Positions 1-56,527 of a stretch of DNA of 56,527 bases are shown here, in pieces. Position numbers and translations under genes: made by a program. The notes below the pieces were generated by a model. It did not search any database. It saw only the letters and a program-made list of their open reading frames with translations, and was not told the DNA's origin. Every line of letters starts with the position of its first letter. Positions within the stretch are counted from its first letter, which is position 1. The DNA comes from Asterionella formosa (lineage: Eukaryota), in NCBI GenBank assembly GCA_002256025.1, contig NKIB01013494.1:1-56527 (forward strand), given 5' to 3'.

Positions 1-1976
1 TGCCTCCAGAGCAAATGCATCGGCTGTATCAGCATCTCTGCGACTGTTTCAACCACACTGCAACAGACTCCCTGGCGTGGAGGACGCCGTGGGAGGCGCT
101 TGATGGGGATACGCCAGACATCTCAGTCTTTAGATTCAAGTTCTGGGAGCCAGTCTGGTACCTCATGAGCAATAGAAAGTATCCGGCGAAGAGGTACCTT
201 CGTGGACGCTTTGTGGGGATTGCCTGGACGACGGGAGACAACATGTGCTACCGCATCTGGACAGATGAAAAAGACCTCATCTCCAGAGAAATCCACCGTA
301 GCGTGGTGCTCCCTCGGCATCCAGACGAGGAGTTTCCAAGAACCTTGGTCAAATACACAAGTGACTACTTCTTCCCAACTCCCAAATTGCCGAAGAACGG
401 TCCAGAAGTTGCTAGTGCCAACCTCGAAGGGGGGAGGAAAAGGGTACGGGAACAGAGTAAACAACCTGACGAAGCTGACAAGAACAACGGTGGAACTCGC
501 ATAACACCGGGGCCGCGTGAGGGCAGAAGTAAACGACCGGGCAGTGGAGATCACACCACTTATACCCCAGGTACCGGGGCGCATAAAAACGTGGACATCG
601 CGAAAGGAACCATACCGGAGAGTACTAATGTGGGAAACCTCGGCCCGGAGGAAGCAGAAGTTCGCAAGCGATGGCTTGAAATGACAGAAGCGGAGGCAAA
701 CCGTGTCCTAGAACTATATGCCCCACCTACCGAGGGGGTAGACTATGCAAATATGAAAACTATTCTTAGTCATAAAACCACTACTAGGGATGGAGTGACC
801 TGAAAATAGATGCGCCATACTCACTCGCAGTCTATCTCAGGCAGAAAAAGATCATGTCCCCTACCCTCAGGGAATGGTCTCAGAGAACGCTAGGGACCCT
901 AGATACTTCATTGTATAGGACCAGGCTAATAGAACCAAATACTTCAATCCGGAGGCGACATGCACATGATGCTAGCGCCACAGTGGTGACCCTGACCCGA
1001 TGCAACTCAGCCTTTTCCAGTCGGCGGCGGGTGAAAACCAACTCGAAGCCGGGCAGGAACAAAAGGAGACCGCATCTCTCAAGTGGATGTGAAGTCAAAC
1101 ATGGGGTGAAAATCCCCAGGACGGTAGGAGAAGCTATTGCCCTGGACAAGCTTAATGGTGATGACCTGTGGCACCAGGCAATAAAGAAGGAAATTGTGCT
1201 CTCATGGAGATGCAGACCTTCAACATTCTTGGACCGGACGAATCTAAATCCTTCAAACGGGATGGATTTCAGTACGCTCAACTGATGATGATATTTGACG
1301 TCAAGCAGGATTTACGGAGAAAGGCCCGACTGGTTCTAGGAGGTCACATGATCGATGCCTCAGGACACGATACATACGCGACCAACATGAAAGGAATCAG
1401 TGCCAGAATCCTCATGCTTATTGCAAGTGCAAACGAACTCAGGGTATTAACAGGGGATATAGGGAATGCGTATTTGTATGCCAGCACAAATGAAAAATAT
1501 TCTGCAGGCTAGGAGAAGAGTTCAGCATAGCAGGGCATGGGGCAACTGGAAGGATTGCAGTGCTTGAAAAGGCACTGTATGGCACCAAGAGCGCTGCAAA
1601 CCGATGGCATGCACATCTAGCAGACACCCTACGATGTATGGGTTTTGCAACAAGCAGATATGATGCAGACATTTGGTACCAAGCACGTAGTGATGGCTCT
1701 GGCTATGATTACATCGGGACACATACTGATGACCTGATGATAGTGGCAAAGAATCCGGAAGGGTACTTTGAGGTGCTACAGGAGAAGTATACGATAAAGA
1801 AGATTGGCCCACCTACATTTCACCTGGGATGTGATTACGTAAGGGGACCAGATGGTAAAAGGAGCATAACAAACCTGCACGGATCCATGCACCAACTGGG
1901 AGTAACGCACCCAGAGGGTACGGGAAGCTATTTTCCAGCAGCAATGGACCACCTGACCCTCATGGAAGAGGCCTAG
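1..1976 (+). mobile_element. Ty1/Copia (diatom CoDi-like) LTR retrotransposon pol remnant, cut by the window start, frameshifted and internally deleted
   Basis: Integrase C-terminal part (RTPWEALDGDTPDISVFRFKFWEPVWY...GRFVGIA). CoDi-type 'KHGVKIPRTVGEAIALDKLNGDDLWHQAIKKE'. RT motifs IFDVKQDLRRKARLV, GDIGNAYL, KALYGTKSA, THTDDLMI, FHLGCDY are spread over several frames. Most of the RT C-terminus and RNase H is missing after ~1860. Confidence 0.93.
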
Positions 1977-2215
1977 AGTAATCTAGATCCTGACTGGCTC
2001 TCTGTGTAGGGAACGAACCTATAACCCGGTTAGTTCCCGAGGGGATTGCCTTGTATCCCCTCCATGGGTGGGGGTTACTATGGAGGAACCCGGTGAGGGA
2101 TATCCAAGTGTAACCCGGATTAGTGGTTACTTGGAAGGGGAAGCACATGGGGACCACCACTGGGCAACCTGGAGAGCTAACTCCAATGTTACCCAAACAC
2201 GCATGGACAACATTC

Positions 2216-2302
2216 AAGGGAGGGTGCATTGTTTATGACACGACAATCAACCCCTCGGGTGAGGGGGGTCCAAATCCACGGACCCTATCGTATTTTCCAT
2301 CA
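2216..2302 (+). repeat. Putative polypurine tract plus short or truncated 3' LTR of the first Copia element
   Basis: AAGGGAGGG (2216-2224) is directly followed by TG at 2225; candidate CA end at 2302. No 5' LTR in the window to confirm. Confidence 0.4.
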
Positions 2303-2653
2303 TGTAGCAGCATCGTTCGTTCGTGCCGGTCCCTGCAACGGTACCAGGTACCTGGTACTGCAGCAATGTTCCGGTATGCATGCCCGAATGCTGCTGTTAA
2401 CGGTATCTACTATCGTCTGTACCTCGGCGCGCATTGTTCTGAATAACCGTAAAAACTCGACAGTGTCATGGCCGGCGCGCCTCGCCAACAACAACAGCAA
2501 CAACACAGAGTACATGCATTATCGGTACTGCATTTCGATGATTTATATTCTTTCCAGCTTGTTGCAAGTGACGTTTGGGTTCCTATTCCCCTCTTTGTTG
2601 CATCCATTTTCAACTCTCCTTTCCTAATTGTCCTTGTTGTCTAGTAAAACACA

Positions 2654-3568
2654 ATGTCGAACGCCAACTTTGAAAGCTGCCCGTCATGGGCACCAGTGCT
2701 GTAAGTTTCATTTCAAAAGAGGGATTCCATCGACGATGTACGTGACGAACGGAAGTAGCGTGCACGTCTGGTACTAAAGTCAAGTAGAAGCACGCTCAGA
2801 GCGTTGCATTGGCTCATGTTTTGGCCCTGTCTCTCGATTTGAGAATGTCAAGTGCGTCCATACTGTTGCCCTAGTTCCCAGCAACAATCACACACAGTCA
2901 TTATTGTTTCAGCGCTCTGCGTTCCATTTTGCATTTACTTTACGAATATTCTACCTTCACGTCATTTCTGACCTAGCTTTCTCTGTCTCTGATTCGAAAC
3001 AACCTAAACCAACAGGGGCTACCTCGGAGCCGCCTCTTGTATCATCCTTGCCAATGCTGGGGCCGCGTGGGGAACATACAAGTCCGGACTTGGCCTTTGT
3101 CAAATGGGTATCAACCATCCCAACGGTATCATCAAGAACTTGGTTGCTATCATTATGGCTGGGGTCCTCGGCATCTATGGCCTCATTGTGGCCATTATCA
3201 TTTCTGGAGGTGTCTCTAGCCCGAAGGCAGGAGTCGGAAATACATACTCGCAATTTACTGGCTGGGCTCATTTGTCCGCTGGTCTTTGTTGCGGATTATC
3301 CTGCTTGGCAGCTGGTGGAGCCACCGGGTGGGCCGGGGAATGTGGTATTATTGCCACTGGACTGAGAGCGGAATTGAACCATGCCAAGAACTCTCGTGGT
3401 ATGATGGGAATGGGAGGAAGTGGTGGAGAAATCGTCGATGAAGGAGATGCCGGCAAGATGTACATTGGATCCGTTACTATCCTTTCGTTTAGTGGAGCTA
3501 TTGGCCTTTATGGATTCATCATTGCATTGATTATCACGTCGTCGGACTATTACCCATGCGAATATTAA
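2654..3568 (+). CDS. V-type ATPase V0 proteolipid subunit c-like protein, 2 exons (2654-2700, 3016-3568), 199 aa
   Basis: ATG at 2654, GTAAGT donor at 2701, AACAG acceptor ending at 3015. Splicing gives MSNANFESCPSWAPVLGYLGAASCIILANAGAAWGTYKSG...IIMAGVLGIYGLIVAIII...AHLSAGLCCGLSCLAAG...GLYGFIIALII, the four-helix c-subunit pattern. Confidence 0.93.
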
Positions 3569-3854
3569 AAATTACATGAAAACAGAGCATAGCTCCAAAT
3601 TTTTTTGAGTACATGCCTAGGATTTGTGTGTCATAATAATATCGACTGTTACTACATTTTGGCATGGCACCTCGTCACAACAACTCACTGTATTCATGGA
3701 GTTTAGAATTACTTCAGTACAGCAAGCCTTGAATAGTGAATGACACAGGCATGAGTTCGATACCAACAAGGCTACTGGGTAGATTCTACTGGATTGAGTG
3801 AAGTCTCCTTGGTTTGTGAGAATGTGTTCTGTTCTATAAATCCAAGTGTTGATT

Positions 3855-4044
3855 TGTTAAAGTGAGCTCATCTACCGGTACGTAGTTAGGACTCGGAGTC
3901 AAACGAGTCAAACGATTCGAATGAGTCCACTTTGATGCACCAAGCTCTCATCAACCACACATTATACCTTGTTACTCCGACTATAATGACCCAGACAATA
4001 TAGGCTATTTCGGAAGACCAATACAAAAAGGTAATACTTTAACA
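3855..4044 (+). repeat. 5' LTR (190 bp) of the second Copia element
   Basis: Starts TGTTAAAGT and ends ACTTTAACA (perfect 9-bp inverted termini). The gag ATG follows at 4073. The last ~20 bp recur at 7043-7062. Confidence 0.8.
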
Positions 4045-7000
4045 CGTTCATAAACGGACTTATGTGTTTAATATGTCTACAGAAATGTCTGAAGAGAGCA
4101 TGAGGCTCATCAAGTTTGATGGCAACGAAACGAACTGGTACCAGTGGAGCGTTAAAACGCTTGCTCTGGCGAAGGCAAGAGGATTCCAAACGATGTACTC
4201 CAAGAACCACAACCCGTGTTCTGACGAAGAGTACGAAGTCAAGACAGACAAAGGAGTCAGGGCTATCTACGAGGCCAACGACAAGGCGTACCAGTTGCTC
4301 ATCATGAGCTGCACCGGAATCGCCTTTGGACTCGTAAACCAAGCCAAAACGAAAACGTTGATCGATGGCGATGCATATATGGCGTGGAAGAACCTCGAAG
4401 CGAGGTATGTCCCCCATTCTGTGTCGGACCTGATCCAGATGGCAAGCGATTTCAACAAATGCAAGCTGAACGATAGCTCCTCTGATCCAGACGAATGGTT
4501 CATTGAGCTTGATCTAATACAAAGCAAGATGATGGCGATCGACCCGTCATTTGAGAAGAAAGAAATGGAAGTGATTGCGAACGTAATCGACAAGCTTCCA
4601 GTGGAGTACAGTGAGGTTGTAACAGTTGTCGAGGGCATGACAACGATCAGCCTCAACGAATTGAAAGGCAAGATCCGAGCATTCTACAAACGAAAGCCAA
4701 AGGGCACGAAGAGCACAAAGGAGATCGAACTATTCACGCAGAAATACAAAGGTATCTGCAAGAAGTGCGGCAAACAAGGGCACAAGGCCGATGTGTGCCG
4801 ATCGAAAACGAACACAAGCGGAACGAATGCAAACGGTATGAACGAAAAAAATGAGATAAAGTGCTATATTTGCAATAACCACGCGGCGAGAAAAAAAAAG
4901 AAACCAAATGTATGTCGGAATGTGCGAGGAGATTACTGGTATGGAGGCAACAGACGATATCCCCAGTACCATGGACGTCACGCAGAAAACTACAGAGACT
5001 ACTGCTGAAGAACTACTACGCGTGTGTTTCGTCCCTACAATGGAAGACGAGTGGTACAAAGACCAATACTGCACATCAAGCAACAGAACGGAGCGCTGGC
5101 TTGCGGACACTGGGGCTACCACGCACACCACTATGCCACTATGACTGACGAATACATGACAAACGTCGAAAATGTCAACGTCTCGGTCATTGTCGGTGAC
5201 GGTAAAGAGGTGGTATGCACGAAACAAGGTGATTTTCTGATTATCAATAAAACGTGCTCCATGTTACTACGCAAGGTACTCTACACTCCACACTTCCACA
5301 AGAATATCGTCAGCATCGGGCAATTTGTCAAGAACGGAGGGTGCGAGGCACGCATGAAGGGGTCTGAGTTGAGTCTACATAAGGAAGGGTACAACAACGA
5401 ACTAACCTTTTCTTGTGAGGATCAAGGCGTCCTTTACTACTTCAAGGGAAAACGTAACCTACAATCCGAAATGGTCTTGTCTATCCACGACTTGACAACA
5501 AACCGTACACCTGATCCTACTCCAACAAATACCAAGACAGTGACGCAACTTCCTACGGCAAAAACTACCAAGAAACCAACGCAAATTGACATCAATGAGG
5601 CCCACGACAAATATGGCCACATCAGCGAGGCATCCCTTCGCGCAACGCTAAAGTCCCTCGGTATTGAACCTACGGGCAAGATTCAGTCGTGTGAAGGCTG
5701 CGCACTAGCTAAGGCAAAGGCCAAAGCGGTACCTAAAGTCACGACCCTCAAGGCCTCTACTCCTGCTGAACGATTGTACGTGGATATTTCAGGTCCCTAC
5801 AAGAAATCTCTAATTGGAAGCAACTACTGGATTCTATTTGTGGATCAGTACACAGGCAAGGCATGGAGTCATTTTGTTAACAAGAAGAGTCTTTTGTCGA
5901 GCGTCGCAGATGCCCTATTGACTACACTCAAGTCAGCGGGCTATGTAGTACGTCGTGGAACGAAAATTTGTGACGATACGAGACCGAGCATGCGCCTCCA
6001 TGTTCAGCGCAAAAATTGTCAGACGAATACCAGGGGCTACTGTGGGCCAAGAGTGTCCACATGCACACGCGACTAACGAACTCTGTCGCTAACTCGAATA
6101 CGGGAAAATGCCCCGATTGGCTTTTCTACGGCTTTCAGCCTAAGATTTATCCTCACCTGATTCAGTTTGGCAGGGTGGGTGGGCCACGATTCAGACGCCA
6201 AGGCAGAAACTAACCCCAAAAAGTGTCAAATGTGTCATGCTTGGAAACAGCCATGACCACGCCGGTGATACCTACCGCATGTACAACGTTACAACGAAAA
6301 AGGTCATCAACACAAGAGACCTTAAATGGGCCGACTGGCATGGAAATGCCAAACCCACAGCGGACATGGACGAATTCACCACAGACGGATCCGGTATAGA
6401 AGAGGAATTCGACACTCCTACTAAACCTACCAACGCAATGCCTCCTGACGAGCAAGGGGCTACTACACTACTACCAACGAAACAAGACGATCCCAGTACT
6501 CCCAAGGGAATGAGCTTTGCGGATTCCGTCGCAGGTACAAAGCTCGATCGAGAAATGAATAGGCCATCTACAGGCTTTGTGACCTCACCTACTCCTACTC
6601 GTGCAGGCACACGTCAGCAATCATCCGCAGCACGCACGCTAATATTGGATGATGACACCATCGAAGATACCAACGAAGAGCACCAACCTAGTGAGAAAGC
6701 ACACTCAACAAGCATAGCTTCTGAACCACTGGAACCCAAGAGCTACAAGCAGGCACTATTAAGTAACGAAAAAGACGAATGGACTAAGGCAATCAAAGCA
6801 GAGATTGAAAACTTCTACTCCCGCAAAGTGTGGAAAGTACATCCTCGTAAGAATCTAAACGGATGAAAGCTACTTGGAGCAAAATGGGTATTTAAAAAAT
6901 GAAGGAGCACGACAACACTACGCGCTACAAGGGCCGTATTGTGGTAAAAGGCTACGTGCAGATACCAGGTGTTGACTTCACAGATTCATTTGCACCTGTT

Positions 7001-7062
7001 GTTACGGATACTGGCCTACTTATCTAACAATATAGATCTATCAAAAAGGTAATATTTTAACA
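3855..7062 (+). mobile_element. Ty1/Copia LTR retrotransposon, degenerate; RT 3' half, RNase H and most of the 3' LTR deleted
   Basis: Gag from 4073 with zinc knuckle CKKCGKQGHKADVC. Protease WLADTGATTH (~5096). Pre-integrase HDKYGH...CEGC and integrase LYVDISGP. RT start EPKSYKQAL...KWVFK...YKGRIVVKGYVQIPGVDF. Ends with LTR-end-like AAAAAGGTAATATTTTAACA at 7043-7062. Multiple frameshifts and stops. Confidence 0.93.
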
Positions 7063-8680
7063 TTTATGATCATAGTGCGGCTTTATCCTACAATCATTCC
7101 CCTCTCCCCCCTGAATCAAATAAAACCTCTGTTTAACCATTTTTATATAACCATTACTTATCATCGACATGAACCTGATCATACTAGAATCCGTCATAGA
7201 ACCCAAACATTCATTGAATTTAGCTAGGTGTAGTAACTCAACATGTGGTAGGACGAGACTGTGCTTTGTCATGCTTTAGGGAGAGTCAGAGGCTCTTTTA
7301 TTCTTTTGTAGTTTAATGAATTTGGAGATGCAGGCGGATTGATATTGATGGCGGTGAGAACCGCTAGATTGTGTGGCAAGATGTTCCACTATAAAATTGA
7401 CTTAATATTTAGTTAAAATATTTAATGTATATATACCATCTGAGGTTGTGATGTTCGATTTTTCTCAATTTTTTGAGAAGCAATTGTTAGGTTCTACTCC
7501 CACACTCCTTAGTACCGTCCTGCACGGTCTTGCCTGGTGTGCAAGAAATAGTGGTTTGCCCCCCTACAAGCAGCTTGTGCCACCTTCCTTGGCGGTCAGA
7601 GTTTCCCTAACGCTGCGGCTAAGATGATCACCTTTTGCGAAAGATAGTTGGGGACTCGCCTACGCAAAAAAACTAAGGAAGCACAGGTCTTGTTGGCAGG
7701 TAGCACAATGAAATGTTTGCCTTGAAAGAGGGGAGTACAAATGGGCTCTAAAACAGATTATCATATTTTTAGAAAATGCCTGCCATCCTGTAGAACTAAT
7801 AAAATTTATGAGGTCTGCCTATGATTATAACAAGAGAATATTCAAAAGGGTTACTATTTAAATTACAAGGGCATTTATCAAAATTATTAGATGATATAAC
7901 GAAAAATTATGATCAGATGATCATAATCCTATGATGCATCATAGGAATATGATGGGTTTTTTGCAGACAACTGGGAAAGAGTTTCCTCTTTTCAGGGGGA
8001 CCCATCTTGTCAATGTCAAGAAGTGTACCAGCAGTTGCAGGTATTTTATTTTCAGATGGATCCATCTAGTCAATGTCAAGAAGTGTACCAGCAGTTGCAG
8101 GTATTTTAATTTCAGATGGATCCATCTCGTCAATGTCAAGAAGTGTACCAGCAGTTGCAGGTATTTTATTTTTAGATGGATCCATCTCGTCAATGTCAAG
8201 AAGTGTACCAGCAGTTGCAGGTATTTTATTTTTAGATGGATCCATCTCATCAACGTCAAGTGTACCAGCAGTTGGAGGTATTTTCTTTTCAGGTGGACCC
8301 ATCTCGTCAATGTCGTCAGTTGGACCAGCAGTAGATGACTCTACAATATCTTCGACATCCTCATCAGCTACAAGGCATTGATTCTTTTCCAAAATGGGAA
8401 TATTGGAAGCATCAGAAGTTTCAGCTGTATCCACTTCTTTGCTGCTCATTCTTGTGTATTTACAGTTATTTTATCAGTGCCAATGGATGTGAAACACAGT
8501 GATCAACGATACAGCATTGGTCAGGGGTCCAAAAACTGTATCAGTGGCACACCCATGATACACTGGTGATCACACCAAAAAAACCGTTGGTGATACACTA
8601 AAAGAACCAAACCGCCATTTTTGTATCATATTTCGGCGATGATACACCAATGACAAATAACAGAATGATAAGAACGGCCC
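7063..8680 (-). mobile_element. Fragment of a DNA transposon with a PIF/Harbinger-like terminus at 8680
   Basis: On the minus strand the end reads TTA|GGGCCGTTCTTATCATT, almost identical to TTA|GGGTCGTTCTTATCATT at 24360-24379. TGTATCA/TGATACA subterminal motifs cluster at both ends. 7843-7970 is an inverted copy of ~25365-25493. The left limit is uncertain. Confidence 0.55.
7991..8332. repeat. 60-bp tandem minisatellite, about 5.7 units, encoding a 20-aa repeat on the minus strand
   Basis: Units begin at 7991, 8051, 8111, 8171 and 8231 (the last is 57 bp, frame kept), plus a partial unit. Minus-strand translation is DIDEMDPSKNKIPATAGTLL, with an in-frame TAG at 8066-8068. Confidence 0.95.
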
Positions 8681-9135
8681 TAATAAGGAAAGCAATCTAA
8701 ATTTCTCATTTTTCGCAGCTGGTCTTGGTAACGCACTGTTACTGGTACGTGGTCCACGACATCATGTAGTATACACCGCACAATACATTAGACTACCTGG
8801 TGTACCAGGTGGTACCTGGTACCAGCTACCTGCTACCCAGGTACCGTGCATACAATGATCAACAGTCAACGGGATGCTGTGCTTCTGGTCGGCGGAAGAT
8901 CTGAATGAGTTGAGTCAAGTTTTATTAGGATGATTGAACGTTCCTCCTCGTTTCTTGCTGACTTGACGAAGACCACAATCAAAAGTCCATTTCCACTTCG
9001 CAATCGCTACTAGCTATCAACAACTGAGCAAGCAAGCTGTCGACCACTATAACTATATTCTGCCACAACATCATTTACAAAACAACAAGGAGCGGATAGG
9101 AGCAATACGTACACTAATATATATCATAATACAAG

Positions 9136-9503
9136 ATGAGAACGTCCATTCTTTGTCGCTTTGCGCTTCGACAAACATCTCGGCATCGAATGGTTCGTCT
9201 CATACGAACTGAACGGAGACGAGTGATTGCTATAGAATGTATGAGACCCATAGCTGTCCTTTCATCCGAAGCCGAAGAAAATATGCCACGTTGTTGGGAA
9301 TTCACCACTGACGATGACGATGGAACGTAAGTAAGTGGTGGTTGTATTGGAGTCCAAACGAAGCAAGAATATGCACCGACGGCAAACCAAAAGTAGCTCT
9401 CGTGACATTCTTTGAGAAGACCGTTTTTGGCTCACCCTGCTATTTCAGTTAATCCAATTGTTTCTCCCTTTTCTTGTTCGTCTCAAATTTAAAAAACAGA
9501 TGA
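9136..9503 (+). CDS. Small 64-aa protein ending DDDDGT, with an intron (9327-9499) inside the last sense codon
   Basis: ATG at 9136. Arg-rich N-terminus without acidic residues, resembling a mitochondrial presequence. GTAAGT donor at 9327, pyrimidine tract, CAG acceptor at 9499. The spliced (AC|A TGA) and unspliced (ACG TAA) forms give the same protein. Confidence 0.5.
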
Positions 9504-10594
9504 TGAAATGGAATACCGGTATATATTGGCCGTGTGGCTTGGAGTTTTCTGGTAGGTTCGTTTCGTTGCCTCTTGTAAAGGTCTATGGGTCCAGTGAGGA
9601 AAAAATCCAAAATCTACAATATACATTGTCTGAAACACTGTTGAAACAATTGCTGACTTCCTTCTGAGGATCCCCCCCCCCCGCAATGAGCCCTATGTAG
9701 TTTGATCTTCAATGCATTATTTTCATTGACACCATGCACATTTCTTCCTTTGCAGACAATTGAAAAAATACTAGAAATGAAACGAATACTTTTGGAGGGA
9801 CGGTCGATACAGTCAGGTTTCGTCAACCAGTGAACTCTAAATGCGGCAGTAATTTTTACAAATACTTGTAATTATCGACCTTTTACGTTTAATAACATAT
9901 TATGTTACTTGATGAAAATGCCATATCAATACTCATTGCTTCGTTGGTTATCATAAATAGTACTTTATATAATGTTATCGGAGAAGAGCTGTTCGGGATA
10001 ACTACTGCATAGTCCAATTGTATTCCAGATGTGAATAGCTTCCTTGTGGTTGGCTAACTTGCTGAATTATGCAACATCCAAGTTACCCCCCGTCATCATC
10101 ATCCACCATGACACCCCATCCAAGTGGAATATTGGGTTCTGCCGCACTATAACGGAATAGCAATAGATCTGATGATAACATCGATGACATTATTGCAATA
10201 GGTCGTCGAGTTGTAGCAGTTATGAAAGGACGACGACGGTAAGATCGTTGCGTCAATTTAGATCCATTTTGTATCATCCATGAAGCTGATTTCCGAGCGT
10301 ACATCATGCTGATGCTACTGTTCTTAGTCGGGGTTGGCACTTGGATTGAGCTGTTTGTAAAGTGTACTTTATACGATGCAAGCCAACTCCTTATTCAGAA
10401 AGGGATGTGTACTGTTAAAGGTGGGAGTCTACTATCGGATACCGGTACCGGTAGTAATCTTGCAATCCTTACGACATTTACATACCGGTAATGAGTGGAT
10501 CATGCGGCTGAAAATTGCCCACTGGTCATGTGTTTTCTGGATCCCCGGTATGTAGAGGAAAAATATGTCTGTACAGTACCAGGTACCAGATGCA

Positions 10595-10810
10595 GGCAAA
10601 TTTTACATGTGGGAACATTCCTGTTGAAATGGTCCGTACTCCTTCCCGCGGGTTGGGTCTCTCTTCACGTAGACTCTTACGTGATCGTAGTACTACCTAG
10701 TACCACTTACTTTCTCTCTCGTCTCTGCTTCTAGCCTTCCTGCTAGATAGACTAATTGACCTTCCTGTCAATTAACACACTGTTTCCTCGGTTGATAATC
10801 TAAAACTCAA
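10595..10810. repeat. Dispersed repeat, diverged inverted relative of 15170-15365
   Basis: Shared blocks such as tgttgaaa..gtccgtactccttcc and ctagcctt...attgacctt..ctgtcaatt...cactgtttc match the reverse complement of 15170-15365. Confidence 0.65.
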
Positions 10811-11851
10811 ATTAAATTATAAGCGTAACTAAATGTTTCCTTTCCATGCATCTTTGCTTCCTGCAAAGTCGTTCTAAGACTCTCTTCGAGTTTCCACTTA
10901 ACATTTCCATAGAAATTTTCAATCTTTGATCTCGTTAGACAGCTGATTGACGTGGCAATGCAATATTCGACTCGTTCGATTACAATCGAGTCCACAATCC
11001 TTGTGACTCGGGCTAATATTCTTGACACATTCCGGCCCTAGAAATCCTGGAATGTCCATCAGTTGGGAGGTGATTTATAGAGTCATGTTCAACAATCAGG
11101 CAAGGACACCCATCGAATCTGAGCATAAATGATTCTTTTTCACCCTTGTACCATCCACTTACTCCTTTTTCTTTATGAAAAAAGGCAGACTTTGCGGAGT
11201 AATCAGTCTCAATTTGGGTTGAGGAACAAAGTAGCATTGTCTGCGAACCGGCACCTCCCTCTCAATGAAGGTAGTTGGGGTAGTAGTATATCCTCAGATA
11301 GAAAATTCTGCATCAATTTGATGAATGGCGGGTGCATACCATCCACCAGTAAAGGTCATTTCATCAATAGGATCAGCTGCATTGGGAGGAACAGGGCGGG
11401 TACTAGTGATATCAGGCAAACCAGCTGGAATGGGGTTCAGGCTTGCAACTGCAGTATAATTATTCTGTAGAGTGTTTGGTGGGGCAGCTTTGCTTGTGTT
11501 ATTTTACCTTTGTTACACAAAAGTGTCCAAAATGCGCAATGAGTTAGTCAGGGAATTAGTGACTTTTCATGTGATGCGAAATTTCTAGTAAACTAAAAAA
11601 CGAGCATTGTAACGTTTTTATTAATCATTTTTATAACGCATTATTACTGGTATATTTCTAGGTTCGTCTTCATTGCGCTTCATGGCCCATGAAAGTTGAG
11701 GCAGTTGATTCTGGTAGTCACTCCCTCATGTGGGAGTCTGTAAAATTAAAAAATATATATCTGTGATATAGTATGGTCTTGTTGTTAGAACGATATTTGC
11801 GGTTTGTCATCTGATGTACCTGACTGATAATTTTGTTTGTGTCTGATAATT

Positions 11852-13120
11852 TCATGTAGTTCTTCTTTCTTCTGTCTTGTTGATGTACTCCTTTGGCATG
11901 GGTGTATTTTGGGCAAAGTAATCATGTAATGATCTTTGACCCGTTTTTGCAAACTCTTTCGATTTTGCCAACATGTAGGTTGTCCTCTCTAAGAATTTTT
12001 CTTCTTGTTCAGCCTCGAAGTAAGCATTATTTTTATGTCTGTTGCAAATAAGTGGGAGTCCTGGGTACATATCTCCCCCTCTGGGCATGATAAATTCAAA
12101 TTATTTTGGCATATTTTTCTGAATGTGCAACAGCAATTTTTTCCTTGTGCAAAAACTCCCTACGCTCGCGTTACAAGAGACCATGTTTGGTTGGTGGACA
12201 GTTTTGATCATTGCCGAAATCCTTCTGGAGTAAGGAATTGGTTATCCTTGGAGCTATGGACAGCATTGACCCAGTTTTTGTTTAAGTACCCATGCAGCAT
12301 TAGCTTGACTCCTAGCCGGCCGGTCTTGAAGACTGTTGGCCTTCCTGAGAATAGATTTAGTCCTTTCCGTGGTGTAGGGGGCGAAGAAGAGCTGAAATGG
12401 TTGACCCAAGGTATTGATCATGATATGGGAAAGATAGTCTAGCCAAATTGGAGAGATATTCTCCTCCACAATGGATGTATTCATTTTTGAGCGCATTTAG
12501 TAAGGTCCATATTTCTGGTGTATTCTGTTTTCCTGTGTTTGCAAAGAATCAAATGCTCATTTGTCCCTTTCAAGAAGTAATGAGGGCATGAGAAGTATCC
12601 ATTATGACTCAACTTTCTACGGTCGCCAGTTGGGAGTCATCCATGAATATATTTGGTGACTATGATCCTATTTTTTGTGGTTGTGCAGAGAATCCTTTCC
12701 AATCGATAGTTGGCAGTGTGCCTCTCTTAAGTTGTGTTTGGCTCTGAAATAGACTTGATACCTTGTTTCCTGGATATGCTCCCTCATTGCCTGACCAGTG
12801 GATCTGTGGATCCTGGATCCATTCACCAATAGGCTTGCATACATCCATGGAAAGTGCTCAGACACGCCTCGTGGCCCTCCTGTCGAGATATTCTTACACT
12901 GTTTCAGAAATTTCGAAGCCAGCTGGTCAGCAAAACAAATTCTAGCAGCGATTTCAAGTTTTTGTTTGTCAATATTAATGCAAAGAATAATTTTATTGCA
13001 CGATTACTTCGTCTATGTTAGGCTAGATATCCTTGCGAAATAGGAATGGTTCATTAACAATTTCATGGAGATATTGAGGAGCATGATCAGTTCATCATGG
13101 TCAAGACAGAGATGATGAAT
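11852..13120 (-). mobile_element. Non-LTR retrotransposon 3' remnant (RNase H tail plus C-terminal Cys/His region), Ambal-like by inference
   Basis: Minus-strand fragments ADQLASKF (RNase H C-terminal helix), KYIHG*LPTGDRR...SCPH...TNEHLILC, LMLHGYLNKNW and C-terminal QRSLHDYF. Many stops and frameshifts. Confidence 0.65.
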
Positions 13121-13477
13121 CATTGAACCCCTTTTGTGGGAGCAAAAAATCCCCAAAATTTTATGTCAAGTTTTTTGAAATCTCTAGTCAATATTACCAA
13201 TCCTAAGTTTCACTTGCAGCAAAGTGCATCACCGCTGCTGTGAAACCCGGTGGATTAAATCTGCAAATAGACATCAAGCGAATCTACGCAGAGTTCAAAA
13301 GCTGTTTACCTTCTTAGTGAATTCTAGTTCTTAAAATATCTTTTCTAGCAATTCAACAAAAATGAACAGAAATGAGAAATGGGGGAGATAGAAATTGTGT
13401 CACAGCACCTTTGCTAGCTGATAAATGACTTAAAACTTCATAAATATTGTTCTTTTTCACATATCATGGAAAAATCC

Positions 13478-14509
13478 TCAGTTTGTAGACAATGATTTCA
13501 GAATGATATCATACATGTAAAAGGTGACTGAATGATTCAAGGCGGCCCTCAACATTTTGGGAGTAAGTCCATCAAAAAAGGCACTAACTCCACCTTGCCT
13601 ATAAAGTTGTGCTGCCACACTCCATGATGATACAGTGGACCCTCCTTCTGTATTTTGCACCAATGTCTTGACAACATCAATGGGATACACAGGAATCCAA
13701 CTTGCCATACCTGACAGGGCCCCATTGACCAGTGGTGCTGCATGTCCCAGCCATACTGCCATAGCCGTTTGACTCAACAATCCATACACAACAAAATAAA
13801 TCCCATATGAGGGCACTTCACGTGCCATTGTTGGACCCAACCCCCGTCCCAATAGCCCTCGGATGCCTTCCTTGGTCAATACAGCGTTAGCGCAGTCCAA
13901 TTCATTGGTATACAAGTCCGAGGCTTGCATCATAACCTTGATACGTTCCATGGGAGTTACAAGAAAACTCGTTAAGAATCCAGCATAAAACGCTGCCAGT
14001 ATCAATGGGATGATCGGATTAGCCCAAAACACATGCATGTCATTCAACGTTTGGAACATAAAGGCATTTGCTCCAAAGGCTGCCGCTTTAATAATGGCCT
14101 GGCCTGCCATCATGCCGCGGACACCCCCAAAGAATCCACGGATGCCGTCGGTTTCGTAAATAAGTTTCGTGATTTGGATCATGTTCATGGACGCCGTATC
14201 AGAATGATTTTTGGACGCTTGTTGTCCAATCACCTGGGCTTTGGTTTTAAGTGTATCGAGAGGAAAGGCGACGCCTACTCCAATCGCTCCAGCAATACTA
14301 CCAGCGAGTACGGAATGGATAGCAGGTGAGAGGAACAGTGCTGTTGCCCCGCCTCGTGGAATGGTAGCAAGCATGGAAACGCCAACTGTCGAGCACGATT
14401 CAGTTGGACCACGTTTATTGATAGGAGATCCAAGGGCAGAGGCGGTAATATTCCGTGATAGTAACCATACGGTGCACAGCTTGTTTCCTAACCTTATCAT
14501 GGTCCACAT
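13478..14509 (-). CDS. Mitochondrial carrier (SLC25) family protein, carnitine/basic-amino-acid-carrier-like, with N-terminal extension
   Basis: Three Px[DE]xx[KR] signatures (PLDTLKTK, PMERIKV, PIDVVKT), plus GLGPTMAREVPSYGIYF and GLTPKMLRA. Uninterrupted 343-aa ORF. Confidence 0.93.
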   Translation of the reverse strand: MWTMIRLGNKLCTVWLLSRNITASALGSPINKRGPTESCSTVGVSMLATIPRGGATALFLSPAIHSVLAGSIAGAIGVGVAFPLDTLKTKAQVIGQQASKNHSDTASMNMIQITKLIYETDGIRGFFGGVRGMMAGQAIIKAAAFGANAFMFQTLNDMHVFWANPIIPLILAAFYAGFLTSFLVTPMERIKVMMQASDLYTNELDCANAVLTKEGIRGLLGRGLGPTMAREVPSYGIYFVVYGLLSQTAMAVWLGHAAPLVNGALSGMASWIPVYPIDVVKTLVQNTEGGSTVSSWSVAAQLYRQGGVSAFFDGLTPKMLRAALNHSVTFYMYDIILKSLSTN

Positions 14510-15169
14510 CGTTCGCTGCCTCGTTCACAGAAACACTCTGCTCTGTCGACGACAAATAAAACAACAATGTGAGCATAAACGGAATTAGAGTATAGTATTA
14601 CACTTTAGATAAGGTTGTCCCAGGGGTTGCGGTATCTGGTAAACACCAGTTCGGCCCTCAGGATGATACTGGTATCTGGTACCTCGTACACTGGTACCTA
14701 CCGATGATGTACGTACGTGGTACCGGGTACATCGTACACAGGAAAAGCAGGGAGGCTAATAATGTCCCTGTCACCCTTCGTAGTCGTATAAATGATAAAT
14801 ATGACAGTCCCGTATGTTAAAAAAAAAGAGTTTTCATTTCAGTATTACAGGTAACCAATGGGACTCCAGCACCAGGGTACCAAGTACGTCACTCAACCAT
14901 CCCTCATATTCCAGCAAGGGAAGTAACCTGGTACCAGGTAGTCTACAGAAAAATGTGGAACATATATGGTTGTCAAGAATATAGCATCAATGGCTATAAT
15001 GAGTCACAAGGACTGTGGACTCAACTATAGTCCAATGAGTCAAATGGTGCGTTCCCATGTCAAGAAGCTTGCTAACGAGATTGATGTCTTAGATCAATCA
15101 GAAGAAGGTTTACATCAACGAAAAGGGAACACGAAGAACAGGTTCTCGAAGTGTGATGAATGGGATTGA

Positions 15170-15365
15170 AACTTAGTTTTAGTTTAAGCTTATAATTAAG
15201 AAACAGTGAGAATTGACAGAGTAAGGTCAATAGCGAAAACTAACACAAAGGCTAGCAGCAGAAAGAAGATAACAATACTAGTGTATAGCAGGTAAGTTCT
15301 ATGTAAAAGGAACCCATCAGACAGGAAGGAGTACGAGACCTTTCAACATATGGTTTCTGTATGGT
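15170..15365. repeat. Dispersed repeat, inverted relative of 10595-10810
   Basis: Matches the reverse complement of 10595-10810 in several blocks. Confidence 0.65.
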
Positions 15366-15369
15366 AAAT

Positions 15370-15494
15370 CTGTGGTGGATTTCGTCCACATTTTTCCTAA
15401 TGGCCAGTTCTGTCGGCTGTGGTTTTTGCTTGCTTCCGCCATTCAGTTTTTCGGCTCCTGTTTTCCGGAAAAACGTGGATGATTTTCACCACAG
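15370..15494. repeat. Small imperfect inverted repeat (MITE-like or hairpin)
   Basis: 28-bp arms CTGTGGTGGATTTCGTCCACATTTTTCC (15370-15397) and GGAAAAACGTGGATGATTTTCACCACAG (15467-15494), with a few mismatches. Confidence 0.6.
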
Positions 15495-16276
15495 AAATGT
15501 GTAGAAAGTGCGATCAATTTTGTACCTTTGTAGGCCTACATAAATAATAGATTCACTATGAATGTCTAGTAGCGGTTACTCCTGCTGCTTAACCAGGGCA
15601 GAAAAATTGGGAGTTTTGTCTCCCCAAAAATTGTACTACCAAGAAAAGAGGACTCTTGTACAAACCGCTTGTTTGTTTGATCCTGTGAATCATTTGTTGT
15701 TGTAATCAATAAAGTTTGATTTGTTTATCCTATACCTTTGATCATAACATATTGATCATATGATAAATGGTGTCATTGATGAGAAAATGAAAGATCAAAA
15801 TTTATTTTCAGGAATTAGAATAAATTGATCTTAAAAATATGATCAACTGATCCTAAACACATGATATTCAGTTTTCAGCTGCACTATTGTGGTACTCCCA
15901 TAATAGAAGTAATACCCGACAAGTATACAGTTCTAGGTCATATGAATATGTCTTTATTCGGAAATGTATGATTTCGACCATTTGAAAAATTGGTGATGAC
16001 TCTCGTTTATTAAGGGGCTAAATTAAACCAGCCACTGACTTGTAGGCACAAGAATTGACACAAAACAAATTGAAAATTTTTATCAGGTCATGGAAAACTA
16101 TGAACGCATCATGCATTGCATATATTTGAACTATAAATAATCAAAATTGATGATAGTATACACAGGATGTGCCAAATAATGAGCGTTTTTGAACTATGCA
16201 AATGTTCAACTATACATACAGTTAAACTTACAAATCTTTATAGATGTATACTTGGCCGAAACATTTGAAATCATGT

Positions 16277-16590
16277 TTTCATGTTCCTTGTCATGTATAC
16301 ACTTTGCTCCTGATATGAAGGATCATCACACATGATGACGTGGTAAACGAAAGTGATAATACAACAAATGATACTTGCGACCGGCTTAGAAGGAGTGACT
16401 ACGGAGAAGGGCGGAATCAATTGATGGTAAGTCAAGGGCAAATGACTTTCATGTTCCTTGTCATGCATACACTTCCTGAAATAAGGATCTAAAGCAACAC
16501 ATGATGCGAAAAACTGAAGTGACAATACAACACGATGATACACCATGCGGGTAAGAAGGAGTGAATATGATGGAGAAGGGCGGAATCAAC
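16277..16590. repeat. Diverged tandem duplication, ~170-bp period
   Basis: tttcatgttccttgtcatg...ggagaagggcggaatcaa occurs at ~16277-16420 and ~16447-16590. Confidence 0.8.
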
Positions 16591-17975
16591 AAGCTGTGCA
16601 TGGTTTCACATCAAGAGCAAAAGCCAAGATGATCAATTGTTTGTTGTGATTACAAATACGGAATGACTCGTCCCCTTTGAGTGATTCAATAGATCCTTTT
16701 CGATTTGGTGGCTGGCCAACCATCAATGTGGACAAAAGAAATCGGGAAGTGCTACCATCTTTGGATCAATCCACAACTGTTGGAAAAACTGACATATTTG
16801 TGTTGCTTCTTTCAGGATAGTTGTAAATGAACAGTATTTGTAAGTTACAAGCAGCAGCGCTGGAGCCTATTTATTGATCGATACTTGCTTATTCAATCTT
16901 CAACTGACACATTATTTTACACAAATATGCATCAGTTACTTCCTCAAGTGAAGATAGAAAAGAAATGCATGTTGTTGCGTAAGGAAAACATGAACAGCTA
17001 ACAATCATGAATTGCTTCTCTTTGTTAGTATGGCTGATTGGAACAACGAAACGGATTCAATAATTATAGGAAAATGCGTGAATGCAAACTCAGATCCATC
17101 AGGAGTAAAGGGAACAAAGCAGGGGAACAAAATTGGATTAGGTGGAAGATGGACGTGAAAGTACCAATCATTGCGATGAGAGAATTGTAGAACATTCTGT
17201 AGCCACTTAAGATATAGAATCATAGAACCGTTCTTAGCTAAATATAGTTCTAAATTTCGATCCATTTCATCCTATTTTGAACAGTGATTTCGATGAGAAT
17301 TACGATCATGTTAAGATAGATTTTGACAAAAGTATACACATCATACGCCCATGTTTAACTAATTATATGATGCAATGGTATATTGAGTATATTTTGTGTT
17401 TTATTTGTCATCGTCAACCAGACCTACAAGCTACCTCCCTTTCTTCCACTGCTTCTTCCTCTCCATCACCTCCTCCCCCTCCTGATATACTTTGCATTTG
17501 TTGCATAGAATGAGGAAATGATTGATATTTGACCGATCATTTGCAAACCCCAAAATAAATTATCTCACACCATTCGATTGAGCACTGCTCTACATCCATT
17601 GCTGCTTTCCCTAATGCCAGCCACTTGCTAGAGATATCACTGTAGACTATTTGAAGTAGCTCGGAAATGCCTCTCATTTTCGACTGACTATGGTAAAATT
17701 CGATGAACAACTATATAAATCAGATCAACCAAAGTTTCTCATTTTTTGCTGTGCTAACTAAATTTTATTTCATAGAATAATCATCGTAGAAGAAATGTAG
17801 CCACTCCAAAAAGAAGATAGCTTTTGTTGCAGCTTTTATTTTCAACTGACTACAATGACATGATCATAAGATGAATGCTAGTAATACATGCAACAGCTAC
17901 TTCAACATATACAATTTTGCAAATTCGGTCAATCTACTATAACTACCATAACACCTGGTGTCTCGTATCCCCCAT

Positions 17976-18350
17976 GCAAGTTGCAGTAACTTTTCTGAAC
18001 TGAGGATTTAGCTCTCTTTATCCCATTTCGAATTGTTTATTTAAGGAACATGACCGCATCAGGTTGTTGTACCAGCAAGTTGCGGTCATTTTCCTGAAAC
18101 GGACAAGAACGTGTTACAGGACAGCAACACATTTTATTATAGATGACATATAAAGAACATTTTCTATTCTTGGCAGGAATCAATGCAATAAATAGCGGAA
18201 TTCTTGTAATTGTAAAAACGAGAACACACATCATATCCATGTCTTTCAGGAAAGCATTATGACTTTCAGGAAATTCCTATGAATTTCAGGAAACTTAAGG
18301 AAACGTAAGGAAATGTCAGGAAATGCATGGAATTTTCTGAAATTTTTTTC
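17976..18350 (+). mobile_element. Copy of the GCAAGTTGC-terminated TIR/MITE family (left part)
   Basis: Starts GCAAGTTGCAGTAAC...GATTTAGCTCTCTTTATCC. Contains an ATGACCGCA...TGCGGTCAT hairpin and AGGAAA subrepeats. Homologous to 47179-47693 and 52883-53130. Confidence 0.75.
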
Positions 18351-19569
18351 TGGCCAAAGTGAAAATTCTGAAGTCTCCAAAATTAGGCTTTTATGGCCGA
18401 AGGGAAAAAACGCATTTCCTTTGTTCTGGATTTATCGCACCAGGTACTTAACAGTAATAGTTAGGAAAAAACCTGAATCTTCTCCTGGTCCAGCCTTGTA
18501 TTTTGGGTGACATGAGTCACATGCCTAATGACAATTTCTTCACAGGCAAGCCAGCGCTTGATCGGCTTTTCAAGTGCCTTGAGCGACACATTTTCGTTCC
18601 CAGGTTACCTCTTAAGCTCAACACTGAGCATCCTGGTGGTGCAGGCCCTATCCTGAAGCCGCAACTGATCGAACAGAGCCTTCAATCCTTCAAAGTTGCT
18701 CAGCAGCGTGCACCTTTTGGAGATGCCTCTGAATCAAACCTTGTTCTTCCTGCAGGGGAATCTCCGCCACCTCCGCCGGAACCACAACTATTGCACAATC
18801 CAGCACCATATACTTCCAGCTCCAGATCTGCTTTGGCTGATCCAAATATGCTCTGGCGGTTGCCTTGTTATTGTTGGTTTGCTATATGCTTCCGCAAAAT
18901 TATTTTTCTTCTGCTTGATGCAGAGAAATTTTCTCGTTGTCATGCTGATGATTGCGTAGAAAAAGATTTGGTTGGCTGACCTCAATTTTAATCACGATCA
19001 GAGCTGTAGAACCTACACAATTTATTACATCGTAGAATAAGGTACAAATTGTACACACTCTAGAAATTGAACGCAGTAAACGAACAAGATAACACCTTCG
19101 TGGTAATATGCATCATGCTACTATTGTGGTTGTTGTCGCTATTGCTGTTGTTTCTGCTGTTGTTACTGCTGTTATTACTCTTGTTCTTATGTATGAACGA
19201 TATCAACAAATGACTTGGAATGGTTGTGTCAAAACTGCAAGAATCCTTCTGGAGAAAAAAGGAAAAGCTACGGAACGACAATGCAGTCTAAAATGTGCAA
19301 TTCAAACAGAAAAGAAAACGGAACGAAAAAATACATGCAGTATGATCTGAAACTGTGCAGCAAGAAACGCAAGAAAAGAAATCAGGTAAGAGTTATGAGA
19401 ACCGGAGGTCGCAACTAGAATCCGGAATTCAATGGCGCAATGCAAACATTGCGGCCAGAATAATCATCAGCGAAAAAGCAACGCACTCTGCCCTTGTTCT
19501 TTCAAGGCAAAGTGCATTATAGTAGTACTGGTACAAAGATGTTAGCGGATATAGTACTGGCAAACACCT

Positions 19570-20276
19570 AGAAAATATTACATGTGTATCCAGTGTATTC
19601 ATTGTGGCCAGTGTGGGTTTACAAGATCATGCAAACCGGGCCAATCAAGCAAACAGAGGTAAGTAATTCGCAATGACCAATCAGTACATATATAGTACTT
19701 TGCGCACTTACAATAGAATTCTTGGTACAGGAAATTCTACAACTAAATATTGCCTCACAAGACTCTGAATCAGATGATGACGTTTCGGCACTAAGTGATT
19801 CTGATTCCGATATTTTGGAGACCGTGGAAAAGGCCGATTTTGTCGAGTTTGGGATGACAATAGCTCAAAGTTGGCTGGGTCTGAAGGCAATTTAGATACA
19901 TAGGTAAACTTCAAATAGAATCAGTTTATAACTTCTGGCGAGAAACTGCAGAAAGGAACTTCCGCTTTTTTACTATGCCAAATAAAGTGATTTCCCCTGA
20001 AATTTCTAGTCTTATAGCAAAGCTAAAAAAACCGAAGTTCCTTTCTGCAGTTTCTCGCCAGATCCTATATCCTGACAATATATACCGTTGACCTATACCC
20101 CTACTTTGAACAATAACTGTATCTATGGAAAGGGTGTGTATTGGTGAAAGCTCTGCTTAGCGATACACATTTATGTTTTACTCATAAGAAGTGTATGTTT
20201 GACTCCCGGTACCAGTACTCTGACTCAATATTTTTTAAACCCCTAACTCTAATCTAGGGTTGAAAAGCAGGAACCT
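19570..20276 (+). mobile_element. Partial, diverged copy of the 20562-21613 non-autonomous TIR element (right part and right TIR)
   Basis: Colinear similarity to ~20947-21613. Ends TAGGGTTGAAAAGCAGGAACCT. Has the same internal inverted repeat. Confidence 0.8.
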
Positions 20277-20561
20277 GAAATCAAATCAACTACCGGTACA
20301 TACCGTTAAGATATTATTGAGATTTATGGCGCATCTTCACAGCAGGCGCCAGTATTGCCCTGGAATGACCAGTCAGCCAAGATCTAACTTGCACCGCTCG
20401 TTTTGGATTTTATTTTGCTGTATAGCTAAATGCTACTGTCTACCGGTATTTCCGCTTAGACATTGCTTCCTCTGGCTACATCTAGTCATCGGACACCTGT
20501 CGACATCAACAGCCTAACAGACACATTCTGACAAGGGAGTAAATTCTTCTGGCACAAATTA

Positions 20562-21613
20562 AGGTTCCTGCATTTCAACCCTTAGGCAAAAATTAAATTA
20601 TTGCTTAGGGTTGCCGAAATTCCCTGGAACTAATAATTTTTATGAGCTATTTTTAAATGACATGATTGGATTTGAAATATTCAAATCATTGGAAATTTGC
20701 GCATACGTGCATAAATTCCTTTTCGATTTTGGTAAATATACCGTATAGATATAGATTGTACATCTATATATCCATACCAGAATACGCTCTATACACCAAT
20801 GGACGGTTTATGTGTCATACAACCCTGGCAGCTTGGCAAATATTTGAAGTTCACTCTAGGAGTGGTATGCGTGCGTCAAATGATAATCATCTACCATTAT
20901 GGATAGTGGATATGGTCACAGGTACCAGGGTACCGGCAATCACCCAAGAAATTTTTAAATGTGTATCAAGGGTGGCCGGTGTGGGTTTGCAAGACCTCGC
21001 AAACTGGGCCAATCAAATATTGGTAAGTAATTGAAATTGACCAATCAAAATATTTGTAGTGAAACAGGCACATACAATGGACTAAATATTTTTGCACAAG
21101 ACTACCATTCTGATGATGACGTTTTGGCGATTAGTGATTCTGATTCCGACATTTTGGTGTCTGTTGAAAAGGCCGATATTGTCGAATTTTTGGACGACAA
21201 AATAGCTCAACATTGGCTGGGTTTGAAGAAGAGTTAAGTACATAGGTAATCTACATATAGCCCCAGAAGTTAACTTTCGGCGAGAAACTGCAGAAAGGAA
21301 CTTCGGTTTTTTCATTAGGCCAAATAGACGAGTTGGCCCAGTAAAATCCACTATTTTCAGCATAGTTAAAAAACCGAAGTTCCTTTCTGCAGTTTCTGGC
21401 CAGATCCTATGTCCTGACGATTTATAGAGTGGACCTACACCCCTACTTTGTCCGAAGACTGTATTTAAGCATATGGAAAGGGTGTGTATCGGTGAAAGCT
21501 CCGAGTAGCGATATACATATTTAATTTCAACTTGAAAAGTATCTGTTTGACTAGTCTGACTCAATATTATTTTTTAACCCTACCTCTAAGATAGGGTTGA
21601 AATGCAGGAACCT
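20562..21613 (+). mobile_element. Non-autonomous TIR DNA transposon (~1.05 kb)
   Basis: Perfect 21-bp TIR AGGTTCCTGCATTTCAACCCT (20562-20582) / AGGGTTGAAATGCAGGAACCT (21593-21613). Flanked by TA on both sides (or TAA/TTA if the TIR starts at GG). No coding capacity. Confidence 0.85.
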
Positions 21614-21823
21614 TACCGGTAATTAAAATTTGGGTTTCAGGGCGGCGTGCACAATACCACATGTTTACAATTGTACAATGATACGACACAACAGTCCTCG
21701 TCAAACTCACTCACTCACTCGATACATGATTACCGTAATGCAGTTCAGATCAAAAATAAGTTCAACTACCAAAAGTCACAACGCACGGACTCATCAATCA
21801 ATCCCCCTGTAATACTTGCTACC

Positions 21824-22957
21824 ATGGAATTGTTGCTGAAACGAACCAAGACGAAGAAACAGCAAACCCGACGAATCAGCGTTTATACGCTGTTTGTCCT
21901 TCTGCTAGTGGGTTGTCGTTTAGTATGGATTGCTTTCGTGCATATATTCCGATCTCATTATAATGGCAGAAAAATACAGCAACAACAAGTACTCATTACC
22001 GACAACAACACCAAGCACATCTCACTGACGAAGAAAGACTCCATACTCCGCGCAGCTATGGTAGAACATGAAACCAACAAGCAAATAAAACGAGGAATAA
22101 TATTAGGTGTTCAGGGGCACCCACGTCAACAACAACGTCACAGTACCACCCACTACACCGAGCCTCATGTCATTCCCAATATTCTCATCTTTACACACTC
22201 CACCAACCTCCTTCTACCCAACAGCAATCTCACCGGCCAAGATGCAGCACTGTACACAAATGTGCAGCGGACCATTCAGTTTCATCCCAATGCATCTGTC
22301 CGATTTCTGACTGATGAAGATTGCCTTGCATCTCTTCAAAATGTCATGGGGATCGACTCGCCAATGTTGCAATACTTTAGAAAAGAACCTCTAGGGATGT
22401 TCAAGGCCGATATTTGTCGAGGTGCGGCCTTGTATGAATCGGGGGGATTATACTTTGATGTGGACGTTCAAGCACGGATGTCCATGTGGGATGTTATAGA
22501 GCCATCGACACAATTTTGTGTCCCACTGGTCCATGTGGCTTCCAAGTATCCTGGAAACTACTTTCAAGCATTCATTGCCATCACACCTCGAAATCCGATT
22601 ATGAAACGATACTTGGAATTATTTCTACAACACTATGAAGGTAGTTTGGTCCAAGCAGGTCCCTTGGGTGTTATTTTATTGAAATTGGCTCATGATCAAG
22701 TTCTGCAGGAGCAGGATAATATCAACACCAACACTACCACGCTGTGGCAAGAAGTCTTGTATCGATCTCAGCTATTTCCCAACGTCCCCCCTCCCAATTG
22801 GGGAACACGACGGGCCTGTAGATTTGTTGTGGTGGCCAATAAAAAACGACCCTTTGTAGTTCCATTATATTCTCGTACCAAAGGATCAAGAATGTGTGGT
22901 GGCGTTGACTCAACCTTGTCAATTGCACATCATCCTGGGAACAATAAATTACCATAG
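21824..22957 (+). CDS. DxD-motif glycosyltransferase (GT32/OCH1-like sugar-binding domain), type II membrane protein
   Basis: First ATG at 21824, basic N-tail, TM helix (VYTLFVLLLVGCRLVWIAFVHIF). Then IPNILIFTH, FKADICRGAALYESGGLYFDVDV and FQAFIAITPRNPIM. Confidence 0.88.
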   Translation: MELLLKRTKTKKQQTRRISVYTLFVLLLVGCRLVWIAFVHIFRSHYNGRKIQQQQVLITDNNTKHISLTKKDSILRAAMVEHETNKQIKRGIILGVQGHPRQQQRHSTTHYTEPHVIPNILIFTHSTNLLLPNSNLTGQDAALYTNVQRTIQFHPNASVRFLTDEDCLASLQNVMGIDSPMLQYFRKEPLGMFKADICRGAALYESGGLYFDVDVQARMSMWDVIEPSTQFCVPLVHVASKYPGNYFQAFIAITPRNPIMKRYLELFLQHYEGSLVQAGPLGVILLKLAHDQVLQEQDNINTNTTTLWQEVLYRSQLFPNVPPPNWGTRRACRFVVVANKKRPFVVPLYSRTKGSRMCGGVDSTLSIAHHPGNNKLP

Positions 22958-22998
22958 TTATTACTAGTTACTTGACTACTATGTTAAAATTAGTCATA

Positions 22999-23796
22999 TT
23001 ACACAAACCTCCCAATGCCCAATCCAAGCACAAACCCCCACTTCGTGGGACCTGGACAGATATCCAAACGAATATGGTTCGATGGATCTTTTGCGGCAAC
23101 GCGGACTCTCGTTCGTACCGATACAAAAGTCTCGTCGATCCATTGCGGTGTTACGAACCGCGTTCTGGTAGCTGCTTCTTCTTTTTTATAATAATGTCCA
23201 TACAGTTCACTAAGCAGATAGACAGTAACACTCACTGCAGCCATGTTCCATGCATAATGCAACACCATACCACCCATCATCATGCCTGTTGCGAATTGAT
23301 ATTTCAAAGAATAAGTGGATAATTTCTCCAACGGTCGGTTCCATCCTTGACGGTGAACGTCCCACCATGTTAAAACACGATCCTTCCATACATTTACCGG
23401 ACTATCTAACAACCCTAATCGATCAACTCCTTCAGAAAACGCAAGAGCTAGGATTGCCAATGTTGCGATTCGTTTGGGAAGCATCAATGGGAGCATGGCC
23501 ACTTGAGTCATATAATTCTGTTGTTGCTGCGGAATCATGTTGATATTGTTGTTGTTGCTGTTCCACATTACATATCGTTGGATTGGCATTCTTGTAGTAG
23601 TGTGGTTCGTCATCGGCTGACGCTGGAAGCGACCACTGTTGATGTTAACATGACGACTTGAGTGAGTTGGATAAAATGCTGTCACAACAACTGTATTACT
23701 GGTTGGAAAAATCCCAAAACAAGTCATTGCCAGTATAAGGCGTTGTAATAATGAAGAAAATGATGGTACCCGATTCGTCATGATGGCTCCCATCAT
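22999..23796 (-). CDS. Uncharacterised membrane protein, probably plastid-targeted; C-terminus loosely FUN14-like
   Basis: Signal-peptide-like stretch, then VTAF-YP (ASAFAP-type cleavage motif) and a Ser/Thr/Arg-rich transit-like region. Gly-rich hydrophobic segments FATGMMMGG... and GFVLGLGIG. Convergent with the glycosyltransferase (41-bp gap). Confidence 0.7.
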   Translation of the reverse strand: MMGAIMTNRVPSFSSLLQRLILAMTCFGIFPTSNTVVVTAFYPTHSSRHVNINSGRFQRQPMTNHTTTRMPIQRYVMWNSNNNNINMIPQQQQNYMTQVAMLPLMLPKRIATLAILALAFSEGVDRLGLLDSPVNVWKDRVLTWWDVHRQGWNRPLEKLSTYSLKYQFATGMMMGGMVLHYAWNMAAVSVTVYLLSELYGHYYKKEEAATRTRFVTPQWIDETFVSVRTRVRVAAKDPSNHIRLDICPGPTKWGFVLGLGIGRFV

Positions 23797-24362
23797 TTCA
23801 AGTCTGTGAATACGATAAGGTTGCAACAACGATCAATGCCCGGTGTACGACTATAATCTAGTAAACATGATAAATGAAAGAAGGACGACACAGAAAGTAG
23901 GCATCATCATGTAGGTTACCGGTACTCGGTTTTATACGCCGGCATTATTATGGCTCTAGACAACGACCTATAAAAAGATATATTGACCGGTTGAAAAAAA
24001 ATATATAAACAAACATGATCATTGTTGCTGGGAGTTCCGGGAAAGTCCGAATATTGCGAATATTTGTCCGAAGGTGCAGACCGGGTACAGTATACACCGG
24101 TAATCAAACGATATAACTGTACATAAAATAAATACAGTATATAGGAGTATTCATACCCGAAGTTAATTTTATTTTATGATATTGTGTACATGTATTATGC
24201 CTTGTATCGGCGGTACCAGGTACCAGGTACCTGGTACCTAAGTGGATACAGACGTAGTGCGAAGGGTTTCAACAAGAATATGGAAACGACAGGTTCCTGC
24301 AACCTGGTACCGGTATACATCAAAAATATGTGTAGATTGACTACCGGTACAAGTATTTGTTA

Positions 24363-25493
24363 GGGTCGTTCTTATCATTTTTTTTCGTGTATCACGGAAT
24401 TTGAATTTTTTTGAAAATGTATCAGCAACGGTAACTCGATTTGAACTGAATTTCATTCATTCCAAAAGTGTCACTGTATCACTAATTTGTGATCACAGTG
24501 TATCATGGAGTAACAAGGATTGTCAACGGTGACAGGCCAGCTACGAGCATCTAGATATATATGAGCAGTAATATGCATATGCGTAGCTTAAATAAAAATA
24601 ACAACCGGAATAAAAAACAAATATCATATCATCTTACGGAGCCTGTGCGGTACATGCTACTAGCCCCTGGTACCAGGTATTGAGAGACTCGTCAACACAT
24701 TGACCATGTCGATAATCAGCTATTTCTCCATCAAAATGGCAAAGGAGTCGCTGCGCTTTTGCGGTCTAAGATATCATTGTACGAACGATGAAATAGAAAA
24801 GGAAATATAGATATATCTTTAAAATTGCATAAGAAATTACGAATCAACAATGTAGAAGAGGAACATTCGTCATTTTATATGATTGCAAACAGAACTATTG
24901 ATTTGTTATGGCGACGGTACCTGGTAGTACCAGTTCATCGATCCTGCACATCGATACAGATGTATATAGGGTTAGGGTTATATCAAATAAATCAGAACTC
25001 GACTAACACCTATTGTATACTTTGATGTCAACTTGGGAAACAAGTTGTATATAAGATTAATTAGCTCAAATATTCAACAAATACTACTACTTCTAGTTAG
25101 ATACTTCACTTTGAATTCAAAAAGAGTCCAATTAGAAGAAAACAAAACTTGGCAATGTATTTAAGGGTTCCTGTCATTCCTTTGATCAAAGATTACAATG
25201 TATTGACTATCATGACTAAAACATTCAGAGTTGCTTTAACCGGTGGAAGGTTTGAATCGTTTGATCAAGATATAATGGATGGAAGCTCTGTGGAAGCATT
25301 GTTGATTGGAGTGAATCAATTTCGAGACATGGCTAACACATGTGCCTTTGGCCCACCTGCAGATACGTCTACAAATAAAAACTATCATATTTCCATGATG
25401 CATCATAGGATTGCGATCATCTGATCATAATTTTTCGTTATATCATCTAATAAATTTGATAAATGCCCTTGTAATTTAAATAGTAACCCTTTT
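24363..25493 (+). mobile_element. Left end of a PIF/Harbinger-like DNA transposon related to 7063-8680
   Basis: TTA|GGGTCGTTCTTATCATT terminus. TGTATCA motifs at ~24388, 24418, 24475 and 24499. 25365-25493 is an inverted copy of 7843-7970. Right end not found. Confidence 0.55.
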
Positions 25494-26049
25494 GACTACA
25501 CATATTTAATTATTATATGTATTGTTTCTATTAGATTCCTATATAGATTTTCTTGGTAGGATAATGTACCAGCTGAAGTAATGTAATTTGGCTCGTCATT
25601 TCCATCCGTCATCACTCTGATTCTTGCAACAAGAACGAAATTCTAGCAATGACAAGTGGAATGATTGTTTGCGATAATGACGTCTTCAATTGTTGGTCAT
25701 GTGATCATTATATCTTTGAGTAATCGTCATGTGCAGTGAACCTTTGTTCATAATCATTCAATTAAGAGTTTACACGAGAGAAGAAACCATTCGAACTCGT
25801 AATGTTTCCGCACACAGCGCACATTGTGGATCCATTTTGTCAACCACCAGCATTACAATCTCGCCAATCAACCCGTAAACAAACACATTCTACTTGTTCT
25901 CGTTGACATTTTCAATTCTCACATGATACTACATCTAGCACTACTATTGAGATTCAGCATAGAAGGAGATACGAAATTGTAACAGACTACTGTCCACATA
26001 GCTATAGTTATAGAATGATTCTGATTACAATTTCTTTTTCATGTCACTC

Positions 26050-26520
26050 GTTTCTGCATTTGGCATGCTGTACTTGTATTTACTATTGAACTTGTCCGCA
26101 TCTTTGATACCATCAAAAGAGCGAAAGCAAGTGGCTCTCGTCATTGTAGTTTGCTCGTAGGAAATATTTGATACTATCCGTATCAAACTATCCATATTGT
26201 CATTTGCTTGTTGGAACTGTCTGTTGCCTCAAACCTGCTTGGCATGTGCGTACAAATACTACCGAATTGTTTTCATTGGTGGTATGTTGCTCTATTATTC
26301 ACTGTTGAACTTGTCCGCATCTTTGTTACCATCAATAGAGCGACAAGTGGGTGCGTCTCTTCATTGTTGTTTAGTCCTGGGAAAGTCGTTGTCCGTGTCA
26401 TCCTCATCAATAGAGGGACGAGTGTCCTTAATCATTGCGGTTTGCCGCTGGAAAAATTGGTATCCGTGGTATCGTCATTTGCTCGTTGGAACCACTGTCC
26501 GTTGCCTCAAACCTGCTGAT
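26050..26520. repeat. Internal diverged duplications in degraded TE-like sequence
   Basis: ttgaacttgtccgcatctttg occurs at ~26086 and ~26305; gttgcctcaaacctgct occurs at ~26223 and ~26501. Confidence 0.7.
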
Positions 26521-26735
26521 TAGCGTGTGTGTATGTGCACTGTCGATCACCAATGTATAATACGTAATATTGAATACAGTATATCACATAGCTATGATGC
26601 ATTGATCATTGAGCTGTGATGATTTCTTAAAATGTTTATGATATAATTTTGATCAAAATATGAACATGTTCAAATAATACAATGACAATAATATACGATA
26701 AAATATGTACGCAAGTGTTATCGATACATCATAGA

Positions 26736-26767
26736 AAATAAATAAATAAATAAATAAATAAATAAAT
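26736..26767. repeat. (AAAT)n microsatellite
   Basis: About 8 perfect AAAT units. Confidence 0.9.
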
Positions 26768-27199
26768 CATAATTTTGTAACATTGTATATAAATTAGACT
26801 TTCAATGTATACAGTAAAAGCCAACAGTTAATATGATCGTATTATACGGTGTATAGGATCTAAGTATACGGATGCGCTGATATGTACATCACTATAATAT
26901 GATTTGTGATATGGATTGATGCACATCACATACCGGTATCCTCAACAACCAGCCATCACATTCGTTGTCGTGTCGTTTTTCCTTGTTATAGCTGTATTTA
27001 TGCCAGCATGTGTATTGTGTAAACAATACACTGGCGGAAAATGCATAGTACACTGCTGTGCTCTGTTCAACAATTACTACACTCGCTTACCATCACACCA
27101 GCTGCACCTCCACAAGCCCCACAAAAAGCTCCGCGATTCCCTTCCATCACTGTTTTACATCATAGTCTTCTGGCCCTTTGACAACTTGTTTTCCAAATG

Positions 27200-29317
27200 G
27201 CGTTTCGTGGATTTCCATGCAAAGGAACAGTCAAACAAGAAACGTGACTTAATTCCATTGTTTACAATACACGACATCATGTTTTCGGAAAAGAAGATGA
27301 AGTAACTTATGAAATCAATCGAAGATTCCTTTGAATACACTGAAATAACTAATGAATGGAACAGATTCATAATACTCCAGAAAAATAAGCAATGAAGTAT
27401 GCCGACTCAAAAGTGGCAGAGATTGAAAAGAAGGAAAGATTGCTTTCGAAGAGCAGAGGAAACCCTAATAGTTGTTCTTCGCGGTTGAAGACTCTATTCC
27501 TACAGAGTCACAGTTCCCTCCAGGGTCGTATTTTGCTCCTCATTCTCCTGAAATCGCTGATAATGAAGAGAACTCAGTGATTCTCATTCATTTGATGAAC
27601 AAATTCATGCAATGAATAAAATACTGGCGGAAATGTGAGAGACATCACTTCTGAAGTAGAAATGGTTGAAAAGTTGCAAAACCAAGAAACATGTCTCACT
27701 ATTCGTCCCGAACATCAAGATGAACATCATGAAAGCAGAGAAACTACTGCATTTCTAAAAGAAAAGGCAAGATATTCAAGAAAACTTCCGAGCTAGATCA
27801 AGACCTAGAATTCAAGAAGATCAATGCAGACAGAGATGTGATGCTGGCAAAGGCAGTTGATGCACTGAGTCGGGAACGAAGTTTGAAGAAAAAAATTGAA
27901 TCTTTTTCCAAACCATAGCCTACTTTTGCGGAGAGTGGGCATGTGAAATGTGTAGAGTTATTATGCCAAAGCAAACTGCATTTTCCTTGAGTTTGCCGAA
28001 ATCGCATGGACAACTAAAATTGGGGAAAGATTTGTACACATGTACCCCACAAGAAATATGCAATTACGTCTCTGTATTTTATGGAGTCAAAGGCATCAAA
28101 AAAAATCTTCAGATTTTAAAGATCTTGCATTTTGGGACCTTGAAACAATTACCTCTCTGATCCATTGTATAATTCATGAACTTCATCCAACTGATGTAAC
28201 GCAAGGTTATATTTGATCTGGATGAGAACCCAGAAAAGGGTAATTACAAACCGTATATATACCAAGGTGATTATCATCCACTTCATCATGACAGTAACTA
28301 TGTGCTAATTGTTTACTGCAAAAGATCAGATGAGGAGGAAAACAATCATTTTGTGCATTATCTTTTTGCTATAAATGATGGATTATGTCAAGTCCGTGAT
28401 CCAGGAAAAGATGCAAGTTTGGATGAACATAATGATCAAGTATTTCACCTGGCCCGTCAGTACTGCATCATCCCTGGATGCTGCAGACAATTGGAATTGT
28501 TTCGCACCGATAGAGGATATCTTCCACAAGAATCCTATACACGTGAAGAAATTGGTTTATCGGAATCTTTCTATACTGGCACCAAAGCATCATTGCAGAT
28601 CATAATGGCCACTGAACAGGATTCCATGGTATTTCAACCAGAAGATGATAATGGATGGTCATGTAGACCATTTACAATTGTGAAAGTATTGGAAACTCTA
28701 TTGCAACTAGAAAGGAATGGCAAAACCAAATTTCTTGGCAACCGGGCACAATTCCGTTTGAAGACAGAGTCCTGGAAAGTTTTGAAACGTCAGGTGGTAG
28801 CCACATATCGAACAGACGATTTGTTATCTGTTACATTTGACCCAGCAACCAAGTCAACATACTTTCATCTTGGAACAGTTTGGCCTCAAGTGACAACGAC
28901 AAACATTCGTGAGGATATGTTTCAGTTGGAAATAACTGTTTTTAAATTTTGTATCGAAACAAATTTGACCTCCTATTGAGATTTAAAAATGTTGAACGAA
29001 GTATTTGGACGACTTCCTTGCAATTCATCTTTCAAGAAGGACGATGTTGACAAGGTAAAATCCATGATCCAACAAATGAATGAAAAAGTTGCTCCCTTCA
29101 GATGGTACAACCATCTACCTCTTGGCCCTTTTCTGGATGCATCAAAATTGACAAAAAGTTGAAAAAATATTTTGTAACTGATAACAGCCCTTCTGGAATC
29201 AAATTAAAAAAGTTTACAGACTCATATCGAACTTCAGTTGAAAAGTGGAGAAGAAAAATTTCGGACGAAACGAGAAGGACCATCTTAGGTTCTTTGGGAG
29301 TGAATAAGAACAAATAA
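27200..29317 (+). pseudogene. Degraded long ORF of unknown function, probably a transposon accessory gene
   Basis: Chain of plus-strand ORF pieces: a coiled-coil-like E/K-rich start, 28302-28979 (225 aa) and 29102-29317. Broken by stops and frameshifts. Convergent with the transposase pseudogene. Confidence 0.45.
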
Positions 29318-29399
29318 TGGACCATTTGGATCATGTGACCACAAAAAAATGATTTATTAGTGAAAGCATAATAGGATTATGTACGTTTATGAATTTTCA

Positions 29400-32300
29400 T
29401 TTCAGTTTCACTTTTCAAGGAACGAATACACGCTAAGAGAATGGTTGTTATGTTGGAGAAAACAACATTTCCCCAAAGAAGTAGTTTTGACGGATCTGTG
29501 TAGGAACTTGATCCATCTCCTTTCTCCCAGTTCACTTCAACCCAGTCAAACCATTCACGACCAAAGATTCCTGCATTTTAATCATGATTCCATTTCGGAT
29601 GGCATCTGAGAATAGTAGTTTGGCCGGGAACGTTACTTTCAATTTTAACATGATAACAAAAGTCAATCCTTACAATGGAAACAGGCCCAACCCCATCTTC
29701 AAGACTTTTGATTCTTGCTATTTCTATTGCTGAATTCGCAATGCTCTTTACGTAGTTGGCCCCCTTTGGTAAATCAGGATGAACCAATTGAGACAAGGAT
29801 GCATCCGTACTCCGTGATACATGCCCAATCTTATTAGGGACACCTGCTATAGTCCATAGACCATTTGATGATGAAGCAGAGAATTGAATTATAACAGGAA
29901 GTGATGGTGAATGGATCTTGGTAGCAGGTGATATTCCCAAATTATCAGGCGACATACTAGGCAACATCCTTGAATCCTGAATCATTCCCTCGAAATCAAT
30001 TTCTGTTGAAATACCCTCAGTTACATTCATATGTACCACTTTACTGATCTTCTTCTGTTTGTTTTCTGTATGAAATGAATCACTTGCAAAAACAAGTTTT
30101 CGTGCCAAGGAAAATTGCTTTGTTTCATGACCTTGTTAAAATGCATATCATGCTTTAATCGATGTAATTGTCCATTGACACGCTTACTGGGTCGCTCGTT
30201 TCAATTTGTATTTCAAAAAAGACTCCGAATATCTACCAAAGAAATGAAGAGGAGATCCGAACTTCCTAATCAGATCAGGGTAATGTTTCATTCCATGAAA
30301 TTTTGCAATTTGTAAGCCAATTTGAGATATCATTTCCCGTTGGAGACCAATCATAATCTTAGTAACTGACATAAATCTCTTTACCCTTTCCTCTAAAATA
30401 TCAATACACGTTAATGTGTACTGCGGTATGAATAAAGTGTCATTGATAGAAATACATAACCATTACAGCAATGTGAAATCTTTTTCTAGCTAGGTGCATG
30501 TTCTCTGAACCCATCATTCCACCCATTGAAACAATTGTTAAGAGACATAATCCGGGAATCTCTTGCCTTGCCCTGACATTTTTGACACAGCTGTCGTCGC
30601 AGATCTGTTTGACAATATTTAGGAATATCAAGATCCCTCGGTTTGACATTCCAAATGAGTATTGATGTATCTAGCAGCCACTTTGTTCGAAGTATAGTAT
30701 AGTTTCGAAAATAGCTACATTTCTGGTGCTGGTACAAGTGTGGGGTCTTGATTTTTGCCAGTGTAGATATTTTTGGTAACTGTTGCGTGTGTCCTTTTTG
30801 ATCTTTACCCGTTTCTTCGGTTGCTCTTGATCAAGAAACGCAGAGTCTGTTGCTTCAGTGATACGTTTCTGATCAGAGATGTTCTCTGGAATATCTGGAG
30901 ATTTTCTTTCTTAAAAGAAACATGCCCATTCTTCAGGGATAGTCCGATGATTGTACAATGATTCCAAAATGTACTTAAATATTCCAAGTAGTAATTGATG
31001 AAGAACCTCAAACAGAGTTGCACCAAATAATCCTTCTAAGTCACCACCAAAAAATGATTTATTAGTGCAGGTATGTACTCCGCAGTATAGTATGGAGTAT
31101 TAGAATACTGAATGTACAGCCATTATGCCATGTAGCCTATGTTTAGTCTATGGCTCATGAAATATTACGCACCAGCCACCGGTAAAAGTGTGCTTTCGTA
31201 CATACGCACATGGACTGACAATGATGCATCTTTTGGAAATTTTTTTGTGGCTCCGAAAAGGCAGCACTGACACCATGTGTATGTGCCGGGAGTGAGCATC
31301 AGCAGTCAGCAAACTCTTCTGGTAAGTGTTGTACCTGGGAACAGGGTACCAGGTACGCCCTGGTACACAGGTCTTGTAGATGCTACCTGGTACCAGGTAC
31401 CAGGTACCATGACCAGGTAGCATAATAGGATTATGCAATATAATACGGCACCACTCGTTTGCTGTTGCGTATTTGCCATTAGATTGGGAGACACAATACT
31501 CAGGTGGGATACATGGTAATTTTCCATCGGGATATGCATTTTTGTCAAGAAATTTGTTTAAAAATTTTTTAACATCTGACACTTTACAACGTTCACATCC
31601 AATATCGGGATTATCAGCATCTTCAGTTGAAACCAGGCAATCACGACAAACATATCGTCGATATAATCCATTACCACCCCTGAAGCCACAAATTTTATTG
31701 TGTTCTTCTGTATCACCAATGATCATTCCAATCTGGGAATAAACTTTTGTCATACCAAGACCATGAACCCAAATATCGTATGACTTGTTTGGATTGCTAT
31801 TTGAAAGGCGACAATAGAAATCCTGTAACAGAATGATATAGTTTGAGTCTACATAAGGACAAGTCGTCACCAGATAACTTTTTATTCATTTGTTTCTCCA
31901 GATCACTGACTTCAATGTCTGGCAAAAGAGATACTAATTGCCATCCATCAACTTTTTTCTTCCTTCTAACGTTAAGTTTAAAATTGTCAGCAAAAACGGG
32001 CAGATGCTTGGAATGTTTCATTTGTTTATCAATAGGTGAACCATCACTGAAAACTGCTAGGGCAACAAATAAACACCCTGTCTTCAACACTCCATTTTCT
32101 GATGCAGGAGAATTGTTGAATGCATTTTCAAACCAAGTTGCGGAAGTTACTTCGTCATAGATGCGTTCTCCACAAGTTGTAAGTTTCAGTTGTGGGTGAC
32201 ATACAAAATGTTGCATGATATCGGAATCACGTAACAATCCTGCCATGAGCTGTACTGGTTCGAAATAATGAAGTGTGCGTGGGATGATCATTTGTTTGGT

Positions 32301-32560
32301 CAACAGTTGACCACCAGCTAATGTTGGTGGAAATGAAATATCCATGCGTTTTTCAAAGTCTGGTAGGATGGAGCTTGATACCTTCCATCAAAATATTTCA
32401 TTGCTTTTGCCTTGAACAGCCATTTCATTAGATGATCAAAGTAAACTGGTGGAAGGTAGGTAATCCTTGTTAAGGAATTGATAAACAAATGCAGCGGGAC
32501 AGTAAATGAATTTTAGATCATCAAACTTTAAGGAAGACAACGACAACAGTTATCAAGTAG
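29400..32560 (-). pseudogene. Plavaka/CACTA(EnSpm)-like transposase pseudogene
   Basis: Ordered motifs: YFDHLMKW; GERIYDEVTSATWF; VALAVFSDGSPID; WQLVSLLP; RLKLYH; IIGDTEEHNKICG..CRDC; GLFGAT.FEVLHQLLLGIFKY; KFHGMKHYPDLIRKFGSP..F..YSESFLK; LRCHP...WFDWVEVNW. Frameshifted and interrupted by a 349-bp insert. Confidence 0.82.
31072..31420. other. 349-bp insertion in the transposase pseudogene, rich in GGTACC/TACCWGGTA at its right end
   Basis: The paralogous copy at ~51070-51100 has the empty site (reverse complement GATTTATTAGTGCAGG^CATAATAGGATTATGC). No target duplication is visible. Confidence 0.85.
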
Positions 32561-32669
32561 TACAATGTCTTCAAAGAACCATAAAGAGGTTCATGGAAAC
32601 AAGCGACATATGGCAAGTACTGCCGGTATGGAACAAAGAAGCAAGTTCCAAAATGAGTTTACAAAGAAA

Positions 32670-35600
32670 AAGCGAATAGGCGGTTCCGCCCTCCTTCCTC
32701 TGGACCTCCCACTTCATCTACTAGTAAGCCTCCTCATCAACCCTTCCGCCAACGTGAGGAGCTTCAATGTGATGCATGTGGCACTTGGGGACACTCTGCC
32801 TGCCACTCGGTGATCAACCCTAGCCAAGCATTACCTTGTCCACCAATATATCTCCTCTCATCAAGACCATGCTGATTGGGCTGCTGCTAGTACATGGAAA
32901 GAGCTTCATAGCACCACTCACCGGCGTGCTGCTATGCACATCTTTTACATCACCTTCAACCTGATATACCAGTCTCTGATCCTAATCTCACACTGGACAA
33001 TGCCATTTACGAAGCGGAGTTTCTCTAAGCCGGTCATTTTACCATCCCCAGAATGATGAACAGCTTCCTTGGGATGGCAGGACAACTGTCGGAGAGCCCA
33101 ATGCTCTGTTGTCACCGCCAATACCTCCGGCTTCTTCATGTGATCTCCAGCTCTTGGTTACTCCACTGGCTCCTACGACCTCATCTCCTGTTGTTGCTTC
33201 TTCCCACACCACACACCTTCTATGTCCTACTAGGACTGTTACTCTTCCTGACAACCTTCATCTCAGTCTGGACTGGTGTGCACCCCCACTTCCCCACCAA
33301 ATTCTCCATTCAGCTTCTTCTCCTGATCTCCTTCCTATTGTCCATACTGCTCGTCTTAATGATCTTTCTGTAAGTACCCCATTACAACATCCTCATGCAG
33401 CTGTGGGTGAGCAATGTAATATTGGGGCCAATATTTGTGCTAGTACTGCCAATCTATCCCTTCTCCACCACTATACCCCTTTAGAAAGACCTTTTGCTCT
33501 GCCCTGGCTTTGGTTTCTTCACCCTGTTTTTCACTAATGGAACTACTGGAGAAATTATGATATATTACTGCCCACAACTCTCGGAGACTCTGATTTCCCC
33601 ACAAAATATTTGCTCAAAATCTTACAACAACTTCTCTGGTTTTGAAATTCACTGCCGCAATATGGACACCACTGCGTTTGTACACTTCTTCAGCTCCTCT
33701 GATTATATTTTTCTGATGCGCTCTTGACTCGCACAAACAATCCCTTCTACTTCAAACAATTAACCATCACACCTCATGCCAACAGGTTATCACCTTTGCT
33801 TTCCACTGAACGCTGGCATCAACAACTTGGTCATCATGGCATGCATCAGCTTCGCCATTTACAACAGTGTGCCACTGGTCTTCCTCATGGCCTACATCAC
33901 CAAGTTCATCCACTACACCATTGCAAAATCTGCAGTGATGCCCATGCCAAGAAGGAAGAATCCCATGGGCCCCATATCCCCTGTAGATCACCTCCCCCCT
34001 GGTTCTCGTTTTCATTTGGATTTTGGATTCATGCGTGCAAGCTCTGATTCTTTTCATAAGACACCTGGTGCATCACGTGTTGTTGACTCCTATGATGGAT
34101 ACAATTCCTATCTCCTCATTACGGATGCCAAAACTCGATTCACTTGGTTTTTCTCACTACCAGCAAGGCCCCACCCATTGACCTTGTTAAAACCTTCTTG
34201 CTCCAGAATGGTCTTCCAAATGGTTACCGTGCTCTCCGCCTTGATCAAGGAGGTGAGCTTTGGCGCTCTGTGGCCTTGCGAGATGTCACTGCTAATGCAG
34301 GTTATATCATGGAACCTACTGGTAGTGACAGTCCTCATCAAAATGGCAAAGTTGAACGTCTCAATGGCACTTTTGGTGTCATGGTGCGCTCACTTCTTTA
34401 TTCTTCTGGCCTACCATCCAAATATTGGAGTGCAGCCCTTGTCCATGCTGTGCATCTCTAGAACCGTCTGTGGTATTCTGCTCTTGCTTGTACACCCTTT
34501 GAATTGTGGAACGGACATAAGCCTGATCTTTCCCACTGGCGTGTTTTTGGATCTCTTTTAACAACTCGTATTCCTGGTGCTCGCCCTGCAAAATTGGATC
34601 GTCACACTAATGATGGTATATTCCTTGGTTATGAAGGGTCCACCAAAAATGTGATGTATATTGATGTTCATTCTGGACGGGTAAAAGTTGGTGGTAGTTT
34701 CACCTTTGATGAATTACATTATACCTCCTCCCATCGACCCCCTGGCCCACAATTTCTTTTTGACCTTGTTTTACATACTTCCCTTCCTGCCATGATACCT
34801 ACAATGGTGTCTACTCCTGCTGCTGATAGTAGTGAACATTGTTCCCACTCTTTATTGAAAAACTCTGCACCATGGCCTTCCCTTTCATTAGCTGCCCCCT
34901 CTCGTTTCTCTTCTCCTCTTGCATGCCAACTTCCTCTTCCCTTTGGTGAATTATGCCAGTATGATTTCGCCTTGTTGCCCAGCCCTGCCACTACTCCTAT
35001 GGATTCCCATCTTCCAACAGGTAGCATTACCCCATCTGTTGACTTTGTTCCACCTCTTGCTGCTGCAGCAGCATACCTTACTGCTCCTGAAGTCCTGTCT
35101 ATTGAATTATCTGGAAACCCCTTTGATCCATCCTTTGTTGAAACCATACCAATTACTGGAACCCATGAAACTGCTGGTCTACAACTTCAATTTGATTCCC
35201 TTCGTGGTCGCCTTCGTCTCCTGGCCTGTCTTCCTGGCACACCTGCTGCTCGCATCAGTAGATGGAGATCCCGCCTTCGCTTTGCCTACATTCTCTACAC
35301 CAATGATGTTTCGATTGAGAATCTTTCTGACTTTAAACAAGTCATTCAAACACTTCGTCACCACCACCACCTGCACCATTTTTACTTTTGATGAAATTCG
35401 GAACTCTCTCTCTTCTTCTGGACTTCATCAACTCTACTTTGATCAACTTCGTGACTTGCGCATGATCACTCAAAGTCTTCGTCAATCCCCTTCTACTCCT
35501 TCTGGTGCCCTTGCCTGTCGTCTTACTAGACAAGGACTTAAAAAACAATCTGACTGGTCTGATTTGCTTGCCTCCGAATTTGAGCAGCTTGATCAATATG

Positions 35601-37492
35601 ATAAGCAAAACATGTTTGGTTCCCCTGTTGCTCCTCCTTGCTCCTGGTGCTGCAATCTTCCATTGGGTTTTGATCTACAAGGTTAAGGATGAAGATAACT
35701 ATCGTAAAAAGGCAAGAGCTGTTTGTGATGGTTCTACTCGTGGTGGCCAAGCACAAATCTATGGATCCACTTATGCTCCCACCCCTGATATGACCGATCT
35801 TCGCCTCTTCTTTGGCCTTGCCGCTCTGCCTTGAAAACAAGTTAATCTATGGAGCTGATGTTTCTAATGCTTTCGCTGAAGCTGCTGCTCCTGTACAACA
35901 ATATTTTATGCGAGTTGATGTTCACTTTCGTGATTGGTGGGCCAGCAAAGGGCGTTCCCCCTTTCCAGCAGATTTTGTCATTACCATTCTCAAGAATCTC
36001 CAAGGTCACCCTGAAGCCCCTTGTAAGTGTTCTCGTCACATTGACAAAATCCTTCAAACTTACCAGTTTATTCCTACTGTCCATGCTCCCTGCATTTATC
36101 GTGCCACTATCAACAAAGAAAATGTCTTATTTCTTCGCCAAGTGGATCATTTTGCCGTTGCCACTAACAATGAACAGCTTTACACTCAACTTTGCAACTC
36201 TCTTGACACAAACCTTCTTGTACCCATGAGACGCCAAGGACTCTTGACACACTATAATGGTCTTGACATTGTTCAAACTCGCACCTTCATCACTGTACAC
36301 TGTGGTTCTTATATCCGCAAACTTCTTTCTAATCATGGTTGGGATGATATGAAACCCACACATTTGCCCATGCCTGCTGATAATGAATATATCCGCACCC
36401 TTGACACTGCTACTGCTCCTACCACTGAGACCGAATGTCATGCCTTAGAGCAAGCCCATTTCCAATATCGTGGTGCTATTGGGGAGCTTATCTGGGCTAT
36501 GATCACTTGTCGCCCTGAACTCAGTTTTCCAGTGGTCAAACTCAGTCAGTTGTCAACCAGTTCTTCAGCTTTACATTACACTGCTGTTAAGCGGGTCTTC
36601 CGTTACCTTTCTGGTATGATTGACCATGGTCTCACCTATTGGCATACTGCACCCCACTCCACTCTCCCTTTTAATCTCCTCCTCCTTTACTTACCCGTCC
36701 AAATGATCAACATCTCCTCCATGATGTTTCTGCTGCCACTGCGCATTACTCTCCATTTGCTGTATTTGGGTATGTTGATTCTGACTGGGCTATGGATATC
36801 CGTCGTCACCATCGTTCCATATCAGGGATTGTCTTCAAACTTGCTGGTGCTGCAATTGCCTGGAAATTTCGTGTCCAACCCACAGTCTCCCTCAGTCCCA
36901 CTGAAGCTGAATTTCTTGCTGCAAGTGATGCTGGGAAAATGGCCCTCTACCTTCGCTCCATCTTGTTGGATGAACTTCATGTTCCCCAGACATATGCTAC
37001 CCTACTCTATGAGGACAACCGTGGTGCCCTTTTGATGGCTCATGCAGGCCAACCTACGAAACAGTCACGGCACATTGGCATTCGTCATTATGCCTAACTG
37101 ATTGGGTTGAACGTGATCTTGTTGCTCTGGAGGATGTTCCCTTATGGTTCAACGCTGCTGATGCCATTACAAAGCAAACTGGAGGTATCCTGTTTGCCCG
37201 CCATCTTGATACTATCACTGGCCGCCTTGGTCCACCTTATGTCTCCTCTGTCCCACTTGACTCTTCCCTCAAAACTGCCCTTTGAGCGAGGGGGGGGGGG
37301 TGTTAGTGTGACATACATAGTTCTGTACTTTGTGGTACTGTGATGTATGTACTAGTAGTGATGTACTACTGTAATACAGTACGGTATGTACTTGATATGC
37401 ATCTATACTATATCTACCTACATTCCTATCGTAGAAGAATATCCTGAGTAATATTATAATTTTGCATGTCATCTTTTGATATTGCATTGACA
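32670..37492 (+). mobile_element. Ty1/Copia (CoDi-like) LTR retrotransposon, 5'-truncated, with frameshifts
   Basis: Gag knuckle QCDACGTWGH; degenerate protease NIGANIC; WHQQLGH..CKIC; integrase HLDFGF, LRLDQGGEL, QNGKVER. RT KARAVCDGS, ADVSNAF, LQGHPEA, RQVDHF. RNase H DSDWA, SPTEAEF, EDNRGA, ADAITK. PPT at 37284-37300. Confidence 0.95.
37301..37492 (+). repeat. 3' LTR (~192 bp) of the third Copia element
   Basis: TGTTAGTG directly after the PPT GAGCGAGGGGGGGGGGG. Candidate end CATTGACA (6/8 inverted match). The right boundary is inferred. Confidence 0.65.
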
Positions 37493-37939
37493 CCAGGTAC
37501 CAGTACCGGAATTTACACTTGACACAGTGCTCGTACGCATACTGTACACGATAACCCAGGGTTGAGTCCTCCCTACACTCGAACACATACAGTAGCTTGT
37601 CCGGACTATTATTACATGGACGAGTTTTCGAGCCTCAAAGGCGCGACTAGAAATTTAGCCTGCCTTTGATACTGGCGAGCACTAAGCTAAAGCTTCGTTT
37701 TCTCCCATCCTCAGATATAGCTTTTGTCTACTCTTATAAGGCGATTTCAATTAGTCTAGTACAAATTACCTTACTGCTCGCTACTTTGTTGAAGACAATG
37801 CATGTGAATTCCCATGAATTCCTTTCTTTTTTTACACTGGTTGTTAGAATCATCATTATTGCCTCGTCCTTCGTTACATGAATAAGAATACCGAGCCATT
37901 CATCAAACACACAGATAAGCAATCGTATTCTACATTGTG

Positions 37940-38782
37940 ATGCAATTACAGCACATTGTTGTACAGCCTGGCTGGGTGTTATTGCTACAGCTACTTTTCC
38001 CCCTCGGTGTCGTGTCTTTCAGTGCCTTCGCTTCACTTCATAACAAGATGACACCAGAAAAAACATGGGAACCACAAGCCGCGGATGATATTATAGAACG
38101 ATTGAGGACAAAAGTCACTGTTACAACTTCCACACCTTTTATGGTAGCTCTTGTTGGAATTCCGGGATCTGGAAAATCCACGTCAGCTCACTTAGTTGCA
38201 GAGGAACTGTCAACCCGCCATGGCAAAACACCCATGATTATGCCCCATGATGGTTATCATATTGCACTTGCCGAATTACCCAATGCTGATGCCATTTATC
38301 GGCGAGGTGCACCAGATACATTTGATGTTGATGCCTTGATTATTGATTTGAAACGCATCAAGTATGGTGGTATTGATGAACCAACCATTTCTGTTCCTGG
38401 ATTTGATCATGCTATAGGAGACCCTACTCCTAGTGCTCATACGTTTGATCGAGCACGCCATGATATTGTTATTTGTGAAGGACTATACCTACTACATGAT
38501 AGTAATGGGTGGGAGCGTATGAAGCAGGAATTCGATGTTAGTATTTATATTGATTCCAATGTCGATCGATGCATCGAACGACTCAAGGTGAGAAATTCGG
38601 TCATTCCTGGGTATACGCTGGAGGAGTTGTTGTTGCGATGTGATGCTGTGGATCGAGTCAATGCCATGACAGTACAGCGTAGCAGTGCACATAGAGCTGA
38701 TTTAGTTGTGATCAGTTATGATGAACATCCTACGGTATCCCGAAGTGGTACTACCGGTTTATCTTCCAGTCAAGTAGAATAA
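37940..38782 (+). CDS. P-loop kinase of the uridine kinase/pantothenate kinase/phosphoribulokinase superfamily (YggC-like), with signal peptide
   Basis: Walker A GIPGSGKST, PHDGYH, RRGAPDTFD, VPGFDHAIGDP, VICEGLYLL. Hydrophobic N-terminus ending VVSFSAF, suggesting bipartite plastid targeting. Confidence 0.9.
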   Translation: MQLQHIVVQPGWVLLLQLLFPLGVVSFSAFASLHNKMTPEKTWEPQAADDIIERLRTKVTVTTSTPFMVALVGIPGSGKSTSAHLVAEELSTRHGKTPMIMPHDGYHIALAELPNADAIYRRGAPDTFDVDALIIDLKRIKYGGIDEPTISVPGFDHAIGDPTPSAHTFDRARHDIVICEGLYLLHDSNGWERMKQEFDVSIYIDSNVDRCIERLKVRNSVIPGYTLEELLLRCDAVDRVNAMTVQRSSAHRADLVVISYDEHPTVSRSGTTGLSSSQVE

Positions 38783-39491
38783 TTAACATGCAATCATACA
38801 TAAACTCTGTTCTCACGTGGCATAAAAATTGACCTGGCGAACAATGATATAAAATTCGTTACTCAGAAGCAACATATTTGACGGAATAACATGTGATGAT
38901 CAGAATTGTATATTGTTACTTCCATCAGTGGCCAGAAACTATAGGAAGGACTCAAATCAACTGCAGTCATAGTAACGTCCTCTGTGTGTCAACTCCCTTG
39001 TAAATGCTATCGCTATGACTTCGATTAATACTATAGAGCAGGGAATCACTCTAGGTATGCGACCTTACTGAACTGGATCCTAGCTATATTATATTCAAAA
39101 TGAAACTCCCTGTGTATTTGCAGCAAATGGAGTCTTATGGTCACTGCAATAATGGGGCTGCTGGAAGTCGGAGATATTGAAGGTGGAGATGCTGTGCTAA
39201 TATATGCAACCAACTAAGGGACATAACATAAGGGTGTGCAAGCCCAGTCTCCACGTCACTTTATTCTCATTGTACTCCACATCACTTTTTCGTTTTTGTT
39301 CATAGCTGGGCGAAACTCATTGCAAAGACAGGATTATGGGCAGAGTTTGAGAAGCCGATTTATTTCACAAGAAAAATCAAATCGAGTTAGGAACAGGGCC
39401 TCTCTAATTTTGACTCGAAGATAGTGAATGTAAATGTGAGTACTATGTGTGTACATGATTGATGTGATAACAGGAGAACTACTTCCTGTAC

Positions 39492-42400
39492 TTAAATTCT
39501 GAATTCAGAACTTTTTCCTTCTTTCAGTTCATCATATGCTTCTTTCCATTCTTGAGCCTCACGCTGAGCAATGTCATATTTTGCCTTGTGGACAGCAAGA
39601 TCCTCTTTGACTCGTTGCAACTCTGCTTGAAGAGCTAGCTTCTCGGCCATATCCCCCTCTTGTTCAATCTTGCGAAATTCCTTCATTCGAATAATCTCTA
39701 AAGATTTCGATGTCTTTGAAGTAATTTCAGCAGAAAGCTGCTGACACAGCGCGACAAGTTCGGCATCTGTGTTCTGCACCACCCCATCAGCTAGGATATT
39801 TAACTTCTCTTCTGATTCTTTTCTGGCTTGGTCTCGCCCAGAGCTATTATTTTGGAAGGGATTCAAAAATCCTAATTCTTGATTTAAGAGATTCTCTGCA
39901 AGTGCTTGCGCAATTTTTAGTTTTTCATCAAGGACTGCAACCTTCTTTCGTTCTTGTTCTACTTCATGCGTATGCATGACATTAGCAGCAATCATTTGAG
40001 CACGAGCCTCATCACGCTCAGCCATAACTGTCACCAGAGCATCATGTAATGAATCACGCAAGATGTTGGTAATTGCCGAAGGCAACAACGGCTCCAAGTG
40101 CAGAAACGAAGACGAATGATGAGACAACTGCTGGCTCAATTTTCGCTGGGGTAACGTATACGAAGCCGTATTTGGGGAAAAGGCTCTCTTCGATTCTGCT
40201 CTAAGCAGCCCTGTTTGAATGGCAGTAATCATTGCTAAGATGTCTTCTCCAGTGGAAGACTTTTGATTGGGTACAAGGCGTTTGTCCAGGACGCCATTCA
40301 ACTTATCATCAGCCAACGGCTCAAATTTTGATGGTGAGCTTACTGTTCCATGGTTGCAGTCAATCTTGAAAAAGTCAGCCATTGCCCTCCGAGCTTCGTC
40401 AGGCAGTGGACACCTGAGCGTCGAACTCAAAAATTCAGTTAAAACCTCACATTTGTACTCAAGAAAAGCAGGGGTATGTTCAATGTGCATAGATGCATCG
40501 ATGAGACCACCTAACAAAGTGCCAGTGAGCTTGACGCAGTCCAAAGTTGAGAGTCCAAGGGTGCTCGCAAGATCTTGCCTCATCTGTGAACCAGCATCCC
40601 GAACCTCGTCAAAGCTCGTGCACATCATCTGAGGGATAACAGAAGCTACAGCCTCTGAAATGGACATGTAAAGGGCCAACACATCATCGAACGTGCACAG
40701 AATCGAAGTTTGATTTTGGAATGGCTTTGATTCTCCACTGAACTGGGGAATCAGTGTGATTTTGTATCCATCCTGGGCAGTGGTCAATTTAGCACAGACA
40801 TCATCGTATTTGCTAGGTTTGGCTCCATCAGACTGGTCGAACCCTCCCTCCAGGGAACTTTCTATGACCACCTCTTGGTTTCTTTGACTTTTCTGTGGCG
40901 CATTTGGCACGATTTCGCCAGGCAGAAAGATGTGGGGGGCAACGTGAACAATCCAATCACCACTCATTTTCTCCAAAATACTGTCAGGGATCGGGATGAG
41001 AGATTCGCCGAAATTTCCAGCTGGTCTATCGCCGATGCGAACGCCTCTGAGCTTTGTTCCCTCCAGGTCCACATATGAGGCATCACTACTCATCATCGAT
41101 TTTGAAAATCGACTTCTCACCGAGAACCTCTCTCCACCTACCTCTTCTTGCTTGAGTTGGTCTCTCTTTTGTGATTTTGCCCTTTCTCCACTCATCGAGA
41201 CCCCAAACTTCTTGACTCTTGTTCCAAAGCGAGGACGGGATGCACCTGATTCAATCCAATGCTCATCTTCATCTCCTTTCAGCACTGCCATGTCCACCTG
41301 GGGCAGACCCATCTCGTGCACATCGTTAGTGACATTGTTAAGTGTTGCAGAACAAGTGACAGTGGCTTGATGATAGTCTAAGTTCACAAGCTTCCTGACC
41401 TCTTGTAAAATCTCTGGCCTTTTGGGATTCAAGTCCTCAGGGCATATTGATTGGTCATCGATGGCAGTTTCCCATGACTTGGAGGGCTGTACCAGAATCG
41501 AATTAACATGTGACTCATGATGAACCTCCACTATTTCAGTTTGTTGTTTCAGACTATACGCTACTCCGTCAATTTTACTTTTGAAATCGCCGCCAAGACC
41601 ACCTTCCTCAGGATGACCATCATGCTTCTGTACTCCAATTCGGAGTTTTCTCCGTTGCTCGGCGACTGCTTTGGTCTTTTCTTTTGCCGCTTGCACGACA
41701 CCGCCGACACGGATTTTGGCGGTTGAGCGCAACGAAGCGAAGCGTTTCCCCATCTGTTGACCCCGACCAAGATTGGATGAATCCTCGTCATCATTGCTTG
41801 TGAAAGATGGGACTCCTTTATCAATCAAAAGTGAGGAGGTGCTTGTTTGGAGTTCCCTTTCAGCATTGCATGACAACGATTGTTGAGTAGTGGCTTTTGT
41901 GTCGCCCTGTTTGGCCTGGAACTCCGAATCACTTGCAACAACTCCTTCATGGCAAAAATTGTCGTGACATGTGTCTTCCACTGACTCATTCAGCTCATCT
42001 TTTCCTGAGTTGACTACTAGTGTCGTTCGATTTCGGCTCATGCGGGAACCAGCAAGCTTGCTCTTGGCGGCAGCAGTTAGGTTTGATAAGCTAGCACGTA
42101 CTTTATCACCTCGACGAGGGGTGGATGTCGCAACTGGGAAATCCGTATCTGACGACGACGTGCGAAACCTCATTTGAACATTCATGTTCTCATTATGAGA
42201 TTCATGGAACATAGAGGAGGCACCATCCTCCCATTCAGGAGAATTTTCAAACGGGCTGGCATTTTTGACCCGGTAGTCATTGTGTTGAGAATACAAAGTG
42301 ATGGCAAAGTTCAGTTCTTTGACCCAAAATTCGTACTCTTTTGTATTTAAAGCAATAAAAAGTCGTGCTTTTCTCGTTTTTTCAACGATTGCAAAGCCAT

Positions 42401-45400
42401 GTCTAGCATCACTCATGCGTCGTCCGCCGGTAAGGACATGCAAACTAGCACCTTGGAGGCAAACGATATCCAAGGGAGTTGGCTTTCCAGGATCTGAGTA
42501 AACGATAAATAAACTTTTTCTCAGAACCGCATAGTATTGCCACATATTGACGACTTTCGGGGCACGTTGCCCATGAGTATGAATTCCCCCCATACGAAGC
42601 CATCCCGCTGCTTGCGATGCTACTAAACCAAGAGCAGCAAGCCGTGCTCGCTCCTTAGAGAATACTTGGAATTCAAGATCTTTTATTCTCAATTGTTGAT
42701 GTCTCATTGCTGACTTTGTCTGTAAGTCATGGGTAGCAACCAAATTGCTGAGACTCCGCAAATATGTTCTGGTTGCATCTAGTGAGCTCACGGTATCAAT
42801 CGGATCGAATTTCTCTTTTGTCTCATCACGTTTTCCATTTGTCGATTCAATGGTCTTCATTGCTGCAATTACATTTGCGATTCGCTGCTTTGCTATTTTG
42901 GTTCTGTCAACAAAGAGAAGTACCGCACCGTAAAAGGTGGCTAAATTATCAAGATCCGTCACTGAGAGGATAGAATCAGCTAGCGACAAATCAAGTTTAG
43001 AAGGAATATACATTCCACGTAGGGTGAACATCGGTATGAGCGTGTCTGTCAGTTTTCCTCTTGACTTCGTTGGTTCAGCTGCATGCAGACTTTGAACACT
43101 AATTATACTGTGTTGGAATCCAGGGATCATGTCAACAAATAGCTCACTCCATTGTGATCCGCACTGGCCAAGGACAGCGAGAATAGTGGAGTCTTCGATG
43201 GAGTGAAGGTCTGCTAAATAGCTCGTCAAAACAGAAGCCTCTCGGACGAATAAACCAAACCCAAGGGCACTGGAAACAATATCCTTTGGCCGCTTCTGGG
43301 GCACAAACACAATCAAATTGGTAACTCTAACGCGAGCTAGGAATGTGGAGGTATTTTCCGGAAGCTGTGATAATATCAATGTCTCCATTAATTCCTCGAC
43401 ATTCTTCGCTTCACGCGGTTCCTTAACTCCCTCATTGTCCGGTCCTCCTGGTTTCTCGAAAAAGAAGCAACTACTTGCCACAGAAGAAAAAAGGGCACCA
43501 ATTGAACCAGATGGAAATTCCATTGCTTTAATTTGTCCATTCGAATCCTTCTTTCTAACCACTGGGAGTAATCCAGTTGGAAGCAGCAGTGCTTCGACTA
43601 AAAGGAGTACGAAGGATTCAACTTCATGTACATGTAAATTGATTGCGCCCCCTGAGCAAATGTCTAATGATAGAGCGATTTCGAGAAAAGTTCCAGTTCG
43701 TTTCTCGAATCGTACCTTAATATCATCTGACTTAGATGCATCGGGCAACACATGGTTTCCCATTGCAACAAGCTCAACCATACTGGGGTGAAAATCAGGC
43801 TCAGGAGTTCTCTGTTTTCCTCTTTCACTTATCTCAACCTTGTCATCAAGAAAAAAATCTGCTTCTCCTTCGTTGTCGCGCTCTCCCTTCTCTCGGCAAT
43901 AAATGGGGTAAAGGTCACATTCTTTGTCAAAATCGCAAATATCAATGTTAATGACAGTCAGAGAACCCTTAAGTATCGTTCTGCTTTCGTCGTTCGCAAT
44001 AAACCTCTCAAAGCCCAAGTCAAGTGTTCGGAGTTGTAACTTCAGTAATTGAATAAGGGGGATGACGCTTTCTTCAATGGGTAAGTTGTCACCCTCGTTT
44101 ACAGACGCTCTGAATTTGCTCTTCATAACGACATTTTGTCGCCAAATGCTGACGCTCAGTTCTGATAGTTGTATGCAGAACGAAAAAGTCAGCCCTCCTG
44201 TTTCTCTACTCTTCTTGTATTGTCGCTTTGTCAATACATATCGGCTGCTAGTAGCGTTTGCTGCACAGTCCAAATTTGCCTTGGAAGCTTCGAACTCCAT
44301 CCCGCCATGGATTTTCGAGATGTAGGCCAAAGTTGTCTTGACGGTGTTTGCATGGTACATAACTGTGCTAAGGGCGCCGCTCAGAAGGTCAAAGTCGACA
44401 TTGATACCTATTCTGTTAATCTGAATGGATGAAAGGAAAACCAGCTTCATCGGGTTGCTTTCTCCGGTATCGGGTGATTCCCCTTCAAAGCAGGCAAAAA
44501 AATTAAACTCCAAGGGCTCTATAAGCTCTTGCGGTTTGGCATGATTACAAAATGGAATGATCGGAACTAATTTCATGGAAAAATCTCGAATTGTGATCTG
44601 AGATCTGAAAGTAGAGACGATTCTCCTAAATGCGTTTTGACGAATGAGCGGATCCTCTGCTTTCTCAAGTTTGTAGCATATATCAGAAGGATCGTTCGGG
44701 AAGTCAATTAGTGTCGAGCCAGCCGGGTTATCCCCATTGATCGAAGATCCTATTTTCCCAGTCAAGCAAATTCGAGGCAAGGCTGAAGAAATTACGAGCA
44801 TAAATTCGCCCACGGCCATTGTCAAATCGCAAGATCGCACATCCTTATTAATGGCAGCTGGGAGACGAACTTGAAGGTTTAATATTCTCGCTGTTACATT
44901 GAAGTGGTCTGAAGAAATAAATTCATTTTCGTCCAAGGTAATCTCGGGTGTTTCTTGAACGTGATTAGCGAAATTCAACGGTTGGGATGGATGCATCAAC
45001 ATTTCTGTCATTAATTCATCACTCCAATCACCTGAATTCCATCGCGGATCAAAGCCCCCTCCTCCTTCATTCATGGAGAAACGTAAAAGTCGACACCAAG
45101 AATCAATTGCCAGAGTAATTTCAAATTGGTCAAGCCCGATTTCGTTGAACACCATAATCTCTTCCTGACCTAGACATGCTATATTTTCCACGAAGTCTAC
45201 GGTAGACTTTAAACCGACAGTCTGGGATGGAAACGTGTTACGCAATCGCAATGGATCTGGTCGAATGCATCGATCTTCAAAAAGGGGGAAATGTTCATCA
45301 CATGGAATTTCAGTGAAGGCAGGTGATGGACACTCAACGGGTCTACCTTGAAAGTCAAGATGTTTCCCACCAAGAATGAGAAAACTTATTTTTTGGCCGT

Positions 45401-46931
45401 ATTTTTCTTGCAATGACATGTAAGATAATGACATTTGAAAACAAACACCTTTTTCACCTGTTGTTCCAGGCCACATCATTTCAGCGATCAAGCCCTTGAC
45501 ATCGATTTGAGCATAACTATTATCCGGTGCAATATTGCGCTCATATATTCCCCGAACGGTGCAATGGTTAATAGAGAAACTGAAGGAAATTTTTTCATGA
45601 ATGACAATGCCAGTTGGCAAGACAATTACGGGTCGGTCACAATTCTTGCGTTTGGGGGCTTTTTCCGAATAGGTCGGCGACGACGTCGATGTCGCGCTTT
45701 CCTCTGCAGAAATTTTAACTGTTGATTCATCTGCATTTATTTTTAAACCACCTGTATTCTCTTCATCTTCTGTCTTCATCACCTCCATACTTCCCAAACC
45801 AAATTCACCGAAGGCAACATCTTCACGTTCGGTTGTTCGGCAATCCTCGTCGGATTCTTCGTCATTCTCCCCATCGCCAACTAAGCCTTCCTCCATGACA
45901 AGGGGAGAATGTGTTCTTGACTCAACACCACTTCCGCTCTTACCTAATACGATTTCTACCGTTGCTCCACTTCCACCACTTACAGGGAATTTCGATCGTG
46001 TTCCCACCAAAGGATCTTCAAATGCCCGATCCTTGGTGAAGCAATATCGAAAACCAGAAATAGCATGCACAAGCATGCCAACATCTTCCGCTTCTATGCA
46101 AAATTCGATTTTATTGACAGTAGCATCCATTTGAATGGACAATATTGCAGCATCTCGGACCCTTTTGTGAAACATGAGTTGTATTTCCACATTGGCTTCG
46201 GGGACAAGAAGGATCTCATTACTAATGCTGGTTTCGTCTTTCATGCAATCAACAGATGTGAAGGCCACTTCCATACCCATGCTAACTTTTTTGTATATGC
46301 TCAAGGTTTGTTGTTGGGGTCTTCCTTGAAAGGTATTGTGTTTCCAACAATCATCGGGCGAAGCCGGATTTCCCAATTCATTTACGGACTGATACAACAC
46401 ATGGCGCAAAAAAATGTGAAGGCATGGTGGCGTCCATGGGCCATTTTGTCTCGTCTTAAATTTACCTCTAGGTTGAAATGAAATTTTTACCGATCGGATG
46501 TCAATTTTTAAATTGTCCATGATCCGGTCCATCAAAAAGTAGGAACCTCGAGGTTTCTTGTTGCTCTTGTTGAGTTCCTGATGATATTCTTGTCGAGAGA
46601 GTTGCCTGAGAGTCCTTCGTTGTTCTTTAGGAATGTAATGCAAGGGTTCGACCAGGACAGCACGGACATTATCCACGACGACGCAGAGGGGTGCCTTTTT
46701 TAAATTGGCCCATGACGTTACGTGGAATGACAATTTTGAAATCTGAACCGATTCGAATTCGATGAACGGCGTTAGTTTGGCAATCAATTCATTCAAGACG
46801 CTGCAATTCAAGGACACATCCTTGATCTCTCCTTTCCCGTTCAATAGATTTGCGTTAACCTGTTCCTTACGAAAGCCGACAATGAACTTAGACAACTGCT
46901 CTTGAAAGATGCCAAGCACAAATTGCTCCAT
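39492..46931 (-). CDS. Large bridge-like lipid transfer protein candidate (Chorein_N, VPS13/UHRF1BP1-like) with PH domain and C-terminal coiled coil, 2479 aa
   Basis: N-terminus QEQLSKFIVGFRKEQVNANLLNGKGEIKDVSLN...WANLKKAPLCVVVDNV resembles Chorein_N. PH motifs GWLRM...WQYYAVLRKSLFIVY...LQGASL...EYEFWVKELNFAI at ~42300-42606. Heptad-rich C-terminus. Uninterrupted 7.4-kb ORF. Confidence 0.85.
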   Translation of the reverse strand: MEQFVLGIFQEQLSKFIVGFRKEQVNANLLNGKGEIKDVSLNCSVLNELIAKLTPFIEFESVQISKLSFHVTSWANLKKAPLCVVVDNVRAVLVEPLHYIPKEQRRTLRQLSRQEYHQELNKSNKKPRGSYFLMDRIMDNLKIDIRSVKISFQPRGKFKTRQNGPWTPPCLHIFLRHVLYQSVNELGNPASPDDCWKHNTFQGRPQQQTLSIYKKVSMGMEVAFTSVDCMKDETSISNEILLVPEANVEIQLMFHKRVRDAAILSIQMDATVNKIEFCIEAEDVGMLVHAISGFRYCFTKDRAFEDPLVGTRSKFPVSGGSGATVEIVLGKSGSGVESRTHSPLVMEEGLVGDGENDEESDEDCRTTEREDVAFGEFGLGSMEVMKTEDEENTGGLKINADESTVKISAEESATSTSSPTYSEKAPKRKNCDRPVIVLPTGIVIHEKISFSFSINHCTVRGIYERNIAPDNSYAQIDVKGLIAEMMWPGTTGEKGVCFQMSLSYMSLQEKYGQKISFLILGGKHLDFQGRPVECPSPAFTEIPCDEHFPLFEDRCIRPDPLRLRNTFPSQTVGLKSTVDFVENIACLGQEEIMVFNEIGLDQFEITLAIDSWCRLLRFSMNEGGGGFDPRWNSGDWSDELMTEMLMHPSQPLNFANHVQETPEITLDENEFISSDHFNVTARILNLQVRLPAAINKDVRSCDLTMAVGEFMLVISSALPRICLTGKIGSSINGDNPAGSTLIDFPNDPSDICYKLEKAEDPLIRQNAFRRIVSTFRSQITIRDFSMKLVPIIPFCNHAKPQELIEPLEFNFFACFEGESPDTGESNPMKLVFLSSIQINRIGINVDFDLLSGALSTVMYHANTVKTTLAYISKIHGGMEFEASKANLDCAANATSSRYVLTKRQYKKSRETGGLTFSFCIQLSELSVSIWRQNVVMKSKFRASVNEGDNLPIEESVIPLIQLLKLQLRTLDLGFERFIANDESRTILKGSLTVINIDICDFDKECDLYPIYCREKGERDNEGEADFFLDDKVEISERGKQRTPEPDFHPSMVELVAMGNHVLPDASKSDDIKVRFEKRTGTFLEIALSLDICSGGAINLHVHEVESFVLLLVEALLLPTGLLPVVRKKDSNGQIKAMEFPSGSIGALFSSVASSCFFFEKPGGPDNEGVKEPREAKNVEELMETLILSQLPENTSTFLARVRVTNLIVFVPQKRPKDIVSSALGFGLFVREASVLTSYLADLHSIEDSTILAVLGQCGSQWSELFVDMIPGFQHSIISVQSLHAAEPTKSRGKLTDTLIPMFTLRGMYIPSKLDLSLADSILSVTDLDNLATFYGAVLLFVDRTKIAKQRIANVIAAMKTIESTNGKRDETKEKFDPIDTVSSLDATRTYLRSLSNLVATHDLQTKSAMRHQQLRIKDLEFQVFSKERARLAALGLVASQAAGWLRMGGIHTHGQRAPKVVNMWQYYAVLRKSLFIVYSDPGKPTPLDIVCLQGASLHVLTGGRRMSDARHGFAIVEKTRKARLFIALNTKEYEFWVKELNFAITLYSQHNDYRVKNASPFENSPEWEDGASSMFHESHNENMNVQMRFRTSSSDTDFPVATSTPRRGDKVRASLSNLTAAAKSKLAGSRMSRNRTTLVVNSGKDELNESVEDTCHDNFCHEGVVASDSEFQAKQGDTKATTQQSLSCNAERELQTSTSSLLIDKGVPSFTSNDDEDSSNLGRGQQMGKRFASLRSTAKIRVGGVVQAAKEKTKAVAEQRRKLRIGVQKHDGHPEEGGLGGDFKSKIDGVAYSLKQQTEIVEVHHESHVNSILVQPSKSWETAIDDQSICPEDLNPKRPEILQEVRKLVNLDYHQATVTCSATLNNVTNDVHEMGLPQVDMAVLKGDEDEHWIESGASRPRFGTRVKKFGVSMSGERAKSQKRDQLKQEEVGGERFSVRSRFSKSMMSSDASYVDLEGTKLRGVRIGDRPAGNFGESLIPIPDSILEKMSGDWIVHVAPHIFLPGEIVPNAPQKSQRNQEVVIESSLEGGFDQSDGAKPSKYDDVCAKLTTAQDGYKITLIPQFSGESKPFQNQTSILCTFDDVLALYMSISEAVASVIPQMMCTSFDEVRDAGSQMRQDLASTLGLSTLDCVKLTGTLLGGLIDASMHIEHTPAFLEYKCEVLTEFLSSTLRCPLPDEARRAMADFFKIDCNHGTVSSPSKFEPLADDKLNGVLDKRLVPNQKSSTGEDILAMITAIQTGLLRAESKRAFSPNTASYTLPQRKLSQQLSHHSSSFLHLEPLLPSAITNILRDSLHDALVTVMAERDEARAQMIAANVMHTHEVEQERKKVAVLDEKLKIAQALAENLLNQELGFLNPFQNNSSGRDQARKESEEKLNILADGVVQNTDAELVALCQQLSAEITSKTSKSLEIIRMKEFRKIEQEGDMAEKLALQAELQRVKEDLAVHKAKYDIAQREAQEWKEAYDELKEGKSSEFRI

Positions 46932-47178
46932 TTGCAATTGTTTGTTGATGTAGCCAAGTGTTCTCAGTAGCTATGCATGCGCTTCTGCGGGGTGAATACT
47001 GTCGGTGGCCTCAAAGTTGCCCTTGTTGACTGCTGTGATGAGTGCTGTGTGATTCCGGAGCAATCCGAAAGGAACGACTATAGCTAATATACCGTATAGC
47101 CGTATCGCTATGTGATTATTACAACAATATATTCATAGAGAGGGCGAAAGCGGCCCCATGAGTTTTGGTACCGTACCA

Positions 47179-47693
47179 GCAAGTTGCTGTAATTCAGCTG
47201 AAATAAAGATTTAGCTCTTTTTATCCAATTTTAAATTGTCTATTTAAGCAAAATGACCGCATCTGGTTATTGTACCGGTTATGCAAGTTGATCTCATTTT
47301 CCTGAAACGGTCAATGTGTTACTGGACACCGAAAAATTTATCATGTATTTAAGGAACATCTTCTATTCATAGCACGATTCAACGAAATAAATAGCAGAAT
47401 TTTTCTAGTTGCAAAAACGAGAACACACAGCCGCATATGACTATGACTTTCAGGAAATTCCTATGAATTTCAGGAAATGACTGTGACTTTGAGGAAACGC
47501 AAAGAAAATTTTTGGCCACACAGAGCTCAGCTGGCTCAACGACACTTGCAATCATGATGGAAATGGCAGCAGAAATACTTTCCGACAGGAAAGCTTGCCC
47601 TTCCAATGATTTACATCATATTGCTTAAAAAAACAATTTAATATTGGATCAAGACAGCTAAATATTTAGTTCAGCAAAATTACTGCAACTTGC
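47179..47693. mobile_element. MITE-like element (515 bp) with ~38-bp imperfect TIRs
   Basis: Left end GCAAGTTGCTGTAATTCAGCTGAAATAAAGATTTAGCT; right end AGCTAAATATTTAGTTCAGCAAAATTACTGCAACTTGC. Another left TIR starts at 47704. Confidence 0.8.
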
Positions 47694-48988
47694 AGGTGTA
47701 CCAGCAAGTTGCAGTAATTTTGATGATTCACATTTGCGGCTGACGGGAAGACACAGGAATTCAAAAAGAAATAAGCTGGAGCATTAACGGTTAAATCAGT
47801 AATGCTTGGCGCATACCTGTGAAATCGATGTTTGCCAAATAAATTTGATTAACATGAGTTGGTCCAAAATAAGTCATTTAGAAGAATATTAGTGTAAAAC
47901 GGTATAATTTATGAGAATTTTTTAATCATCAGCAAAATCGTTTCAGACATCTGCAAAATTGTTTCAGATGATTTTCTGTCAGAAGATTTCCTGTCAGACA
48001 ATTGATTTTTTGTTCGCCCTTTGTCAGTTTAAAAAGTATATGTGTGTACCACCGTTGTGGTATAAGTCGGATGCATCATCATCAAGGAGAACCAAACGAA
48101 CCCTTGTGGGCCGTTGTAAATAATTATTTAGCAATTCTTTTCTAATTATTAATCACTATGTAAAGGGTAATCGTGGTCTCTGTCTGGGGAGCATCTTGTG
48201 CATCATATCGTCTTGGCTTTGACCAACTGGTGAACATGCTGTGGAAAGAGATATTAGAGCAACTAACATCAATTCATAAAATTAAAGACAAAAACATGCA
48301 CAACATGTTAGAGCAGAATGACAGACGGGTCAAAGCGAATAAATGAAAGGCTGACATATACAGTCAAAACGAGAGGCAACTATTGGATCAATGGTTACAA
48401 ATAAAATGAATGACTGCAAAGATGTAAGCAACCCATACTGTGGAATTCCTGCCATCGTGTTTGCCCTGTCTACAAATGACCTTAGTCTGTGAATAAAATT
48501 TCCATTAGATCTAACCTTTTACTCAGCATATGATGAAAAAGTTTTTGATTAAGCTAAATTTTTATTCTACCGAAAATAATTTTGATACATCAATAATTGA
48601 TTCTGTTTGTTCAATCAAATTTTTATCTCAGGTTAAGGTTTCACAAACCATATGACGTTATGCATTTGTACAAACTAATCGAACAAATGTACCAAAGAAT
48701 ATTGACTTTGCAAATTTGCTTTTTCATCGGAAATTATTTTGATACATCAAAATCATTTTCTGTTCGATCAATAGAATCTATATCTGGTTATGACAACATA
48801 GCATGTATGACCTTACGCATATGTAAAAACTTGTACTCCTTAGACTACCAGTAAGACCAGATGAATACATACCGATTTTTGTGCATCGGATCACTTGCGT
48901 TGATGCATTGAGTGTCATCTGCAAATAAAAAGTACCATGCATATACCAAGAAGTTTGCTGTGAACATGTATGTTTGAGGTTATAGTTC

Positions 48989-50200
48989 GTGAATTGGAGG
49001 TACTGTAAAACAGAATATCAAACTAATGTACTTTATTCCGGTCCCAAAAGAGAATCAAACATCCCGCCCTGCCTATCTGGTCCAAGAAGTATGAAAGGCA
49101 TTTCCAATCACAAACAGGATTGGTTTGCCCAATGTTGCCTAACTTGGCTGTACACAGTGAAACCGGAGTTAGGCAAAGAATTGGAGAGTGACCCAGAGCT
49201 TGCCGATTTCATATGGAATGGTTCTGATGCACTACTTCCGATGAATCAGACCATTGAACGTACCAACAAGGCACGTTTAGATTATATCAAATCAACATTT
49301 GGTGGCATGCGGCCTGCATTAAAAAGTTGAGAGAATGTCAGAATGTATTGAATAATCAATTTTAAGGAATCTTAGGTAAGCAAGTTCTTGCAGGTGGGAG
49401 ATGCTCTGAAAGCATGATATTTGAGTCGGTGATTATATTCTTATCAAATATGTTTGAATTAAAAATGCTAGCATAATTCATGACACACCGGCTGGTCTAA
49501 CAGATTATAACTTCCAGACTATGGATATTGATGACTTGCTTTATTAGGTGGGCGTTCACGCTTCATCGTTTTGCGCAGTCAAAGGACATTGATAGGGGAA
49601 GCCAAGGATACCAAGTCTGGCGTGATGTTCTTGCTCCGGTGTATTTTAAAGGCAAGACAAGCCGTGGTGAAACATTTTTAACAGGAGACAAATCTGGTGT
49701 GACCACGCCAAATTTCAACTCAGTCTTCGGGCACAGTGTGAATTGCAATCACGTTTTGTTGGTTTGCTGATCAATGCCAGTACAGAAGCCTTTTGCTTCT
49801 TGGTGCTGAAAGGAAAATTCCAATTGCAACAAAAATATTTGGGTTTCAATCCAGATACGCAGGAAATTTCAGAGAAGGAACGATATTCGTCATTCTTCTG
49901 ATTTTGTCGACATTGATGGGAAACCAGTTATCAAAAAAAGTGTGAGAGAAGAAAGTTCAGTTTCAAATGTTCTCACTGATCGATGGACTGATGATTTGAT
50001 CGATCTGAATATGAAAGGAATCCTAGTGGAATTGCTACTTCCACAACATATATCATCTACCCACACTCATACTTCTCATTTCCCAATGTAAGTGAAGAGG
50101 ATATGCATCAATATGTTGAACCACTTCAACCAAATGTTCCTGAGAAGAATATTGATTACAATGAGCGCAATAATCAACGGGACATTGATGACGACGTTGA
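48989..50200 (+). pseudogene. Degraded ORF, probable accessory gene of the neighbouring Plavaka/CACTA-like element
   Basis: Plus-strand fragments (48989-49330, 49528-49770, ASTEAFCFLVLK at ~49775-49810, acidic tail ~50100-50200) broken by stops. Lies upstream of, and co-oriented with, the transposase fragment. Confidence 0.4.
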
Positions 50201-50803
50201 TTTTGAATGGATCTAATAGAATCCAATGCATGCTTAGTAGTTACATAATAAATATAGTTAGTGTGAGACTTCTACAATGCACAAACCATATCATAGATGT
50301 TGTTAGGAAAACATTGATGTTGCTCTATACTACTAGTAGTGGCGCTTGTACTGTATGTAGCGGTATACCTCCATTTTTACTACTATGGTGGAGTAAAAAT
50401 TAAACGACTCTGTTTTGTCCAGCACAGCATGATCGGAGTGATGCTAAATTTATTATTAATACTTCATTTCATTCTATCCTGTTCATATCCTGACTTGGTC
50501 ATCGTTTGAAATTTGCAATGTCTTTGCGGACATTGCAATGGGGCTATCTGTGTAACTACGAATTTCGGAAGAATTAATCCCCATCTGAGTCTTACAATCG
50601 AAATTGTAGCAACCGTGTTTTTTATGCATATGGTCACTGTCGACATTGCATGCAAGAACATCGAGATCCTTGAATACATGATGAAACTATGTAATGCGGT
50701 AGTGCATCGAATCATTCAAGGAAAGAAGTTAATGGCAGTGTAACTGCTGCCACATTCAGGGAGAGTAAATAACAAGAAGAGATTATCTGTCCTATCCGTA
50801 AAG

Positions 50804-51630
50804 AGTTGATGGATGGCAATTGGTATCTCTTTTGCCAAACATTGAAGTCAGTGGTCTGGAGAAACAAATGAATAATAAGTTATCTGGTGACGACTTGTAC
50901 TTATGTAGACTCAAATTGTACCATTCTGTTACAGGATTTCTATTGTAGCCTTTCGAAGAGCGATCCGAACAAGTCATACGATATTTGGGTTCATGGTCTT
51001 GGTATGACAAAAGTTTATTTCCAGATTGGAATGATCATTGGTGATACAGAAGAGAACAACAAATTATTGCATAATCCTATTATGCCTGCACTAATAAATC
51101 ATTTTTTGGTGGTGACTCAGAAGGATTATTTGGTGCAACTCCATTCGAGGTTCTTCATCAATTACTACTTGGAATATTTAAGTACATCGAAGTACATTTT
51201 GGAATCATAGTACAATTATCGGACTATCCCTGAAGAATGGACATGTTTTTTTTAAGAAAGAAAATCACCAGGTATTCCAGAGAACATCTCCGATCAGAAA
51301 CGTATCACTGAAACAACAGACTATGCTTTTCTTGAGTAAGAGAAACCGAAGAAACGCGCAAAGACCAAAAAGGACACACGCGACAGTTACCAAAAATATC
51401 TACACTGGCAAAAATCAAGACCTAACACTTGTACCAGCACAAGAAATGTAGCTATTTTCGAAACTATACTATACTTCAAACAAAGTGGCTGCTAGATATA
51501 TCAATAGTCATTTGGAAAGGCAAAGCGATCATGATATTCTAAAATTGTCATAAAGATCTGCGATGACAGCTTTGTCAAAAATGTCAGGCCAAGAAATTCC
51601 CAGACGATGTCTGTTAACTATTTTTTCAAT
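50804..51630 (+). pseudogene. Second, internally deleted copy of the Plavaka/CACTA-like transposase fragment
   Basis: Closely similar inverted copy of ~30525-31950. Reads FGGDSEGLFGATPFEVLHQLLLGIFKY. Lacks the ~255-bp CRDC-containing segment and the 349-bp insert. Confidence 0.85.
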
Positions 51631-51844
51631 GAGAAATACAATGAAACTGTATATAACAAAACAGGAACAGGAAAACTAGATCATGTTACATGACTGATGA
51701 GAATTTTTTTAATGAAATTGTGTATACAATTGAGAGCTGGGATAATCCAGAGATACTACGGCGACAACATCAAATTGGTTATTCACTTGTAAAAAAGTAT
51801 ACAGTGAGATCAAAAAAATATGTGGAGCAATTCAATAAAAGAAG

Positions 51845-52445
51845 CCCAACAGCATCATTAAATGGAGGAAGCTTTTTGACGATGTCCAAGCATCCATGCA
51901 TCCAAATCAGATCCATATAGACCGTTTCCGTCGTACCTTACCCACACAGTATATGACACGCTACAAGCAAATGAAAGAACCACAAGAATTGCCGAGAAAC
52001 TCATGGAGAAAGACCAAAATGACCGATTTCCACCCAACAGCATCATCAAATTGAGTAAGCCTTTCGACGATGTCCATGCATCCAAATCATATCAAAACAG
52101 ACCATTTCCGTCACACCGTATATGCCTTCACATTATACATCACACTATAAGCAGATCAAATAACCACAAGAATTGACAAGAAACGCCTGGAGATAGACCA
52201 GAATGACCGAAATCCACCCAACAGCATAATTAAATTGAGTATTACGATGTCCACGCATCCAAATCCAATCCAGACAGACCGTTACCATCTCACCGTACCA
52301 GCACAGTACATACTGACCAACAAACAGATGAATCCAAATCAGATCCATACAGACCGATTCTGTCTCACTGCAGCTTCACATTACATACTGAACAACAAAT
52401 AGATGAAAGAACCACAAGAATTACCAAGAAACTCATGGTGACAGA
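51845..52445. repeat. Diverged tandem repeat, ~185-bp period, 3-4 units
   Basis: cccaacagcat..ttaaat, gacgatgtcca.gcatccaaatc, agaccg and accacaagaatt recur at ~51845, 52032, 52216 and partially at ~52330. Confidence 0.75.
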
Positions 52446-52882
52446 CCAATCAAAACAAAAGAAACCAGCCATCAGAGAAACAGCACCAGGGAGTGGGGAC
52501 ACAAAGTCAAGAAAATCCTTACCCAATCACCACTCACAATCCAATTCTCCGGCTGACATGAACAGTGCAGTCTATGAGAACCAATCCAAGAACAACGCTA
52601 CCACAACTGTTTTGTTCCCTACTTCTGCACGAGGAAGGGACTATCTATCCAAAACTCCACAGTACGTTCCTACAAGGTTCAATTAAACCAAAAAACTAAA
52701 CCCCAAGTTTAATTGGGTTTAATTATTCTAATGGCAAATACTGTTGCAAGACAGTGCTTCCACTTGGTATTTTCAGATCAATATCGTGCCAGTATTAAAA
52801 TTACCCAGTAGACACATACCAGAGGCCTACAGGGAAATACAATTTGGGTTAAATATTACCAATTACGGTGGGGTTATTACCC

Positions 52883-53130
52883 ACAAGTTGCGGAAATTTG
52901 CTGAACAATTTAGCTCTCTTTATCCGGTTTTAAATTGTTAATAAAAGCAAAATGACCGCATTGCTTGGGTTGTTGTACCAGCAAGCTGCGGTCATTTTCC
53001 TGAAACGGACAACCTGTTACCGGACAGGGACATTTTTATCATTTATGCAGAAAATCTTCTATTCATAGCACGACTCAGCGAAACAAAAAGCGGATTTCTT
53101 CGAATTGCAAAAATGAAAACACACAGTATA
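52883..53130 (+). mobile_element. Third, partial copy of the GCAAGTTGC TIR family
   Basis: CAAGTTGCGGAAATTTGCTGAACAATTTAGCTCTCTTTATCC start, AAAATGACCGCA/TGCGGTCATTTT hairpin at 52949-52998, and continued similarity to 47179-47430. Confidence 0.75.
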
Positions 53131-53710
53131 TGACGAGAAAATACCTTCCTTGCACAAAAGTGTTTCTAAATGCACAATTGCCTTCTTTGGGAATTCGACA
53201 ATAGTTTCTATCAATGATAGAATATTTTCCTAACTAAAGGTTGAATGACTATTGTTGTTAAATAATGGAATATCGAGAAATATTTACAGTTTTTGTATTA
53301 TCATCGATAATATGCACTGGATGTCCAAATCGACATAAAATCAGATGCATAAGAATGTATCCGATTCTACATAAGAAGTTATCGACATGCCTAGACATTA
53401 TATACACAACTCTTACTACCGCTAGTGTCAGTGGTAAACGTCTACGTCTATGTGTAGGTAATTCCCATACAAGGTATGAAGCATATCCATCACATGTTGG
53501 GCTGCACCGCTCGTCCAACAACGATAAGTGCTACCTGTATGTGCATGCATCGTTCCCTAGTATCCATGACTATTGGTACCAGGGTACCACTTCAAATCAT
53601 ACGAGAATATATACCGGAATATTGTATATGTTACACATAGCTACATACATACTGTTAAGTATATTTGATTTGTGCTGAGCGATGTTCCGTAGTAGGGGGA
53701 CGCTGAGATA

Positions 53711-55573
53711 GCAATTCCCGCTCCAGCTATCGTCTTGCCATTCGGGTACTTCTAGTAATTTTTAGGCTCTAAGTAATTTCTTAAGTAATTTTTATTTAAG
53801 GGCAATATGGGGCACATCGAATTTTTCGGAATGAAATAAAATTGCAAGCAAGCGTAAAACACACGAGAATGATTGTAACATGCAACATCAATGAAAATTG
53901 AACATGATGTTTGGAGCAACCAAAGTATGAAATGCGATGTAATAAGTAGCATCAAACGAGAAATAGAAAAAATTGTTTAGGGTTAGAAATGAAATTTCAA
54001 AAAAGAGTTCCAATGGAGACGTATGCATTGTGAATCATTAAATTGTAGTACTTACACAGGCAACATTGACTTTCCATCGCCATACAATCGAAGACCGAAA
54101 GAAGAAGAAAAAAAGCTCAACCCAATGTAGACCTGCATCGTTATTTAGAGTCAATGGTCTGGTTGCTGCAACCATGCGCATCGCTGTAGTAGCCTGACAC
54201 CAGTAGCAGTATTTCCGCCACAGTCATTCTTCCTCTCCGCCCACCAAACAGGCAACCCTGATCATTCCATTCTGAGCAAGCATGATCGCCACGCTGCTCC
54301 AGCACTATTGACTCTCTCTAGCTGAGTATTCATGTAGCTTCTGATACGAACTCGCAGTAGAAATGTAGCAAAGCGCGTTAGTACAAGAAAAGCATTGCTG
54401 GGCGGCAATATTGACATCATTGTCAATGACTATACAAATCAACAACGGCACAATACCACATCTTCAATGAGTAGTCATTGATAAATGCATTGGTTCTTAT
54501 GTAGATATGTACAATCGAAACAAAACGACAGTGCTTAACGACAAACAACGATGGAAGCGATCAAAACAAACCACAGAAGCAATCAAATCGGAATAAATAC
54601 GATCTACAATCCATATTCAGGGTTTCACTGTTGTACTTACCGATCTGCTTCAACTAGCATAACAAGCAGCAGACAATGGGATCAAAGAAAGACAAACGTT
54701 GCCTATTGCAAGCCCGAATAGAGCAAAGGCAGGCAAGATAGAGTGCAAACTATATTTTTGAGGACGAAATCGGGCATATGGTATGTAAAATCAATGAATA
54801 TGTGAACGATATAATTCAACATTTCAGGTCTCGTAAAAATAATACCGAGTCTACAGAGATAATATTATTACGTGTTCAAAGTAAACGTTAAAGCATAGCT
54901 TAAACCATGTATGGTTGTTTTTAGTACCACGTACGTATGTAGACTAGATGACTGCTGGGAACCGCTAGAATATCCGTTAAGTATCATTACATACATGAAC
55001 GGAGCAAAAACTTGCCACCAACATCAAATGTATCGATATCATCGTTCGTCCAACGAAATATGGACGATGCGAATACATGAATGCCTCGAGAAGACAAGCA
55101 ATCCAACAATCAACCACATCCGTTAGGCAAAAAATCGCTACTGGCGTCATCGCGGAACTGATTTCGCTTCAAACCGGTCATGATGGATGACGATTGGCAT
55201 GGTGAATTCCGGAGTCCATTTTTCAGGAGACAAACAAAAACGAGGTGAATTCTGGATATAAATTATAAAAATCTCGATAGTATATAAAATAGTTTCCTTA
55301 AGTAGACCACTTGCCGATTTCGGCGATCCCAGGGCTGGAAAACCGAGGGGCAATTGGTGTCTGTTGTCTTGCCAAAATGCGAACATATGTAATATACAAA
55401 ATATATTTTAATGATGGGAAATATCGGACCTTTGGCAATTTTCGAGGTGAAGATAGGAAATATACAAACTATATGTTATAAGATGGGCAATAGTAGGCTA
55501 AAATTGACATTTATGCTAAATTTGTGGGCAGTAGGTAAGCGAATGACGCGACAATAGCCAGAGCGGGAATCGC
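53711..55573. mobile_element. Putative non-autonomous TIR element (~1.86 kb)
   Basis: 34-bp imperfect TIRs (7 mismatches): GCAATTCCCGCTCCAGCTATCGTCTTGCCATTCG (53711-53744) against the reverse complement of 55540-55573. No clear TSD. Confidence 0.6.
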
Positions 55574-55764
55574 CTCAACGATACCCTTCTCGGCGGCTAC
55601 TTCCCTTCTCGTATACATGTATACTCGACTTGGATGGCACTCGTAGGGTGACCTTCTCGCAATGCCGGGGGCGCCACTCGTACTGTCAACCTCCTCGCGC
55701 CACCCAGCCTCGAACACATGTATACTCGCAGGCAAGAGACCACCTCGGGCGTGTATTGCCTTCA

Positions 55765-56065
55765 GCAATTCCCGCTCCAGCTATCGTCTTGCCATTCGGG
55801 AACTTCGAAGTAATTTTTAGGCTCTAAGTAATTTCTTAAGTAATTTTTATTGAAGGGCAATATGGGGCACATCGAATTTTTCGGCAATAAAATTGCCGAT
55901 TTTAGCATGACAACAAGAAAAATGGTAAATGTTGGTTTTTTCAAATGGTCAAAGAACATCATGGAGAAGAGAAAATTTCGGACCATTGAAAAAATCACGC
56001 AAAAATGATTGTGACATGCGGATGTCAAAAATTGCGCATCATGTGTTTTTGGCAACCAAAGTATG
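55765..56065 (+). mobile_element. Second copy of the left end of the 53711 element
   Basis: About 120 bp nearly identical to 53711-53830, with further similarity to ~53930. Confidence 0.8.
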
Positions 56066-56527
56066 ATTCATCAACAACAAGGGAAGCAACGAGATGATTA
56101 ATCAAGTAGGGAGAGAGCAAAAAAGAGAGAAGGAAAGGTATATAGATTGGGTGAGAAGATCGTCAACAAAAAATATGTTTAACTTCAATGTCACAATAAA
56201 CTTACACTCAGTTTTTCCGTCATGTCATCACAGGCAGAAAATGAATTTTTCAATACAAAGGAGGTGCTGGGGTAATTATGGTGGATGCTGGTGATGGAGT
56301 TGGCTGGTGGTGGTAGTAGACTGGTGCTGGTTGACTGCTGGCCGGAGGCGGCATATGATAGTATCCATGAGGAGAAGGAACAGGAGGAGGAGCATGGGAG
56401 TACATCTAAGCCGCGAAATACGCCACTTTTCGAAATTTCGTCTACGTATGAGTGTTAATTATGTGGTACTTCACATGCATTAATGCCACTCTTCACGTAA
56501 AAAAGATTACTTTTAACGGTTTCATGT

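Follow-up and report, generated by a model that had tools for sequence, protein, structure and literature searches.

A c-type V-ATPase proteolipid of 199 residues from the diatom Asterionella formosa carries a glycine at the position of helix 4 where subunit c has its proton-carrying glutamate. Sequence and fold both assign the protein to the PF00137 superfamily, yet it lacks the functional hallmark of subunit c, and the family to which it belongs (hereafter clade A) is an ancient, conserved, expressed and selectively maintained c-type proteolipid of diatoms and of Parmales, the diatom sister group. To our knowledge, the helix-4 glutamate of c is regarded as indispensable in every eukaryotic V-ATPase proteolipid, an assumption contradicted by the presence, in ecologically dominant algae, of two whole gene families that lack this residue, are under strong purifying selection and occur beside canonical c. 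The finding is testable in laboratory diatoms and brings within direct experimental reach an old question, whether a V-ATPase can have its H+/ATP ratio or its resting state determined by a mixture of rotor subunits that carry protons and others that are blank. Public annotation ('V-type H+-transporting ATPase proteolipid subunit') masks the difference.

Gene structure and confirmation of the glycine codon

The window, that is, the whole 56,527-nucleotide stretch of contig NKIB01013494.1 that was analysed, contains the gene as two exons separated by an intron (Table 1). The frame of exon 2 lies uninterrupted within the open reading frame 3008-3568, and the splice joint (GT..AG) is present in one contig each of three RNA runs (X8, X12 and X18), the RNA contigs ending or joining precisely at base 2700. 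The gene is thus transcribed and spliced as modelled, and the intactness of reading frame and intron claimed in a preliminary description of this DNA is borne out, the frame being open to its TAA codon. Protein analyses were carried out on P0001, the 183 residues of exon 2 encoded by 3017-3565.

Table 1. Features of the proteolipid gene and of the remainder of the window
Feature	Position	Strand	Description
Exon 1	2654..2700	+	ATG at 2654; encodes MSNANFESCPSWAPVL; last codon completed by G3016
Exon 1, coding content	2654..2700	+	Start codon, MSNANFESCPSWAPV and two bases of a Leu codon; lumenal N-terminus with CPxWAP motif
Intron	2701..3015	+	315 bases, GTAAGT...CAG; 2700>3016 joint found in RNA contigs
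Exon 2	3016..3568	+	All four helices; TAA at 3566-3568
Helix 2	3122..3211	+	P0001 residues 36-65; outer ring helix; reads AIIMAGVLGIYG, without Glu
Helix 3-4 loop insert	3365..3451	+	About 29-30 residues, cytoplasmic, RAELNHAKNSRGMMGMGGSGGEIVDEGDA; canonical c has no counterpart
Helix 4	3443..3544	+	P0001 residues 143-176; outer ring helix; reads KMYIGSVTILSFSGAIGLYGFIIALIITS
GGA codon	3494..3496	+	Gly160 of P0001; aligns with the proton-carrying Glu (E137 in yeast c)
Copia-type LTR retrotransposon, degraded	4043..6866	+	Directly downstream of the gene, in three ORFs: gag (PF14223); Pol beta-barrel and GAG-pre-integrase domain; retroviral SH3-like domain
Mitochondrial carrier	13478..14524	-	Three repeats, E 1.5e-51
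Glycosyltransferase	21623..22957	+	DXD type
Reverse-transcriptase fragment, second	35794..37035	+	RVT_2, E 3.6e-5, under Pfam's cutoff
PRK/uridine-kinase-family protein	37919..38782	+
Long ORF	39492..46970	-	Unbroken, 2,492 residues; no Pfam family at E <= 0.001

None of the neighbouring mitochondrial carrier, glycosyltransferase and PRK/uridine-kinase genes is V-ATPase-related.

Relatives of the gene are encoded by 13 metagenome loci, from which L010 (protein identical to that of L009) and L012 and L013 (other family) were left out, so that the codon and selection analyses comprised 11 orthologous coding sequences including that of the window. The intron position is common to four genomic orthologues (L003, L004, L008 and L009), in which an upstream exon ending in ...AP.L at a GTAAGT or GTGAGT donor lies 129-345 bases before the AG acceptor. 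The sequences of L005, L006 and L011 are continuous, as expected of transcripts, and a pattern search upstream in L001, L002 and L007 did not find exon 1.

Positions 3479-3514 (ATC CTT TCG TTT AGT GGA GCT ATT GGC CTT TAT GGA) translate to ILSFSGAIGLYG, and the glycine of the first GGA aligns opposite the Glu of ILIFAEALALYG in citrus c and of LILIFSEVLGLYG in yeast c' (HMMER, solved V-ATPase c chains). Sequence, alignment and DNA and RNA contigs thus agree with the initial observation that the proton-carrying Glu of helix 4 is absent. No Asp or Glu occurs in any predicted membrane-helix core of P0001 (sequence and AF2 helices); helix 2 is likewise without Glu, hence a c''-type swap of the carboxylate, already discounted in the preliminary description, does not apply.

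At least half of the sampled words were contained in 16 sequencing runs, all of them freshwater, lake or algal metagenomes or metatranscriptomes, and the base was checked in one DNA run from another sample (X2) and in the three RNA runs, which come from two studies. X2 covers 3150-3657, X12 covers 3016-3554 and X18 covers 3466-3584, each with 0 differences, and X8 covers 3016-3633 with 1 difference, at 3603. Within 1,101 bases, two differences occur and no others: an intronic A>C at 3006, in unspliced contigs, and, past the stop, T>G at 3603. The codon at 3494-3496 is spanned by the DNA run and by all three RNA runs, with no alternative letter. Since independent DNA and RNA runs carry matching letters, the original caveat that GGA lies a single base from GAA is settled. 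The evidence from the runs consists of contigs, not reads, and speaks for presence, not for expression level or rare variants; RNA contig depth, although in the thousands, is unfit for ranking expression.

Family, fold and distinguishing features

P0001 matches the Pfam family PF00137 (ATP-synt_C) with 56.9 bits (cutoff 24) in two stretches. Among solved structures, its closest relatives are V-ATPase c chains, headed by citrus c (E 9.4e-30), with yeast c' and c next and mammalian c after them; c'' chains match far more weakly (E 2.5e-11 or weaker). An alignment-based AlphaFold (AF2) model of P0001 (pLDDT 84.5, pTM 0.76) displays a four-helix double hairpin with helices at residues 2-31, 36-65, 79-129 and 143-176, which Foldseek places on the c chains of the yeast, citrus, bovine, porcine, rat and human enzymes, with a target TM of 0.83-0.90 and an rmsd of 1.3-2.7 for yeast, citrus, bovine and human c. 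Helix 3 of the model reaches residue 129, about 13 residues beyond canonical c and into the cytoplasm, and is followed by a low-confidence stretch (132-138). A single-sequence AlphaFold model of the orthologue P0007 (pLDDT 50.2) was discarded as unusable. Matches in the ESM Atlas were to proteolipid clusters only, Bacillariophyta being the commonest source.

The features that set clade A apart were delineated in an alignment of 118 sequences, comprising 42 of clade A, 12 long-loop forms that bear Glu, 33 of a second Glu-less family (clade B) and 31 of canonical c. The cytoplasmic insert corresponds to gap columns 118-145, which are empty in 96-100% of the 31 canonical rows, and follows the pattern RAELNHAK...G-rich...DEGDA in clade A. 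Relative to canonical c, helix 4 of clade A has the substitutions M152S, L154T, I157S, A159S, E160G and L167F, the polar ones all lying in the half adjoining the cytoplasmic loop; helix periodicity, rather than the model coordinates, suggests that S157 would share a helical face with position 160. Elsewhere, Ala replaces the Pro of IPVVMAG, and Trp occupies helix-1 positions 18 and 21. The ring-packing glycines are well preserved across the 118 rows: G19 of helix 1 and G93, G100 and G104 of helix 3 are invariant, and G15, G24 and G26 of helix 1 and G89 of helix 3 are conserved in at least 90%.

Conservation and selection in clade A

Gly occupies the site in 108 of the best 120 homologues of P0001, of which a further 11 have Glu (in MLIFSEALALYG) and one ends before the site. 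The motif of these 108 is ILSFSGAIGLYG in 97, ILSFAGAIGLYG in 9 and ILSFGGAIGLYG and ILSFAGALGLYG in one each. Named Gly-bearing organisms include the diatoms Attheya, Leptocylindrus, Corethron, Eucampia, Chaetoceros, Craspedostauros, Cyclophora and Dactyliosolen and the Parmales Triparma verrucosa, T. strigata, T. laevis and 'scaly parma'. Among the matches listed, no named clade A homologue falls outside diatoms and Parmales; since only about a quarter of the proteins carry names, the true taxonomic range of the clade may be wider.

Across the 11 coding sequences, the Gly codon is GGA in six and GGT in five, and Ser157 is encoded by TCG, TCA, TCC, TCT, AGC and AGT (both TCN and AGY). The dN/dS ratio has a median of 0.084 and a maximum of 0.121 in the 17 of 55 pairs with computable dS, the other 38 being saturated at synonymous sites and yielding no usable dS; in the ten pairs that include the window, pN is 0.11-0.21. 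Mean entropy in clade A amounts to 0.26 bits in helices 2 and 4, 0.70 in helix 1 and 0.48 in helix 3, and invariant columns number 16 of 30 in helix 2 and 20 of 31 in helix 4. The outer, stator- and lipid-facing helices 2 and 4 are the most constrained parts of the protein.

Comparison with other diatoms and an estimate of dN/dS had both been proposed as checks in the preliminary description. The first finds the glycine conserved and the second finds purifying selection, and the gene described there stands as an intact, spliced and expressed paralogue of the c subunit, without a carboxylate in helix 2 or 4, that is neither an error nor a private allele. Both conditions named there as refuting the observation turned out in its favour, the sequencing runs having GGA instead of GAA and the orthologues Gly instead of Glu. 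The core of that reading is supported; of the roles offered there, altered coupling, regulation and a pump-independent function are all still candidates. The loop insert, the polar substitutions, the insert-bearing sister group that retains Glu and the second Glu-less family go beyond that account.

Related proteolipids and loss of the glutamate

At least four classes of c-type proteolipid occur in diatoms, namely canonical c, long-loop forms with Glu, clade A and clade B. The canonical short-loop c of diatoms (for example, from Amphora coffeiformis, Nitzschia inconspicua, Chaetoceros and a Bacillariaceae MAG) bears Glu and is mutually 93-99% identical, and Glu is kept in 116 of the best 120 matches to it. 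The long-loop Glu forms fall into two groups, EL1 (P0098 and P0112-P0121, with named members from Chaetoceros dichaeta, Odontella aurita, Extubocellulus and Minutocellus) and EL2 (P0127 and P0336, with named members from Thalassiosira sp.). They are the nearest relatives of clade A (58-63% identity), with which they share the insert, a CPSWAP N-terminus, W18 and W21, A44 (EL1) and a C-terminal YxC motif, but from which they differ in having the canonical Glu-bearing helix 4. Since this insert-bearing sister keeps Glu, the insert alone is compatible with a proton-carrying subunit. Helix 4 of the long-loop Glu forms (P0098, P0112-P0121, P0127, P0336, P0124 and P0132) is invariant in 28 of 31 columns over 12 rows.

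Clade B (the P0129 family, P0340-P0458, with loci L012 and L013) lacks Glu in all of its best 120 matches, 64 of which have Gly and 56 Ser. Named members come from Fragilariopsis cylindrus, Cylindrotheca, Nitzschia, Seminavis robusta, Craspedostauros, Fistulifera, Epithemia, Attheya, Odontella, Cyclophora, Pseudo-nitzschia multiseries, Aulacoseira and Triparma retinervis. Like clade A, clade B has a long cytoplasmic loop, no Glu and polar residues around the lost site, here the uncharged Q156, N161 and T152 within a helix-4 pattern IQ[VI]FA[G/S]N..LYG (motif IQVFA[G/S]NLGLYG), but the two clades are merely 41-46% identical. Both are found together in Attheya septentrionalis, Craspedostauros australis and Cyclophora tenuis; within the genus Triparma, the two are represented by different species.

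In a quick maximum-likelihood tree (65 rows, 196 columns, no outgroup, with a long-branch warning), clade A forms a single group (SH-aLRT 100) joined to EL1 (99), and clade B groups with canonical c (99), along with two unnamed rows that bear Ser, a topology that implies two or more losses of Glu. When all Glu-less rows are constrained to a single clade, the log-likelihood falls by 49.6 (p-AU 0.0445), so that such a clade is marginally rejected, for a group that was named post hoc and in the presence of long branches. With the rejection marginal and the group so chosen, the case for independent losses leans more on shared residues: W18, W21, C28, H34, G37, A44 and E108 are common to clade A and EL1, and Y18, A21, L37, P44, D108 and R112 to clade B and canonical c. 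By tree and residues, clade B probably lost Glu independently of clade A.

Further unusual proteolipids were encountered. Four unnamed metagenome proteins (P0192, P0208, P0126 and P0122) have Ser or Gly at the Glu site, P0126 with a large insert after helix 2 and P0122 reading ILCFSSAIGLYG; given that their organisms are not known, the Glu-less state may extend beyond the named groups. P0130 (1,139 residues, about 15 repeats) and P0141 (631 residues, about 7) are very long multi-hairpin rotor subunits with AEALxIYG repeats. Nematodes, plants, algae and trypanosomatids contribute gene models of 300-360 residues that contain two c-subunit units (P0459-P0471 and P0125) and probably reflect either tandem genes that were fused or errors of modelling; in one Brugia model, Asp takes the place of Glu in one of the two units.

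A putative proton-blind rotor subunit

With Gly in place of Glu, no proton would be bound or carried at this site, and the clade A protein itself is, as judged from its sequence, unable to carry a proton by the known mechanism. Since the loss is ancient and conserved and the gene expressed, the protein must serve something besides proton carriage. The reading preferred here, to which a probability of roughly 45% is assigned, is that it is a putative member of the Vo rotor ring, in one or a few positions, where it would lower H+/ATP or alter the spacing of the carboxylates.

In such a ring, the clade A protein would sit beside Glu-bearing canonical c as a proton-blind position. Upon passing the essential Arg of subunit a, the blank subunit would hand over no proton, and S152, T154, S157 and S159, together with G160, would let the hydrated stator interface slide by without a charge partner. 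The ring would then move fewer protons per turn, with a changed angular spacing of carboxylates; 9 or 8 instead of 10, for example, would lower H+/ATP, which would thermodynamically permit a steeper pH gradient. The blank could also set a resting position of the rotor, and the long cytoplasmic insert would probably contact a lineage-specific partner or subunit d.

Several features argue for ring membership. The ring-packing glycines of helices 1 and 3 are retained; the high constraint on helices 2 and 4 is to be expected if these still meet subunit a; and the polar, uncharged neighbours of the lost Glu in both clade A and clade B would suit a helix that moves through the hydrated interface with subunit a rather than one buried in lipid. 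On the other hand, the extended inner helix 3 of the model could clash with the subunit d that caps the ring. The yeast enzyme also counts against a blank in the ring, as removal of Glu from a single-copy ring member is severely harmful: PMC8804929 describes no growth of the c'' variant E108G at pH 7 when Zn2+ or Ca2+ is present and takes from Hirata et al. (1997) that E108 is essential. The same paper reports that E108G still grows on YPD with Ca2+, where a 'switch' mutant fails, which suggests by analogy that a ring with one blank would not be wholly dead.

The broader proposition, that the V-ATPase rotors of diatoms and Parmales include a dedicated proton-blank subunit or two of them (clades A and B, arising from independent losses) and thereby move fewer protons per ATP, is doubtful. 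Should the blank-rotor reading hold, the pump could sustain a pH gradient that is steeper, as in the acidic silica deposition vesicle, for example, and the system would be the first natural eukaryotic case of H+/ATP tuning through rotor composition. According to PMC7972479 and PMC11387698, diatom V-ATPases acidify the silica deposition vesicle and are placed at plastid-surrounding membranes; a specialised rotor could therefore bear on silicification and carbon fixation. A K02155 V-ATPase subunit is among the 120 'siliceous cell wall-associated' reference proteins of PMC13403384, from which no link to clade A could be made, and a study of freshwater diatoms and pH (PMC12145874) mentions the V-type ATPase only at pathway level. 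A literature search, with most subscription journals outside its reach, returned no description of a natural Glu-less eukaryotic c paralogue.

Alternative readings

A role outside the pump is conceivable, if rather unlikely: clade A, alone or with clade B, might form a ring or oligomer of its own without V1 and act as a pore, as a fusion or scaffold element or as a carrier of another ligand in a lineage-specific membrane such as that of the silica deposition vesicle. The carboxylate is, after all, wholly absent, the cytoplasmic insert is lineage-specific, the named organisms among the matches listed come only from two silica-forming sister lineages, and isolated yeast c-rings are reported as large-conductance pores in PMC4838861. 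The Glu-bearing sister, however, shares both the insert and the N-terminal motif, so that these features are not tied to lost pumping, and it is difficult to see why the lipid-exposed helices 2 and 4 should be almost invariant unless a protein partner slides along them; the link to silica, moreover, is inseparable from shared ancestry.

The protein might instead enter Vo rings in order to disable or park them, the blank stalling at subunit a and giving rise to proton-tight inactive Vo sectors or to low-activity pumps in certain compartments or cell-cycle stages. The strong loss of function of yeast c'' E108G under stringent conditions, and the argument that uneven Glu spacing helps to bring about autoinhibition in free Vo, both contained in PMC8804929, lend themselves to such a regulatory role, and the strongly constrained outer helices would fit ongoing contact with subunit a. 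A brake of this kind is nevertheless unlikely, as two Glu-less families, spread across diatoms and Parmales and present in the transcriptomes of many species, would seem a costly off-switch, reversible V1-Vo disassembly already fills that role in other eukaryotes, and the polar lining would appear suited to passage rather than to blockage.

A sequencing error, private allele or decaying pseudogene, which the single base between GGA and GAA and the degraded Copia-type element directly downstream might have suggested, is refuted with a negligible residual probability by the identical letters in an independent DNA sample and three correctly spliced RNA runs, the intact frame, the homologue counts and a dN/dS of about 0.08.

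Comparison with known systems

Canonical c (yeast Vma3, human ATP6V0C, plant VHA-c; KEGG K02155) is likewise a four-helix double hairpin and has in common with the clade A protein a short lumenal N-terminus with CPxxAP, glycine-rich helices 1 and 3, MAGVLGIYG in helix 2 and a helix 4 ending in GLYG, the identity to diatom canonical c being about 45-53%. Unlike canonical c, the clade A protein has Gly for Glu, Ser or Thr at positions 152, 154, 157 and 159, an insert of about 29 residues, Ala for Pro and two Trp residues in helix 1. Subunit c'' (Vma16/ATP6V0B) has a helix-2 Glu (E108 in yeast) and an extra N-terminal helix, both of which the window protein lacks, just 16 residues preceding its helix 1. 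Fungal c' (Vma11) keeps the helix-4 Glu (E145), opposite which the window protein has Gly, and clade A groups with the diatom long-loop paralogues in a tree that included no fungal c' row. The protein is neither c'' nor fungal c'.

A c1 subunit with a missing ion site is said to be part of a working mixed rotor ring in Acetobacterium woodii, reportedly described by Matthies et al. in 2014. This bacterial subunit is Na+-coupled and, unlike clade A, still has one site per subunit. The F-type c1 subunit (F/V-hybrid c-ring, PDB 4BEM) is, like clade A, a natural four-helix rotor subunit, and 4bem_J appears at rank 44 of the Foldseek fold matches (E 1.6e-4); the absence of the carboxylate is alike in principle only, the two proteins not being homologous at the subfamily level. 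In yeast c'', a single ring member with its carboxylate placed differently, E108G constitutes an engineered Glu-to-Gly blank; it is strongly harmful there, whereas the diatom Gly is conserved.
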